Positions 1-64,000 are shown, counted from the stretch's first letter. The stretch: DNA of 64,000 bases from an uncultured Aminicenantes bacterium (GCA_965195285.1 CBDAFS010000061.1:12458-76457), one strand, 5' to 3'. The notes: generated by a model not told the origin, from the letters alone. Made by a program: numbers and translations.

Positions 1-80
1 GTAGAGGCAAGCGGCGGCTTGCCCTCAATATTGCACAAATATCGATATTTCAAGCCGGGCGAATTGCCATTCGCCCCTAC
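1..80. repeat. GTAG-type REP doublet (REPIN-like), copy 1; possibly truncated context at window edge
   Basis: GTAGAGGCAAGCGGCGGCTTGCCC...GGGCGAATTGCCATTCGCCCCTAC: two GTAG-tagged palindromes in inverted orientation; near-identical copy at 6377-6456. Confidence 0.85.
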
Positions 81-195
81 TGCAATCCTCTCACGACTAA
101 CGATTTATGCCTTTTGATTCACTCAACCCCCAGATCCCATATCCCAAATCCCTCTTAACCTTTGCCTGTTATTGAGATCAACAAACAAAAACTTG

Positions 196-214
196 TTTGT
201 CAACCCCTGTCCCC
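196..214 (-). repeat. GGGG-tagged array site 1 (GGGGACAGGGGTTGACAAA)
   Basis: Member of the TTTGTCAAGGCCTGNCCC direct-repeat family; 6 bp past the stop of CDS 221-1672. Confidence 0.75.
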
Positions 215-220
215 GATAAT

Positions 221-1672
221 TTACTGCTGGCTGTGGGTAAAATATATGATGCTTCCGGCTTTGGTAGTTAAATAAATATTACCTTCATAATCCAGAGTGA
301 TATCTCCGTAACCTGGCGGTATCTGAAGCGGAATTGAAGGCTCCCAGGTTGATCCACGATCAATTGAACGACGGTAAAAAGCTCCACCACCGGAGCGATA
401 GTAATAAAGGTTGACATTTCCTGCGTCATCTACGGCCAGTGCGGCCTGCAGAAAATAACTCGTATGATCTGCCAGGCTCATTACCCCCTGCCAGTTAAGT
501 CCGCCGTTATCGGATCTCCTGAACAAAATATGATATATATTGTTAATTTGTTCCTCCCAAATGATATATACAGCTCCCAACCTATCAACAGCAATATCAG
601 GATATCTGAACTCAACATCGTTGAAAGACAACATAATCGGATTTCCCCAACTTACTCCAAAGTCCGGAGAATGGTTAAAAAATATCTGGCTGGAATTAGA
701 AGTAAGACTAGAATCAAGCCATACTACAGAAACCCTTCCACCGGTATCCACAGCCATTCTCTCCAGTCTGGAATGTTCGGGAGTATTGCTTATATTTACA
801 GGTGCGCTCCAGCTACTTCCAGCATCGTCAGAATGAATAAAAAAGATATTGCACTCAGCAGTCAACATATAGCTGTTGAATACCACCGCAATTTTGTCAA
901 TATTATAGTTGTAAAGTCCAATATCGGAGTATTTGGCATAAATGGCAAAATTCCAGGTTAAATTAATCAGAGAACTCCAGGAATCACCCCGGTCAGTGGA
1001 GCGCAAAAAATATAGATCATAGAGGCCGTCTGAGGATGTTTGTCTGGCATAAACGATATTAATATTCGATGTATCAACTGCAATCGCGGGATAAAAGTTT
1101 CCCAAATTGCAAGGCTGGGGTAGCTCATGCATCTTAATCCAGGTTAATCCTAAATCTTCAGATCGAATAAAATACACATAACCTTCAAGGTCAACCGGAT
1201 CACATTCACCCCAGACAATATTTATATTTTTTTCAAGATCAACATCGATTTTTCCGTTTCTACTGATTGGACAATTCTGAGAAACCTGATCCGAGACCTT
1301 AAAATAATTGGGGAAATCATGCAGAAGCTTGACATTGAAATATAATGTACCGGATTTTTTACCGCTGACAGTGTCCCAGGCCACAACCGGAATGGACACT
1401 CCTCCGGTGGCAATATCCTGGAGAAAGATCCGGCACTGTAACTCTTCCTCGCTCATGACGACCGTTGATTTCTGGATTCCGTTAAAAACAATAACCGTGC
1501 TTTCTGTAAAATTTGCTCCGGTTGCTGTCAGAGTAAAATCGGGCATATGGTATACCTTGGTGTCCGGTGTTAAAGATGACAAGGTCAGCACCGTATTTGG
1601 ACAACTAACCAGAATTAACAATAAACCCAATCCAATAATAGACAATACAGCTTTATGCATTTTTCGCTTCAT
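221..1672 (-). CDS. Lipoprotein with IPT/TIG-like N-domain and BNR/Asp-box (sialidase-like) beta-propeller
   Basis: Lipobox LILVSC; repeated SxDxGxxW Asp boxes (SEDLGLTW, STDRGDSW, SDDAGSSW, SPDFGVSW, SDNGGLNW, SIDRGSTW); paralog of 3138-4604. Confidence 0.8.
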   Translation of the reverse strand: MKRKMHKAVLSIIGLGLLLILVSCPNTVLTLSSLTPDTKVYHMPDFTLTATGANFTESTVIVFNGIQKSTVVMSEEELQCRIFLQDIATGGVSIPVVAWDTVSGKKSGTLYFNVKLLHDFPNYFKVSDQVSQNCPISRNGKIDVDLEKNINIVWGECDPVDLEGYVYFIRSEDLGLTWIKMHELPQPCNLGNFYPAIAVDTSNINIVYARQTSSDGLYDLYFLRSTDRGDSWSSLINLTWNFAIYAKYSDIGLYNYNIDKIAVVFNSYMLTAECNIFFIHSDDAGSSWSAPVNISNTPEHSRLERMAVDTGGRVSVVWLDSSLTSNSSQIFFNHSPDFGVSWGNPIMLSFNDVEFRYPDIAVDRLGAVYIIWEEQINNIYHILFRRSDNGGLNWQGVMSLADHTSYFLQAALAVDDAGNVNLYYYRSGGGAFYRRSIDRGSTWEPSIPLQIPPGYGDITLDYEGNIYLTTKAGSIIYFTHSQQ

Positions 1673-1740
1673 TTTGATTCCCCCTATATAAATATTAAGT
1701 TAATTCCTGTTTGTTTCAAAAAAAATATATCCTGCACTCC

Positions 1741-1809
1741 ACCTTTATCTTTACCTTTACCTGAGATTTAGGTCATAGAGCATGATATCATTTGTCAAGG
1801 CCTGACCTT
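1741..1809. repeat. (TTTACC)n module plus array site 2 (1791-1809)
   Basis: ACCTTTATCTTTACCTTTACCTGAGATT is identical at 4675-4702; followed by TTTGTCAAGGCCTGACC, 5 bp from the stop of CDS 1815-2909. Confidence 0.8.
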
Positions 1810-1814
1810 GATAT

Positions 1815-2909
1815 CTAATAAGGCTTAAAGGCGATGCCTAAGATTTTATCCGGTGATGCCGGAAATGTGGTGACCAGTGACCAGTTTATCCCGTCAATGG
1901 AATCCATAACCAACCCCTCACCGGAAGCAGTATACCCGATTGCAACAAATTTGTTTCCTCCAAAAACAACATCATTTATACCAAAACCACCTGCGATAGC
2001 TGGGGCAGTTCCTTCCTGCCAGGTAATCCCTCCATTAAGGGAATACCAGACCAATCCTTGCCCAGTAATCACCCATTTTCCATTGCCATAGGCCACTCCC
2101 ATCAAATGTTCAACTAAATCTGTTGCCGGAGTTGCTGCTGTCCAGCCGGCTCCATTGTCTGAATAAACAATGGTCGCAAACATTCCAACCGCAACAAAGC
2201 GGCCGTTTCCATATCCTACTCCCCATAAGGTCTCAGAGGTCCTTCCTGAAGAAGCCCCATACCAGTTATCCCCTCCGTCCTGGGACCAGATAATATTGTG
2301 TACGATTACCGGGGGATTAATGTCCGGTGGCTGAGGATCTACATCGCCCACCGCCACAAAACGGCTTACGCTATTTCCCTGTATAACCACTGTACCGAAA
2401 GCGACCATATTTAAATCCGTTGTTGTTTGGGTATCCGAAGCCAGAGTCCAGTCAACCCCGCCGTTGGTAGAAAAATAAGCCATACCGTCAGTCCCAACCG
2501 CCACGTAATGGGCGACCCAGGGCTGGGTCCAGGTATTGCTTTCTCCGCCGGCAATACCCCAAAAAACTCCACACCCATAAGTATTTCCCCGGGTCCAGGT
2601 CATGCCATCCTCAGAAAAATACACACCCTTATCTGAACCCACCGCAACAAAGCGGTCATAATAATAGGTTATATTGGTTAAAGACGAATCGTTAACATAA
2701 TAACTATTGGTACTATCCCAGACCGTCCCATCTTCCGAGCTTTGCAGTACGCCGCTATCAACATTGATTTGACCGGAAACACCGCTAACAATGACAAAAT
2801 GGACTTCAAAATCATCCCCCGGATCGCAGGCTGAAAATAAAAAACAACAGGTCACACTAAAAACGATTAGAATATACTTAATAAAACCGTAATTTTTAAT
2901 TTTTCCCAT
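1815..2909 (-). CDS. Lipoprotein, WD40/YVTN/BNR-like repeat beta-propeller
   Basis: Lipobox LFSAC; repeats FVAVG..SxDGxxW / GVAYGNG. Confidence 0.75.
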   Translation of the reverse strand: MGKIKNYGFIKYILIVFSVTCCFLFSACDPGDDFEVHFVIVSGVSGQINVDSGVLQSSEDGTVWDSTNSYYVNDSSLTNITYYYDRFVAVGSDKGVYFSEDGMTWTRGNTYGCGVFWGIAGGESNTWTQPWVAHYVAVGTDGMAYFSTNGGVDWTLASDTQTTTDLNMVAFGTVVIQGNSVSRFVAVGDVDPQPPDINPPVIVHNIIWSQDGGDNWYGASSGRTSETLWGVGYGNGRFVAVGMFATIVYSDNGAGWTAATPATDLVEHLMGVAYGNGKWVITGQGLVWYSLNGGITWQEGTAPAIAGGFGINDVVFGGNKFVAIGYTASGEGLVMDSIDGINWSLVTTFPASPDKILGIAFKPY

Positions 2910-3030
2910 ATTTCCCTCCCTTTCTTTTTATTATAAATAAAATAAAGCAATTTTTCAACAAGAATGAAATAGACGCCACTCCTTTATTGAATAAAAAAGC
3001 AGCGACCGTCCCACACCCTCACATCCCATG

Positions 3031-3133
3031 TTTGTCAAGGCCTGGCCCTGCTGGGTGAATGAGTCAATGGGCGGATGGGTTAAAACTGAGGTTAAGTTCA
3101 ATGAGCACGATTCTATTTGTCAAGCCCTGACCC
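3031..3133. repeat. Array sites 3 (3031-3048) and 4 (3116-3133) enclosing an (AATGGGT/GAGT)-repeat module
   Basis: Two direct copies of TTTGTCAAG(G/C)CCTG(G/A)CCC; the internal 3052-3096 matches 4757-4801 at 43/45. Confidence 0.8.
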
Positions 3134-3137
3134 TTTT

Positions 3138-4604
3138 TTACTGCTGGCTGTATATAAAATAGATGGAGTTACCGCTCACGATAGTCAAATAAATATTTCC
3201 TTCATCATCCAGAGTGATGTCACCGCTGCCCGGTGGCGGCAACGGCATAGAGATCGCCGGTTCCCAGTTTCTGCCGCGATCAATTGAACGCCTGAAAAAA
3301 CAGCCGTCGCTATTGTAGTAATACAAATTTACATTTCCGGCAGTGTCGGCGGCAATGACTGCCTGCATCGAATTACTCGAATTTTCTGCAAGGCTCACCG
3401 GTGCTGTCCAGGTATTGCCGTCATCATCCGAATGTCTAAATGAAACAGTGTATATATTATTATCTCCTTTCTGTTCCACCCATACCGCATAAACACACCC
3501 GGGCTCTCCGACTTCGACATCGGGGTATCTGAATTCAACAGGGTTGTAAGACAGCAACATCGGATTTCCCCAGGTTGCTCCAAAATCCGGAGAATGATTA
3601 AAGAATGTTTCTTTAGAATTAGTACCGGAAATATTATCCAGCCACACCACATAAATTTCTCCCCCGGTATCTACAGCCATTCTTTCCAGCCTGGAATGTT
3701 CCGCAGTATCGTTTACTTTTACCGGCAAACTCCACGAAGCTCCGCTGTTACTGGAATGGACAAAATAGATGTCGCATTGGGCACTCCACATATAGCTGTT
3801 GAATACCACCGCTATATTTTCAACATTATTGTATTCGCTAATTTTAATATCGGAATATTTGGCATAACTTGTATATCCCGATGTCACATTCAGGGGAACG
3901 GTCCAGTGGATTCCCTCCCCCTCCTGGGAGCGCAAAAAATACAGGTCATAGGTGCCGTCTGAGGTTGTCTGCTTGGCATAAACGATATTAATATTCAACG
4001 ATCTGTCAACTGCAATCGCAGGATAAAAGTTGCCCAAATTCGCAGGCTGGGGTATCTCCTGGCTATTGATCCAGGTTAATCCTAAATCTTCCGAACGAAT
4101 AAAATAGACATAACCTTCCCCATCAGGCGGTTGGCCTTCCTCCCAGACAACGTTGACGTTTTTTTCATAATCCACTGCAATTTTAGCGCTGCGAGTGATA
4201 GGGCAATATTGGGAAAGGCTTGAGCTTGCCCGTACAGGACCGGAAAACGTATGCACCTGCTCGACCCTAAAGTACAAGGTATTGGATTCATTACCGCTGA
4301 CTGTATCTCTTACCACAACCTGGAGGGACGCCCCCCCGATGGCAATATCCTGGGGATAGATCTGGCAATTTAACTCTGTGCTGCTCACAAAGACCGTTGT
4401 TTTCTGGATTCCGTCAAAAACAATAACCGTATCCGATGAAAAATCAGTCCCGGTAGCTGTCAGGGTAAATTCGGGCATATGGTATACCTTTGTGTCCGGT
4501 GTCAACAATGACAGGGTCGGCACCGGATTGGGACAATTTATCAAAACAATAACCAAACTCAACCAGAATAAAGATAGAAAAATCTTTTTAATTTTTGTTT
4601 TCAT
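3138..4604 (-). CDS. Lipoprotein with IPT/TIG-like N-domain and BNR/Asp-box beta-propeller (paralog of 221-1672)
   Basis: Lipobox VLINC; shared blocks such as TPDTKVYHMP, EGYVYFIRSEDLGLTWI, EHSRLERMAVDTGG. Confidence 0.8.
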   Translation of the reverse strand: MKTKIKKIFLSLFWLSLVIVLINCPNPVPTLSLLTPDTKVYHMPEFTLTATGTDFSSDTVIVFDGIQKTTVFVSSTELNCQIYPQDIAIGGASLQVVVRDTVSGNESNTLYFRVEQVHTFSGPVRASSSLSQYCPITRSAKIAVDYEKNVNVVWEEGQPPDGEGYVYFIRSEDLGLTWINSQEIPQPANLGNFYPAIAVDRSLNINIVYAKQTTSDGTYDLYFLRSQEGEGIHWTVPLNVTSGYTSYAKYSDIKISEYNNVENIAVVFNSYMWSAQCDIYFVHSSNSGASWSLPVKVNDTAEHSRLERMAVDTGGEIYVVWLDNISGTNSKETFFNHSPDFGATWGNPMLLSYNPVEFRYPDVEVGEPGCVYAVWVEQKGDNNIYTVSFRHSDDDGNTWTAPVSLAENSSNSMQAVIAADTAGNVNLYYYNSDGCFFRRSIDRGRNWEPAISMPLPPPGSGDITLDDEGNIYLTIVSGNSIYFIYSQQ

Positions 4605-4670
4605 TCTTTCCTCCCCAATGAATAATAATAATGTAAATCCTATATAATAACAACAATAAAACGTTCTTCA

Positions 4671-4822
4671 CTTTACCTTTATCTTTACCTTTACCTGAGA
4701 TTAAGGATCACAGAGCATAAAACCATTTGTCAAGGCCTGGCCCCAGAAGAGGTCGATGGGTGAATGAGTCAATGAGTGGATGGGTTAAAACTGAGGTTAA
4801 GGTAAAGGCTGAGGTGAAGTAA
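4671..4822. repeat. (TTTACC)n module + array site 5 (4726-4744) + AATGGGT module + GGTAAA repeats
   Basis: Direct sequence matches to 1741-1809, 3052-3096 and 7921-7990. Confidence 0.8.
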
Positions 4823-4909
4823 GAAATCGATTCGTAACTCCAATTCAGTACTTGAATTTTTTTTATTGAAATGATATAAAGAAATCAGAGAATAACTTGG
4901 GAGGGGAAA

Positions 4910-5923
4910 ATGAATTTAAAATTTTTCGTAGTTGTAATTTTGAGCTTTTTATTGATATGCTGCTCAACAATTGATTCGGAAGAGAATGATGAACCACAGG
5001 TGTCAACATCAAAGGTTGTGGTATTTGATAATTTTGATCCGGATTACAACAATCCGCCATTCGGGGATAAAGTAACCATCATGAACACAGATGGGCTTGT
5101 CGAAAACACAATTACCGGATTCAATAATTGCCAGAATGTCGGCGGTAACCGGGTACTATCGGTTTCCGATGATGGTCAGAGCTTTGTCGTCTGCGAAATG
5201 GTGACCTACAGCGATCAAAAAATATCCAAGTATGATATTTCCGGAAACCTGATTCTCAGTATCCCAGGAAATTTCACCTCGGTCAGTATGCATGACAACT
5301 TCATATATGCGTTCAGCGGCCATACCATTTCTGTATACACGATGTACAAAATTGATGCATCCGGCAATATTATTATCCAAAATGAAGTGGGGCAATTTGA
5401 CCATGTTGTCGATCCGATAAACGAGGTTTTGTGGACCGTTGGCGGCCTAATCTTAAAAGCAGATCTGAATCTGAATGAACTGATGAGGACTGATCCCATA
5501 AACTGGTGTGCCGTCTCGGTTGATGTGAATACGGATGGTTCGATATGGGTGGCTGAAAGAAAACATCCTGAAGTGGCAGGAAGCGAGAACAGGTTATTGA
5601 AGATTTCCCCCTCTGGCGAAACCCTTCAGGTAATTGATCAGGATTCATATCCGATGTGTATACGCGTCAATAAATCCACCGGTAATTTCTGGGCAACCGG
5701 AGAATTTGGACTAAAAAAATTCGATCCGCTCGGCAATGAAATCATTTCAATTACCGAACTTAGAGGCTTTACCATTGCCATTGATCCTTTTGACAATTCA
5801 ATTTGGGTAGGATGTTGGGGTAATGTTCGGCACTATTCCAGTGACGGTTTGCAACTTGGTATTTATACCGATGGATTTTCAATTGATGATCAGAAACGGG
5901 TAGGCATAGCCGTCTCCAATTGA
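4910..5923 (+). CDS. Lipoprotein, NHL/YVTN-like beta-propeller
   Basis: RBS GGAGG; lipobox LLICC; repeats such as VDVNTDGSIWVA and IAIDPFDNSIWVG. Confidence 0.7.
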   Translation: MNLKFFVVVILSFLLICCSTIDSEENDEPQVSTSKVVVFDNFDPDYNNPPFGDKVTIMNTDGLVENTITGFNNCQNVGGNRVLSVSDDGQSFVVCEMVTYSDQKISKYDISGNLILSIPGNFTSVSMHDNFIYAFSGHTISVYTMYKIDASGNIIIQNEVGQFDHVVDPINEVLWTVGGLILKADLNLNELMRTDPINWCAVSVDVNTDGSIWVAERKHPEVAGSENRLLKISPSGETLQVIDQDSYPMCIRVNKSTGNFWATGEFGLKKFDPLGNEIISITELRGFTIAIDPFDNSIWVGCWGNVRHYSSDGLQLGIYTDGFSIDDQKRVGIAVSN

Positions 5924-5934
5924 TAAAATGATGA

Positions 5935-5950
5935 TCAGGTCTTTCATTAT
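5935..5950 (+). repeat. Copy of the core of the HUH-transposase terminal inverted repeat
   Basis: TCAGGTCTTTCATTAT vs TCAGTTCTTTCATTAT at 34675-34690 (15/16); 11 bp past the stop of CDS 4910-5923. Confidence 0.65.
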
Positions 5951-6009
5951 TGACATGAGTGGCTGAGAGCTGAGAGGATAAGAAGTTCTGAAGTCAAGAA
6001 CAAAACAAC

Positions 6010-6130
6010 TTGTTATTCAGTTGTAATTCAATAGTAACTCATAGTAATTCAGTTGTCATAAATAGTTTTTACAATAGAATTACCATGAATAACGCGAGTG
6101 CAACGAGCAAATTACCACGAATTACCATTC
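6010..6130. repeat. Imperfect ~12-bp tandem repeats in inverted arrangement (GTAATTCA... / ...GAATTACCA)
   Basis: ttgttattcagttgtaattcaatagtaactcatagtaattcagttg followed by gaattaccat/aaattaccac/gaattaccat. Confidence 0.55.
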
Positions 6131-6273
6131 ACGGCTTACGCCTTACGACTCACGATTTTTGCTTCTTGATTCACAAGCCCCCAACCCCTAAATCCCAAAT
6201 CCCGCTTTACCTTTACCTCAGATTAAGGGGGGTAGTCATTAGGGTCGGTTCTTGAATCTTGAATTTGATTCAA

Positions 6274-6561
6274 TTTGTCAAGGCCTGGCACTTTGGGTAA
6301 ATGGGAACATGAGTCAATGGGTGGATGGGTTAAGGACTAGGAAAAGGTATAGGTTTAGGTAAAGAGAAATTGAAATGTAGGGGCAAGCGGCGGCTTGCCC
6401 TCAATATTGCATAAATATCGATATTTCAAGCCGGGCGAATTACCATTCGCCCCTACAGCTTCTCATCAACACATCTACCCATCTTCCAATTCACGAGTCA
6501 GCAAAATATCATTGCTGGGTGCAGGTGGCTTGATGCTGAGGTAAAGGCAAATGTAAAGTAA
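6274..6561. repeat. ~290-bp composite repeat, copy A (site 6 + AATGGGT module + GGTAAA module + REP doublet 6377-6456 + CCCATC module + GGTAAA module)
   Basis: Colinear with 7932-8191. Confidence 0.75.
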
Positions 6562-6574
6562 AATCGCCCTCTTC

Positions 6575-7009
6575 TTAGATTTTTGTTGCTGTCCAGGTTC
6601 CTGATTCAGCACCACCACAACCGACTCCTCCTGTATAACTTATTGTCATTGTTCCATTCATGGAGGTGTCAGAGATTGAAGTTCCATCCCAGATCCAAAC
6701 AACATGACAGGGTTCATCATTATAAAAATCCCAATTTACCTGAACCGTGTTGCAATCGCTAACCGTGTAGATACCTGCATTGCCCTCGACGTATTTCATT
6801 CCGCTGACAGTACCGCCGGTTGAACTTCCGGAAAAGGTAAGAGTATGATTATCAGGCCAAACTTCTGCATCATCCCAATCCCAGAGCACAGTAACATTCC
6901 AGGTTCCGGTAATATCGAATGTACAGTCATCGGCAGTTGAACAACCCGGATGATAAACCAACCCTAAAAAAACAATAAAATAGAGTAAAACCCTAAGCGT
7001 TAATTTCAT
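6575..7009 (-). CDS. Small lipoprotein of the 'DITGTW' beta-barrel family (lipocalin/avidin-like fold inferred)
   Basis: RBS GGAGGAG before MKLTLR; Cys after hydrophobic signal; FDITGTW...MNGTM...SGTWTATK shared with 9542-9949 and 28416-28790. Confidence 0.7.
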   Translation of the reverse strand: MKLTLRVLLYFIVFLGLVYHPGCSTADDCTFDITGTWNVTVLWDWDDAEVWPDNHTLTFSGSSTGGTVSGMKYVEGNAGIYTVSDCNTVQVNWDFYNDEPCHVVWIWDGTSISDTSMNGTMTISYTGGVGCGGAESGTWTATKI

Positions 7010-7214
7010 TTCTCCTCCTCCAGGCAATAATTTGATTACCTGCAAACACATTCCAAAATACTTACAATCCTATTTTAATTAATCAACAATAATTTTTCAA
7101 GTACAGAAAAACAGAATCGCCAATGGTCAATGGGGTCAGTGAATCTCCTACTTCTATATATTTATTACGTTTTTCTAAAAATAAATGGATAAAGAAATCC
7201 GGGTAGAAGTAACC

Positions 7215-7242
7215 TTGACAATCCGGGATTAAAGGTGATAAT
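7215..7242 (+). promoter_or_regulatory. Putative sigma70 promoter for the EamA gene
   Basis: TTGACA-N16-GATAAT, followed by RBS GGAGG upstream of 7282. Confidence 0.45.
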
Positions 7243-7281
7243 GATTATCTTATATCAAATCAATAACGGAGGAAAACTGAA

Positions 7282-7728
7282 ATGCCTTTATATATCCTTT
7301 ATGCGGTTTTGGCCGGGATTGCCTGGGGTGTTGGCGGTTATTTTGAAAAAACGGGTTTAAAGGAAATCGGACTTCCGCCAATTGTCGGAATCGCCCTGCG
7401 GACAGCAGTTGCCCTGATTATCCTGGGACTGCTTTCCATTCCTGCCTGGCAAGCCATAAACAAATCCGCGGGCATCAAATCCTGGCTGATGATTATCATC
7501 GGGGGCGGGATTATTGCCGGCAGCCTGGGAATGTGGTGTTTTTATTCCTCCCTGTCGCTCTCGGATAACCTGGGAATCACACTGGCCATTGCCTTTGCCT
7601 TCTCCCCCATTGCCGGGACCGTCACCGGCCTGCTCAAGGGCAATCAGCACATGGATCTGAAAACCGGCCTGGGACTGATTTCAATTGTTTTCGGGATTAT
7701 CCTCATCCAGCTCTCCCATAAAACATAG
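7282..7728 (+). CDS. Single-domain EamA/DMT family membrane transporter
   Basis: 5 TM helices, AGIAWGVGGYFEKTGL motif. Confidence 0.75.
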   Translation: MPLYILYAVLAGIAWGVGGYFEKTGLKEIGLPPIVGIALRTAVALIILGLLSIPAWQAINKSAGIKSWLMIIIGGGIIAGSLGMWCFYSSLSLSDNLGITLAIAFAFSPIAGTVTGLLKGNQHMDLKTGLGLISIVFGIILIQLSHKT

Positions 7729-7931
7729 AATCCCATCAGACCATATCTAACTTTATTTGGCCTGCATTGCAAAAGTAAAGGCATGGCACCATTAGCTAAA
7801 TGAGTCTATGGGTCAATGGGTGGACGGGGGAGAAATTGTAATAGATCCGTTTGTTGACGTCCTGCCTTCCCCATCTACCCATTCACTCTTCTTCCCATTT
7901 ACGAGTTAAAGATTCAGTACAATAAAACCAT

Positions 7932-8191
7932 TATGTAAAGGCATGTCCCCCCAGAGGTCGATGGGGGAATGAGTCAATGAGTAAATGGGTTAATGGGTGA
8001 ATGAGTTAAGGACCAGGAAAAGGTATAGGTTAAGGTAAAGTGAAAAATGGACAGGTAGGGGCAAACGGCGGGTTGACGGGCGAATTGCCATTCGCCCCTA
8101 CAGCCTCCCATCAACTCATCTTCTCATCTACTAGTTAGAAGAATTCTGCTGCTGGAAGCTGGTGGCTGAGGTAAAGGTAAAGGTAAAGTAA
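7932..8191. repeat. Composite repeat copy B with internally deleted REP doublet (8055-8101)
   Basis: Colinear with 6274-6561; begins with degenerate site 8, TATGTAAAGGCATGTCCCC. Confidence 0.7.
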
Positions 8192-8246
8192 CATTTATCC
8201 TTATGCTCCATCTTCAAGCTGCAAAACACATGACCTGATTGCTTTT

Positions 8247-8504
8247 TTATTTCTTATAGATAATCTTGAAAATAAACAAGGTGAGGGCCAGTAAGAATTC
8301 GATTATTCCGAAAACAGCCAGCGGTACAATCCTATTCACTATCCCATAAACCACCCATAGAGACAATCCGGACATCAATATGACGGTCCAGACCGTGGAA
8401 ATATCCCTGGCCGATCTTGTTCTCCAGGTTTTTATTACCTGTGGAGACAAGGAGACAGCTACCAAAAAACCGGCAATATACCCAACAATCTCAATCTTAT
8501 ACAT
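8247..8504 (-). CDS. SemiSWEET / PQ-loop (MtN3) family transporter
   Basis: IVGYIAGFL..SLSPQVIKTWRTRSARDIS motif, 3 TM; start moved to MYKIE. Confidence 0.85.
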   Translation of the reverse strand: MYKIEIVGYIAGFLVAVSLSPQVIKTWRTRSARDISTVWTVILMSGLSLWVVYGIVNRIVPLAVFGIIEFLLALTLFIFKIIYKK

Positions 8505-8635
8505 TGTTTTAATTCCCCTTTTTTGTGTAATCCTCAATTTCGGCTTATTTCCACTCATTATACCAGACTGTAAGTTTGGAATCTAATAAAATATTGTCAA
8601 GGGATACCAGATTTAATTTTTTTAGCAAAACCCTA

Positions 8636-8654
8636 TTTGTTAAGGCCTGTCCCC
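8636..8654 (-). repeat. Array site 9 (GGGGACAGGCCTTAACAAA)
   Basis: Last recognisable copy of the direct-repeat family. Confidence 0.75.
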
Positions 8655-8697
8655 TTCTTGCTTTTGACAAAATCACATTTTTCATTTATATAGTTAA

Positions 8698-9492
8698 ATG
8701 GAATCCTTTTTTATTTTAAAAGTCCTGGTATCCTTCATTGCAGCCGGGATATGGATCGGCAGCGTCACCCTCATTGCCGAAAGACTCGGCAGCAAACGGG
8801 GCGGCCTCATAGCCAACCTCCCCTCCACTGTCCTGATTGCTCTGGTATTTGTGGGACTGGTCAACGATGCCGGATTTGCTGCCCTGGCCACCCGGGCCGT
8901 ACCGGTCGGAATGACCATTGATACAATTTTTTTGATGGTGTTTATCATCCTGCTGAAGAAAAGTCTGGTGACAGCCGTGCTGCTTTCCCTCTCAACCTGG
9001 ATGGTTCTGGCATATACAGCCGGACAGATTCATTGCAGCAGCATGGTCTTCACTATCCTTGTTTATTTTCTGGTGGCAATAACCTCATTTTTAATTCTGG
9101 AATACAGATTTGAAATCCCGTCCAAAGGAAAAAGTCGGAAAAAATTCACTCCTATAAATTCCATGGTGAGGGCCCTGTTTGCCGGCAGTGTGGTGGCCGG
9201 TACCACCATCATCTCTGCCTTTGCCGGCACCTACTGGGTCGGACTGTTTTCCACTTTTCCGGCTGTCATGCTATCCACCATGGTTATTTTAACACTGAAT
9301 CAGGGTAAGGCCTTTGCCCGGGCAACCGGAAAAGTCATGATCCTGGCTTCAACCAATATTATCATCTATGCCCTGGGTGTATCCATCACCTACCCTTTGC
9401 TGGGCATTACCCTCGGAACCATTATTTCCTTTGTTTTCTCATTCTTCTGGGTATTGTTGCTGCACCCGCTGATCAATAAAATCATCAAATAA
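8698..9492 (+). CDS. Multi-TM membrane protein (DUF3147-like)
   Basis: GGLIANLPST and GLFSTFPAV duplicated motifs; ~8 TM. Confidence 0.6.
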   Translation: MESFFILKVLVSFIAAGIWIGSVTLIAERLGSKRGGLIANLPSTVLIALVFVGLVNDAGFAALATRAVPVGMTIDTIFLMVFIILLKKSLVTAVLLSLSTWMVLAYTAGQIHCSSMVFTILVYFLVAITSFLILEYRFEIPSKGKSRKKFTPINSMVRALFAGSVVAGTTIISAFAGTYWVGLFSTFPAVMLSTMVILTLNQGKAFARATGKVMILASTNIIIYALGVSITYPLLGITLGTIISFVFSFFWVLLLHPLINKIIK

Positions 9493-9541
9493 TAATTTGT
9501 ATTTGTTTGAAAATCATATATATTATTTAGTGGAGGGAAAC

Positions 9542-9949
9542 ATGAAAAGGAAATTATGGATTATGTTAATGATTATTCCCTTGCTGGCATTCCTGTTTCA
9601 GGCCGGATGCAAAACCGAGGAAGAGACCATAACCGAAGCCCAGTATGACATCACCGGCACCTGGCAGGTGACTACAACCTGGACATCACTGGATGTAACC
9701 CTGGCTAATCCTCCCGGCACCTATGCCATTACTTTCGAGGGAAGTGTTACCAACGGGATATTTTCAACCAGCAATAATGAAACCGGAATCTATCTGGTAA
9801 TCGGTACGGTGGTTCAATGGATATTTTCTTATGGCGCTGTTTACACCGGAAATTTTACCGATGACTCCACAATGACGGGTGAAATGGTAGGCAATTACGG
9901 TGCCACCGGCACCTGGAATGCCGTCAAATCAAACCAGAGTACATTATAA
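9542..9949 (+). CDS. Small lipoprotein of the 'DITGTW' family
   Basis: RBS GGAGGG; lipobox FQAGC-KTEEE; YDITGTW...GTWNAVK. Confidence 0.7.
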   Translation: MKRKLWIMLMIIPLLAFLFQAGCKTEEETITEAQYDITGTWQVTTTWTSLDVTLANPPGTYAITFEGSVTNGIFSTSNNETGIYLVIGTVVQWIFSYGAVYTGNFTDDSTMTGEMVGNYGATGTWNAVKSNQSTL

Positions 9950-12088
9950 TCCCATTTCTTTTAAAATATGCCCGGCATTGGCAAACTTTTCAGTGATAAA
10001 CATTACAAAACGGATGTCCACCGAGATGGTTCTCTGTAATTGTTCATCGTATTGCCAGTCACTATTCATGGCCTCATAATTCCCGTCAAAGGCAATTCCG
10101 ACCAGTTCACCCCGGGCATTGAGTACCGGGCTGCCGCTGTTTCCACCGGTAATATCACAGACATGCAGAAAGGCAACCGGGATATCATTCACATTCGCTG
10201 CAGCCCATTTTCCAAAATCCTTTTTGGCATAGAGGTCTTTGAGTTTATCCGGTACGATAAAGGGATCTTTACCGGTTTCCTTTTCCAGAATCCCCCCTAT
10301 CAGGGTAAACGGATCATGGTATACCGCATCACGGGGTGAATATCCTTCAACCTTTCCATAGGTGAAGCGGATGGTCCGGTTGGCATCCGGGTACATCCCA
10401 GCGCCCTTCCAGGCATACAGGGCTTCGATGTACTGTTTTCTCAGGGCGGTTATCCTGGCCCCGAAAGCTTCATTCCTCTTCTTAATGACCTCGCATTCCG
10501 GATAAATACGGCGGGCCAGATCCAGTAACGGATCATTCAGGGCTTCGATTTCCTTGGAACTTTTTTGGAACAGTGTTTTGACAAATTCCACATCCTTTAA
10601 TTTGGTTTTCGCATAGGCGGCTTCGATGAATTGATCGATGCTGATATCCCTGTTTTTGAAAATGAAATCCAGTCCCTTGATCCGTTTGGCTTCATCCAGT
10701 TCGGCCATGAGCTTCAATGATCTTTTCAGCAGGGCCTTATCTGCCGGTTCATAGTAACTCAGGTACCTGAAATGCAAACGGTCGGCCTTACGTTTGATAT
10801 CCCTTTCGGAAAAATAGGGGTCGCGGTCTGCCAGCGGTTTTTCCCGTTCCCGGATAATATAATATAGAGATTTGGCAATACCGGCCATGTCACCGCTCAG
10901 GTAATCAAAAAGGCCCAGGGCATCGTCATGATCGCGGTTGGCCTGAAGCCCCTGGTACAGGGCTCTGATATCGGTTAAAATATGGCCATATTTCTTCTGG
11001 AGCTTTTTATCTGCTTTTAAAAAGTTGGACAGCTGGTTTTCAAACAGTAATTTTTTGTCCAGAAACCGGCTCTTTTTCATTCCGTCTACCCGTCCCTGGA
11101 AATTTTTAAGCCCATTGTTCAACCCCTTGATGAAGTTGGCCACTTTCATCCGGGCATTGATCGAATCCTGGGCAAAAGATTCCAGGATATCAATAGTTTC
11201 CTGAAAGAGTTTAATGGAACGGGGATAGGAAAAACTAAAATTGTAATCGACTGAATTCGAGGTCCGGTAGCGGGTGGTACCGCCTGGATAACCGATGATA
11301 AAGGTCATGTCCCCTTTCTGGAGTCCCCGGGCAGCCACCTTCAGCCAGAATTTGGATTTATAGGGAATATTTGCTTCATGGAATTTCCGTCCGGTACCGT
11401 CAGGAGCCATGTAGATACGCATGAAAGAAAAATCACCGGTATGACGGGGCCACATCCAGTTGTCGATATCACCTCCATAATTACCGATGGCTGCAGGCGG
11501 AACATAAACCACACGGACATCATCAAATCGCTTGTGCACAAACAGGATATACTGTTTACCATTAAACATCTCCGCCACTTTGGCCGAGATATCCGTATGC
11601 TCCTTCTCAATTTCATCGGTAATGGCCTTGATATGGCGATCAATGGCCTTCTGTCTTTTCTCCGGGTCCCCGATCTTTTGAAACGCCAAGAATTCAGAAG
11701 TAACTTCCCTCATGTCCTCCAGAATATAAGCTGAATATCCAGGCGCTTCTATCTCTTCTTCTCTGGTTTTGGCCAGGTAGCCACTGGTAATCAGATCGGT
11801 CTCCTTAATCCGGGCAGATGCCCGCTGAACAGCCGTAAAGGCCACATGGTGGTTGGTCAATAACAAACCATCCGAAGATACCAGTTCGGCAGTACCCCCT
11901 CCCAGCAGGACAATGGCCTGAGTAAGGCAGGGCTTGTCCGGACTGTATATCTGTTCAACCGGGACCTGGATACCCTTGCTGCCCAGGTCAAGGCCTTTCA
12001 ACTGGGTTAATAACCACATTCCTTCCTCTGCACAGATAAAAACACTGAGGATAAAAATTAATAGCAGTATGATAACACTTTTCTTCAT
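9944..12088 (-). CDS. S46 family dipeptidyl peptidase (DPP7/DPP11-like)
   Basis: AEEGMWL N-terminus, LTNHHVA, DNWMWPRHTGDF, DITGGNSGSPV. Confidence 0.95.
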   Translation of the reverse strand: MKKSVIILLLIFILSVFICAEEGMWLLTQLKGLDLGSKGIQVPVEQIYSPDKPCLTQAIVLLGGGTAELVSSDGLLLTNHHVAFTAVQRASARIKETDLITSGYLAKTREEEIEAPGYSAYILEDMREVTSEFLAFQKIGDPEKRQKAIDRHIKAITDEIEKEHTDISAKVAEMFNGKQYILFVHKRFDDVRVVYVPPAAIGNYGGDIDNWMWPRHTGDFSFMRIYMAPDGTGRKFHEANIPYKSKFWLKVAARGLQKGDMTFIIGYPGGTTRYRTSNSVDYNFSFSYPRSIKLFQETIDILESFAQDSINARMKVANFIKGLNNGLKNFQGRVDGMKKSRFLDKKLLFENQLSNFLKADKKLQKKYGHILTDIRALYQGLQANRDHDDALGLFDYLSGDMAGIAKSLYYIIREREKPLADRDPYFSERDIKRKADRLHFRYLSYYEPADKALLKRSLKLMAELDEAKRIKGLDFIFKNRDISIDQFIEAAYAKTKLKDVEFVKTLFQKSSKEIEALNDPLLDLARRIYPECEVIKKRNEAFGARITALRKQYIEALYAWKGAGMYPDANRTIRFTYGKVEGYSPRDAVYHDPFTLIGGILEKETGKDPFIVPDKLKDLYAKKDFGKWAAANVNDIPVAFLHVCDITGGNSGSPVLNARGELVGIAFDGNYEAMNSDWQYDEQLQRTISVDIRFVMFITEKFANAGHILKEMGL

Positions 12089-12189
12089 GTTTTCTCCTTT
12101 TTTTTTTCATGTAAAGGTGTAGTATACACCAAGCGTGGAGTAGTCTAACATCAAACCAATACATTTTTTCTTTGTTCGGGTGAATTGGT

Positions 12190-12561
12190 TCAAGTGTAGG
12201 GAAGGTAAGGAGACAGGCTGACCCTGATTTTTTTAATATCACCGGCTTTCAGATTGGTTCTGCTGCCAACCACCTTGCATTTCCATATTTTCTGGTCTTT
12301 GAACTGTAAAGCCAGATGTTTTACCTGATAGCCGCTTTTCCACAACAGCTTGTCCCCACGGAAACACCTGAAGATGATGAAGTGGTTTTCCGGGATTTCC
12401 TCCCGGGGTTCGATCAAGCAATAAATCACATCTCCCTCGGTTTTCAGGGAGACCTTGGCCAGATCGGTTAGTTTTTTTTCAGCGTCCAGTTTAACCCCGC
12501 AACCGGAAAGCAAGAGTGAAAAACAAATCATAGCTGCAACCAATACCCGAGTGGCATTCAT
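12190..12561 (-). CDS. Hypothetical lipoprotein
   Basis: RBS GGAGG before MNATRV; lipobox LLSGC. Confidence 0.55.
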   Translation of the reverse strand: MNATRVLVAAMICFSLLLSGCGVKLDAEKKLTDLAKVSLKTEGDVIYCLIEPREEIPENHFIIFRCFRGDKLLWKSGYQVKHLALQFKDQKIWKCKVVGSRTNLKAGDIKKIRVSLSPYLPYT

Positions 12562-12590
12562 GACCCCTCCGTGGGATGGTTTATCCGCCA

Positions 12591-14069
12591 TCATGACTGC
12601 AGGCCATTTAGAGCTGCAGCAAAGTTTTCAAAATATGCACTCTGGGGAAAAAGGCTCTGAAAGATCGACGGTGCGATCGCCAGGGTATCCTCGGCTGACA
12701 GGCAGTATTCCATCTTTTGAAAACGGCTGCGGTATTCGGCGACGTCCTCCCCTCGGGAGCGGTTGTGGATTACCACATCGGCCAGCATCCGGCTCAGTTC
12801 ATCAAAATCGCCTTCCTTCATGCCGAACCGAGTCATTTCCGAAACTCCCATCCGGATACCACTGGGATGATAGAAGGTTTCATCATCCGGCAGGGCTTGG
12901 TAATTGGTCACAATGTTATTTTTCTCCAGCCGGTTGGCGATTTCTTTTCCATCTCCGTGATCCGATACCCGAATCACCACCTGATGGGTTGTGGTGAAAC
13001 CATCATCTTCACCGCCCTCTACCGCAATACCGTTTTGGGCCAGAGCAGCTGCAAAGGCCCGGGCATTGGAAACCACCTGTTTCTGATACTGGTCTTTAAA
13101 ATGGTTCATCTCCATGGTGGCAACCAGAAAAGCCAGCAGGGTTCCCAGGTGATGATTGCTAGTAGAGCCGGGGAAAGCCCGGGAATTTATTTCCAGCCAG
13201 AGTTTCCGCAAAGGGCTCTCCTTGGGCATATTGGCAGCAATGACACCCCTTTGGGGCCCGAAAAAAGTCTTATGGGTAGAGCCTGTGACCAGGTCAGCCC
13301 CTTCGGCCAGCGGGTCCTGGAAATGGGGACCCAGAATGCCCATCACATGGGCGGCATCATACATGATGACCGGCCGGTAGCCATCGGTATTCTGAACCAG
13401 GTCATGCAGTTGGGCAATGGGCTCCGGATGCAAAAACATGCTTTTCCCGAATACCACCAGCGGCGGCCGGTGCTGGTCCACCAGGTCCAGCATCTGGTCG
13501 GCGTCTATCTTATAGGAATTGCTTTCAACCAGGGGAAAATTAACGACATCTCCTTCCACATAATTGAACAGGGCTCCAAAAGGCTGGGCACTCAGGTGTC
13601 CGCCGTAATTCAGATGGTTGTTCATAACGGTCGCCATTCGAGCCGTATCGGTTAAGCGGGGAAATCCTTCCTTGGCCCGGCTCAAAAATTTAACCATGGC
13701 TTTAAATACCACTTCGTTGGCCATCTGGCCGCTGATAGGGCGGACCTCTACTTCAGAAGCACGGATATATTTGCCAAACTCCTTTTTTAGTTTCTCTTCG
13801 ACCTCAAATATCAGATCGGTTCCCTGATAGTAGTAAATTTGATTGCCTTTCAGGACACCGGCACCGCTCAGGGCTTCCCGCTCTTTTTTCATGGCAGTTT
13901 TATGCTCGGCATAGCGGCCCGAGGGATCACTGATCTCACAGAGTTTTACCAGCAGAGTGGGTGTATTTTCTGAAGGAATCAGATTGAAACACCTCCTCTG
14001 GCGCCAGAGATTGTTTTCCACCACCTTCTGGCCCAGATCCTGCAAATCTTTCTTTAAATCATTCATCAT
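12591..14069 (-). CDS. glyA: Serine hydroxymethyltransferase-like PLP enzyme (archaeal/atypical type)
   Basis: NLIPSEN, GGHLS, YDAAH, GSTHKTFFGPQRG (PLP lysine), SGIRMG. Confidence 0.75.
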   Translation of the reverse strand: MMNDLKKDLQDLGQKVVENNLWRQRRCFNLIPSENTPTLLVKLCEISDPSGRYAEHKTAMKKEREALSGAGVLKGNQIYYYQGTDLIFEVEEKLKKEFGKYIRASEVEVRPISGQMANEVVFKAMVKFLSRAKEGFPRLTDTARMATVMNNHLNYGGHLSAQPFGALFNYVEGDVVNFPLVESNSYKIDADQMLDLVDQHRPPLVVFGKSMFLHPEPIAQLHDLVQNTDGYRPVIMYDAAHVMGILGPHFQDPLAEGADLVTGSTHKTFFGPQRGVIAANMPKESPLRKLWLEINSRAFPGSTSNHHLGTLLAFLVATMEMNHFKDQYQKQVVSNARAFAAALAQNGIAVEGGEDDGFTTTHQVVIRVSDHGDGKEIANRLEKNNIVTNYQALPDDETFYHPSGIRMGVSEMTRFGMKEGDFDELSRMLADVVIHNRSRGEDVAEYRSRFQKMEYCLSAEDTLAIAPSIFQSLFPQSAYFENFAAALNGLQS

Positions 14070-14203
14070 TCGTCTCCGTTATTGGTTTGGATGATTTATC
14101 TCACCATGATCAATCTGTAATATAAACCAGAAACAGGTATAATACAAGACCTCAGCAGGTGTTTGCTGCCCGCATATAATGTTTTAGACCCGACCGTTTT
14201 TTT

Positions 14204-14791
14204 CTACCGGCAGCGTTTCCAATCCGTACTGTGGTATAAGGATTCGAGTTCTTTCCAGAAATCATTCATGTCACAGGTCATAATCAGCAGGGCCTGGGTA
14301 TTGTCATCCTGATCCTGGATATATTTGGGGGTCAGGCATTCCTCTCTGAAACCCAGTTTCTTCAAGATTTTAACCGCCCCGGTCTGGGGTTTCATCATCT
14401 TGGCAATCACTTTCTTCACATCGTGCTGTGCTGCTATCAGGTAAAGTTCACGGTTCATGATCAAACCCAGCCCTCTTCGCTGATACGGGCTGGATACGAT
14501 TACCCTTAATTCGGCATGATGCTTATTTATCCAGTCATCAACATGAAGCTCCAGGGCCCCGCTTGCAACAATTTGACCATCTTTTAAAGCCACGATCCGA
14601 AAAAAATTACCACTGCGGATCTGCTTGATTCTTTCCTTTATCAGATTATCATCGGTTACATTGATTCTCAGATATTTCCGGTCGTTTGGAGGCAGTGAAC
14701 GGAAAAACTTCATGTAATTCTCCAGATCATCCATGGTGATATTTCGAACGGTGATTTCAGCACCATCCTTTAAAATTTCCTTTTTATCCAT
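14204..14791 (-). CDS. GNAT family N-acetyltransferase
   Basis: VSSPYQRRGLG acetyl-CoA motif A, LKKLGF; RBS GGAGG before MDKKE. Confidence 0.85.
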   Translation of the reverse strand: MDKKEILKDGAEITVRNITMDDLENYMKFFRSLPPNDRKYLRINVTDDNLIKERIKQIRSGNFFRIVALKDGQIVASGALELHVDDWINKHHAELRVIVSSPYQRRGLGLIMNRELYLIAAQHDVKKVIAKMMKPQTGAVKILKKLGFREECLTPKYIQDQDDNTQALLIMTCDMNDFWKELESLYHSTDWKRCR

Positions 14792-15014
14792 AACAACTAC
14801 CTCCTTGTTAATCCACTTCAATTCAGATTGGATCAATTTGAAATGTTGAATCGCAATAAACAACAGAAAACCAGTCCCCAGTCTATAAAAAATATAATAT
14901 GATAAACTCATACTGTCAACTTTTTTTCTTTCAACATATTCATGAAATTATTAAAACCAGGAGTTTGATCTGATGACTTGCGGATCTGGAGCCAGAAGAA
15001 TAACCGGTGAGGAA

Positions 15015-18000
15015 TCAGGAAGTTGTGACCCGACTGCTCAGTTCATTGTGAATTTCAGCCACATTCCGGAATTTGGGATTTTTTTTCATGATTTCTCTTA
15101 CAATACTCAGGGCGGCCTTAAAATCCTCTTTCATCTTATAGGTGACCACCAGCTCATACTTGATGGCCAGATATTCTTCTTCCAACCGATCAGGCGCCTC
15201 GAGTGCTTTGAAAAGCCAGCTGACCGCATCATCATATATGCCCTTTTCTCTGAAACAGATTCCCAGCAGACCTGCTGAGTCAAAGTATTTAAGGGGATGC
15301 TTGGCTGAGATCTGAAACTCATGAATGGCTTCTTCGATCAATCCCATCTCTTTATAGGCGATACCCAGATTATAACGGGTATCGTAATCTTCCTGTCCGA
15401 TCTTTTCCTCTACTCCACGCTTAAATTCATCGAAGATCTCCATCATGTTTTTTTCAACGGTGGAGGTTCTCTGTTTTTCAACTTCCCCCACCCAGAACTC
15501 AATGGAATCCAGTTCGTCCCTGGAAACCTTTTCTATCTCAAAAAAGTCATCATCATCCAGCAACAGTGCGCCTTCGAAAACGTCATCCCTCCTGTCTAAA
15601 GCAATATCCGACTGATCCATGTCCTGAAAGGTTGAATCAATCTGGACCTCGAATTCCGTTTTGGCAGATTTCTCGGTTGGGGCAGCTTTGCTGCCCTCTT
15701 CCAGAATACTTTCAATATCCAGGAGTTCGTTCTCAACCGACTTTTCCTTTTCCTCACTCAATTCGATAAAACCGGGACCGGAGGGTTCTTTGGAAACGAT
15801 CTTGTTGTCTTCACCCAGTTCGAACAAATCTTCACTGGATGATAAAAAACCGCTATCGGTCGTTTCTTTTGACTCCACTGAAGGCGACTGAATGATCTTG
15901 TCCTTGTCGATTTCGAACAGAGGCAGATCATCCGCTTCTTCGGGTTCATCCATTTCGATTTCAATATTAAGATCGTCAATATCCGCATGTTCGGATTCTT
16001 TCACCTTAATATCTTCCTCACGGTCCAGTTTGTTTTTCGCTGTCATGCTTTTGGAATCTTCTTGCTCCTGAATCATCTGACTCTCTTCAACCAGGGATGA
16101 TTTAATGTTAAAAAGACCATCGTGGCTTTCAAAAGATTCCTGGACCCCATTCATACGCACCTGCTTGAGTTTTTCCATCCTCTCAACCAGTCCCTGGTTA
16201 TCGGGATAGGACTCCCTCAGTTTTTCAATCAGTTTTTCTGCGTCTCCAAAATAGCCATCATTTATATAAAAATCAAGTTCGGTAAAAACAGAGGAAAGGT
16301 TGGTTGAGTCCTCTTTTTCAACCCCGCTGTCAGAGTCAGATTTCAAATCCTCAGGCTCGAGTTCAGGGGGTGCCGGTTTTTTTTTTGTTCCCAGCATGCT
16401 GTCTTCCTCAGAAAGCACCAGTATATCCTTGAGATCATCCATTTCGTCCGGCATGCCAATCTCTTTCAGGCTGGGATCACTGATTTCGTTCATGTTGTCC
16501 TTCAAATCCTCTTTATCAAAAACAATATCAATACTGGTTTTTTCCTCCCCCGCATATTCAGCCAGTCTGACATCATCCGGTCTGAAGGTGTATAATTTTT
16601 CCAGCAATTTCTTAAACTCATCTTGATTATCTTTCGATTTGTAGATTTTCAACAGATCAATGCCCCCAGCCATCAGGGAATCAACATCATTGGAAATCTG
16701 ATAGACGTCGAATAATTTCAAATGAACATCAATATTGTTGGGGAAGGTGGAGGCCGTCTTTTTTAAAATATCAATGGCTTTATCGTAATCGCTCTCGGTA
16801 ATGGCTTCCTCGACCACCCTGAGGTTGAAATTGATAAGCTCCCTCTCACGTTCACCCTCACTTTCCTCATCGTACGGGGCAGCTTCCTTTCCGGTGATCC
16901 GGGCCAATTGTTCCTGATAGGTAAAAGAAGAATCGGATAGCTCAATAAGTTCTTCCAAGATTTTGATCAGTTCCTCTTTCATCTCCTTTTGCTCATAGAC
17001 CGGAATCAGAGATTCGTAAAGAGCGATCAGATTGTTCTGCTTACCACTGATCTTGAAAATAGAGGCCAGTTTTTTCAGCGCCGGGATATAGGAGTTGTTG
17101 CTTGCGATAATAAATCGAAGCATTGAAGTGGCATCCTCGTATTTTTTTTCTTTAACATGGGTTTCCACCACCGGGAGAAACAATTCATAGGTTTTGTCAT
17201 ACTCATTTCGCTGCATATAAACCCGTCCCAATTTCATGACAATTTCGGTTTCACCGGTACTGAGTTCAGTAACTTTTTTTAATATTTTTTCGGCTTCGTC
17301 TATTTGATTGTTCCTGAAATACAATTCACCAAGTGATTTCAACAGGTCAACATTCTTGAATAAATCCGAGCCCAGGCTTTTCAGCAGTTCAATGGCTGCT
17401 TTGTCATTTCCCCTGCTGGTGTAACAATTAATGAGCTTTTCGACCACCTTGATACTTTTTATTTGTCGGGAGGTGCTCAGAAGTAATTCTTCCGCTTTTT
17501 GAAAATCCTTTTTATGCATCAGAATATCGGCAGCAGTTATATATTCAATGACCGCATTATCTTCCAGTCCTTCCCTGCAATAATTATCCGCCAGCAATAG
17601 CCTCATCTTTATGTTGTTTCGATCAAACTCGAGTATTTTTTTATACATGTCCAGGGCTTTTTTATGATTGTTCTTTCTTTTGTTTTCCTCGGCAAGATCG
17701 AGATAGATTTGTTTGGCTTCAATGATCAGGCCCTGCTTGGTATACAATTCGGCCAGTTTGACCGAAACCCCTTCATAATTTGGGTTGATCCGGGTTATAC
17801 GCTTATACATGGCAATGGCTTTGGCAAAAAAGCCCTCTTTTAAAAAATAATCCGCGATCCATTCAAATTGATCGACCGCTCCGGGGAGATTATTCTGTTT
17901 GAGTTGCAGATCCCCGATAATTCTTCTGATTTCCAGATCATTGGGTTTGATACCCAGTATTTTTTTGTATTCCTTTATGGCTGAATCAATTTTTCCCTGG

Positions 18001-18053
18001 CGGAATAATTTATTGGCGGTTTTTAAAATAACTAATCTATTTTCCTTTGCCAT
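15015..18053 (-). CDS. Large TPR protein with acidic linker and C-terminal TPR domain (SgmX/FimV-like architecture)
   Basis: N-terminal TPR array, long D/E-rich region, C-terminal DYDTRYNLGIAYKEMGL. Confidence 0.75.
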   Translation of the reverse strand: MAKENRLVILKTANKLFRQGKIDSAIKEYKKILGIKPNDLEIRRIIGDLQLKQNNLPGAVDQFEWIADYFLKEGFFAKAIAMYKRITRINPNYEGVSVKLAELYTKQGLIIEAKQIYLDLAEENKRKNNHKKALDMYKKILEFDRNNIKMRLLLADNYCREGLEDNAVIEYITAADILMHKKDFQKAEELLLSTSRQIKSIKVVEKLINCYTSRGNDKAAIELLKSLGSDLFKNVDLLKSLGELYFRNNQIDEAEKILKKVTELSTGETEIVMKLGRVYMQRNEYDKTYELFLPVVETHVKEKKYEDATSMLRFIIASNNSYIPALKKLASIFKISGKQNNLIALYESLIPVYEQKEMKEELIKILEELIELSDSSFTYQEQLARITGKEAAPYDEESEGERERELINFNLRVVEEAITESDYDKAIDILKKTASTFPNNIDVHLKLFDVYQISNDVDSLMAGGIDLLKIYKSKDNQDEFKKLLEKLYTFRPDDVRLAEYAGEEKTSIDIVFDKEDLKDNMNEISDPSLKEIGMPDEMDDLKDILVLSEEDSMLGTKKKPAPPELEPEDLKSDSDSGVEKEDSTNLSSVFTELDFYINDGYFGDAEKLIEKLRESYPDNQGLVERMEKLKQVRMNGVQESFESHDGLFNIKSSLVEESQMIQEQEDSKSMTAKNKLDREEDIKVKESEHADIDDLNIEIEMDEPEEADDLPLFEIDKDKIIQSPSVESKETTDSGFLSSSEDLFELGEDNKIVSKEPSGPGFIELSEEKEKSVENELLDIESILEEGSKAAPTEKSAKTEFEVQIDSTFQDMDQSDIALDRRDDVFEGALLLDDDDFFEIEKVSRDELDSIEFWVGEVEKQRTSTVEKNMMEIFDEFKRGVEEKIGQEDYDTRYNLGIAYKEMGLIEEAIHEFQISAKHPLKYFDSAGLLGICFREKGIYDDAVSWLFKALEAPDRLEEEYLAIKYELVVTYKMKEDFKAALSIVREIMKKNPKFRNVAEIHNELSSRVTTS

Positions 18054-18645
18054 TTTTCCATTTAAAACTTTTTCGATGAAAATAAGTTTTCGCCCTTAAT
18101 GATATCATATTTAAATGTTTTTGGGTAGGATATCCCTTATTATTTTCAAATTGGAAATCAGGGAAAAACCTTGAAAAATCGACCATTAATTGATCCCGGA
18201 ACACCTTTGCGATGATGGAGGCCGCTGCAATGGACAAACTGATATTATCCCCTTTTATAATACCCCTGCCCTTGATTTTCAGAAAATCCGGGTTCAGGCT
18301 ATCCACCAGCACATAATCGGGCCTGACATGCATCTTTTTAATTGCCATCTGCATTGATTTTTTTGTGGCCTCAACAATGTTGATCCGGTCGATATCATCA
18401 TTCCAGCACCAGCCAATCGAGTAATCCAGTGAGTCCCGGTAAATATCAGAAGCCATTTTAATTCTTTTGGCGGGGCTCAATTTTTTTGAGTCTTTTATTT
18501 CAAAATTCAACCGTTCTGGATTTAAAATGACTGCCCCGGAGACCACCGGACCGAACATGGCTCCCCTCCCCACTTCATCAAGGCCGCATATATATCTGTA
18601 TTTTAATTTCTGTAATCCGCTTTCAATCTCATAATCGCACATCAC
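18037..18645 (-). CDS. rnhB: Ribonuclease HII
   Basis: [35 protein letters not shown]. Confidence 0.95.
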
Positions 18646-19187
18646 CTCAGTTCTTTAAGCCGCGCGGCCTTTCCTTTTAGCTTTCTGAGATAATATAATT
18701 TGGCTCTTCTGACTTTGGAATGTCTTTTAACTTCTATTTTTTGAATCAACTCGGAATTCAATGGAAAAATTCTCTCAACGGAGATCCCGAATGATGTCTT
18801 CCGGACAGTTATGGTTTTTGAAATTCCGGAATTTTTCAGGGCGATAACCGTCCCCTCATAGACCTGGATTCTCTCTTTCCCGCCTTCAATTACCCGGTAG
18901 GACACACGGATAATATCTCCGGGTTTCAATTCGGGAAGGTCTTTCCGGGTTTCCGCAAAATAATCCACCACAGTGGATTCTTCCGGCACCTCTTTCTTCT
19001 CTATTTCGGTTTCCGGCTTCTCTTCTTCGGTTTTTACTTCCTTTATTTCTTCTTTATTTTCGGCTTTTTCCGGTTCCTTTTCAGAAGCGGTTCCCACATC
19101 CCCTTTGACTTGCATATCCTGCACAGACTCACTTGCGTTCTGCTCCGGCTGGCTTTTGGCCTCGATATCTTTCTTTTCTGTCGCCAT
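18642..19187 (-). CDS. rplS: 50S ribosomal protein L19 with long acidic N-terminal extension
   Basis: [32 protein letters not shown]. Confidence 0.95.
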
Positions 19188-19316
19188 TCTTTTTCTCCTC
19201 AACAAAATTTAGATCGGTTTTCTATTTTACACCTTTTCGGTCAAATTTTCAATAGCTGCCCGCTTTTCCCCGGATATATTTGACTCAGAAGCTGGTTTTT
19301 GCTATAAGTAAGGGAT

Positions 19317-20825
19317 ATGAAAAAGGCAATTCCACTGGTACTCATTCTCGGTTTTGCAGTTTTTTTTTTGACTTCGGATTCCGATGCCCAATGGCAGCAC
19401 CAGCTGGATAAATACAGGCAGATTTACAAACTTCTGAAAGAAAATTGCCCGGAGACGCCGGATACCAGGAAAATTGTCTTTGCCTCCATACACGGATTGC
19501 TGAAAACCCTGGATCCCCATTCATATTTTCTGGATCCCCCCATGTTGAGATCCATGATGGAAGACCAACAGGGGAATTATTATGGAATCGGGATCCGCAT
19601 TACCAAATACGAAGACCGGCTGACCATCCTATCCCTAATCAAAGATACCCCGGCATTCAAACATGGGCTTCAGCCCGGCGATGTAATCACCGAAATCGAG
19701 AGCCAATCCACAGCCAGCCTGCCCCTGGACCAGATTGTCAGGAAGCTCAGAGGACCCAAAAGCAGCCAGGTTAGCCTCAAAGTTCAACGCCAGGGAATTA
19801 ACAAACCCCTCCTGTTCCGCATAAAGAGAGCTGAAATTCCCCTGAATTCCATATCATATTCACTATCCCACCCCACCAGTTCTGAGATCGGCTATATCAG
19901 CATCCGGACTTTTGGCAAGACAACGGCTAATGAATTCAGTTCCAATCTAAACCATCTGATCCGCCAACAGGGCGTGCAGGGGCTGATCCTGGATTTAAGA
20001 GGAAATTCAGGTGGATTGCTTCAAGCAGCCATAAAAATTTCCGATTTTTTTCTGGAAAAAGGAAAAACCGTGGTGTCCATCAAGGGAAGGAATCGAGAGC
20101 AGAAATTTCTGGCCGCTAAAGACAGCCAGTTTGAGGGATTTCCCCTGGTTATTCTGATCAACCGGCAGAGCGCCAGCGCATCTGAAATCGTGGCCTCGGC
20201 CCTGAAAGACCACCATAAAGCCACCATCATCGGAAGCCGTTCCTGGGGAAAGGGCCTGGTGGAAACCGTACACCAACTGCCGCTGAATTGCGCCATGGCC
20301 TTGACCAGTGCCAAATATTATACCCCCGAAAATAAAAGCCTGCAAAGGGATTACCGTGAATACGATCAGTATTTCTCCATTTTGCAGGACGATGGCTATG
20401 ACCATAACACCAGTCTTCAGGGAGGTGTATTCCCGGATATCCTGATCAAAGATGACCGGTATCCCCCCTCGATCACCGAGCTCATTTCCAAGGGGATTTT
20501 CTTTCAGTTTTCCCGAAAATTAATGACCGTCGGGATCCCAATCAGCAAAAATTTTTCCATTGATGCCACTATCACTGGAAAATTCAAAAAATTCCTGAAG
20601 GAAAAGCAAATTCAGTTCCCCCCGGAATTATTTAAAAAACATATGGAAATGATTCAATACGAAATAAAAAGGGACATACTTACCCATCAATTCTCAGCCC
20701 TGGAAGGTGTGAAGGTGTTTTTGGAAAGAGACCCGGTCATCCGGAAAGCTGCCGGGGTACTCATGAAAAAATTAGAAAAAGGAGCCCGAACATGGAGAAA
20801 ACAGACGGTTTTGTCAAGCAAATAA
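19317..20825 (+). CDS. ctpA: S41 C-terminal processing protease
   Basis: LDPHS, PDZ domain, LDLRGNSGG, SASASEIV, SWGKG. Confidence 0.9.
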   Translation: MKKAIPLVLILGFAVFFLTSDSDAQWQHQLDKYRQIYKLLKENCPETPDTRKIVFASIHGLLKTLDPHSYFLDPPMLRSMMEDQQGNYYGIGIRITKYEDRLTILSLIKDTPAFKHGLQPGDVITEIESQSTASLPLDQIVRKLRGPKSSQVSLKVQRQGINKPLLFRIKRAEIPLNSISYSLSHPTSSEIGYISIRTFGKTTANEFSSNLNHLIRQQGVQGLILDLRGNSGGLLQAAIKISDFFLEKGKTVVSIKGRNREQKFLAAKDSQFEGFPLVILINRQSASASEIVASALKDHHKATIIGSRSWGKGLVETVHQLPLNCAMALTSAKYYTPENKSLQRDYREYDQYFSILQDDGYDHNTSLQGGVFPDILIKDDRYPPSITELISKGIFFQFSRKLMTVGIPISKNFSIDATITGKFKKFLKEKQIQFPPELFKKHMEMIQYEIKRDILTHQFSALEGVKVFLERDPVIRKAAGVLMKKLEKGARTWRKQTVLSSK

Positions 20826-22240
20826 CCAAGAAATCCGAAGATTTTTCAAGATGGTATACAGATGTAATCAAGATGGCCAAGCTTGCCGATTATGCCCCCA
20901 TAAAGGGAGTAATGGTTATTCGACCTTATGGATACGAAATCTGGGAACTCATTCGGAACCAACTGGACAAAATGTTTAAGGATACGGGCCATCAGAATGC
21001 CTATTTTCCCCTGTTAATTCCGGAGAGTTTATTAAAAAAGGAAGCCGAACACGTAGAGGGCTTCGCTCCCGAAGTGGCCTGGGTAACCATCGGAGGCAGT
21101 GAACCGCTGGAGGAAAGACTGGCCATCAGGCCCACCTCCGAAGCCATTATCTGTTTCATGTATGCCAAGTGGATAAAATCATGGAGAGACCTCCCCCTGA
21201 AAATCAACCAGTGGGCCAATATCGTTCGCTGGGAAAAGGTCACCCGGCCCTTTTTAAGAACCACTGAGTTTTTGTGGCAGGAAGGTCACACCGCCCATGC
21301 CAGCTGTGAGGAAGCAGAAGAAGAAACCCTGTCCATTCTGGAAATTTATAAAACCTTTATTGAAAAATATCTGGCCATTCCGGTTATCACCGGGCTCAAA
21401 TCTGATAGTGAAAAATTCGCCGGGGCTTTAAAAACCTATTGTGTGGAAACGTTAATGCCGGACGGAAAAGCCCTGCAGGCAGGCACATCACATCACCTGG
21501 GACAAAATTTTTCCAAGGCCTTCGGAATTCGTTTTGAAAATAAAAACCAGGAACTCGAATATGCCTGGCAGACATCATGGGGCGTAACCACCCGGCTCAT
21601 CGGTGCGCTGGTCATGGTTCATGGAGATGATTCCGGACTGATTCTTCCCCCGGAGATCTCTCCGGTCCAGACGGTCATCATCCCCATCTCCAGGGGAGAC
21701 TGGAAAGAGACCATCCTTCCCCAGGCAGAAAGTATCTACCATGAATTAAAACAGAATAATATCCGGGTTATCCTGGATGATCGAGACACCTATACACCGG
21801 GATGGAAATTCTCCGAATGGGAGGTGAAGGGCGTCCCGGTCCGCCTGGAACTGGGGCCAAAGGATTTGGAGAAAAAGCAGGTGGTGCTGGTGAACCGGAT
21901 AAATCGAGATAAAAAGTTTGTTCCTGTGAAAAATCTGGTCGAAACTCTGAAAAAATTATTGGACGACATTCAATCGGAATTGCTGTCAAGGGCCCGGGAT
22001 TTTAATGCATCACAAACCCATATCGCCAGAACCGAAAACGAAATCATCGATATCATCGAAACCCGAAGAGGACTGGTCAAAACCGCCTGGTGCGGATCAT
22101 CCCAATGCGAAATTCCGATTAAAGAAAAGGCATCTGCCACCATTCGGGCAATTCTGGACCAGCAGGACAGCCAGTTCGAAAAATGCGCCATTTGCGGCAA
22201 AGCCCCCCGCTACACGGTCATTTTTGCCAAATCCTACTAA
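20792..22240 (+). CDS. proS: Proline--tRNA ligase (archaeal/eukaryote type, no INS editing domain)
   Basis: RPTSE, FLRTTEFLWQEGHT, QAGTSHHLGQNFSKAF, C-terminal AKSY. Confidence 0.95.
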   Translation: MEKTDGFVKQITKKSEDFSRWYTDVIKMAKLADYAPIKGVMVIRPYGYEIWELIRNQLDKMFKDTGHQNAYFPLLIPESLLKKEAEHVEGFAPEVAWVTIGGSEPLEERLAIRPTSEAIICFMYAKWIKSWRDLPLKINQWANIVRWEKVTRPFLRTTEFLWQEGHTAHASCEEAEEETLSILEIYKTFIEKYLAIPVITGLKSDSEKFAGALKTYCVETLMPDGKALQAGTSHHLGQNFSKAFGIRFENKNQELEYAWQTSWGVTTRLIGALVMVHGDDSGLILPPEISPVQTVIIPISRGDWKETILPQAESIYHELKQNNIRVILDDRDTYTPGWKFSEWEVKGVPVRLELGPKDLEKKQVVLVNRINRDKKFVPVKNLVETLKKLLDDIQSELLSRARDFNASQTHIARTENEIIDIIETRRGLVKTAWCGSSQCEIPIKEKASATIRAILDQQDSQFEKCAICGKAPRYTVIFAKSY

Positions 22241-22361
22241 ATAAAATGATCTCGAGGATCCTTCTCTTTGCTGATCAAGAGGTTATTTTCAATAGAATGT
22301 CCATTAAAAAAAATTAAGTGTATGTTATTGAAAAAAAATATTTTAATGATATAATTTAATT

Positions 22362-22889
22362 ATGATTATTCAATGCCCAAACTGTAATGCCAAATATAAT
22401 GTCCCGGACAACAAGATTCAGGGCAAATCAAAAATGAAATGTTCGAGATGTTATACCATATTTTCACCCGATCAAGTTAAAGAAGATTCAGCCAGTAAGA
22501 AAGATACAGCCAAAATCATGCAGAAGAATGTTGGCGATTCGTTGTGGACCAATGAAAATCTGGTGTTGCCTGAAGATAAAAAAATTTCACTGGCCATCAT
22601 CAAAGGAGCCCGGGCAGGATTTATTTACCATATCGAGAAACCCTATATTTTAATCGGCAGGGGGAAAGTCGACCTGATCATTCCGGATAAGGAGATCTCC
22701 AGGAAACATCTGGCCATAGAAGTCAGGGATGACAAAATATTTCTCCGGGACCTGGGTAGCACCAATGGCACTTTTATCAACGACAAAAAAGTTTCCATAA
22801 CCGAAATAAAAGACCAGAGTGAATTCAAAGTCGGTCAGACAACCCTCATGCTCATCACCACCCCCAAGGATAAGAGTTTCGGTAAATAA
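22362..22889 (+). CDS. MJ0042-type zinc-ribbon + FHA domain protein
   Basis: CPNC...CSRC; IGRG, ISRKH, DLGSTNGTF. Confidence 0.85.
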   Translation: MIIQCPNCNAKYNVPDNKIQGKSKMKCSRCYTIFSPDQVKEDSASKKDTAKIMQKNVGDSLWTNENLVLPEDKKISLAIIKGARAGFIYHIEKPYILIGRGKVDLIIPDKEISRKHLAIEVRDDKIFLRDLGSTNGTFINDKKVSITEIKDQSEFKVGQTTLMLITTPKDKSFGK

Positions 22890-22891
22890 AA

Positions 22892-24514
22892 TTGTGGCGA
22901 AAAACTAAGCTTCTTGTAAATTTTATCGCCACCTCCCTTATTTTCAATTATTTCATTTCCATTTTGGTACTGTTACTGAATCCCCACGCGGTACTGACCT
23001 ACCCGGATTTCATTAATTTATACATTTATCTTTTCATATTCTACGGCCCCTTTTGGTTTGTGATCATTGGGCTGCTCTTTTTAATCATTCAGTTTTTTTC
23101 AGAAAAGAAATACATCATCGGTATTTTTTCCCCCCCCACCATTACCTACTTTTTATCTTTTACCGTACTGATTATTTCTTTTGTGCTGTATCTGAATTAT
23201 GTGTACTATTTTTCATTCTTCACCGATGGGGTCAAAACCAAATTTATTCAGATCCTGCTAATAAACCTCATATTAATTGTAACCAGCATCCTGTTCATGG
23301 TAATGAATAAAGTCAATAAAAAATGGATTCAGATACTCTTCTTGCTGATACTGTTCTTAAATATCATTACCTCCTTTAACTCAATTGTGGTCAACAATTT
23401 CTATATGAAGAGTGCCATTCTGAAAAAACCTACCGGTCAAAAACCCAACCCCCGCAAGATACGAATCGTGATTATGGATGGGCTGTCTTTGAATTTTTTG
23501 ATCTCCCTTTCTTCGGAACAGAAATTACTGAATTTCAATTACCTTCTGAAAAACGGAGTCAGAAGTCGAATAACATCCTTCAAACCCAATTTCGAACTGG
23601 CCTTGTTGAATTCCACCCTGACCGGATGTGAGCCATCCCAATATGCCTTCCACTCCCATAATCGCTTTAAAATCTCGGACCTTAATTATGAGTTTAATAT
23701 TTTTCCCCGTTATGTGTTCTTCAGATATTCCTCGGTGCTGGGATTCACTACATTTTACAAAAAGGACAATCCCACAGTAAAAGATTATATTATCAAGAAT
23801 TACCGCACCCATAATTATCAGATCCAGCCCTTAATCGGACACCAGTATGTCCCTGTCTATTCAAAAAAATTACTAAAACAAAACAGTCTTTTCATTCATT
23901 TGTTTTCGGACATTCTGGAGGGGCTGAATCCAAAGTACGAGATCATCAGAAAAGCCTTTTTTTTGGACGAATACATGAAAAACCGAATCCCCGGATTAAA
24001 GGATTCCGAGAAATATTATTCCATTACCCGTCTGAAGGGGCTGGATACCATCAGTAAATATTTTTATCAGTACTACATCCCCCAGATATTCGGTAATATC
24101 GATGAAAAAGAAATCAACCAGTATGGCTGGATCATCAATAATTATTATGAGTATTACGATTCCATCATTGGCAATTTGATCAGTTCAACCGGCGAAAATG
24201 AACTGCTGGTGATTCTGAGTTTTTTCGAGTATGAACCGCTCCCGATATGGAGAAGAATCATGGTCAATCTGTTCGGAGACCAGGATATTTATGTATACAA
24301 GTCCCTGAATTCCAAGGGAACACTGTTGATGTACGAAAAAAATGCACTAAAAAAAGACTACCCCCTGAAAACCATTACCATATTTGATATTTTCCCCACC
24401 CTCATTTATTACTCCGGTTTTCAGTTGTCTCCGGATCTGAAAGGAGAGGTGATCCGGGAAATATTCAACGACGAATTCATCCTCAACAATCCCATTGATT
24501 TTCAAACCAATTGA
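22892..24514 (+). CDS. Membrane protein with alkaline-phosphatase/phosphodiesterase-superfamily domain (possibly degenerate)
   Basis: 5 N-terminal TM; IVIMDGLS, LTG..P, DIFPTL. Confidence 0.55.
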   Translation: MWRKTKLLVNFIATSLIFNYFISILVLLLNPHAVLTYPDFINLYIYLFIFYGPFWFVIIGLLFLIIQFFSEKKYIIGIFSPPTITYFLSFTVLIISFVLYLNYVYYFSFFTDGVKTKFIQILLINLILIVTSILFMVMNKVNKKWIQILFLLILFLNIITSFNSIVVNNFYMKSAILKKPTGQKPNPRKIRIVIMDGLSLNFLISLSSEQKLLNFNYLLKNGVRSRITSFKPNFELALLNSTLTGCEPSQYAFHSHNRFKISDLNYEFNIFPRYVFFRYSSVLGFTTFYKKDNPTVKDYIIKNYRTHNYQIQPLIGHQYVPVYSKKLLKQNSLFIHLFSDILEGLNPKYEIIRKAFFLDEYMKNRIPGLKDSEKYYSITRLKGLDTISKYFYQYYIPQIFGNIDEKEINQYGWIINNYYEYYDSIIGNLISSTGENELLVILSFFEYEPLPIWRRIMVNLFGDQDIYVYKSLNSKGTLLMYEKNALKKDYPLKTITIFDIFPTLIYYSGFQLSPDLKGEVIREIFNDEFILNNPIDFQTN

Positions 24515-24558
24515 GGCGGATATTTGCAAATAACCCGGTTATAGACTAAACTCATGGG

Positions 24559-25971
24559 TTGATGAAAACCATATGCGTTGTCCTGATTATTTTGGGTTTG
24601 CTGTGCAGTTGCCAAAAAAGCAGCCTGGTTCCGGAAATCACGCCCAATCTTGCTGCCAAGCCCGTTCACAGCCTGAAAGAAAAGCGGCGTATTTTCCAGC
24701 TGGGTCAATTCAAAACCGGCCTGATTTTTGTGACCCCCAAAAATGAAATACAGCGTTTTGATCCCCGGACCCAGACCCTGGACACCATATTCCAGTTTCG
24801 ACAACCGGTAGAACAACGGTTTTTTCTGGACCGCCATCTGCTCATTATAAAAAACAAAAAGGGACCTGAATGGTCGATTCTGGACCTGGAATCCCAAAAT
24901 ATTTTAAAGACCGTACAGGGTTTCCCCGTGGATCAAATAATCGGAAGCAAAAACCAGCTTATCTGCTTCCAAAAAAACAGCCGGCTGGTTATTCTCGATT
25001 ATCAGGACCTCAACCTTATTCATGAAATCCCTCTGGAAGCCGAAAAGGTATTCAACTGCAAATTTAAGGGCCCTGAGATTTTGATACTGACCAGTAAAAA
25101 ATTGTACATCTATAACCGGAAAAAGAATCATCTGAATTCCCATATCCTCCAGAACCTGCCGGCTTCCGGATTTCTGCTCTGGGATGAGCATATATATTAC
25201 GGATCAATCAATCGGGAGCTGATAAAATTTGCCCTGAAAACCCGGAAAGTAAAATGGAAAATAAAACTGGCCATGACCCTGAAAGTAAAACCACAACAAA
25301 TGGGCAAGTTTATTGTTTTCAGTCCGGAGGATAACAATATTTTCTTTTTCAATCGGAATGGAACCCTGCACTGGTGGGAAAAGCTGGAAGCCACCCGTAT
25401 GCTCCCTCCGATTATCATGAGGGAAAATGTGGCAGTCTTTCTGTTAAACGGGAACTTAAAGTTTTTCAACCCGAAAACCCGCAAAGTCCAGAAATTCAGT
25501 TTGAAAACCAGCCTGGACAGTAATCCGGTATACCTTGAGAATTACCTTTACTATCTATCCCACAAAAAAAATAAAAAAGCTCAAAAAATATCCAGAGTCG
25601 GCAACATATACCAGGTTAAAGTCAAAACAGACCCTGAACATATAAAACCCCTGGGACAATCCATTCAATTTAATTTAAACCCCATAAACCTGGTCAACCC
25701 GGTCCTGGAGGTTAAGATACTGGATCAGGCGGACCTGATTGTTTTTCAAAAAACCATCAAACACAGTGACATCATGTCCTTTGTCTGGATCCCGAAAGCA
25801 GCCGGAAAATACAAACTGGTCCTGGAAATCAAGGCCAAAAACAAAAAACAGATGACCATCAATCAGAATGTCAAAATTACGGACATCGAAACAATGATCC
25901 GCAGCAGCCAGCAACAAAACATTTTCGAATGCCCATTTGATTTATTCAATGTCAAATCCGCCTCCCAATGA
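24559..25971 (+). CDS. Lipoprotein with PQQ-like (BamB-like) beta-propeller
   Basis: Lipobox LCSC; propeller W-repeats (KVKWK, GTLHWW). Confidence 0.5.
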   Translation: MMKTICVVLIILGLLCSCQKSSLVPEITPNLAAKPVHSLKEKRRIFQLGQFKTGLIFVTPKNEIQRFDPRTQTLDTIFQFRQPVEQRFFLDRHLLIIKNKKGPEWSILDLESQNILKTVQGFPVDQIIGSKNQLICFQKNSRLVILDYQDLNLIHEIPLEAEKVFNCKFKGPEILILTSKKLYIYNRKKNHLNSHILQNLPASGFLLWDEHIYYGSINRELIKFALKTRKVKWKIKLAMTLKVKPQQMGKFIVFSPEDNNIFFFNRNGTLHWWEKLEATRMLPPIIMRENVAVFLLNGNLKFFNPKTRKVQKFSLKTSLDSNPVYLENYLYYLSHKKNKKAQKISRVGNIYQVKVKTDPEHIKPLGQSIQFNLNPINLVNPVLEVKILDQADLIVFQKTIKHSDIMSFVWIPKAAGKYKLVLEIKAKNKKQMTINQNVKITDIETMIRSSQQQNIFECPFDLFNVKSASQ

Positions 25972-26894
25972 CTTCATTAATAAAATACCTTAAGGAAAAG
26001 GATATACCCCATTTTAAAGACCGGGACATAAGTCCCTACCTGTCTATGCGGGTGGGCGGGAAAGTAAAACTGATCATCATTGTAAAATCATACCCGGATT
26101 TGAAAGAACTGGTGGCCAGGATAGCTGAACACGAATGCCCTTTTGTGTTGATCGGAGGGGGCAGCAATGTGGTATTTTCCAGTAAGTATTCCCCGATTGC
26201 GGTCATTATCAACCGGTCATCTGAAATATCAGAGCAGGAAGAAAACCTGATCCGGGTCAATTCCGGGGTTTTGAATCAACAGTTGATCAGCTGGTGTATC
26301 CGCAACCGTTTTTCAGGCCTGGAATTCCTGGCCGGCATCCCGGGAACAGTTGGCGGTGCAGCTGCAGTCAATGCCGGTGCCTTTCAAAAATCCATGGCCG
26401 ATGTTCTTAAAAAAGCAGAGATTCTGGATACCCGAAATCAGCTTCGAGTTGTGACACCGGATTATTTTCAATACAGTTACCGGAATTCGGTTTTCAGGAC
26501 CGGAAACCAGACCATCCTTAACCTTTTCTTCCGTTTGCAGTCTGACCGGCCCGATGATATCCAAAACCGAGTCAAGGCCAACATCACATATCGAAAGAAA
26601 TACCATCCGCCTTACAGCCAGTATACCGCCGGATGCTTTTTCAAGAACCCGCTGGTCGAAAATCAAAGAATGTCTGCCGGTAAAATCATCGAAGACCTGG
26701 ATTTCAAGGGCCGTCATTTCGACAACTTACGGATTTCAGATGAACACGCCAATTTTCTGATCAACAAGGGACAGGCGCGCTTAGAGGACATCAAGGAAGT
26801 TGAAAGCGAAATTGTTCAGGCGGTTTCCCGGGGAAAAGGCATCCAGCTGGAAAGAGAAGTCATTTATATCACCGCCAGCGGAGAGAAACAATAG
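25968..26894 (+). CDS. murB: UDP-N-acetylmuramate dehydrogenase
   Basis: GGGSN, GLEFLAGIPGTVGGA..NAGA, AGCFFKNP, HANF, LEREV. Confidence 0.95.
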   Translation: MTSLIKYLKEKDIPHFKDRDISPYLSMRVGGKVKLIIIVKSYPDLKELVARIAEHECPFVLIGGGSNVVFSSKYSPIAVIINRSSEISEQEENLIRVNSGVLNQQLISWCIRNRFSGLEFLAGIPGTVGGAAAVNAGAFQKSMADVLKKAEILDTRNQLRVVTPDYFQYSYRNSVFRTGNQTILNLFFRLQSDRPDDIQNRVKANITYRKKYHPPYSQYTAGCFFKNPLVENQRMSAGKIIEDLDFKGRHFDNLRISDEHANFLINKGQARLEDIKEVESEIVQAVSRGKGIQLEREVIYITASGEKQ

Positions 26895-26908
26895 CAGGAA
26901 CAACAGTC

Positions 26909-27853
26909 ATGCCCCGGATGATTTTTATATTTCTGGACGGAGTGGGTATCGGAAAATCAGAACCCGGCAACCCCTTTCACCGGGCCGGATCCTCCTATCT
27001 TCCGTTTTTTGGCCAGAATCTTTGCTGGCCGGACCAAACCCCGGTTAAACCCATCGACCCCCTCTTTGGCATACCAGGCTTTCCCCAGAGTGCAACCGGT
27101 CAGACCACTCTTTATACCGGAAAAGAAGTCCCCGTATTGTTGAATCGCCACCAGGGCACGACCCCCAACAAATTCATGAGAAAAATCATCCGGGAATACA
27201 ACCTCATCTCCCTGCTTAAAAACAAACGGATCAAGGCCACTTTTATCAATGCCTACCCGGTTTTTTCTCGGTTCTTCAATTCCGGTCACATCAACATCAA
27301 AGCGGATGGCCGGTTGGAATTCTCCAGGGAATTTCCGGAACTCTTTAAAAAACGAATATCGGTAACCAGTTGCATGATGATCAGCAGCCGGATCAAACCC
27401 TTTGATGAAGGGGATATCCTGGCGGAAAAATCCATTTACCAGGATTATTCCAACCGGGAATTGACCAAAAGGGGGTTATCCCTGCCGGAATTCACTCCCG
27501 AAAAGGCGGCCGAAATTCTTTTCAAACAATCCCGGCAATACGATTTCATGCTGTACGAATATTTTCAAACCGATATCTACGCCCACCGCAAATCCATATC
27601 CGAGTGTACCGATCTTATAAAAAAATTGAACCGGCTCATTGAAAGACTGGTTAACCTGCTGGATAAACGAACCGACACACTGCTGATCACCAGTGACCAT
27701 GGAAACCTGGAAGACTGCAGCGTACACACCCATACCCTGAACCCGGTTCCTCTGGTCGTCTGGGGAAAGGGAAGCCAAAAACTCAGGGGAGCCATTTCCA
27801 CCATTGCCGATGTGACACCGGCAATTGCCAGGTTGTTCTCTATTTACAGCTGA
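26909..27853 (+). CDS. Metalloenzyme superfamily protein (phosphoglycerate mutase/phosphopentomutase-like)
   Basis: FLDGVGIG, PQSATGQT, TDIYAH, TSDHGNLED, HTLNPVP. Confidence 0.8.
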   Translation: MPRMIFIFLDGVGIGKSEPGNPFHRAGSSYLPFFGQNLCWPDQTPVKPIDPLFGIPGFPQSATGQTTLYTGKEVPVLLNRHQGTTPNKFMRKIIREYNLISLLKNKRIKATFINAYPVFSRFFNSGHINIKADGRLEFSREFPELFKKRISVTSCMMISSRIKPFDEGDILAEKSIYQDYSNRELTKRGLSLPEFTPEKAAEILFKQSRQYDFMLYEYFQTDIYAHRKSISECTDLIKKLNRLIERLVNLLDKRTDTLLITSDHGNLEDCSVHTHTLNPVPLVVWGKGSQKLRGAISTIADVTPAIARLFSIYS

Positions 27854-28258
27854 CTATTTTTTCTTTTCCACCAGCTCCATCAAGACTCCGGACAGGTCTC
27901 CCGGATGGGCAAAAATAATTTTGGAATCAGACGCTCCCTTCCCGGTTTCCGAATTCAATAAACGGATGTGGTTTTTTTTAAAAACCGCTACCTGACCCTC
28001 CAGGTCATCGACCTCATAGGCGATGTGATGGATGCCCCCCCCCCGTTTCTTTAAAAAGTTGGAAACCGGAGAATCTGGGGCCAGTGGTTCCACCAGCTCG
28101 ATGTGAACACCCCCGATATCAAAGAGGGCCACCCGGACCTTCTGCTCCTGCACCACCTCGGTTCCCAGAAAAGTCAATCCCAGTATGCCCCGGTATTTTT
28201 TGATTTCCTTTTCCAAGTCTTTGACCACTATGGCCAGGTGATCAATTTTTTTGATCAT
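27854..28258 (-). CDS. mce: Methylmalonyl-CoA epimerase
   Basis: IDHLAIVV, EQKVRV, IELVEP, GIHHIAYEV, F.HP...GVLMEL. Confidence 0.9.
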   Translation of the reverse strand: MIKKIDHLAIVVKDLEKEIKKYRGILGLTFLGTEVVQEQKVRVALFDIGGVHIELVEPLAPDSPVSNFLKKRGGGIHHIAYEVDDLEGQVAVFKKNHIRLLNSETGKGASDSKIIFAHPGDLSGVLMELVEKKK

Positions 28259-28415
28259 GAATTCCTCCAAATGATGCCGGCCCGGATGATCCGGGAATTG
28301 AAATAGAAAATTATTTGATATTTTTCGGAAAGGTTTGGTTTTTAAAAAAAATGGGGGAAAGCCGACGCTTCCTCCCAAATTTTTCATTACTTGATAATAA
28401 AGACAGGAAAAACGT

Positions 28416-28790
28416 TTACATTTTTGAGGCAATCCAGGTGCCGGTACTGCTGGCCCAGCTTATCATCGTGCCGTTCATAGAAGTTAACGAAGTGAAGGAA
28501 CCCGTATAAGTGGTACCACTGGTATAAATAAACGTAACCGATTGTCCACTTACAGAATACGTCCCATTGTGACCTTCATCATTGGTCCAGGTTCCACTTG
28601 TCAGAGATCCGACAAACGTGTCAATCATGGTGCCCGGAGCAGGCATATTACTGGCAGCTGACCATGTGTAAGTGATAGCCCAGGTTCCCCGGATATCATA
28701 CACGATTTCTTCTTCAGTTTTACAACTGTTAAAAAACAATAAACCAATCAGACAAAAACTGATTAACGCCACTGAAAAAAATCTCTTCAT
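28416..28790 (-). CDS. Small lipoprotein of the 'DITGTW' family
   Basis: Lipobox FNSC-KTEEE; YDIRGTW...MNGTM...GTWIASK. Confidence 0.7.
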   Translation of the reverse strand: MKRFFSVALISFCLIGLLFFNSCKTEEEIVYDIRGTWAITYTWSAASNMPAPGTMIDTFVGSLTSGTWTNDEGHNGTYSVSGQSVTFIYTSGTTYTGSFTSLTSMNGTMISWASSTGTWIASKM

Positions 28791-28858
28791 AATTTCCTCC
28801 TTTACTCTATGCTCAAATACTTAACATACTGAAATTAAAACATCAAGGAAAAATTTTT

Positions 28859-30421
28859 TTATTTAATTACCTGTTTGACCGTATCGATAATGGTCCCATC
28901 CACCCATTTGATTGCGGCGATGGTTTTATTTCCCAGTTTGGGCCTGGCCGGGGCTCCCCCGCTGATTTTCTCGGCTTCCTGTTTCAAATCCTCTATGGAT
29001 TTAATGGGCAGATTACTGCCGGAAACCGCCTTCATCAGATCCTCTCTCCGGGGATTGATGGCAATTCCCCGCTCGGTAACCACCACATCAATCAACTCAC
29101 CCGGCCCCACCAGGGTGGTGACCCGATCCACCACCACCGGGATCCGGTCCCGGAAGAGCGGCAGAGGCAGGATGACATTTCGCCCGAAAAGACAATTCTG
29201 CCAGCCCCCGATGCCATGCAGCAGTCTGCCGTCGGAATGGGTCACCACATTGGCATTGAAATCCACATCCACTTCGGTAGCGCCCAGTATGGCAATATCC
29301 ACCATGCTGGCAAAATTTCCCTTGCCGTGATAATTGTAACTGGTAAAGGGGCTGGTATCCTGGTGAGCCGGATTCTCTCTCATGGAGCGGACCCCATCCA
29401 GGTCAAAGGTCTGTCCATCCAGTATATAATCGGTTAATCCCTCTTCCAGCATTCCGGTCAGATACTTTGTTGAACCACCCCTCATGAAGCGGGCCTTGAT
29501 CCCGCTTTCTTTCATGATGTCCCTTAAAAATGCGGTAAAAGCCAAGGCGGTCCCTCCGGCTCCGGACTGGACAGAAAATCCCTCCTTGACCAGTCCGGCT
29601 TCCTGAACAAACCGGGCCGTCATCTCCGCGATCAAAAGCCGGTCCGGACTCCGGGTCAGCTGGGTGGTTCCCGAAACGATCTTCCGGGGATCGCCGATAG
29701 ACTCCAGTTCAACCACAAAATCAACATGATTACCCTGGATCTGCCAGGGGATGCAGGGGAATGGCTCCACATGATCGGTAACCACCACTACCTGGTCGGC
29801 ATACTGGGAATCAGCCAGGGCAAAGCCCAGCAATCCGCAGGCAGCGGGACCCCGCAGGCCATTGGCATTTCCAAATGGATCAGCACAGGGTGCTGAAATA
29901 ACAGCGATATCAATATGGACTTCCCCGTCCTGAACAGCCTGGTAACGGCCACCATGAGAGCGGAGTATGGCTACTCCCTTCATTTTGCCTTCGGAGCAGT
30001 AATCACCCAAGGGACCGTTCATGCTGCCTTCAATATGATGGACCACCCCGCTTTCCAGATGCCGGATAATGGGGGCATGAATGGGGAATGATGCACTGGG
30101 AAACCATCTCAGTTTCTTAACTCCCAGTTCTGCGGCCGCATCAAAGATCAGGTTGGGCATATAGTCACCGTTGCGCAGGTGGTGGTGGGTGGAGATGGTC
30201 ATCCCATCTTTGATTCCGCATTTCTTCAGGGCCTCTTTTATGGAGGCCACCCGCTTGTCACCGTTTTCGGGATAATTGGCACAGGAACGTATGGGAGGCG
30301 CCGCCTTTTTTCCCCTTGGCTTGTATTGACCCACTCCCCGGTAAGCCTTATGCTTTTCACCATTGATCTCTATCAGGACCTCCCGTCCGGCAGCATTTAT
30401 TTCGGTTTTCTTACTTAACAT
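28859..30421 (-). CDS. citF: Citrate lyase alpha subunit (citrate CoA-transferase)
   Basis: DGMTISTHHHLRNGD, RSHGGR, QSGAGG, LGATEVDVDFNANV. Confidence 0.92.
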   Translation of the reverse strand: MLSKKTEINAAGREVLIEINGEKHKAYRGVGQYKPRGKKAAPPIRSCANYPENGDKRVASIKEALKKCGIKDGMTISTHHHLRNGDYMPNLIFDAAAELGVKKLRWFPSASFPIHAPIIRHLESGVVHHIEGSMNGPLGDYCSEGKMKGVAILRSHGGRYQAVQDGEVHIDIAVISAPCADPFGNANGLRGPAACGLLGFALADSQYADQVVVVTDHVEPFPCIPWQIQGNHVDFVVELESIGDPRKIVSGTTQLTRSPDRLLIAEMTARFVQEAGLVKEGFSVQSGAGGTALAFTAFLRDIMKESGIKARFMRGGSTKYLTGMLEEGLTDYILDGQTFDLDGVRSMRENPAHQDTSPFTSYNYHGKGNFASMVDIAILGATEVDVDFNANVVTHSDGRLLHGIGGWQNCLFGRNVILPLPLFRDRIPVVVDRVTTLVGPGELIDVVVTERGIAINPRREDLMKAVSGSNLPIKSIEDLKQEAEKISGGAPARPKLGNKTIAAIKWVDGTIIDTVKQVIK

Positions 30422-31634
30422 CGCTATTCCTCCAATCCTCGGGAATCAGACCCCCGGCCCGGGCCAGATCAATGATTCGCTGAGCCCGCTTAACCACCGG
30501 GGGATCTATCATTTTACTACCCAGCGAAACCACTCCTAGACCTTTCTTTTCAGCCTCCTCAAAGGCCAGAACAATCTTTTTGGCCCGGTCGATCTCCTCT
30601 GACTTCGGGGCAAAAGCCTCATGCACCACTGCAATCTGCCGGGGATGGATACAGCCTTTACCGTCAAACCCAAGGGCTTTGGCTTCCAGCACACTGTTTC
30701 GCAAGCCTTCCATGTCATCCACATCGGAAAACACGGTATCAATGGCCTGGATACCGGCTGCCCGGGCGGCATTCACCAGCATGGAGCGGGCAAAAAAACT
30801 TTCCCGACCTTCCGGGGTCCGTTGAACCCCGATATCGGCCGTATAGTCTTCCAGGCCGATGGCCAGGGCTACATTTCGCTTTGAAGCCGTGGCAATCAAA
30901 TAGGCATTTAATACCCCCAACCCGCTCTCTATGATGGGCATGAAAAATATGTCATGCTTCAGGTCTTTTTCCTTTTCCAGAATTTCATCGATCTTCTTTT
31001 CAATATCATAAATCTGAATCGGGGTTTCCACCTTGGGAATCAGGATCAAATCAATTTTCTGGGGAACAATGGCTTCCAGGTCCTCTAATCCCAGGGGAAG
31101 CTGGTTGATGCGAACCATTCGTTCACAACCCATAAAGTCAACCGACCTCAATGCATTTCGCACCAATAACCGGGCATCAGCTTTTTTCGAGGGGGGCACG
31201 GAATCCTCAAGATCGAGGATCAGTCCATCCGGCTGATGTATGGCCGCATTGATAAAGAGTTTGGGCTGGTCGCCGGGCAGATACAGCCTGGATCGCCTGA
31301 ATCGGTCCCGGGCACTGGATTGGGCAGGATAATTCCACTCGGGTAAATAGAATTTCCCCCGATCAAGACCCAGCCGGTTAACGGCTGATTCCAGCCTGGC
31401 CATGATCACAAAGGGAAGGGCTCCCGAGTCTTCAATTTCTATTTCCGCATGGTTAATTCCGAAAAATGCCGCCATATCGTTAACCAGTTTTTTAATGGCT
31501 TCACCGTATAGCACATCTACTTTACTCTTCAACTTAATCTGGACTCCACCGTCCGGAACCGGTTTCAACTGGATCCAGCAGTCAGATCGAACCCGATCTC
31601 CACGGTTCCCGGCTTCTGCGATTTCAACACTCAT
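30411..31634 (-). CDS. citE: Fused citrate lyase ACP (gamma, CitD) and beta subunit (CitE)
   Basis: N-terminal AEAG...RSDC...DSGALPFVIMARLESA (CitD-like); RRSRLYLPG, LDLEDSV, GFDGKGCIHPRQI, KMIDPPV (CitE). Confidence 0.88.
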   Translation of the reverse strand: MSVEIAEAGNRGDRVRSDCWIQLKPVPDGGVQIKLKSKVDVLYGEAIKKLVNDMAAFFGINHAEIEIEDSGALPFVIMARLESAVNRLGLDRGKFYLPEWNYPAQSSARDRFRRSRLYLPGDQPKLFINAAIHQPDGLILDLEDSVPPSKKADARLLVRNALRSVDFMGCERMVRINQLPLGLEDLEAIVPQKIDLILIPKVETPIQIYDIEKKIDEILEKEKDLKHDIFFMPIIESGLGVLNAYLIATASKRNVALAIGLEDYTADIGVQRTPEGRESFFARSMLVNAARAAGIQAIDTVFSDVDDMEGLRNSVLEAKALGFDGKGCIHPRQIAVVHEAFAPKSEEIDRAKKIVLAFEEAEKKGLGVVSLGSKMIDPPVVKRAQRIIDLARAGGLIPEDWRNSDVK

Positions 31635-31660
31635 AAAAACCTCCTGCAACAACCTTTATA

Positions 31661-32257
31661 TTATATAACCACATTTAAATTCGTTCCCTTTATTTTCCGG
31701 CTGATATAGTATGATTTAAAAAATGTCAACTGTGAATTCTTGGATTTGATGAAAATTTCCACAAAAGAACTGCGCCAGTCTCTCTGGTTTTCCTCAAAGG
31801 CTTCGGCGGAACTGGCCCGGTAGCCCAGCTGGGATGTCAGTTTTATCAGAGTACTTTCACTCCCGGGTTTCAATGAATCGCTGAAGGTCATTTTAAATCC
31901 TTCTCCAATAATTTTTCCAGTATCCATGAACCTGAAAACCCCTAAAAAAAATACATGCTTCAGTTCAGATTCCCCGATATTCCGGACCTGGAAGTTGATT
32001 TCCGGAACCAGGATAATCCCCTTGAAGTCATCATCATCAATTTCCTTTTTCACCACCCACTGACTGGAAATATTAAAAACTTCAATTGAGGATTTCAACA
32101 CTTCCATGGACACGTTTTTTTCCAGGATGTCGTTTTTAAACAACAAAAATATGAGAATAAACAACACCGCCACCCCGAAAAACAACCAGGAATTGGATCT
32201 GAAACTTCCGGGTTTTAAATAATCATTCAGAACATTCTGATTGCTTTTATTACTCAT
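31661..32257 (-). CDS. Hypothetical membrane-anchored protein
   Basis: 198-aa ORF with a single N-terminal TM, co-oriented upstream of the cit genes. Confidence 0.6.
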   Translation of the reverse strand: MSNKSNQNVLNDYLKPGSFRSNSWLFFGVAVLFILIFLLFKNDILEKNVSMEVLKSSIEVFNISSQWVVKKEIDDDDFKGIILVPEINFQVRNIGESELKHVFFLGVFRFMDTGKIIGEGFKMTFSDSLKPGSESTLIKLTSQLGYRASSAEAFEENQRDWRSSFVEIFIKSKNSQLTFFKSYYISRKIKGTNLNVVI

Positions 32258-32508
32258 GACAACCCATGCCTCCTTGCAGGCCGGAAACCTCTCAGTCTTT
32301 AATTAGCGAGCATTTATTATATCATATTCAACCCTATTGACCAATAATTATCAAACCACAATCAATGCCTCCGGCTCTTCCTTGACCCTGCCGGGTGCCC
32401 TTCCCAGGGTTTACAAAAACCACCGATATGTTACAATAGATATTTGAGAAAATAACAAAGTGAAATTTTTCATCAGTGACATATTATATCAAAGGGGGCT
32501 ATGCATAG

Positions 32509-33723
32509 ATGGCTTTTCTTATCTTCTTTTTACTGCTGACCGTAACCATACTGTATTACCTGTTTGAAGTTAGTTTTAAGAGCTTTTCCAGAGTTTCCAT
32601 GGCCGGTTTGATGGAAGACATTCGAAGCCGGTGGATCCATAAATTTCATTTTGTGGAAAAATACGATCTGGTTTTGAATTCCCTGGGCGCATTTTCTTTT
32701 TTCATGCAGCTCACCCTTTTCATCTATTCATTTCTATTTCTGGAACGGTTTTTATACAATCCGATTCACCGGATCACTCTGTTGATTTTCGCTTTTTTGT
32801 TCACCTTTAACTTTCTGCTCTACACCATCGCCTATTTCTTCCGGGAGATCATTATAAAAAAATTGATTTTCCTCTACCCCCTGCCCTGGTTTTTCTTCTC
32901 CCCCGCCAATATTATCTTCTCTTTTTTTCTGAAACGAAGCCCGGAAGAAAGAAACGACAGCCAGGATGAACTCAGCGAAAAGGAATTGGAAGTCTTCATC
33001 GAAGAGGGAACCAAAGAAGGATTGATTGAATCAGAAGACAAGGAAATGCTCACCAGTATTCTTGAATTCGGCGATACCCTGGTAAAGGAAATCATGACCC
33101 CCCGGGTAGATATGATATACATTCCCATTGATATCGGCCTGAATGAACTGGTCCAGATGATCAACGACAAAAAAAAATCGCGTTATCCGGTCATATCCGG
33201 ACGAGTCGATAACATCGAAGGCATCATTTTATCCAAGGATGTCTTCAACTATCTGGATAAACCTGACTTCGACATTAAAAGTATTATCAGAAAGGCATTC
33301 TTTATCCCGGAGACCATGCGGATACTGGAATTGCTCAAGACTCTGCAAAAGTCCAGACTGAAATTCGCCATTGTGGTAGACGAATTCGGAGGTGTTTCCG
33401 GGTTGGTGACCATGGAAGATATCATCGAGGAAATCGTCGGAGAGATTCAGGATGAATACGATGAGGATGTCGAACAAATCAGGAAGGAAAAAGATTATTT
33501 CATTGTCACTGGCGATACTGATATTTTTGAGCTGGGGGAAACCCTGAAAATCAAGATAGATGAGGATGAAGACTATCAGACCGTGGGCGGTTTCATCAGC
33601 TATAAACTGGGACGGATACCCAACCAATTGGATAAAATCACCCTCCATAACTATCAATTGCAGGTCATTGAAATGGAGAAAAATCGAATCATAAAAGTTA
33701 AAATTACCAATCAGGATCTCTAG
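32509..33723 (+). CDS. Hemolysin/CNNM family CBS-CorC domain protein
   Basis: VKEIMTPRVDM, SRYPV, VVDEFGGVSGLVTMEDIIEEIVGEIQDEYD. Confidence 0.9.
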   Translation: MAFLIFFLLLTVTILYYLFEVSFKSFSRVSMAGLMEDIRSRWIHKFHFVEKYDLVLNSLGAFSFFMQLTLFIYSFLFLERFLYNPIHRITLLIFAFLFTFNFLLYTIAYFFREIIIKKLIFLYPLPWFFFSPANIIFSFFLKRSPEERNDSQDELSEKELEVFIEEGTKEGLIESEDKEMLTSILEFGDTLVKEIMTPRVDMIYIPIDIGLNELVQMINDKKKSRYPVISGRVDNIEGIILSKDVFNYLDKPDFDIKSIIRKAFFIPETMRILELLKTLQKSRLKFAIVVDEFGGVSGLVTMEDIIEEIVGEIQDEYDEDVEQIRKEKDYFIVTGDTDIFELGETLKIKIDEDEDYQTVGGFISYKLGRIPNQLDKITLHNYQLQVIEMEKNRIIKVKITNQDL

Positions 33724-33756
33724 CAGTAAACCAGCCCCTTCAAGGATTCAATCAAC

Positions 33757-34641
33757 ATGAAAAGTAACCAAAAACAACATTCCGGATATGTGGCGCTTAT
33801 CGGCAGGACCAATGTGGGAAAATCAACTTTTTTAAACCACATATTAAAAACCAAAGTATCTATCGTCTCCCACTCCCCTCAAACCACCCGGGAACAGATT
33901 CTGGGAATTAAAACCACTTCCAGGGGGCAGATCATATTTTTTGATTCTCCCGGCATACACAAACCCCATTTCAAATTGAATGAAAAGATGATGAAGGCGG
34001 TCCACCATTCCCTCATGGATGCCGATATCATTCTTTATTTTTTGGAAATCGGGGATAAACGAGAGGATGCGTTCATTTTGAATTTGCTTAAGGAACTGAA
34101 TAAAACAACCCTTCTGGTAATCAACAAAATCGATAAGATCAATAAAGCCAGGGTGCTCAGTCAGATAGATAAGCTCAAGGATCTGTATACCTGGAGTGAG
34201 ATCGTTCCCCTATCAGCCCTGAAAGGGGATAACGTTGATAGGCTCGAGGACCTGATATTCGAGTACCTGCCCGAAAATGATCATCTGTTTTCCCCTGAGG
34301 AATTCACCCGCCAGTCAGAAAAATTCTATATAGCCGAACTGATCCGGGAAAAAATACTGAATCTGTCACGAGATGAACTCCCTTTTACCACCAGTGTTAA
34401 AGTTGAGGAGATTACGGAAAAGGACAAAGTCTTCTATATCCGGGCAGAAATTTATGTGGAATCCCTGTCCCAGAAAAAAATCATTGTCGGTAAACACGGA
34501 ACCCTGGTCAAACAGATCGGTGAAACCGCCAGAATCGATATTGAAGACTATTTTGACAAAAAAGTGTTCCTGGATCTGTTTGTGAAGGTGGTTCCCAACT
34601 GGCGCAATTCACCCCATGTCCTGAAGGACATTTTTGATTGA
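33757..34641 (+). CDS. era: GTPase Era
   Basis: GRTNVGKST, PQTTR, DSPG, NKID, KH domain SQKKIIVGK.G. Confidence 0.95.
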   Translation: MKSNQKQHSGYVALIGRTNVGKSTFLNHILKTKVSIVSHSPQTTREQILGIKTTSRGQIIFFDSPGIHKPHFKLNEKMMKAVHHSLMDADIILYFLEIGDKREDAFILNLLKELNKTTLLVINKIDKINKARVLSQIDKLKDLYTWSEIVPLSALKGDNVDRLEDLIFEYLPENDHLFSPEEFTRQSEKFYIAELIREKILNLSRDELPFTTSVKVEEITEKDKVFYIRAEIYVESLSQKKIIVGKHGTLVKQIGETARIDIEDYFDKKVFLDLFVKVVPNWRNSPHVLKDIFD

Positions 34642-34716
34642 CAATTCAGAAAATGGAAAATGAGGAAAATGGGGTCAGTTCTTTCATTATAGCGTTTTTT
34701 TTAGTATACTTGCTTC

Positions 34717-35589
34717 ATGGCTAGACCATTAAGAATTGAATTCCCCGGTGCTGTGTACCATATTACAACCAGAGGTAATGAAAAAAAGGCAATATTCAGG
34801 AATGATCGGGATCGAGAAAGATTTATTGAAATTCTATCACTGGTTGTTAAGAGATTTAAATGGATATGTCATTCATACTGTTTAATGGACAATCACTATC
34901 ATCTATTAATTGAGACACCAACAGCAAATTTATCGAGAGGTATGAAGCAGTTAAATGGGATTTATACCCAGAGTTTTAATCGTATACATAACAGAGTTGG
35001 ACATTTGTTTCAAGGTAGATATAAATCGATTTTAATAGAGAAGGAATCATATCTGCTTGTATTGAGTAGATATATGGTGTTAAATCCAGTGAGAGCAGGT
35101 GATGTAAATCATCCGGGAGAATGGCCCTGGAGCAGTTATGGTGCAATAATTGAAGAAGTGAAAAAACCTGATTTTTTAACTGTTGATTGGATATTGTCAC
35201 AGTTTTCCTCAGACAAAAAAAAGGCTGTGGAAGAATATGAACTATTTATCATATCAGGTTATAAGACAGGGTTTCCATATAATGAATTAGTCGGACAAAT
35301 TTTATTGGGTAGTGAAGGGTTTATAAAGAAGGTGAATGGTTATGTAAGTCAAGAATCAAGAAATAATATGAAAGAGGTGCCCAGAGAACAACAACTCAGT
35401 ATATCGACAACACTGGATGAAATATTTCAGAAGAATACGAGAAAAGGTGTCACAAGGAATAAGATAATCTGCGAGATATATCACAATAACGATTTTACAA
35501 TGAAGGAAATCGGTGATTATTTAGGATTGCACTACACGACTATTAGTAGAATTATAAACAGTTATGAGAAGAAGAAAAAAATGCTATAA
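34717..35589 (+). CDS. Y1 HUH tyrosine transposase, REP/TIR-associated (RAYT/TIRYT) type, with C-terminal HTH
   Basis: MARPLR..PGAVYHITTRGN, YCLMDNHYHLL (HUH), GHLFQGRYKS, RY..LNPVRAG, WPWSSY; C-terminal TMKEIGDYLGLHYTTISRII HTH. Confidence 0.9.
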   Translation: MARPLRIEFPGAVYHITTRGNEKKAIFRNDRDRERFIEILSLVVKRFKWICHSYCLMDNHYHLLIETPTANLSRGMKQLNGIYTQSFNRIHNRVGHLFQGRYKSILIEKESYLLVLSRYMVLNPVRAGDVNHPGEWPWSSYGAIIEEVKKPDFLTVDWILSQFSSDKKKAVEEYELFIISGYKTGFPYNELVGQILLGSEGFIKKVNGYVSQESRNNMKEVPREQQLSISTTLDEIFQKNTRKGVTRNKIICEIYHNNDFTMKEIGDYLGLHYTTISRIINSYEKKKKML

Positions 35590-35590
35590 T
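35582..35590 (+). promoter_or_regulatory. Outward-facing extended -10 (TGnTATAAT) inside the right TIR
   Basis: TGCTATAAT, 27 bp upstream of the sulfotransferase ATG; overlaps the transposase stop. Confidence 0.5.
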
Positions 35591-35617
35591 GAAAGAACTG
35601 ACCCCAAAGTTTAAGTC

Positions 35618-36202
35618 ATGATGGTATCAAACCGGAAACGATTTGTCTTTGTGCACATCCCCAAGACCGGGGGATCCTCCATATTCCGGGCCCTGAGTCC
35701 CTACAATGACGCACCGGATACCGACGAAAACCGGCATCTTGAACTGGTTGAAATCTACAACAAGTATGGGTACCTGGCCGGAGATAGTGACGGCTCAGCC
35801 GGTGAACTGAAAAAATATTTCAAATTTGCCTTTGTCAGAAACCCATGGGACCGGGTGGTTTCCATGTATTGCTACCGGCTGAGCAATCGGGAAATTCCCC
35901 CAGACTTGCCCTTTTCAGAATTTGTTCTGAAGCGCCGCCAGTATCCCTTCGGGATACACCGGGAACAGGTTAAATTGATCGAAGATCAAGACGGAAAAAT
36001 CGCCCTGGATTTCATCGGCCGGCTTGAAAATCTTGAAAAAGACTGGTCAACTCTTCAATCCCGGCTCGGGATCAGTTCCGGACTTCCCCACCTGAAACAA
36101 ACCTCACACCGGCATTATCAAACCTATTACAACCGGGAATTAAGGGACGAAATCGCTGATCTGTACCCCCGGGATATCGAGACCTTCGGATACTGCTTCT
36201 GA
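35618..36202 (+). CDS. Sulfotransferase family 2 protein
   Basis: FVHIPKTGGSS (5'-PSB), FVRNPWDRVVSMY (3'-PB), FIGRLENL. Confidence 0.9.
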   Translation: MMVSNRKRFVFVHIPKTGGSSIFRALSPYNDAPDTDENRHLELVEIYNKYGYLAGDSDGSAGELKKYFKFAFVRNPWDRVVSMYCYRLSNREIPPDLPFSEFVLKRRQYPFGIHREQVKLIEDQDGKIALDFIGRLENLEKDWSTLQSRLGISSGLPHLKQTSHRHYQTYYNRELRDEIADLYPRDIETFGYCF

Positions 36203-36329
36203 ATACCGGTTTCCAGACCCGACCCATGCTTCAATCTTAACCGCTTTTAAACATTCAAAACCATTTAGAAAGCTTGACTAAATCGGAAAAATGAGAGAGA
36301 ATACTGGATTATTACTTTGGGAGTCGGAT

Positions 36330-39113
36330 ATGTCGGAGCAAAACAAACCAAATTGGAAAAACACCTTGAATCTGCCTGAGACTGCTTTCCCCATGAAAGC
36401 ACAACTGAATCAGAAGGAACCCCAGATTTTAAAGAAATGGGAAGACCTGAACATATATGAAAAAATCCTGGAAAAACGCCAGCATAATCCGCTATACATA
36501 TTGCATGATGGTCCTCCCTACGCGAATGGCAACATCCACCTGGGACATGCCATGAACAAAATATTAAAGGATTTTGTTATCAAGTCAAAATCAATGGAGG
36601 GATTCCGGGCCCCCTATGTTCCGGGCTGGGATTGTCACGGCCTCCCCATTGAACACAAAGTCGATCAGCAGTTGGGTTCAAAAAAAGCGGAGTTGGACGT
36701 ACTTGAAATCCGTCAAAGATGTAAAGAATATGCTGAAAAATACCTGGAAATACAGAAAAAGGAATTTGTCAGGCTGGGAATTTTCGGTGATTGGGAAAAT
36801 CCCTATACCACCCTCGATTATTCATACGAGTCAACTGTTATCCAGTATTTCAATTCTTTTGTAAAAAATAACAGTGTGTATCGCAGAAAGAGACCGGTTT
36901 ACTGGTGTACTTCCTGTACTACTGCACTGGCTGAAGCTGAAGTTGAATATACCGATCACGCCTCTTCATCAATATATGTTAAATTTCAATTGAAAGATAT
37001 CCCGGATTTCCTCAATGAATTTAGGCATAAGGAGATCTTTATATTAATCTGGACCACTACCCCCTGGACCATACCAGCCAATCTGGCCATTGCCGTTCAT
37101 CCTGATTTTGACTATTCGCTTTTCGAGATGAACGGTGAATACTACATCACTGCCAGCCGGCTGGTTCCCGTTCTCAGTGATCTGGTGGACCGCCCCCATA
37201 AAAAGCTCAAGAAATTCAAGGGCAGCCAGATGAAGGGATTGAACACCACCCATCCCCTGTATGACCGCCATTCGGTAATCATCACAACGGATTACGTCAT
37301 ACTGGATCAGGGAACTGGCTGCGTCCACACTGCCCCGGGACATGGAGAGGAAGACTATTGGGCCGGACTGGAATACAAACTCGATATCTATTCACCGGTG
37401 GGTCCCACCGGAGCCTTTGATGCAACCACGGGAAAATATGAGGGGAAAAATATTTTTGATGCCAACCCTGAAATCATCCGGGATTTGGAAGCCAATAACC
37501 GTCTCATCCGGGAAGATAAAATCGATCACTCCTACCCCCATTGCTGGAGATGTAAAAAACCGGTTATTTTCAGGGCCACCGAACAATGGTTCATCGCCAT
37601 GGATAAGGCTGAGTTGAGATCCAAGGCTCTAAAAGAAATCAAACAGGTGAAATGGCTGCCGGACTGGGGTGAAGACCGGATTTTTAAAATGGTTGAAACC
37701 AGGCCTGACTGGTGTATATCCAGACAGCGGGACTGGGGAGTTCCCATCCCGGTTTTTTATTGCAAACAATGTGAGCAACCACTGCTCAAGCCGGAAGTTA
37801 TTGAACGGGTCGAATCCATATTCAAGAAACATGGTTCAAATAGCTGGTATGACCGGGATGTATCCGAATTCATATCAGAATCCACAACCTGTGCGAATTG
37901 CGGTCACGGTTCATTTGAAAAGGGTTTTGATATTATGGACGTATGGTTCGAATCCGGGTCATCATTCGGCATTCTGGACAAATACCCCGGACATCAATTC
38001 CCATCGGATATGTATCTGGAGGGGGGTGACCAGTACCGAGGCTGGTTTCATTCATCCCTGCTGGTTGCGGTGAGCGCCAGAGGTACTTCACCCTATAAAA
38101 CCGTCATCACACATGGTTTCACCCTTGACTCAGAGGGGCGGGCCATGTCCAAATCAATGGGCAATGTGATAGAGCCTCAGAGCATCATCAAGGAAAAAGG
38201 AGCCGAGATACTCAGGCTTTGGGTGGCCATGGTCAACTACCGGGAAGATATAAAACTGGGTGATGATTTACTTATAAAAATCACCGAAAGCTACCGCAAT
38301 ATCCGCAATCGCTGGAGATTCATGTTAGGAGTTCTATCTGACTTTAAACCCGGAGAACACTCGGCCGAGGACGATAAGTTGGGACAATTGGACCATTTCA
38401 TCCTCCATAAATGGCAGCAGGTCAAAGAAAAAATTCTGAAAGCCTACCAGAATTACGAATATCATGTAATCTACCACACCATTTCAAATTTTTTCACCAT
38501 TGAATTAAGTTCCTTCTATTTGAATCTAATGAAAGACAACCTATACTGCAACCTTCGGAATTCCGTCCAACGAAGAGCCACCCAGACCACCATTTTCAAG
38601 CTATTGAAAGAATCGCTTCTACTGCTGGCCCCCATCATGTCATTTACCTCAGAGGAAGCCTGGGAGTGTTTACCGAAATTTCCGGATCAAGAAGCCTCCA
38701 TCCACCTGCATCTGTTTCCGGAAACGGAAGAAAAGTATCTGAAGGGAATTGATGATAATAAATGGGAGCAGATCACTTCCTTACGGAATAAAATTTACAA
38801 AGAAATCGAAGCTTCCCGAAACCAGAAAACCATCGGTGAGTCACTTGAAGCAGAAGTAACTCTGGATCTTGACCCTGAACCGTATGACCTGGTAGCCGAT
38901 AATCTGGAGTTGTTCAAGGAAATTCTGGGAGTGGCAGCAGTCCATATCACCAAATCGGATAGACAAAAAATTTCCATCCGAAAATCAAAAGGCATCAAAT
39001 GCCCTCGCTGCTGGAACTGGTATGATAATGTGAATGCTGCCAGCCAGGAACCCCAACTCTGTAAAAGATGTGAGCGGGTGGTAAAGGAGATGAATATTGA
39101 GCCTGAATCTTAA
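36330..39113 (+). CDS. ileS: Isoleucine--tRNA ligase (type 1)
   Basis: HDGPPYANG.IHLGH, GWDCHGLPIE, WTTTPWT, AMSKS, C-terminal CPRCW zinc finger. Confidence 0.97.
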   Translation: MSEQNKPNWKNTLNLPETAFPMKAQLNQKEPQILKKWEDLNIYEKILEKRQHNPLYILHDGPPYANGNIHLGHAMNKILKDFVIKSKSMEGFRAPYVPGWDCHGLPIEHKVDQQLGSKKAELDVLEIRQRCKEYAEKYLEIQKKEFVRLGIFGDWENPYTTLDYSYESTVIQYFNSFVKNNSVYRRKRPVYWCTSCTTALAEAEVEYTDHASSSIYVKFQLKDIPDFLNEFRHKEIFILIWTTTPWTIPANLAIAVHPDFDYSLFEMNGEYYITASRLVPVLSDLVDRPHKKLKKFKGSQMKGLNTTHPLYDRHSVIITTDYVILDQGTGCVHTAPGHGEEDYWAGLEYKLDIYSPVGPTGAFDATTGKYEGKNIFDANPEIIRDLEANNRLIREDKIDHSYPHCWRCKKPVIFRATEQWFIAMDKAELRSKALKEIKQVKWLPDWGEDRIFKMVETRPDWCISRQRDWGVPIPVFYCKQCEQPLLKPEVIERVESIFKKHGSNSWYDRDVSEFISESTTCANCGHGSFEKGFDIMDVWFESGSSFGILDKYPGHQFPSDMYLEGGDQYRGWFHSSLLVAVSARGTSPYKTVITHGFTLDSEGRAMSKSMGNVIEPQSIIKEKGAEILRLWVAMVNYREDIKLGDDLLIKITESYRNIRNRWRFMLGVLSDFKPGEHSAEDDKLGQLDHFILHKWQQVKEKILKAYQNYEYHVIYHTISNFFTIELSSFYLNLMKDNLYCNLRNSVQRRATQTTIFKLLKESLLLLAPIMSFTSEEAWECLPKFPDQEASIHLHLFPETEEKYLKGIDDNKWEQITSLRNKIYKEIEASRNQKTIGESLEAEVTLDLDPEPYDLVADNLELFKEILGVAAVHITKSDRQKISIRKSKGIKCPRCWNWYDNVNAASQEPQLCKRCERVVKEMNIEPES

Positions 39114-39588
39114 GAAAAAATTCTTCGCGATGACCGGTTTTATCATCATACTGGATCAGATCACCAAATATTTGATTAAAACCAGCTTTGACCTCTACGA
39201 AAGGGTGGATATCATAGAGGGTTTCTTCCAGCTTAAATATGTGACAAATTCGGGAGCTGTCTGGGGAATTTTTTCCCGTACTCCCCATGCCTTCATCCCA
39301 AAAATCATCACCGGCCTGTCCATCATTGCCCTAATCATTGTGATATATTACTTTTTAAAAATCGACGCCTCCTGCAGAATGGAGCTGCTCGCCTTATCAT
39401 TTATCATGGGAGGAGCTCTGGGAAACAATATCGATCGAATCAGCCAGGGATTCGTGGTAGATTTTCTGGAGTTCTTTATCTCCAAATACCACTGGCCGAC
39501 CTTCAATGTGGCTGATTTTTTCATATCCTCTGGGGTCATACTGCTGATCTTTTCATTCTGGAGAAGCAAATGTCCCTCCCTAAAATAA
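39097..39588 (+). CDS. lspA: Lipoprotein signal peptidase II
   Basis: DQITK, NSGAVWG, GALGN.IDR, VVDF, WPTFNVAD. Confidence 0.95.
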   Translation: MSLNLKKKFFAMTGFIIILDQITKYLIKTSFDLYERVDIIEGFFQLKYVTNSGAVWGIFSRTPHAFIPKIITGLSIIALIIVIYYFLKIDASCRMELLALSFIMGGALGNNIDRISQGFVVDFLEFFISKYHWPTFNVADFFISSGVILLIFSFWRSKCPSLK

Positions 39589-39603
39589 ATTAAGGAGAAA
39601 ATC

Positions 39604-40416
39604 ATGTGTCCAGTTCTTTTAAAAATCGGACCGGTTACCATCCATACCTACGGTTTCATGTTTGCCTTGGGAATTCTGTCAGCTATGTTACTGAGTTTAA
39701 GGATGGCCAAGAAACAGAAAATTGACAGCAAAATTATGGTTGACCTGTTGTTCTACACCGTCATTGTCGGATTGCTGGGAGCCAAGCTGTTTCTATTCAT
39801 CAGCGAAATGAACTTTTACCTGAAACATCCAGGACAGATAAAAACCCTGATTACCTCCGGTGGCACTTTTTATGGGGGATTGATTCTGGCCATTTTCTTT
39901 GCCATCTGGTATATCAAGCGCCATCAGCTGAATTTTAAAATAATCGCCGACATTGTTGCCCCAACCATTGCCCTGGCTCATTTTTTCGGCCGGTTGGGAT
40001 GTTTCTCGGCTGGATGCTGCTATGGAAGACCTGCCGGTGATTCGATACTGGGAGTCAAGTTCACCAATCTCTACGCCCACAATCATACCGGTGTTCCGCT
40101 GAACACACCCATTTTCCCCACCCAGTTAATAGAGTCCATTTTGAACCTGCTCAATTTCATCATCCTTTTTATTCTGTTTAAAAAGAAAAAATTTCATGGC
40201 CAGATTTTCTCCCTCTATATTTTTAATTATTCGATAATTCGATTTTTTATCGAATATTTCCGGGGAGATTCTGACCGGGGCTACGTATTCGGGGGCATGA
40301 CCCATCCTTTTTCCAGTCTTTCAGTACCCCAATTGATCAGCATTATCGGCTTGACCGTTTCAGTCATTCTGTATATAAATTACAGGAAGAAAGGTGTTCA
40401 AAAAACAGAAGGTTAG
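39604..40416 (+). CDS. lgt: Prolipoprotein diacylglyceryl transferase
   Basis: GGTFYGG, GRLGCFSAGCCYG, PTQL.E, RFFIEYFRGD. Confidence 0.95.
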   Translation: MCPVLLKIGPVTIHTYGFMFALGILSAMLLSLRMAKKQKIDSKIMVDLLFYTVIVGLLGAKLFLFISEMNFYLKHPGQIKTLITSGGTFYGGLILAIFFAIWYIKRHQLNFKIIADIVAPTIALAHFFGRLGCFSAGCCYGRPAGDSILGVKFTNLYAHNHTGVPLNTPIFPTQLIESILNLLNFIILFILFKKKKFHGQIFSLYIFNYSIIRFFIEYFRGDSDRGYVFGGMTHPFSSLSVPQLISIIGLTVSVILYINYRKKGVQKTEG

Positions 40417-41377
40417 AGCCCAAAAACCGTATACCCGGATTGACCGATTTTTGAGCGAAACCCTTTCTCATTTATCCAGAACCCAGATCGAAAAACTGAT
40501 TAAAAACCACCGGGTCTGGTTAAATCAAAAACCGGTAATCAAAAAAAACACCGAAATCGCCACTCATGATTATGTGGAGATTGAATTTCCCCAGACAATA
40601 CCCACTCCCCGGTCTGGATGGGAAGCCGGATTTACACCCACTATTCAATTAAGTAAATTATTCGAAGATGACCATCTGTTGATCATCGATAAACCTTCCG
40701 GAATACCGGTCCATCCGGGTGCCGGACCAGTCCGGGAAACCATACTGGATATATTCCGCCATGAATATCCACTGGTTGAAGAAATGAAAAATACCGATAG
40801 GCCGGGTATTGTCCACCGCCTTGATAAGGAAACTTCAGGGGTATTGATATTAGCCAAAGATGAAGCCACCCTGAAGCGAATGCAAAATAAATTCAAAAAC
40901 AGGCAGATCAATAAAAAATACCTGGCTCTGGTTTCCGGAAAAATGAGACACCGAAACGGTCTGATTGACGCCCCGATTATCAGGCATCCGAAACAGAGAA
41001 AGAAATTCACGGTTCCAGGCCCGCGTTCGAAAAACCAGGCCAGAGAAGCCATAACCAAGTTCTCGGTTTTATTGGAGTTTTCCGACATTTCATTCCTTCA
41101 GCTGATGCCATCAACCGGTCGAACCCATCAGATCCGGGTCCATCTTTCCCATTATGGCCATCCCATACTGGGAGACTCCTTATACGGTAAAAAGGATCAA
41201 TTCGGTCGTCTGGCCCTCCACGCCTCATCAATTGAATTCACCCACCCCCTTTCCGGAAATCACCTGACCGTTGAGGCCTCCATGCCCGCCTTGTTCAGAA
41301 AATATATCCAGACCGAAATTAAAAAGAAAAAATATCTGGAAAACCACCGGAAGTATACCCCTGATATTTCTAAATAA
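40394..41377 (+). CDS. rluD: RluA/RluD family 23S rRNA pseudouridine synthase
   Basis: S4 domain, GIVHRLDKETSG, TGRTHQIRVH, GDSLYG, LHA. Confidence 0.88.
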   Translation: MFKKQKVRAQKPYTRIDRFLSETLSHLSRTQIEKLIKNHRVWLNQKPVIKKNTEIATHDYVEIEFPQTIPTPRSGWEAGFTPTIQLSKLFEDDHLLIIDKPSGIPVHPGAGPVRETILDIFRHEYPLVEEMKNTDRPGIVHRLDKETSGVLILAKDEATLKRMQNKFKNRQINKKYLALVSGKMRHRNGLIDAPIIRHPKQRKKFTVPGPRSKNQAREAITKFSVLLEFSDISFLQLMPSTGRTHQIRVHLSHYGHPILGDSLYGKKDQFGRLALHASSIEFTHPLSGNHLTVEASMPALFRKYIQTEIKKKKYLENHRKYTPDISK

Positions 41378-41466
41378 TCGGGATCGCCGGTTGAAACAAA
41401 CAAAATTGTCAAACGAAACCAATTGAAAGTAAATTGAATCTATTATATAATAACCATCAAAAAAAT

Positions 41467-42450
41467 ATGAAATACAAACTGATATATCTGGTTTTTTTGC
41501 TGGTATTGTCAAGCTGGGATTGTGCGGATGAATCCAGTAAAGAAAAAAAGGCCAAAGCAAAGAGGGAGGCAGAAATTCAGGCCCAGGAAACCAGGGCCAG
41601 GGAACTGGACCGGAAAATCGTCCTGTCTATAAACAATAAGAACTTCTCTAACCAGGACCTGAAGAAATTCATAGAGAACCAGTACTCCAACATTAATTCG
41701 CTGCAGAACAACAATCAATTACTCTCAAGAATATTTGATATGTATATCAAGCAGGAACTCATTCTCCAAAAAATTGAATCGGTAAAAGTGAAAATTGATG
41801 ACATTGAAATCAAAGAATTTCTGGATACGGTTCAAATCGATGAATATTTTCAGCCTGAACTGATAAAGGACAATATTAAAATACAGAAATATCTCTACTT
41901 TTCTCTCTATAACAACATCACTGCCTCAGAAAATGAGATTAGACGTTATTACAACCGCTACAAAGCTGAATTTAAAAAAAATGATGAAGTTCTGCTGCAT
42001 CAAATCTTCGTGAAGGACAAGGACAAGTCAACCCAAATCAGTGGCATTCTTAAAAATTTTCCCGTAAAATTTGAAGAAACCGCCCGACAACAATCAGAAG
42101 CCCCGGAAGCAAAAGATAATGGTTTGATGGGGTACTTTGAGAGGGGAACCCTGCCCAAAGAAATGGAAAATGTGGTATTTTCTCTTAAGATCAATGAAAT
42201 CAGCCCGGTGGTCGAATCACCATACGGGTTTCATATATTCAAGATTACCAAGAGAAAAAACAAGCGAACCCCGTATCTCTCAGTGGTAAAAGAAGAGATA
42301 AGAAAGAAAATCCTGGCAGAAAAAATGAGAACTGCCTTCGAAAGGTTTTTTAACAACCTAAAACAAAATGCACAAATAAAAATATTTCACCAAAATCTGT
42401 TTTTTAACTATTTACCTGCCAAAGGAGAAAAAAATGATGAAATTAGCTAG
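41467..42450 (+). CDS. Parvulin-type peptidyl-prolyl isomerase (PrsA/SurA-like)
   Basis: FEETARQQSE, GLMGYF, ISPVVESPYGFHIFK. Confidence 0.85.
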   Translation: MKYKLIYLVFLLVLSSWDCADESSKEKKAKAKREAEIQAQETRARELDRKIVLSINNKNFSNQDLKKFIENQYSNINSLQNNNQLLSRIFDMYIKQELILQKIESVKVKIDDIEIKEFLDTVQIDEYFQPELIKDNIKIQKYLYFSLYNNITASENEIRRYYNRYKAEFKKNDEVLLHQIFVKDKDKSTQISGILKNFPVKFEETARQQSEAPEAKDNGLMGYFERGTLPKEMENVVFSLKINEISPVVESPYGFHIFKITKRKNKRTPYLSVVKEEIRKKILAEKMRTAFERFFNNLKQNAQIKIFHQNLFFNYLPAKGEKNDEIS

Positions 42451-43399
42451 TTTAATACTTATTCTGATCATCCATATGCTGAGTTTTTCAGTTCTGCATT
42501 CAGAGGTCGTGGAGGAAATTGTTGCAGTCATCAACGAGGAAACCATCACCTTTTCCGAATATCAAAATGCCAAAAACAGCATGATCAAGCAATTGCAGGC
42601 TCAGTACAAGGGAGAAGCACTGCAGAAGGCCATTCAAGAAATGAAATCTACATTATTAAATCAATTAATCGAACATAAATTAATTTTATCCAAAGCCAAA
42701 GAGAAAAATTATGATGTGGAAAATGAAATCAAGATGATCATCGAGGAGATCAAGAAACAAAACAACCTTAAAACCGATGAAGATCTCAGAAGGGCCTTGC
42801 AGACTGAAGGTATCACCATGGAGGAATTCAAACAGCAACAGAAAATTGTCCGCATGCAGCAGCGAATGATTTATGAGGAAATCACCTCCCATATCAAGAT
42901 CGATAGCCCCGAAATAATGGAATACTATAAAAAAAACCTGGCTGACTACACCAAGCCCATGGAAATTTCTCTCAATTGTATTTTTCTGAAAAAAGAATAT
43001 TATTTTGATAAGCATGCCCTGCTAAATAAGCGAAATGAAATCTCGGCAAAATTGAACACCGCTGATTTCAAGGCTATAGCCGAAACCTACTCCGAACTGG
43101 AAGGGGCTGAAAATAAAATATTTCTGGGAAATTTCAAGCAGGGTGAACTCGATGAAAACATTGAAAAAGCCTCTTTAAAACTCAAGCTTAATGAGCTTTC
43201 CCCCTGGATTGAAACCGAAAACGGATGGTATATCATTCAATTGATTGACAAAAAAGAACCGGAGCTGGTGAACTACGAGCAAGTCAGGGAAAAAATAAAA
43301 AACAACCTGATTCAGGAAAAACAGGAAGTTGAATTGCAGATATTCATTGAAAAACTCAAAAAGGAAAGTTATATCAAAATTTACAGAAAAAGCAATTGA
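42434..43399 (+). CDS. SurA-like chaperone/PPIase
   Basis: VEEIVAVINEETIT SurA N-domain; SPWIETENGWYII. Confidence 0.8.
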   Translation: MMKLASLILILIIHMLSFSVLHSEVVEEIVAVINEETITFSEYQNAKNSMIKQLQAQYKGEALQKAIQEMKSTLLNQLIEHKLILSKAKEKNYDVENEIKMIIEEIKKQNNLKTDEDLRRALQTEGITMEEFKQQQKIVRMQQRMIYEEITSHIKIDSPEIMEYYKKNLADYTKPMEISLNCIFLKKEYYFDKHALLNKRNEISAKLNTADFKAIAETYSELEGAENKIFLGNFKQGELDENIEKASLKLKLNELSPWIETENGWYIIQLIDKKEPELVNYEQVREKIKNNLIQEKQEVELQIFIEKLKKESYIKIYRKSN

Positions 43400-43428
43400 A
43401 CCCTGTGATATCCCTGTAATACCCCGGC

Positions 43429-44256
43429 TTATTTTTTAACTTTGGAGATCTTTTTCAGATAATTCCGGGCTTCGACAATATAAGGTTCGATAAAATGCGT
43501 TTCCGATATACTGGGTGGATTCTCGACCACAAAAGTAAATTCCTGTTTGGCCAGACCATATTCATCCTTTTTAAAATAAAGCAACCCCAGATAATAATGA
43601 GAGTACAGCATGGAATTGTCTGCTATCACGGCCTTCTTAAAACAACCCAAGGCCTTGCGTCTGCTGCCGACCGGCCAGGGAGCCACTTCATATAATTTCC
43701 CCAGAGAGCGATATCCCAGGGCACCGTCATATTTTTCATCAATCTCAATGAGCTGATTGGCCAGTTTCTTATAGCGTCCGGCTGCCCCTTTGAAAATCGC
43801 TTTCAAAATCCCGAAACTGGCCGAATAATATCCGTATGCAACCAGGGCCGCTCCGACCGCCTCCTTGCTTTTGGAATCAATTGTTAAGGCCTGGCAGGCA
43901 TAGTCATAAGCAATCTTACCCAACTTATCCAGAATTGGTTTATACTCATCCTTTTCCTTGATCAGGGCTGCAGTTTTGATATCGATAATGGCAATATAGG
44001 CATTGGCCAGTTTGTACAGAATTTCCGGATTCCTGGGATTCTTTTTTAACAACCGCTCATACCCTTTTATAGCCTTTTCACTGTTTTCAATGTTTTTCTC
44101 TTTCATCAGCTCATCCAGGGAGTCAAGAGAAATTTCAGCGGGATCTGAAGTTTCCTCCGGAAATAAAAATAGATTTCCGATACCGGAAAAAATCAGTAAA
44201 AAAAAGCAAACCATTGCAGGAAAATAAATCCATTTTTCAGGAATGCTGTTCTTCAT
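43429..44256 (-). CDS. Exported TPR protein
   Basis: N-terminal TM; TPR-like helices; LG.LY..APWPVGS motif. Confidence 0.65.
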   Translation of the reverse strand: MKNSIPEKWIYFPAMVCFFLLIFSGIGNLFLFPEETSDPAEISLDSLDELMKEKNIENSEKAIKGYERLLKKNPRNPEILYKLANAYIAIIDIKTAALIKEKDEYKPILDKLGKIAYDYACQALTIDSKSKEAVGAALVAYGYYSASFGILKAIFKGAAGRYKKLANQLIEIDEKYDGALGYRSLGKLYEVAPWPVGSRRKALGCFKKAVIADNSMLYSHYYLGLLYFKKDEYGLAKQEFTFVVENPPSISETHFIEPYIVEARNYLKKISKVKK

Positions 44257-44343
44257 AATGCCTCCTTTAATTTTCCACATCCTGTCATTAACTTCTGCTC
44301 ACAGCCGGAAATGGAAAGTCAAACGCATTTGGAATCCGTTGAA

Positions 44344-44790
44344 TCATAGATGAAAAAAAACACCTGCTCCAAAGCGTATTCTATTTCGGTCAGAAAAATT
44401 TTGGAACCGGATATCGACCCTGACTGAAAACAAACTGGCAAAATATAAATACACGCCTCCGCCTATTGAAGTGAAAAATTCATACTGGTCAAAATCAAAA
44501 CTCAGTTTTTCAAACTGGGTGCCAATCCCAACAGCGGCAAACGGAGCCAGTTTTCCGAACTTGTGGCGAACTTTCAGAGCTGCGGTCAGCACATTTAAGT
44601 CCGACTCGCTCAGGGGACCAAATTCCAGCTCCATCTTTAAAAATGGAATAAACAATCCGAATCCCCCGGAAAGGCCATAATTGAATTCAGAGGGATTGGT
44701 CATTTTCCCTCCGATCAATCCCAGTTCTACAGACAATAGGTTAAGGGAAAAAAATAAAATAAAAACACTCAGAATGAACCGTTTATTCAT
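44344..44790 (-). CDS. Small outer-membrane beta-barrel protein
   Basis: Signal peptide, alternating beta strands, PFAAVGIG, GGGV..Y, C-terminal GVFFHL. Confidence 0.65.
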   Translation of the reverse strand: MNKRFILSVFILFFSLNLLSVELGLIGGKMTNPSEFNYGLSGGFGLFIPFLKMELEFGPLSESDLNVLTAALKVRHKFGKLAPFAAVGIGTQFEKLSFDFDQYEFFTSIGGGVYLYFASLFSVRVDIRFQNFSDRNRIRFGAGVFFHL

Positions 44791-46151
44791 TCATAACCTG
44801 CTTTTTGAAACAAAGGCCTGCCATAATAATCAATTTCGATTCTCCGGATTCCGTTCTTTACAAATAATGAAAATTTCTTTTGAGATATGGGAAGCATGAT
44901 ACCATCATTGATTATCTTTTCTATAATTTTAGAAATATGTTCAATCAGCAATTCTTCATTTTTTAAAAATCTCAATTCATCCAGCTCATTTAATAATTTT
45001 AAATAACCTTCATCAAATCGTGAAAATATCATCTCCTGCAGAATCTTCTGGATTTTCTCATCCAAGGTCATCCGTCGGCTGAAGATTTTTTCCTGCAACA
45101 GATATTTTACTGGAGTATTGTTCAAATACTCAACCATTTGATTTTCACTAATGTAAATGGTTTCCAGCGGAACCCCTTTCCGGCCTAAAAATTCATTGAA
45201 ATCAGCAGCATCGCTGTTCAATGAGGAAAAAATATAGAGATTGATTTTGGAGTACTTTAGAATCGATCTCATTCGCCAGTTGGATAGCCCCTTGATATTG
45301 ATAGCTATCGGTGATTCATCATCCGAGGTCAATGAATTCAGCGCCCCGGATCCCCTGGATTCATAAAACTGTTTGAGCAGTGTAAACAGGGCGATTTTTG
45401 TATTTTTACCCACCGTACCCTGGGGAAAAGTAATGTATACATTCTGGTAAATCCCGGAATTGAATTCCTGATACCCATAATCTTTGAATGCACCGGGTTC
45501 AGCCAAAAAAACATCGGCATTCACTTCATCGGTAAACATCACTTTTACCGAATCCAGATAGGTTCTTCCACCGGGGTAAAACTTATTGGGCTTCAAAATA
45601 ATATATTTACCCTTAACCCATTCGTGGGGATAAAAAATTCCTGAGAACGATTGACGGCCCGAAACCAGGATAAGCTCCGGGACGGTTAGCAAACCCACAA
45701 TATCTTCCCGGTCATATAACAACTCAATATAAACTGTATTTTTCCCGGTTCTTATGTTTTTGATGATCTTCCTCAACTGCTTGGCGGTAAACAGGTTTTT
45801 ATTTAAGAACAGATTCAAGGAGACCATGATCTCTTTTTCGGTAACCCGGCTCCCATCAGAAAAGCCAAGGCCTTCCTTTACATGCAAAACCAGGGTTTTG
45901 GAGTTCCTGTCATAGTCATGGGAGTGAAACACATGGGAAAATATCTGGCCATCGGATTTCAGATAAAAGAAATTCTCATAGATCAGAGCATAAAAAATGA
46001 TGTTGGAGTAGTTGGATGATAAAAAGGTAAAAGAAGCCGGTTCATTCAGGCGGATGCCAACCTCTCCGCCGTATGGGATTTTGATGGAAAAAGAAACCAA
46101 TACAGTCAACAAAATGAGCATTACTTTTTTTTGAATCCCCATGTATGTCAT
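44787..46151 (-). CDS. ABC substrate-binding-protein family 5-like protein
   Basis: PYGGEV, LIYE, FSDGSRVT, N..YPGGRTYLDSV. Confidence 0.55.
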   Translation of the reverse strand: MTYMGIQKKVMLILLTVLVSFSIKIPYGGEVGIRLNEPASFTFLSSNYSNIIFYALIYENFFYLKSDGQIFSHVFHSHDYDRNSKTLVLHVKEGLGFSDGSRVTEKEIMVSLNLFLNKNLFTAKQLRKIIKNIRTGKNTVYIELLYDREDIVGLLTVPELILVSGRQSFSGIFYPHEWVKGKYIILKPNKFYPGGRTYLDSVKVMFTDEVNADVFLAEPGAFKDYGYQEFNSGIYQNVYITFPQGTVGKNTKIALFTLLKQFYESRGSGALNSLTSDDESPIAINIKGLSNWRMRSILKYSKINLYIFSSLNSDAADFNEFLGRKGVPLETIYISENQMVEYLNNTPVKYLLQEKIFSRRMTLDEKIQKILQEMIFSRFDEGYLKLLNELDELRFLKNEELLIEHISKIIEKIINDGIMLPISQKKFSLFVKNGIRRIEIDYYGRPLFQKAGYE

Positions 46152-47530
46152 CCTCTGAATTTTTCTGCTTCCGGATCGATCCGGCTTTCCTCACCCTTTC
46201 GCCAAAATTCCAAATAGAAACCGGTATCATTTTTTTGAACCCTCTTGATCAAGATCCAAAATCCCCGGAAAGTTTTCCATCGTCCCGCGGATATGAAAAG
46301 AATTTCACCGGGAATCCTGTTCTGATAAACCAGATTTCGACTCCCATTTTCGATTTTATAAAAAAAGAGAGTATCAGTTCCCCTTGAATAATCGCTAATA
46401 GCGAGCCAATCCCCTCCCAGTGCGTTCAGGCATGACCCGCGTTTGGTGTTTTCCTTGGTCCTCTCTTCAAAATCAGAAGCAAAAAAACGGTACCGGTATT
46501 TTTTATCGATCATGTGAATGGACATCAGTGTACCCTTATCAGAGGCGAAATCCAGTGCATAAAATTCCGGAATCTTTTTTTCAAAAATTTTACCGTCTTT
46601 AAAATCGGAACTCTCCATGGCCTTCAGGAAGATTTTATTGACAAAATAATTCTTGCCCAGATCATATTTTGATCCGGCCAGATAATATTGCTGGTTAACC
46701 TGGATAAGGCGGAAGGGTACAAACTCAACAGTGGAAAAGGCTTCCCATTGATCGTTCCGGAACCGGAACACCTGTGAACGGGGGGAAAAATTGCCTCCTG
46801 CGGTAAGAAATAAATTTTCCTTAATTCCAAAAACAGAAAGCTTTCCTTCAAATTCCAAAACCGGATAATATGGCCTTCCCCACTGAAGAGGGAGAGAAGA
46901 TACTTTGACCAGCTGATTGTTATCCAGCTTGAACACCTCAATCCGTTCCGGATAATAAAAAAAATACTGATGTTCTCCCGATGGAACCTGAATGGTTTTT
47001 ATATCCAAGAGTCCCTGGCGGGCATCCATTTCAATAACTTTGGAAAAGCCCAGGGATCTGAAGCCCAATTCCCTGATGTTTAAAATCCGCTTTTCACCTG
47101 CATTCAAGCGGACCTCCTTATACTGAACGTATACAATTTTATCCAGGGTTTTTGAAAAAACCACCAAGCCGGCTCCCAGTTTCTCTCTGTTTCTGATCAA
47201 CTTGACATAGAGCAAATAATTAAGACCGGATACATTGCCGAGGTTGAATTCACCCCGGTTTTGGTTAAAATTGATCATTAAATCCGTAAATCGGATCCGA
47301 GCATCAGATTCCAATTTGGAAACCAACAGCTGATAAAATTTATGGGCAGTCATATCAGATAAACCGGAAAAATTATCAAAGGTCACGATTGAGGCACGGA
47401 CAAGATTCTCGCGGGAAAAAAATTCATGAATACCTTTGGCTGAACTGGCAGCCAGATGATCCAGGCCCTGACCGAAGATGATTCCGGACAAAAAGATAAC
47501 CAGGCCGCAAAATAACGTCTTTTTTTTCAT
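46148..47530 (-). CDS. Exported hypothetical protein
   Basis: Signal peptide; 460-aa ORF overlapping its neighbour in an operon-like arrangement. Confidence 0.6.
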   Translation of the reverse strand: MKKKTLFCGLVIFLSGIIFGQGLDHLAASSAKGIHEFFSRENLVRASIVTFDNFSGLSDMTAHKFYQLLVSKLESDARIRFTDLMINFNQNRGEFNLGNVSGLNYLLYVKLIRNREKLGAGLVVFSKTLDKIVYVQYKEVRLNAGEKRILNIRELGFRSLGFSKVIEMDARQGLLDIKTIQVPSGEHQYFFYYPERIEVFKLDNNQLVKVSSLPLQWGRPYYPVLEFEGKLSVFGIKENLFLTAGGNFSPRSQVFRFRNDQWEAFSTVEFVPFRLIQVNQQYYLAGSKYDLGKNYFVNKIFLKAMESSDFKDGKIFEKKIPEFYALDFASDKGTLMSIHMIDKKYRYRFFASDFEERTKENTKRGSCLNALGGDWLAISDYSRGTDTLFFYKIENGSRNLVYQNRIPGEILFISAGRWKTFRGFWILIKRVQKNDTGFYLEFWRKGEESRIDPEAEKFRG

Positions 47531-47544
47531 CTCAACAATGTTTA

Positions 47545-48621
47545 TTAGTTCTTTTTCAACTGGATATGAAGATTCAGTTTGATTTTGATTTCATCTTCAT
47601 TTGGAGGTATTTTGATTTCAATCGGGATATCAAAATCTTTCATATCCGAGTCCAGAACAATTTTGGCTGCAATTTCCCTCTGATCGTTCCTGTTATCTCC
47701 GATTTTTTTTTCAACCGTTTTCAGGGCATCGATTTTACTATCTGCCAGAAGCCCATCCTCTATCCTCACTTCCGGTATGTCGAGTTTCGAGTCGCTGCTT
47801 TCCATAATGCTCTCAATATCCAGATTGAACACATCATCGCTCTTTTGCAAATCCTCTTTATCAGATGATTCCTCATCAAGTATTTCAGATAACTCAAAAA
47901 CCTCTTCTTTCTCGGTATCTTCCTGTATATCGGAATCGGAAGCCTGAAAATCCTTCAGCATCCCTTCTTTCTTGGTCGCTTTTGATGTAATCTCCTCTCT
48001 TGAGAACATGACGGTCTTGTCCTTTTGAAATACAGATAATTTGTTTTTCAAATGAATGATAACCATCTTTATGCTGGCATGAAGTCCTTCCAGAATATTT
48101 TCACCGGTGGTGGCCACAGTGGGAAAAAAGGATTTGTTTTCAGGATTCAAATCCTTGTTCAGTTCCTCCAGGGGGAGAATTTCTTTCAAATCCCTCTTGT
48201 TGTACTGAAGGATGATAGGAATCTCCATGGACGGTATCTTGTTCAATTCGAGGTTCTTCTTCATATTATTGTAACTCTCAATATTTTGTTCCCTAATGGT
48301 CACCTGGGAATCCGCTACAAATACAATCCCATCAGCTCCCTGAAGGACCAGCTTCCGGGTGGTATCATAGGAAACCTGGCCCGGGACCGTATACAGTTGA
48401 ATTTTAATTGAGTAATCACCCAGCTTTCCGATTTCAATGGGCAGGAAATCAAAAAATAGGGTCCGGTCACCATCCGTATCCAGGGTGATCAATTTTCCCT
48501 TGTTACCGAACTCCGGACAGGAGTAAATATATCTCAAGCAGGTGGTTTTTCCGCTCAGGGCAGGTCCGTAATAGACGATTTTGACGGTAATTTCTTTATT
48601 ATTATAGTTTACAAATGCCAT
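47545..48621 (-). CDS. mglA: MglA-family small GTPase with acidic C-terminal extension
   Basis: KIVYYGPALSGKTT, DRTLFFDFLP, LYTVPGQ, VLQGADGIVFVADSQ, YNKRDL. Confidence 0.88.
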   Translation of the reverse strand: MAFVNYNNKEITVKIVYYGPALSGKTTCLRYIYSCPEFGNKGKLITLDTDGDRTLFFDFLPIEIGKLGDYSIKIQLYTVPGQVSYDTTRKLVLQGADGIVFVADSQVTIREQNIESYNNMKKNLELNKIPSMEIPIILQYNKRDLKEILPLEELNKDLNPENKSFFPTVATTGENILEGLHASIKMVIIHLKNKLSVFQKDKTVMFSREEITSKATKKEGMLKDFQASDSDIQEDTEKEEVFELSEILDEESSDKEDLQKSDDVFNLDIESIMESSDSKLDIPEVRIEDGLLADSKIDALKTVEKKIGDNRNDQREIAAKIVLDSDMKDFDIPIEIKIPPNEDEIKIKLNLHIQLKKN

Positions 48622-48623
48622 GG

Positions 48624-49124
48624 CTAAAAAGGATCACTGTTACTTTCATCATAGGGGAATTCATTAATATCCTTTTCTGGCGGGGATTGAGTTTGATCCT
48701 GTGGCGAGGAATGGCCGGGATCCTGCTCCGGACTGGATGACTGGTCATCTCGCTGACTACCTGAATAAGAGGTTGATCTATCTGATTTTTCCAGAATAAC
48801 CAGATTGTCAACATGAATCTCTGTGGTTCGCCTGTCCTGGCCGTTTTTATCCTGCCATTTTCTGGTTTTCAGTCTCCCTTCAATCAGAACCATAGAACCT
48901 TTGCTGATATTTTTTTCAATCTTCTGGACATTCCAACCCCAGGCAACAAGGTTGTGCCATTCGGTAATATCTTTCCATTGCTTGTTTTGATCCATATAGC
49001 CTTCATTGGTTGCTATGCTGAATTTGGCTACATCTTTCTCCAGGCTGGGAATATGGGTGATTTCTGGGTCCTTACCCACTCTCCCCACCAAAATAACTTT
49101 GTTCAGGCTTCTTACATGACTCAT
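48624..49124 (-). CDS. ssb: Single-stranded DNA-binding protein
   Basis: LNKVILVGRVGKDPE, TEWHN, IEGRLKTRKW, acidic C-terminus ending PF. Confidence 0.95.
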   Translation of the reverse strand: MSHVRSLNKVILVGRVGKDPEITHIPSLEKDVAKFSIATNEGYMDQNKQWKDITEWHNLVAWGWNVQKIEKNISKGSMVLIEGRLKTRKWQDKNGQDRRTTEIHVDNLVILEKSDRSTSYSGSQRDDQSSSPEQDPGHSSPQDQTQSPPEKDINEFPYDESNSDPF

Positions 49125-49128
49125 GGTT

Positions 49129-49887
49129 TTATTCCATTATTTCTCGTACTCTCTGCTGGGCCAGGGATGCTTCTTCAGATAGGGGAAATTTTGAAATCAA
49201 TCCCTTCAAAACCCCGGCCCCCTCACTCTGTTTTCCCATCTCAATCAGGGCAAAACCCCTTTTCAGCATGGCTGCCGGAATTTTATCCCCATCCGAATAT
49301 TGATTGATTAAGCGTTCAAAAGTATTGGCCGCCTCCTGATACTTCTTCTGGGCATAATAGCACTCCCCGATCCAATAGAGGGAATTATCAGCGAGACCAT
49401 TCCGGGGGAACAACTGAATAAACTGATTGAATCCTTTAATGGCTAATTCGTAATTTTTTTTCAGGTAGTCGGAATACGAAGTGTAGTATATATTCTCCGG
49501 TGACTGGAGTAATGATTCCTGCCCGTTCTCAATGTCCAGCCCCTGGCTGTCCTGAAGATCTTTTCGGGAAAGCATCATCAATCCATCATTGATTTTGGTG
49601 ATTTTATTTTTTAATTCGTTGATTTCTTCTTTGATAAACTGAAGGCTCAAATTGAGGCTTTCTCGATTCTGATTAAAATCTGCCTGGTTCTGGGTCAGGG
49701 CACTCACCTTGTTATCAATGATCTCAACCCTTCTATCCAGACTGCTTATCTGCTGTTCGAGCCCCTGGATCACCCGGGTCAGTTTATGGATTTCCGTGAT
49801 AATTAATTTTGTAGATTTGCTGAGTGAATAACCAGGGGAAAGTCCAATCCACAGCAGGCATAAAAGGAAAACAACGGATTTTTTCAT
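49129..49887 (-). CDS. cpoB: Tol-Pal system protein YbgF/CpoB
   Basis: Coiled coil + TPR, ADNSLYWIGECYY, AAMLKRG; adjacent to pal. Confidence 0.9.
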   Translation of the reverse strand: MKKSVVFLLCLLWIGLSPGYSLSKSTKLIITEIHKLTRVIQGLEQQISSLDRRVEIIDNKVSALTQNQADFNQNRESLNLSLQFIKEEINELKNKITKINDGLMMLSRKDLQDSQGLDIENGQESLLQSPENIYYTSYSDYLKKNYELAIKGFNQFIQLFPRNGLADNSLYWIGECYYAQKKYQEAANTFERLINQYSDGDKIPAAMLKRGFALIEMGKQSEGAGVLKGLISKFPLSEEASLAQQRVREIME

Positions 49888-49890
49888 TCT

Positions 49891-50427
49891 CTATTTCTTG
49901 ATGATAACGAACTCCACCCTCCTGTTCTGATAATGGCTTTCTTCATCCATACCCTTCATCACCGGTTTGGTCTTGCCATAAGAAATAATCTTAACCCGAT
50001 CCGGTTTAATTCCCAGCGAAACCAGGTAATTGAGGGCAGATTCGGCTCTTTTTTCACCCAAAGCCATATTGTATTCAAACGTACCCCTTTCATCACAATG
50101 ACCTTCCATCAATATGTCAACATTGCCATGTTTCAATAACCAATCCGCATTCCTGTGCAGTACGGGTTTCATATTGTCCTTAATATCATATTTATCAAAA
50201 TCGAAATAGATCCTTTTCAAATAACCTGCCTTATTGGCTTCTTCCAGTGACCGCTTCTGAAAAAGCTCTTCTTCGGTCAGCACCGGTCTATCTACTTTGG
50301 GAACATCCTCATCCACTTTTTCCACGGTCTCCTGAACCGGTTCGGTCTCGGGTCCCTTTTTCTTACAGGAATCAAAAAATGTCAACAGTGTAAAACCAAT
50401 AAAAATAATAATAAATAATCTTTTCAT
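49891..50427 (-). CDS. pal: Peptidoglycan-associated lipoprotein
   Basis: IYFDFDK, EGHCDERGT.EYNMALGEKRA, ISYGK, NRRVE. Confidence 0.95.
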   Translation of the reverse strand: MKRLFIIIFIGFTLLTFFDSCKKKGPETEPVQETVEKVDEDVPKVDRPVLTEEELFQKRSLEEANKAGYLKRIYFDFDKYDIKDNMKPVLHRNADWLLKHGNVDILMEGHCDERGTFEYNMALGEKRAESALNYLVSLGIKPDRVKIISYGKTKPVMKGMDEESHYQNRRVEFVIIKK

Positions 50428-50581
50428 TAAGTCCTCCTTTGTCGGAGAATTTCTCCTCTGCGGAAATCATTCTCCATCTCCTGCTCTGCAGGAAACCATA
50501 TTATCATTCAATGCATAATTTTTTAAATGACAATCCAGTTTACCTATTTATTTATAATATACAAAACTGCATTTGTCAAAT

Positions 50582-51883
50582 CTATCTAACCTTTTTTTGC
50601 CACTCGGGCATTTTATTCTCACCCTTGAATGTAATCTGTCTGACATTCGATCCGTCATAGTCCATCAAATACAATTGATAATCACCCCCCCGGGTGGAAG
50701 AAAAAACCAGGTGTCTTCCATCCGGCGACCAGGACGGGTTTTCATTCCTTCCCGCATTCTCGGTCAGCTTGATAATGGAATTGCTTCTCAGATTGTACAC
50801 ATAGATATCGAACCGGTATTCAACCCTGGAAACATAGGCAATACGGGTTCCCTCCGGTGACCAGGACGGTGAATCGTGGTAGGTGCCTTCAAAGGTAATC
50901 CTTCTGATATTGGTGCCCTCGGCATCCATAATATAGATCTGGGGTGTGCCGCTTCTCTGGGAAGTAAACACAATTTCCCGGGCATTTGGACTCCAGTAAG
51001 GACTGGTATCAATGATCCGGTTGAAAGTCAGCCTCTTTTCTTTTCCGGTCTTTATATTCAACAGATAGATTTCGGCATTCCCCGATTTTGTCGAGGTATA
51101 GACCACCCGGTCACCTTCCGGAGACCAGTCGGCCGAATAATTTGTCCCTCTTGAGGAGAGCACCCGCGACTTCCCGGTATATATAGAAAAGGAATAAAGA
51201 TCCGGATTGTTATTTTTATAGCTGGTATAGAGTATGCCCTCATTGTTGATGTTCCAGGAGGGGAAGCAGTCAATATAATCATTATAGGTAATTCGCCGGA
51301 TTCTTTTTCCGTCATAATCCATGATATAGATTTCTTCGTTTCCATCCCGGTTGGATACGAAAACAAGCTTGGAAACGAAAAGGGCCTTTTCACCGAAATA
51401 TTTCATCATTTCATCGGCTGCCCGATGGGCAATCAACCTGGTGAATTCCTTCTTACCGCCAAAGTTTCGCCCGAATATGAATTTTTCACTGTTCACTTCA
51501 TATACTTTGAAGGAGAAAATAATCCTCCCGGCCGGGGAAACTTCCAATTCACCGGAAATCAAAATGTTGGCCTGGATCGATGCCCAGTCTTTAAAAATAA
51601 TTCGGGAAGGGTCAAGCTTTTTTATATAACCGTAATGCTCTCTGGGAACCAGTTTGAATACCCTTGAAAACTGTAAATCATGCCACAGGGTTTCGTACAG
51701 TTCCCGGATAATTCCTTCATCAATCACGGACTTGACAGTAAAGTGAAAGGCAGGCAAGGCAACCGGAATCACGGGCATACCTTCTTTTATTCCGACCCAT
51801 ACTTCCTGCTGGGAATAAACCGTCAGGGTTAACAAATTGACAAATATACCGATGATCACACTCAATATTAAAATTTTCTTCAT
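50582..51883 (-). CDS. tolB: TolB beta-propeller protein
   Basis: IAHRAADE, repeated PSWSPDG (PD40). Confidence 0.93.
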   Translation of the reverse strand: MKKILILSVIIGIFVNLLTLTVYSQQEVWVGIKEGMPVIPVALPAFHFTVKSVIDEGIIRELYETLWHDLQFSRVFKLVPREHYGYIKKLDPSRIIFKDWASIQANILISGELEVSPAGRIIFSFKVYEVNSEKFIFGRNFGGKKEFTRLIAHRAADEMMKYFGEKALFVSKLVFVSNRDGNEEIYIMDYDGKRIRRITYNDYIDCFPSWNINNEGILYTSYKNNNPDLYSFSIYTGKSRVLSSRGTNYSADWSPEGDRVVYTSTKSGNAEIYLLNIKTGKEKRLTFNRIIDTSPYWSPNAREIVFTSQRSGTPQIYIMDAEGTNIRRITFEGTYHDSPSWSPEGTRIAYVSRVEYRFDIYVYNLRSNSIIKLTENAGRNENPSWSPDGRHLVFSSTRGGDYQLYLMDYDGSNVRQITFKGENKMPEWQKKVR

Positions 51884-52660
51884 CTATTTCTCCCATTCAA
51901 ACTTGAAATGAACGATCAGATATTTGGCTGAGAAATCCGAGGGAAGCGGTGCAAATGGAGCCGCATTCTTAATCGCCCTCAATGCCGAAAGATCCAGAGA
52001 CGTAATACCGCTTTTCTTCTCGAGTTCTAATCGATCGATATTTCCGTTCCACAAAATCCTGAACATCACAATGGTGACATACTTACCCCTCAATCCCGGT
52101 GACACCAGAGAATTATACCAGGCTGTAGATATTTTGTTCCTGAATATATCAATATAATAGGCATAGGGAAATGACAATCCGCCCCTTCCATATCCCCCAT
52201 TACCGGACCCATAAGACTGGTTTGAAGATATTCCTGTGGTCAGTACCTGAGAAGGCCCTTTCCGGGTGGCGGTTATGTCTTTATCGGTCTTCCGCTTCTC
52301 GGATATTCTGGGTTTTCTCACCACAGAAATTAGTTTTTTCTTCTCTTCCCGACGTTTTCCGTTCTTATCCGGATACCTGAGTTTCGATACCGACTCTTTT
52401 TTTACAGTCAGATCTTTTATACTTCCGGTGGTCTCCTCGATTACCATTGCCGAGGTATTGTTTCCAGAGGTGGTTTTCTGACTGCCCTGTTTACCACGGC
52501 TCCCATCCGATCCATTGCCCCAGGACCCGCCCGGTAAATGAATCAGGTCAACATAATAGGTCGTTTCTTTACTGATCTCAGAGTGGGGAACATAGAGAAC
52601 AAGGGCAAATATCGACAGGTGAAAGGCAATTGAAAAAATGAGTGCGGACCTGAATTTCAT
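51884..52660 (-). CDS. tolA: TolA/TonB family energy transducer
   Basis: TM S...H motif; C-terminal SG...LDLSALRAI..AAPFAPLP; located between tolR and tolB. Confidence 0.75.
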   Translation of the reverse strand: MKFRSALIFSIAFHLSIFALVLYVPHSEISKETTYYVDLIHLPGGSWGNGSDGSRGKQGSQKTTSGNNTSAMVIEETTGSIKDLTVKKESVSKLRYPDKNGKRREEKKKLISVVRKPRISEKRKTDKDITATRKGPSQVLTTGISSNQSYGSGNGGYGRGGLSFPYAYYIDIFRNKISTAWYNSLVSPGLRGKYVTIVMFRILWNGNIDRLELEKKSGITSLDLSALRAIKNAAPFAPLPSDFSAKYLIVHFKFEWEK

Positions 52661-53067
52661 TGCTTTTCTTTTTTATCAACAATCATCCCCACTGTTTCAA
52701 TTCCTGCCTTTTTGATGATGTCCATGACTGAAATGACATATCCATAGGAAACATCCTTATCCGCCTTCAGAAAGACAATTTTCTTCTCCCGGTTATGAAA
52801 GTAATTTTTCAACTGGGATTCCAATAAATACAGATTCAGGTTTCTGTCCTGCATGTAGATATAACGGTCCTTGGTGACGGTAAGTATTAATCCGCCTGAA
52901 CTGGGATTGGTTTTGGTTTCAGCAGTGGGAAGATTTACCTGAATTCCCGATTGCATCATGGGAGCAGTCACCATAAAGATGACCAACAAGACCAGCATAA
53001 CATCAACCAGGGGCGTTACATTGATTTCCGAAAGATTTGACGATAACCGGACCCGCTTTTTCATCAT
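52657..53067 (-). CDS. tolR: TolR/ExbD
   Basis: EINVTPLVDVMLVLLVIFMVTAP. Confidence 0.9.
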   Translation of the reverse strand: MMKKRVRLSSNLSEINVTPLVDVMLVLLVIFMVTAPMMQSGIQVNLPTAETKTNPSSGGLILTVTKDRYIYMQDRNLNLYLLESQLKNYFHNREKKIVFLKADKDVSYGYVISVMDIIKKAGIETVGMIVDKKEKQ

Positions 53068-53771
53068 CGCATTCTTCCAAAGGCATTCATGAATTCAAGA
53101 ATGAAATCCTCCATGGTTGAGATCAGTATTTTCAGCTTATTGAGTAATAAATTATAGAATATAACCGCTGGAATGGCTGCAAAAAGGCCCAGGGCTGTAG
53201 CGATTAAAGCCTCGGCGATTCCGGGCGCTACCGTGGCCAGATTGGCATTTCCGACCCTGCCAATCTCCATAAAAGAATCCATAATACCCCAGACCGTTCC
53301 AAACAAACCGATAAAGGGAGTCACGGTAGCTGTGGTGGCCAGAAACCCATTCAATCGTTCCAGTCGGGTAATTTCGGTACTTGAGGCAATGACCAGTGAC
53401 CGCTCGACACTCTCCGAATCCAAATCTGATGAGGCGTATTGGGGGCCCATCTGCAGGGACATTTCCCGGTAACCCAGTTTGAACATCCGGGCCAGGGCAT
53501 TGTTCTTCACCAGAGAGGCATATTTATTGATTTCTGAGAAATTTTTCGATTTCCTGAAATAATCGAGAAATTTTCGGAACTCTTTTCGGGCCCTGGCATA
53601 TTCAAACACCTTGAATATGATAATAGCCCAGGAAATAACCGAAAACAACAGAAGCAACAGCAATACGAACTTGACCACTGGAGATGCGGTTGAAATGAGA
53701 AAGAAAATACTGTCACCTGATTTCAAAGAAGCTGGAATAACAGCAAACAATAGACTTTTCATATCACCCAA
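53064..53771 (-). CDS. tolQ: TolQ/ExbB proton channel
   Basis: PFIGLFGTVWGIM, VAPGIAEALIATALGL. Confidence 0.92.
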   Translation of the reverse strand: MGDMKSLLFAVIPASLKSGDSIFFLISTASPVVKFVLLLLLLFSVISWAIIIFKVFEYARARKEFRKFLDYFRKSKNFSEINKYASLVKNNALARMFKLGYREMSLQMGPQYASSDLDSESVERSLVIASSTEITRLERLNGFLATTATVTPFIGLFGTVWGIMDSFMEIGRVGNANLATVAPGIAEALIATALGLFAAIPAVIFYNLLLNKLKILISTMEDFILEFMNAFGRMR

Positions 53772-53865
53772 TGTATCACAAACCTATTGGTATTGCAACC
53801 GAATCCCCAGGGGATTTCCTGCAGGCATTTCAACCCTATGATCTTTAGAGTTGACTCTGTGGAGG

Positions 53866-56004
53866 CTATTGTTCTTTGGCGGGTGAAATTTCCAACTTCT
53901 GTTTCAATTCTTTACAGACTTTTTGAATAAACGACTGCTCTCTATCTAAATTCAGTGAAGCTTCCAGAGCCTTAATGGCTTCCTCTAAATTTTTCAGGTT
54001 GGCCAGGGTAAATCCCAAAAGGTTCAGGACCCGGATATCACTGTTATATATCTTGTTGGCTTTCAACAATTCATCCAGGGCTGAATCGTAGTCCTTCATT
54101 CCGTACAGGGCAGTCCCCTTGATCAGGTAATAATCGAATTTCAGTTCTTTAGCACTCTTTATTTTTTCAACTTCCACCAATACCTGGGTGTATTTCTTCA
54201 TTCTATTCAAAACGTTCAACAGGGCCACATGCCCCTTGCCAAAATCAGGTCGGTTATTGACACACCTTTCATAAAACTTCCCGGCCTGGGAAAAATTGCC
54301 TGCATTTTCATACTGGTTTCCCATGATAAAATACATAAAATAGGGATTGTCCAAACGGGAGCGCTTAAAGGTTTCCATGGGGTAGCCGACAGATTTTAGC
54401 GGCGAAACCGAAAAATTATTTCCCTGTTTGTCGATCAAGATTCCCAGCTTGTCCAGCAGCCTGACTTCAAATTCATAATAATCCGGGGCCAATCCATTTT
54501 CGGACAGCTGATGTAAGATATTCAAGTTTTTATCATATTCAAAATCACCGAGTTTTATCTGGTATTTTTTATCGAACTTGATTCGCTCGTTTAACCCCTT
54601 CAAGTGAATTTCAACTTTTCCGTTCTGCCACAACTCTCTGCCTAAATTGTAAACTCCGACCCAGAGATACGGCCGCGCTCTCACCCGGAAAGTCTTATCC
54701 GTGTCCACAAAGAGTTTATTGTTTTCAAGCCGGTAAGGATAGAAAAAATTGTCAGCCCGCTCCTCAATTTTATGACCCAGAACCGGTGTGGACAGCATGG
54801 CCATTGACCCTTCCGGCCTGCTTTCTATATCCATGTCAAAGTAAGTAAATTCTTTTCCCACCGTATTTTTCAGAAAAACCATCAGCTTGTAATTGCCGGG
54901 AAGCACGGGAAATGAATCATGAACCACAACCCCATTACCTCTCAGGGTTTTCACATTATCCGGATCAAAATAAAATTCAAAATTCTTGGTATACTGGTGA
55001 ATAAAAACTTCACCTTTTTTCAAACTGACGGATAATTCCAGGTTAAAATAGTACTGCTCTTTGTCCTGGCTGTAACCCACCGATAACTGTTTGGGTTTGA
55101 CCGAAATATTGACAAAATTAAAGCCAAACCGCTCATATCGGGAGATGGAGACCAGGTGGGTATTTTCAATATAATTAATGGAAGCATCCACATTAACAAA
55201 ACCTTTATAGTTCAGGAAGTTGGTGGCGTAGGAGACATTTATCTTGCGCTTGGGTGAATCATAAATATTGGACAGGATGAGGTTGCTTCTGAGGCTCAGG
55301 GAGAAATTGAAATTACCCCGGGCTTCATGGGGCAGCATGGATATCGCGGCATTGGCCAAGGCCGGGGAAATTTTATAAATTTGGCTATACAGGGTCGAAT
55401 AATCGTCCCGGTCAACCGGCTGATGCAATATCATAAGCTTATCCGGGCCATCAACAGCAGGGTTATAGAGTTTCCAATCGGTGGTGCCTTTTGGTTGAAA
55501 AAAGGTGATATTAAAATAAGTGGGCAACCCCAGTTTTTTGTCCCCGTAATAGAACCAAATCCGGGCCGGATACAAGCCGGGCTTGCTGTCAAACCGATCG
55601 ATGCTGACGGGTTTTCCCAGTATCATATAAAATTTTCCCCGGTCCGTCATCCATCCGGGTCTGCCAGTTCCCCGCCCAAACTGTTCGTTTGCTTCGATAA
55701 ACCGCTTCTCAATTTCTATTTTATATTCGTTATCCGGAGTTCCGGGTGTGGGATCCCTCTGCCGCCAGAAGGCATTGATTAACATATCGCGATCCCGGTC
55801 ATTGGTGAGCTTCAAAAAGACATCCCGTTCATCCCGGGTAGAGACATAGGTGATTAAATCAAACCAGTATTTATGATGCTGGCTTAGATTCTTAATCGCC
55901 GCTCTTTTCTGCTTGGCAGAAAGGGTTACGTTTTTCCTCCTGGGTTCGGCATATCCCCAGACCAGACCTAAAATGATTAGCACTAATAGTAAATTCTTTT
56001 TCAT
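53866..56004 (-). CDS. GWxTD domain protein with C-terminal TPRs
   Basis: FWRQRDPTPGT..NE, GWMTDRGKFYMILGKP. Confidence 0.9.
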   Translation of the reverse strand: MKKNLLLVLIILGLVWGYAEPRRKNVTLSAKQKRAAIKNLSQHHKYWFDLITYVSTRDERDVFLKLTNDRDRDMLINAFWRQRDPTPGTPDNEYKIEIEKRFIEANEQFGRGTGRPGWMTDRGKFYMILGKPVSIDRFDSKPGLYPARIWFYYGDKKLGLPTYFNITFFQPKGTTDWKLYNPAVDGPDKLMILHQPVDRDDYSTLYSQIYKISPALANAAISMLPHEARGNFNFSLSLRSNLILSNIYDSPKRKINVSYATNFLNYKGFVNVDASINYIENTHLVSISRYERFGFNFVNISVKPKQLSVGYSQDKEQYYFNLELSVSLKKGEVFIHQYTKNFEFYFDPDNVKTLRGNGVVVHDSFPVLPGNYKLMVFLKNTVGKEFTYFDMDIESRPEGSMAMLSTPVLGHKIEERADNFFYPYRLENNKLFVDTDKTFRVRARPYLWVGVYNLGRELWQNGKVEIHLKGLNERIKFDKKYQIKLGDFEYDKNLNILHQLSENGLAPDYYEFEVRLLDKLGILIDKQGNNFSVSPLKSVGYPMETFKRSRLDNPYFMYFIMGNQYENAGNFSQAGKFYERCVNNRPDFGKGHVALLNVLNRMKKYTQVLVEVEKIKSAKELKFDYYLIKGTALYGMKDYDSALDELLKANKIYNSDIRVLNLLGFTLANLKNLEEAIKALEASLNLDREQSFIQKVCKELKQKLEISPAKEQ

Positions 56005-56146
56005 GGCCAGATTATAGTCAATCTCCTGTTATAAGTCAATCAATCCTTAAGACTTATTTCAGGATCGATTTGTTTCATTGCCGGGAAATTTCCTTCGGAT
56101 CCCGGAACCGGATCAGGAAACAGCTGGGGTGGTTCTGGGTTGGAAA

Positions 56147-57736
56147 CTAAACCAGGGCCAGGATTTTGGTCCAGATGATCATGGTAATCATGGCCAGCGG
56201 GTAAACCGCCACATAAATAGTTATCGGGGTTTCTGAATCGGTCATGGAAGTCGTGGCGGTAAAGCCGGGTGTAGAGGTCATACTTCCCGGAAGAAATCCC
56301 ATTAATTCCAACAGATTAACCAGGCGGATTTTCCTGGCGATGAGGATAATCATCAGCATGGGCAAAACCGTCAGAACAGCTCCCCAGAGGATAAGCCATA
56401 TACCGTTTTGCTGGATGACACTTAAAAAATTCTGACCGGCTTCACAGCCTACAGCAGCCAGAAAGAAAATGAGGCCGAATTCCCGGATGAAATGAACAAT
56501 ATTGGTGGGAATTCGCCAGACCACCGGACCCAGCCGGGCCCGGTTACTGAAATAAATTCCGGAAATCAGAACCCCACCGGTCAAACCCAATTTAAATGAC
56601 AATACCCGGCCAATGGTAAAAGGGATTAATCCGACCAGAATTCCGATGGCAATACCCAGAACCAGAGAGAAGACATTGCCCTCTTCGGCTTTTTTAATAT
56701 CATCGCCGAAAAAATCTTTCAATTCTGGCATAAAATCCTTCTCCGCCACCACCGAGATACGGTCTCCCCATTGGATGGAAAAATCGGGAAGTGCCGGCAG
56801 GTCGATACCGGCGCGGGTGATTCGAGTGATATTGGCATCCCGGGTATAGCGAATATTCAAATCTTTGATTTTCTTGCCCACCAGTTCTTTGTTGGTCAAC
56901 ACAAAACGGCCCAGCTCCAGATTGCCCAGAGGCAGAGGACACTGCCTGATCTTACCCAACAGCAGCACTGCCTGTTCAATGTTTTCCAGTGTTCCCACGA
57001 TCCGTAACACATCCCCCTTGCGGAGACGAGTGGAACCACCGGGAACCAGGGTTTGTCCATCCCGCAACAGCCTGGAAATCACACATCCGGTGAATTTCAG
57101 GAACTTCAGCTCTTTAATGCTCTGGCCGACTACATTGGAATTGGTGATTTCAACCTGGCGGGAGATCACCGGATAGGTATGCTGTTCCCGCTCTTCACGT
57201 TCCTTTTTTTCCTCGGCCCGGAGACTTTTTTTCATCAATACCGGAAGCAGCCGAATAAACAGGATAACCCCCACCACACCCAGCGGATAGGCAATACCAT
57301 AGCCGACGGATGCCAGTTGGGAGCCTGTGGCCTCGTAAGCGGAAGCCAGGCCCGGGGTGCTGGTGAAAGCACCGGAGAAGATACCGATGGAAATATTCTC
57401 TTCCAGATTGAATACCCATTGACCCAGTAAGGTCAACAGGGCTCCAGTGGAGATGATGCCCACTGCCATCAGATTCAGGACCATACCCTCTTTTTTCAAT
57501 AAAACCCTGACCTTGGGGCCAGCCTGAAGGCCAATGGCATAAATGAACAAAACCAGGCCCATGGTTCTGAACAGTTCCGGTATGATAAACCCCAGATGAC
57601 CGGCCAGCAGTGCGATAAAGAGAATGGCCGAACTTTCCAAAGCAAAACCCTTGACTTGAATCTGACCCAGAAAATAACCGACAGAGGCAACCAGCATGAC
57701 CAGGAGTATCGGATTTTGGTTGAAAAATTCAATCAA
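56147..57736 (-). CDS. AspT/YidE/YbjL family antiporter with TrkA-C domains
   Basis: GAFTSTPGL, GYGIAYPLG, duplicated GSMTSTPG, two RCK-C domains. Confidence 0.9.
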   Translation of the reverse strand: MIEFFNQNPILLVMLVASVGYFLGQIQVKGFALESSAILFIALLAGHLGFIIPELFRTMGLVLFIYAIGLQAGPKVRVLLKKEGMVLNLMAVGIISTGALLTLLGQWVFNLEENISIGIFSGAFTSTPGLASAYEATGSQLASVGYGIAYPLGVVGVILFIRLLPVLMKKSLRAEEKKEREEREQHTYPVISRQVEITNSNVVGQSIKELKFLKFTGCVISRLLRDGQTLVPGGSTRLRKGDVLRIVGTLENIEQAVLLLGKIRQCPLPLGNLELGRFVLTNKELVGKKIKDLNIRYTRDANITRITRAGIDLPALPDFSIQWGDRISVVAEKDFMPELKDFFGDDIKKAEEGNVFSLVLGIAIGILVGLIPFTIGRVLSFKLGLTGGVLISGIYFSNRARLGPVVWRIPTNIVHFIREFGLIFFLAAVGCEAGQNFLSVIQQNGIWLILWGAVLTVLPMLMIILIARKIRLVNLLELMGFLPGSMTSTPGFTATTSMTDSETPITIYVAVYPLAMITMIIWTKILALV

Positions 57737-57862
57737 TTTGAGTATTCTTCCTTTTTTTCCAGTCTCTCATTTTACTCTTAATTGTGGAGATGTCAACATC
57801 TCGAAAGAAATCAAAATAAATCCGAATGTATCCCCCTTTTTGGGGAAGAATCAATTACCCGG

Positions 57863-58891
57863 TCAGTTTAATGGAGTGATGTGTAGTTTCCAGACTTCAT
57901 CATCCATATCCTCGATCAGGGTATACACGTTACCGCGGTATACTGAATAGAGTACCGGATAATAAGAAAAGGGAATATAAGTGTCAAGGGGAATAAAAAC
58001 CCGTTTTTTTTCATGACCTTTCAGGTCAATTAATATGAATTCCCAGAGGTTGTTTTTCTGCCTGTAGGTGATCACATGGATAGTATCCTCGAACACCTGT
58101 ATATCCCGGATGGGTGGAAAATAATCTCTGAAATGGAGGGCTTTTTTTAACATGGATTCATACATAGACTTGAACCGGGGATCATGCTTGAACCATTCAT
58201 GGGTTTCCCGCTGATATTGCTCGGAGATGGGAATTTTTTCACAATCTTTCTTGATACTGTATTCTTTGATTCCATCTGTATTGTAAACATCAATTGAAAA
58301 TGTCGTTGAACTGGACACCACATAGATTTTGTCATTATAAACCGGATTGTAGGTAAAACATGGCAGGGGCAGCAGGATCTTTCGGGGATTATTGACATTA
58401 AAATCAGTACGATGGAGTATTTTTTCCTGCTTGAAATCACTTCCGAAGAGGCGAAAACTGATCAGGTACCGATTATCCTGATCAGGGGCAGGCCCCATCC
58501 CCACATATTTATCCCCAACCAGGTTGAGAATGACATCCAGGGGGTTCTTGACCTCTTTGATAAAATCACCCCCCGGGCTGAAATAACTCAGTTTATTCAA
58601 GCTGTTCACTACCATGTCTCCCCGATGAAAACTCAGGGTCATGGGAGCGCCCATGACATTGGTTTTGAACTCCCGGGGACCCTCCCCGGCCCTGCCGAAT
58701 TTCTTCAGCAATTTGAATTCATCCAGTGAATAAATATATACAGATGTTTTTTCAAGAAAATAAATTCGATCATGTTTTACAACAAGTATGTCCGGCCTTG
58801 ACAATTCAGGTATTACCACAGAATGATTTCCGATAACATTTACGACCTGGAAAAAAATTAGCCCGAACAAAATAACTTTAGTCACGGTCAT
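57863..58891 (-). CDS. Exported 6-bladed beta-propeller protein
   Basis: FGRAGEGPREF motif. Confidence 0.7.
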   Translation of the reverse strand: MTVTKVILFGLIFFQVVNVIGNHSVVIPELSRPDILVVKHDRIYFLEKTSVYIYSLDEFKLLKKFGRAGEGPREFKTNVMGAPMTLSFHRGDMVVNSLNKLSYFSPGGDFIKEVKNPLDVILNLVGDKYVGMGPAPDQDNRYLISFRLFGSDFKQEKILHRTDFNVNNPRKILLPLPCFTYNPVYNDKIYVVSSSTTFSIDVYNTDGIKEYSIKKDCEKIPISEQYQRETHEWFKHDPRFKSMYESMLKKALHFRDYFPPIRDIQVFEDTIHVITYRQKNNLWEFILIDLKGHEKKRVFIPLDTYIPFSYYPVLYSVYRGNVYTLIEDMDDEVWKLHITPLN

Positions 58892-59058
58892 GATTCACTC
58901 CTTGTCTTGTGGGATTCTTTTCTATTCAACGATATAGATGACGAAAAGTTCCCAGGAGGAAAATATATTCTGGAGAGTGGACTGACTTTCCGGGGGGAAT
59001 CAGTCAATGAATTTGGTATTGGAGGAGTCTGCCTTTCTAAGAATCATTTGACTCCAGG

Positions 59059-60708
59059 TTAGTCTTTTTTGATAAAAATATCCTTACTGGTTTTGATGAA
59101 AACCTGGACTTTTCCCGTTTCCGGTTTAACCGGAGTAATTTTAAAAAGAACCGGAAAATCTGAATTTACCTTGCCATAGGTGGAATAAGCGGTTATTTGA
59201 AATTGAAGCTGTGCAGGAAGAGATAATTTAACGATTTTATGGGTGGTTGTGAGTTCGATATTACTACCTGAAGGCAGGAGATTGATATCCGTAACGTCTA
59301 TGGGACTGGAATTTCCATTTATCTTTATGGAAGATGAGGTATGCTTGACCACGACATACTTGTATGAATTTCGAATCCGCACGTCTCCTTTTACTGTATC
59401 TACCATGACCGCACAGGAATCTCCGTCTATTTCCAGACCTCCTCCGACCCGATTGATTACAATTGGCTTATACTTGGAATAAATCTTAACCCCGCCCTTG
59501 ATATCGGTTAGGGTGATACTTCCCGACGTGGTCCGAATATTAACCGACCCTTTGCAACGGTCCAGTTTTATGGGCTTATATGAGGACACTACCTTAATAC
59601 TTCCATTGATGTCTGAACCGGACACCGGACAGGACTGGCCGTTAATATCAAGTTTTCCCTTCACCCCATTGACAACAATACTTTTATAGGAGGATCGGAT
59701 ATAGGTATCTCGGCCGACATTTTTAATGGTAACCGGACAGGACTGTCCGTATATTTTTAGACCACCGGTCACATTGTATACTTCTATCGGTTTGTAACTG
59801 GATTCAATATCCCCGTTTCCCCCGATTCCCATCACCTTGACCGTACAGCTCTGCCCATCGACAATCAGATTACCGGAAATTTTCTCCAGGGTAATGCCCT
59901 TATATGACGCCTTAATCTGACAATTACCATTTACATTTTTTCCGGTTATCGTTGAGCTCTGGGATTTTATCTCCAGATTTCCACCGATCCCATCAAACGT
60001 TATCGGTTTGTAACTGGTATGAATGACAGCACCCTCGGAAATGTCCGTGAGCTTAACCGGACAGCTGCTGCCCGTCACCCTGACCCGACCTTTGAAATGC
60101 CGGACTGCGATCAAAGCATAATTGTTCTCTATATCCAGATTACCCTTACAATTTTCGATAATAACCTCTCCCGATGTATTATTAACCTGAATATTTCCGG
60201 ATATTCCTCTGACAGATATATCCCCGTAACGATTATTAATCACTAGTGATTGGGTGGCCGGGACCTTGAGCCGGAGGCGGGCATAGGTAGAAATGCTGAA
60301 ATGTCTGGTTCGTATGTACTTGGCATTTCCTTCGATCCGTATCCGCTTCTTGCCTCTTCGCAGATCGACATTCACATCAGGAAAGTCCAGCTTCAAACGA
60401 TACCCGCTTCCATAGGGCTCCAGTAACACGCGGGTGTTCTCCAGATGGGATTTCAGATACTCGGGATCCGAATTTCTGATATCCAGCAAACCCTCAACGG
60501 ATATTTGATTGGTTCTGGCCCCCTCAATAGTGAGATCGGCAAATTCTACATCAATGGTAAGGGTTTTTCCCGAAGAAGCTTCAATGGATTTACTAATCTT
60601 CCTGCTTTCCTTGTGTTCACCAGTCGAGGCAAAAACCTGGCTTCCCCCGGCCAGTCCGATCAATAAAATCAGTATAATCAAAAAATGAATCATCATCTTT
60701 TTAAGCAT
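59059..60708 (-). CDS. DUF4097-type beta-solenoid exported protein
   Basis: Signal peptide; ~36-aa repeats with SSYKPI / GQSCPV. Confidence 0.75.
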   Translation of the reverse strand: MLKKMMIHFLIILILLIGLAGGSQVFASTGEHKESRKISKSIEASSGKTLTIDVEFADLTIEGARTNQISVEGLLDIRNSDPEYLKSHLENTRVLLEPYGSGYRLKLDFPDVNVDLRRGKKRIRIEGNAKYIRTRHFSISTYARLRLKVPATQSLVINNRYGDISVRGISGNIQVNNTSGEVIIENCKGNLDIENNYALIAVRHFKGRVRVTGSSCPVKLTDISEGAVIHTSYKPITFDGIGGNLEIKSQSSTITGKNVNGNCQIKASYKGITLEKISGNLIVDGQSCTVKVMGIGGNGDIESSYKPIEVYNVTGGLKIYGQSCPVTIKNVGRDTYIRSSYKSIVVNGVKGKLDINGQSCPVSGSDINGSIKVVSSYKPIKLDRCKGSVNIRTTSGSITLTDIKGGVKIYSKYKPIVINRVGGGLEIDGDSCAVMVDTVKGDVRIRNSYKYVVVKHTSSSIKINGNSSPIDVTDINLLPSGSNIELTTTHKIVKLSLPAQLQFQITAYSTYGKVNSDFPVLFKITPVKPETGKVQVFIKTSKDIFIKKD

Positions 60709-60761
60709 GTTGACCTCCTGTGTTTAATATTTATTTTATCCTTCATGAAGGGTGCTTCCAG

Positions 60762-61400
60762 TCAGGTAGATTCAGGCTCAAAAGCCACAATCTCCCTGAG
60801 CGTATCATTCTTGTCCTGCAGTGCGGCTAGTAAATAGCGGCGAACCTGATGATTGGCCGGATTCTTTTTCAAGGCATTCTGACATTGCCGGATTTGCTCA
60901 TCAATGGTATCCAGACGATCCCGGTAAAGGAAGGACAATTCGATATCCATGATATCCAGCCGGGTTCCGGACTGCTTTTCAAGCTCATCAATGGCAGCTA
61001 TATAGGAGCGCTCGGTCTTCTCAACTTTGTTCAAGGCCTGCTGAGATAACAATCCCGAGGGTTGCTTCCCGATCAAATTCCAGAAAAAGAGGGTCAGCAG
61101 ACCGATACCCACCAGAAAGACAGCCGCTTTCAGAAAGAATCCCAATTGAATCGGAATTTTCAACTTCATCCGACTTTTCTCATTGGAACGGTTGGCTTTT
61201 AGTTCAGCCTTTAGCCGGGATTCCAATTTGTCCCATAATGTGACCGTGTTGACCGGTACTCTCAGCTTTCGGGCCACAGACAGCAGCTGTTTATCCTGAA
61301 AATGCATCTCCCGGCAGGCCGGGCAGGCTTTTTCATGAAGGTCATATTCCCTATCTCCAATCCGGCCCAATTGGAATTTCTTATACACCTCACATTTCAT
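60762..61400 (-). CDS. Putative zinc-binding anti-sigma factor
   Basis: HEKACPAC (HxxxCxxC), one TM, downstream of and overlapping the ECF sigma. Confidence 0.75.
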   Translation of the reverse strand: MKCEVYKKFQLGRIGDREYDLHEKACPACREMHFQDKQLLSVARKLRVPVNTVTLWDKLESRLKAELKANRSNEKSRMKLKIPIQLGFFLKAAVFLVGIGLLTLFFWNLIGKQPSGLLSQQALNKVEKTERSYIAAIDELEKQSGTRLDIMDIELSFLYRDRLDTIDEQIRQCQNALKKNPANHQVRRYLLAALQDKNDTLREIVAFEPEST

Positions 61401-61918
61401 GCCTGCCCCTCCTTTAACTGTTCTGACAGCATTCTGCGTAAATGCTGTTTAGCCCGGAAAATAGTAGCTTTAACCGTTCCCACCCTCAAATTGAGTAGCC
61501 GGGCAATTTCATCCTGTTTGAATTCCTCGATGGCAAACAGGACAAAACAGGTTTTCATGCGCTGGGGAAGTTTCTGAATGGCAGCCTCCAGCTCCATGGC
61601 CTGGCCAGGTACCGGATTCAGAGCCAGGATTTCCGTTTCCAGGCTATCCGTCTGGATTCGGTTTTTTTTCAAGGAGTCATAGCAATTGTTAATCAGAATT
61701 CGGTACAAATAGGTACTGAACTTGGATTTAAACTGAAAACGCTTTATATTTCGAAATACGTTCAGAAAGGTGGTCTGCACCACATCCTCGGCATCCTGCG
61801 TGTTTCTGAGAATTCGGGTTGCTGTTCTCATCATCGATTGTGAGTAAAATTCAAAAATCATTTTAAAGGCTCCCATATCATTTTGCTGACACTTCTTTAT
61901 AATAGCTTCTTCGTTCAT
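61397..61918 (-). CDS. ECF RNA polymerase sigma factor
   Basis: DAEDVVQTTF, FSTYLYRI..N, EIARLL...VGTVK..IFRAK. Confidence 0.92.
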   Translation of the reverse strand: MNEEAIIKKCQQNDMGAFKMIFEFYSQSMMRTATRILRNTQDAEDVVQTTFLNVFRNIKRFQFKSKFSTYLYRILINNCYDSLKKNRIQTDSLETEILALNPVPGQAMELEAAIQKLPQRMKTCFVLFAIEEFKQDEIARLLNLRVGTVKATIFRAKQHLRRMLSEQLKEGQA

Positions 61919-62021
61919 GACTCCTGAATATCGTTTTCCTATATTAATTTGACTTTGATTATCCATGAAAGGTTTATTGGTTATCTAAAATAAAAACTTC
62001 TCCCCGGGAAAAAATCCTCGG

Positions 62022-62798
62022 TTATAGTAATTCTTTGGAAATTTTTTGTATATATTCACCGATAAACTTGCTGAGATAGCGATTGTATTTTTCATTTTTT
62101 TCTCTTGAAAGTTCTTGGTTGTGATAAATCATGGACAAGGCATCATTCAGCATCAACAGGGCGCCTTCCTTATCACCGGTGAGGTACTTCAAAATACCGG
62201 CATCCATAACCAGTTCCTTTTGGATTCCCTGATTTTCCGGCCGCAGCAGGGCTGATTCCACCAGACCCAGGGTTGAGGCTCTGATGTTTCTGGCCTCCTC
62301 GGCCTTATCGGCCCTGGCCACATAATAAGCCTTGATCGGATAGAACCAGATCCAGAAAGGCGCACAATCACAGCTGACCCCGGCTGCATAGCAGCATTCG
62401 GCCAGTTCCAACCTTTCGGAAATCGGAATCCTGGCATAATTCTCAACCTTTCTGGGAAATCGAAAATCAGCCAGAACAGTCCTCAGTTTTTTCTGAATCT
62501 TCCGCTCTAATTTGGTAGAAAAATCTTCCATAAAAACAGAATACCCGCAGTGAATACAGGTATACAGGGCCAGTTCTTCATCATGGGGAAACTCCACCAA
62601 TTCGAAGCGGGAATCCCGGTAGTGGACATATCCGCCATAGGATCCCAGCACATAATACTGACTGTCCAGGTGGCAGAGCGGACAGGTCATTTTTTTCAGG
62701 TTCCAGGTTACCGGGCTTAAAAAAACCGGAACCAGAACAAAAAAAAGAATCCAACCGCTGACCATCCTTGAATGTCCGGAGTATTTAATCATGCCCAT
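62022..62798 (-). CDS. DUF2225-like protein (two CxxC pairs plus helical domain); start uncertain
   Basis: TCPLC...TCIHCGY; TPR-like C-terminus. Confidence 0.5.
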   Translation of the reverse strand: MGMIKYSGHSRMVSGWILFFVLVPVFLSPVTWNLKKMTCPLCHLDSQYYVLGSYGGYVHYRDSRFELVEFPHDEELALYTCIHCGYSVFMEDFSTKLERKIQKKLRTVLADFRFPRKVENYARIPISERLELAECCYAAGVSCDCAPFWIWFYPIKAYYVARADKAEEARNIRASTLGLVESALLRPENQGIQKELVMDAGILKYLTGDKEGALLMLNDALSMIYHNQELSREKNEKYNRYLSKFIGEYIQKISKELL

Positions 62799-62829
62799 CT
62801 GAGAATTATAAAAGATACAAAAGGTATTT

Positions 62830-64000
62830 TCAATTGAATTCCAGCTTTTTGATATAGGCCGGGATGCCGCCGAAATCACCGTTGGAAATCAGGACAATCA
62901 CCTGATCACGTGTACAATCAATATCCTTTAAAAAATCCTTTATTTCATCATAATCATTGAAAATCCGTACGGTCTTTCCTGATTTTTCCAGATCCCATTT
63001 CAGCTTCTCCACATTCAGTGTCTCTTCGGCAGGCATCTTTTCCCTCTGGTAAACATCCTTGATGCCAATCTCATCGGCATTGGCCAAGCTGCTGGATAAC
63101 CGGTCCTGAAATATATTTCGCCTCAGGCTCCAGCTCCGGGGCTCAAACAGGGCTACAATCTTTTTTTGGGGGTAACTTTCTCTCAAACTTTTCAGCAGGT
63201 TTTCGATGGAAGTTGGGTGGTGGGCAAAGTCTTCCAGAAACAGGGTTTGACCTGTTTCCCTGATCACTCTCATTCGCCGTTCCACCCCCCTGAATGATTG
63301 GACCGCCTCACAGATCACTTTTTCCGGAATATCCAGATGCATTCCCAGCAGGATGGCAGCGCAACAATTCCAGATATTATGCCGGCCCATGATCGAACTC
63401 TTGAATTTTAACTCGCGAGGCCCGCGCTTCAGGGCAAAATGGTATTGCCCCTTCTCTATTTTCACAGATCTGATAAGATAATCGCCATTATGGCCACCAT
63501 AGGTAACCACCGGGGTAAAGGATTTTTTTATAGCCTGCAGATTCATGGGGAAATCCGCATTGCAGATGATAATCCCCTCGGATGGTACCTGGTTGACCAG
63601 ATTCTGAAAACTCTTCAGATACAGCTCGGGACTGGGGAAAAAATCTATATGATCATATTCCAGAGATGTTAAAATCAGGCTGTCAGGGTAATATTTCAGG
63701 AATTTGGAGGAGCGGTCAAAAAAACTGGTCTCATACTCATCCCCCTCGGTCACAAAATAATTCCCGGAACCCAGCTCATAATTCCGGGAGAAATCAACCG
63801 GTTTCCCACCGATGAAAAAACCCGGGTGTAACCCGGCACAACCCAGCAAATGGGCAACCAGGGAGGCAATGGTTGTCTTGCCATGGGTGCCGGCTACCAC
63901 GATCGAATGGTTGCCGCGTATGAAATGGTCATGCAACGCCGCAGCCATGGAATCGAATTTGATCCCCCGGTTCAAGATAAACTCAGCCTCAGGATTTCCC
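62830..64000 (-). CDS. mpl: Murein peptide ligase Mpl/MurC family, 5' end beyond the window
   Basis: VAGTHGKTT, EGDEYET.FFD, LEYDH.D, EDFAHHPT, FEPRS, SNGDFGG. Confidence 0.88.
   Translation of the reverse strand, partial: GNPEAEFILNRGIKFDSMAAALHDHFIRGNHSIVVAGTHGKTTIASLVAHLLGCAGLHPGFFIGGKPVDFSRNYELGSGNYFVTEGDEYETSFFDRSSKFLKYYPDSLILTSLEYDHIDFFPSPELYLKSFQNLVNQVPSEGIIICNADFPMNLQAIKKSFTPVVTYGGHNGDYLIRSVKIEKGQYHFALKRGPRELKFKSSIMGRHNIWNCCAAILLGMHLDIPEKVICEAVQSFRGVERRMRVIRETGQTLFLEDFAHHPTSIENLLKSLRESYPQKKIVALFEPRSWSLRRNIFQDRLSSSLANADEIGIKDVYQREKMPAEETLNVEKLKWDLEKSGKTVRIFNDYDEIKDFLKDIDCTRDQVIVLISNGDFGGIPAYIKKLEFN

What the first reader, a model, noticed from the sequence alone, without database searches (positions are those of the whole stretch)
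196..8654. Candidate integron-like gene-cassette array delimited by directly repeated GGGG-tagged sites, with no integron integrase in the window
Seen: a ~19-bp motif TTTGTCAAGGCCTGNCCC(C) (minus strand GGGGNCAGGCCTTGACAAA) recurs in one orientation at 196, 1791, 3031, 3116, 4726, 6274 and 8636, with degenerate copies at 7772 and 7932. I did not recognise it in the housekeeping part of the window. The copies cut the region into units of 0-2 unrelated accessory genes (two BNR lipoproteins, two other propeller lipoproteins, a DITGTW lipoprotein plus EamA, a SemiSWEET). Three copies lie only 4-6 bp past a stop codon, the way attC sites abut integron cassette genes. Known: GGGGWSAS-tagged inverted repeats flank TIR-associated HUH tyrosine transposase genes. 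Inference: these are HUH recognition/cleavage sites and the region is a cassette array assembled by single-strand cut-and-paste.
Basis: partly seen in the sequence, partly recalled or inferred. Interest (0 to 1): 0.85.

Follow-up and report, generated by a model that had tools for sequence, protein, structure and literature searches.

The report
Solo transposase-end repeats bounding gene units
The repeated 19-base motif is the end sequence of a known but unstudied family of transposase-like genes (TIRYT), present here as nine to ten transposase-less copies in one orientation between surface-protein genes whose content differs between related genomes, so it may mark recombination points but is not a proven gene-cassette system.

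Summary
The motif (minus strand rGGGnCAGGCCTTGACAAAT) occurs 8 times in the window against 0.3 expected, with a weaker copy at 7772. All copies share one orientation. At up to 2 mismatches, 7 of 11 genome-wide hits lie in this 8.5 kb.

It is not an attC site, a REP or a promoter box. It is the terminal inverted repeat (GGGGWSAS class) of a TIRYT/TIRtron element, a RAYT-like HUH Y1 transposase with a C-terminal HTH (Di Nocera 2013; Quentin 2018). A Nitrospirales MAG carries a 331-aa TIRYT gene flanked by perfect 26-nt inverted copies of this sequence. The window's own genome has about 14 TIRtrons with related ends, but none with this one, so the copies here are orphans.

Similar same-orientation arrays with different genes occur in two sister species and in one metagenome contig. 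Several gene-sized differences between relatives break at or inside a copy. However, the break positions vary, genes lie in either orientation, each gene has its own promoter, and one TIR-free indel lies nearby.

Verdict: real solo TIRYT ends acting as recombination junctions. HUH-driven cassette exchange is possible but unshown. This scan met TIRYT repeats before on other DNA.

The parts
196..214 (-). Solo TIRYT-type terminal repeat, minus strand GGGGACAGGGGTTGACAAA; lies 6 bp after the stop of gene 221-1672
221..1672 (-). Lipoprotein with TIG and BNR_2 domains, 483 aa (unit A)
   Evidence: 61% identical to 3138-4604
1791..1808 (-). Solo terminal repeat, AGGTCAGGCCTTGACAAA; 6 bp after the stop of 1815-2909 and 118 bp before the start of 221-1672
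1815..2909 (-). 364-aa lipoprotein with a weak BNR match
3031..3048 (-). Solo terminal repeat, exact match to the pattern
3116..3133 (-). Solo terminal repeat, 4 bp after the stop of 3138-4604; lies under an RNA-library contig (3102-3351)
3138..4604 (-). Lipoprotein with TIG and BNR_2 domains, 488 aa (unit A'), paralogue of 221-1672
4726..4744 (-). Solo terminal repeat, GGGGCCAGGCCTTGACAAA
4910..5923 (+). 337-aa lipoprotein with no Pfam match; a homologue sits beside a site in metagenome contig L202
6274..6291 (-). Solo terminal repeat, GTGCCAGGCCTTGACAAA
6377..6456 (.). REPIN: two inverted GTAG-type REPs. This is a separate repeat family; further copies lie at 1-80 and 8055-8101
6575..7051 (-). 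158-aa lipoprotein of the small 'GTW' family
7282..7728 (+). EamA-family membrane protein, 148 aa
7772..7789 (-). Degenerate terminal-repeat copy (5 mismatches)
7932..7950 (-). Degenerate terminal-repeat copy, GGGGACATGCCTTTACATA (3 mismatches)
8247..8558 (-). PQ-loop (SemiSWEET-type) protein, 103 aa
8636..8654 (-). Solo terminal repeat, GGGGACAGGCCTTAACAAA; homology to sister genome G003 begins 5 bp beyond it, at 8659
34671..35605 (+). Complete TIRtron of another subfamily: 16-nt inverted ends GGGGTCAGTTCTTTCA at 34671-34686 and 35590-35605 around the TIRYT gene 34717-35589 (Y1_Tnp plus C-terminal HTH)

Best explanation
The motif is the outer 19-20 bp of the terminal inverted repeat of a TIRYT/TIRtron element, a RAYT-like HUH Y1 'transposase' with a C-terminal helix-turn-helix. 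It is present here as nine (ten with the one just left of the window) transposase-less solo copies, all in one orientation. They sit between self-promoted genes for secreted or lipoproteins and small transporters, in a stretch whose gene content differs between relatives.

Shown: the copies are TIRYT ends; they are local and uniformly oriented; relatives carry similar arrays with other genes; several gene-sized differences break at or inside a copy.

Inferred: the copies multiplied locally together with their flanking low-complexity modules and genes, by unit duplication such as A/A'. They now serve as junctions where gene units are duplicated, lost or replaced. This would happen by recombination between the directly repeated copies and modules, possibly started by a nick made in trans by one of the genome's TIRYT paralogues. 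It is not an integron, and precise site-specific cassette exchange has not been demonstrated.
For: - Identity as a TIRYT end. L108 has perfect 26-nt inverted repeats GGGGTCAGGCCTTGACAAAGGACAAT around a 331-aa Y1+HTH gene, and L071 has a 320-bp transposase-less pair.
- TIRtrons in this genome. There are 17 PF01797 matches. About 14 full genes are each flanked by GGGG(A/T)(C/G)A(C/G) inverted repeats, several ending in GCTTGACA. The window's HUH protein reaches the NCBIfam cut-off for REP-associated tyrosine transposase.
- Literature (passages read). TIRYT, TIRtron, the GGGGWSAS consensus and 'moderately abundant families of TIRs', single, dimeric or grouped, are described in PMC3733652. Subclass 2.1 with an HTH extension is described in PMC6006769.
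- Local origin. 7 of 11 genome hits lie in 8.5 kb. The A/A' paralogue alignment runs exactly from the first base of one site to the last base of the next (196-1807 vs 3116-4742, 72% identity, no similarity outside).
- Arrays elsewhere. G001:C130 has 5 of 5 copies in one orientation in 8.3 kb with BNR, propeller and GTW-lipoprotein genes. G003 contigs carry conserved site modules but other genes. L202 has two direct copies around a radical-SAM gene.
- Breaks at sites. G003 homology starts 5 bp past site 8636. The 1.2-kb Fe-S gene indel breaks 4 nt inside the C47 site. The C31 252-aa gene unit breaks about 13 nt into its TIR.
- Not promoters. Only 1 of 8 scanned copies supplies a -35 to a predicted promoter, and separate promoter-like sites lie upstream of 5 of the 7 genes.
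Against: - No cognate TIRYT gene with this end was found in G000-G003. The nearest G000 paralogue is 39% identical to the L108 enzyme.
- Break positions relative to the GGGG end are -5, +4, about +7 and about +13, so they are not uniform. The other end of each indel is not at a site.
- A 424-bp one-gene insertion at 9519-9942 has no TIR.
- A close strain in another study keeps the order 1802-12000 (contigs), so turnover is not fast.
- Outside this array and the C31 array, neighbouring sites 450-6000 bp apart share orientation in only 9 of 23 pairs, so uniform orientation is not a general rule.
- All relatives are fragmented MAGs, so some 'breaks' could be assembly artefacts.
Confidence: 0.55

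Rival explanations
1. A true HUH-driven cassette system. A TIRYT acting in trans nicks the GGGG-bearing strand at each site. Two direct sites then act like a double origin of a rolling-circle replicon. The unit between them leaves as a single-stranded circle carrying one site and re-enters at another site, building a uniformly oriented array at one locus.
For: - Direct orientation in 10 of 10 copies here, 5 of 5 in G001:C130 and 8 of 8 in C31:162-176 kb. The last mixes 4 TIR subfamilies between unrelated accessory genes.
- Roughly one site per unit. Among genome-wide solo sites lying between two co-oriented genes, 22 of 24 lie nearer the upstream stop.
- The Fe-S gene indel junction reads AGGA|CAGG, with GGA at both ends. 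This would fit cleavage after GGGGW.
- The C31 gene unit is found at 94% identity in another context in G003.
- About 14 TIRYT paralogues are available in trans.
Against: - No circular or site-to-site excision junction appeared in the four runs laid. The one site-to-site joint (7774 to 7935) is a repeat variant.
- Breakpoints are not at one fixed position, and only one end of each indel is at a site.
- Genes lie in either orientation and carry their own promoters.
- Homologues of the BNR gene in other genera lack sites (0 of 18). The G001 homologue has the site inverted relative to the gene.
- The propeller and lipoprotein orthologues in G001 have no site.
- No TIRYT has ever been shown to cut DNA: the two papers read report none, and the term search returned only those.
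Confidence: 0.25
2. The copies are inert relics. They are decayed leftovers of past TIRtron or MITE insertions that accumulate in dispensable DNA. The gene-content differences arise by unrelated processes, and proximity to the copies is coincidental.
For: - No cognate transposase was found.
- Several copies are degenerate (7772, 7932, 6274).
- A TIR-free gene insertion lies 0.9 kb away.
- In G001 the lipoprotein homologue sits in an insertion flanked by 38-bp direct repeats without a TIR.
- Earlier notes of this scan reached this verdict for TIRYT repeats in other genomes (unchecked AI notes).
Against: - Three independent breaks lie within 13 bp of a copy.
- The exact site-to-site limits of the A/A' duplication.
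- Uniform orientation of 10 of 10 copies. By my own arithmetic the chance is about 0.002, before correcting for the 8 clusters listed.
- The core is kept across four species at 75-97% DNA identity while the flanks change.
Confidence: 0.15
3. The copies are regulatory boxes: mobile promoters (TTGACA as -35) or operators bound by the HTH domain of TIRYT-like proteins, co-regulating the surface-protein genes.
For: - The motif contains TTGACA.
- 4 copies lie 118-122 bp and one 78 bp upstream of co-oriented start codons.
- The same motif sits upstream of orthologous genes in G002 and G003.
- TIRtron left ends sit 48-61 bp before the TIRYT start codon.
Against: - No conserved -10 element. Only 1 of 8 scanned copies forms a predicted promoter, and separate promoter-like sites lie closer to 5 of the 7 genes.
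- Copies 6274, 7772 and 7932, and at least 3 of 5 copies in G001:C130, have no co-oriented gene downstream.
- The motif is not palindromic.
- It sits in different gaps of the same locus in different species.
Confidence: 0.05

Closest known systems
TIR repeat families of TIRtrons / TIRYT (Di Nocera et al. 2013, PMC3733652; subclass 2.1 of Quentin et al. 2018, PMC6006769)
   Same: GGGGWSAS-type outer end. The same sequence flanks a Y1+HTH gene as an inverted pair (L108). Transposase-less copies are dispersed in intergenic DNA, singly or grouped. Many TIRtrons occur in the same genome.
   Different: All copies are in direct orientation at one locus, with one per gene unit. No cognate gene was found in the genome. 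Gene-sized differences between relatives break at the copies.
REP/REPIN elements with RAYT (TnpA_REP)
   Same: A related HUH Y1 enzyme family (the window's TIRYT reaches the NCBIfam REP-transposase cut-off). Short intergenic repeats, often just downstream of genes. REPINs with a GTAG tag also occur in this very region.
   Different: The motif has no GTAG tag and no hairpin. REPINs here are a separate family (1-80, 6377-6456, 8055-8101).
Integron cassette arrays and CALINs (attC clusters without an integrase)
   Same: An array of directly oriented short sites, roughly one per gene. Sites abut stop codons. Gene content varies between relatives. No recombinase gene at the locus.
   Different: There is no attC architecture: the sites are 19-20 bp, and 0 of 6 show a fold better than shuffles. 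No IntI lies nearby. The genes carry their own promoters and lie in both orientations. The associated enzyme class would be HUH Y1, not a tyrosine recombinase.
Rolling-circle replicons or IS91/ISCR with two direct origin/terminus sites (recalled, not checked in a paper here)
   Same: HUH chemistry on one strand makes two direct copies of a nick site the natural substrate for releasing the DNA between them.
   Different: Those enzymes are Rep or Y2 proteins with defined ori/ter sites. Nothing comparable has been shown for TIRYT.
Repeat-flanked exchangeable islands such as Neisseria Correia/dRS3-flanked 'minimal mobile elements' (recalled, not checked in a paper here)
   Same: Short conserved intergenic repeats act as portable homology at which gene units are swapped between strains by ordinary recombination.
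   Different: A different repeat family and host. Here the repeats derive from an HUH element's ends and are uniformly oriented.

Membership tests
TIRYT/TIRtron terminal-repeat family | Outer end fits GGGGWSAS | tested here: met
   The consensus of the copies is rGGGnCAG. Three copies (196, 7932, 8636) read GGGGACAG or GGGGACAT. In 4 copies the W position is C (3031, 4726, 6274, 7772), and 5 of 9 copies lack one or two of the four G. The L108 element reads GGGGTCAG.
TIRYT/TIRtron terminal-repeat family | The same sequence flanks a Y1 (HUH) transposase-like gene as an inverted pair | tested here: met
   L108: 26 of 26 nt inverted repeats at 2920-2945 and 4005-4030 around the 331-aa gene 3047-4042. 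That gene aligns over its length with G000 TIRYTs.
TIRYT/TIRtron terminal-repeat family | A cognate TIRYT gene in the same genome | tested here: not met
   None of the 16 HUH genes examined in G000 carries this end. No inverted pair was found in G000-G003. The assemblies are 70-95% complete.
TIRYT/TIRtron terminal-repeat family | A TIRYT binds or cleaves the repeat | not testable with these tools
   This needs biochemistry. None is reported in the passages read.
Integron / attC array (CALIN) | attC site: a 57-141 bp imperfect palindrome that folds as single-stranded DNA (size range recalled) | tested here: not met
   The conserved core is 19-20 bp. For 6 of 6 sites with 20-nt flanks, z-scores are -1.6 to +1.6 against shuffles. 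IntegronFinder was not available.
Integron / attC array (CALIN) | IntI integrase at or near the array | tested here: not met
   There are 6 PF00589 matches in the genome and none on contig C61. Whether any of them is an IntI was not tested.
REP/REPIN | GTAG tag followed by a hairpin | tested here: not met
   The motif has neither. True REPINs are separate elements in the region.
MITE | Two inverted terminal repeats around a short non-coding body | tested here: not met
   All copies in the window are on one strand. MITE-like pairs exist for other subfamilies elsewhere and for this subfamily in L071.
Sigma-70 promoter | -35 and -10 hexamers 16-18 bp apart | tested here: not met
   Only copy 8636 gives a 9-of-12 match.

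The most novel reading that the evidence does not exclude
Directly oriented solo TIRYT ends are the working sites of an HUH (Y1) gene-cassette system. A TIRYT in trans nicks one strand at GGGGW, releases the unit between two direct sites as a single-stranded circle and reinserts it at another site. This would give Aminicenantes-type genomes an integron-like but tyrosine-recombinase-free way to shuffle self-promoted accessory genes, and it would assign a first function to the TIRYT family.
Probability: 0.25. Interest if true: 0.85.

Novelty: new variant of a known kind. Interest (0 to 1): 0.5.

Why it matters
TIRYT genes are common in many phyla, yet no activity or role is reported in the two papers that name the family. 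A full-text search for TIRYT or TIRtron returned only those two works.

This locus offers a concrete, testable substrate. It has a defined 19-20 bp site and candidate enzymes in the same genome. It also has a perfectly matching enzyme-site pair in another phylum (L108), and natural variants whose breakpoints fall at the sites.

If the sites prove to be nicked and to mediate unit exchange, that would add a new route of gene-cassette mobility. If not, the locus is a clear example of how transposase-end relics structure a fast-evolving surface-protein island.

Tried and rejected
- Rfam scan of 1-10000 at E up to 1: no match.
- Sigma-54 and Bacteroidetes-type promoter readings: considered by eye only and dropped because the spacing does not fit (no tool call).
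- Coding reading of the motif (it is followed by a stop in some frames): rejected because the frame differs between copies (sequence).
- Read laying, long X2 contig: its match starts at 1802, inside site 1791, after 29 unlike letters. This is only a hint.
- Read laying, other joints at 1773/1775/7904: they join look-alike leader modules with short sides (26-38 nt) and may come from other copies.
- Read laying, RNA-library contigs over 3102-3351, 6241-6429 and 6621-7126: they cannot show strand or ends and may be DNA.
- Metagenome scan with a leader-plus-site pattern: 0 hits.
- Metagenome scan with the plain site: 12 hits, of which only L202 is related.
I examined only L108, L071 and the titles.
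- Search for empty or filled sites of TIRtrons and MITE-like pairs in sister genomes, to define element ends and target duplications: failed because the MAG contigs break at these repeats. Only 3 of the 14 regions fetched were searched.
- The window's TIRtron locus in G001: it holds two other genes instead.
- GC-skew test: 45 of 71 solo sites follow the skew, the same share as genes (1683 of 2737). Replication direction therefore cannot be separated from gene direction.

Full report
**1. Observation**

The pattern TTTGTCAAGGCCTGNCCC, with up to 3 mismatches, matches 8 times in the window. All matches are on the + strand and all lie between 196 and 8653. The shuffle mean is 0.30, and none of 100 shuffles reaches 8.
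- A ninth, weak copy lies at 7772-7789 (5 mismatches).
- A tenth lies 64-83 bases left of the window on the same contig.
- In the whole 3.28-Mb assembly, 7 of the 11 hits at up to 2 mismatches are in this stretch. One exact copy is at C47:173-190.
- Three copies lie 4-6 bp beyond the stop of a minus-strand gene.
- Alignment of ten copies shows a conserved core of 19-20 bp (ATTTGTCAAGGCCTGnCCCc). The flanking modules are optional: a CTTTACC-rich 'leader' on one side and GATGGG-type 8-mers plus GGTAAAGG tracts on the other.

The genes between copies are:
- two TIG/BNR_2 lipoprotein paralogues;
- a third lipoprotein with a weak BNR match;
- two lipoproteins without a Pfam match;
- an EamA protein and a PQ-loop protein.

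**2. What the motif is**

On the minus strand the motif reads rGGGnCAGGCCTTGACAAAT.

The genome holds 17 matches to Y1_Tnp (PF01797), about 14 of them full genes of 290-330 aa. Nearly every such gene is flanked by a pair of inverted repeats that start GGGG(A/T)(C/G)A(C/G). The upstream repeat begins 48-61 bp before the start codon and the downstream repeat lies 0-42 bp after the stop. Several read ...GGTGCTTGACA....

The window's own example is gene 34717-35589, with ends GGGGTCAGTTCTTTCA. That protein has Y1_Tnp plus a C-terminal HTH, and it reaches the NCBIfam cut-off for REP-associated tyrosine transposase.

This matches the published description of TIRYT genes and TIRtrons:
- The TIR consensus is GGGGWSAS, and 'moderately abundant families of TIRs' occur singly, as dimers or grouped (PMC3733652, passages read).
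- The group corresponds to subclass 2.1 of the HUH Y1 superfamily, which has an HTH extension (PMC6006769, passages read).

A scan of one genome per species for GGGNCAGGCCTTGACAA gave mostly chance hits, but two loci from a Nitrospirales MAG are informative:
- L108 has perfect 26-nt inverted repeats GGGGTCAGGCCTTGACAAAGGACAAT around a 331-aa Y1+HTH gene.
- L071 has a 320-bp transposase-less pair with the same ends.

So the finding's motif is a genuine TIRYT terminal repeat.

No HUH gene in G000 carries it, and no inverted pair exists in the three sister genomes. The L108 enzyme is 39% identical to its nearest G000 paralogue, C47_23718, whose end begins GGGGTCAGGTCT. Within G000, protein groups track end-sequence groups.

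**3. What it is not**
- No Rfam family matches.
- None of the 6 sites folded as single-stranded DNA does better than shuffles, so the site is neither attC-like nor REP-like.
- GTAG-type REPINs are present (1-80, 6377-6456, 8055-8101; about 30 genome-wide) but form a separate family.
- The organism uses canonical promoters. Five of the 7 array genes have a sigma-70-like site upstream of the start: the three BNR-type genes and the 158-aa lipoprotein within 20-50 nt, EamA at about 40-70 nt. No such site was listed for 4910-5923. Only the PQ-loop gene borrows the site's hexamer, so 1 of 8 scanned copies forms a predicted promoter.
- No tyrosine recombinase gene lies on the contig.

**4. Genome-wide behaviour of such ends**

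Fourteen end subfamilies plus the motif give 135 sites at up to 2 mismatches, and 127 are intergenic. I classed 32 as TIRtron ends, 26 as close inverted pairs and 77 as solo.

Among the 71 intergenic solo sites:
- The upstream gene is co-oriented in 43 and opposed in 26.
- Where both neighbours are co-oriented, 22 of 24 sites lie nearer the upstream stop.

A second uniformly oriented array exists at C31:162-176 kb. It has 8 of 8 sites on one strand, from four subfamilies, between unrelated accessory genes.

Elsewhere, neighbours 450-6000 bp apart share orientation in only 9 of 23 pairs. Site orientation follows GC skew no more than genes do.

**5. Relatives**

The motif is confined to the genus among the 41 genomes searched; the other hits are in coding DNA. 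With a looser pattern, G000 has 7 copies, G001 has 14, G002 has 3 and G003 has 6.
- G001:C130 (8.3 kb) is a second array. It has 5 of 5 copies on one strand, bounding a GTW lipoprotein, an 889-aa protein, a propeller protein, a BNR homologue and another lipoprotein. Genes lie in either orientation.
- G003 is 93-97% identical to G000 in the housekeeping flank. It keeps the site modules at 80-90% identity but carries other genes between them. Its homology to G000 starts at 8659, 5 bp beyond site 8636.
- Metagenome contig L202 has two direct copies 1.2 kb apart around a radical-SAM gene, next to a homologue of 4910-5923.
- At the DUF438-hydrolase locus, the site sits in a different gap in G001 than in G002 and G003. 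The 1.2-kb Fe-S gene is present in G000 and G002 and missing in G003 and G001. The G003 junction reads ctgtctgAGGA|CAGGCC, that is, 4 nt inside the site, with GGA at both ends.
- A 252-aa gene unit of the C31 array is 94% identical in G003 but in another context. The 5' break is about 13 nt into its end repeat.
- Within G000, the A/A' paralogue alignment runs exactly from site to site.

**6. Against a cassette system**
- Break positions vary (-5, +4, about +7, about +13), and the other end of each indel is not at a site.
- A TIR-free one-gene insertion lies at 9519-9942.
- The G001 orthologues of the lipoprotein and propeller genes have no site.
- BNR homologues in other genera are followed by a GGGG tag in 0 of 18 cases. 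The one tag the scan flagged (G018) lies 32 nt from the stop and looks like chance.
- Contigs of a close strain from another study keep the order 1802-12000 and show no excision joint.
- All relatives are fragmented MAGs.

**7. Reading**
- Most likely (0.55): these are orphan solo TIRYT ends that multiplied locally with their units and now act as recombination junctions in a surface-protein island. A TIRYT nick in trans is a possible but unshown trigger.
- True HUH cassette exchange: 0.25.
- Inert relics: 0.15.
- Regulatory boxes: 0.05.

Earlier notes of this scan judged TIRYT repeats in other genomes as 'not an integron'. I agree on the family and on the integron verdict. However, here the copies are clustered and uniformly oriented, and breaks do fall at them.

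Figures and supplements of the two papers were not available to me. They may list this end subfamily or similar groupings.

Noticed in passing
window 1-80, 6377-6456, 8055-8101; also G000 C41, C30, C46: GTAG-type REP doublets (REPINs; GTAGGGGCGAATGGCAATTCGCCC paired with a GTAGGGGCAAACGG arm), about 30 genome-wide. They are regularly embedded in strand-asymmetric, degenerate short-period tracts: (GGTAAA)n, (CGTAAAG)n, (GGGTGAAT)n and (GAATTTn)n. The origin of these tracts is unexplained.
   Followed up: partly
G000 whole genome (17 PF01797 matches; e.g. C8, C14, C47, C31, C46, C50, C15, C30, C26, C9, C27, C49, C12): An unusually large set of about 14 full TIRtrons in a 3.3-Mb genome. The proteins are 26-67% identical, and their groups track the groups of end sequences, which suggests co-diversification of enzyme and site.
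   Followed up: partly
G000 C31:162108-176147: A second uniformly oriented array: 8 solo ends of four subfamilies, most 2-34 bp after the stop of a co-oriented gene, between unrelated accessory (partly defence-like) genes.
   Followed up: partly
window 9519-9942: A precise 424-bp insertion relative to G003, carrying one small secreted-protein ORF (9497-9949) between convergent genes, with no terminal repeat at its borders.
   Followed up: partly
L032 (G001:C8) about 5795-6665: A homologue (62% identical) of the 158-aa lipoprotein sits in an insertion of about 830 bp flanked by a 38-bp direct repeat of the 3' end of the neighbouring 244-aa gene. This is a different way of single-gene insertion.
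   Followed up: no
L045 (G002:C104, 5.5 kb): The contig is circularly permuted relative to G000 C31:160000-162011: its end and start overlap by about 25 bp. This could be an assembly artefact, a tandem repeat or a circular molecule.
   Followed up: no
G000 C47:190-290 versus L022 (G003): In G000 the DUF438-like gene downstream of the C47 site is deleted except for its first ~60 bases (about 20 codons), which are fused to the upstream region of the hydrolase gene.
   Followed up: partly
L108 and L071 (Nitrospirales MAG): The same 20-26 nt terminal repeat occurs in a different phylum, both as an intact TIRtron and as a 320-bp transposase-less derivative. This implies horizontal spread or strong constraint on the end sequence.
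   Followed up: partly
G000 C61:3400-12300 (left of the window): An AT-rich block with a 1392-aa protein and a fragment that looks by eye like an AraC-type HTH abuts the array. Most of it has no DNA match in G003.
   Followed up: no
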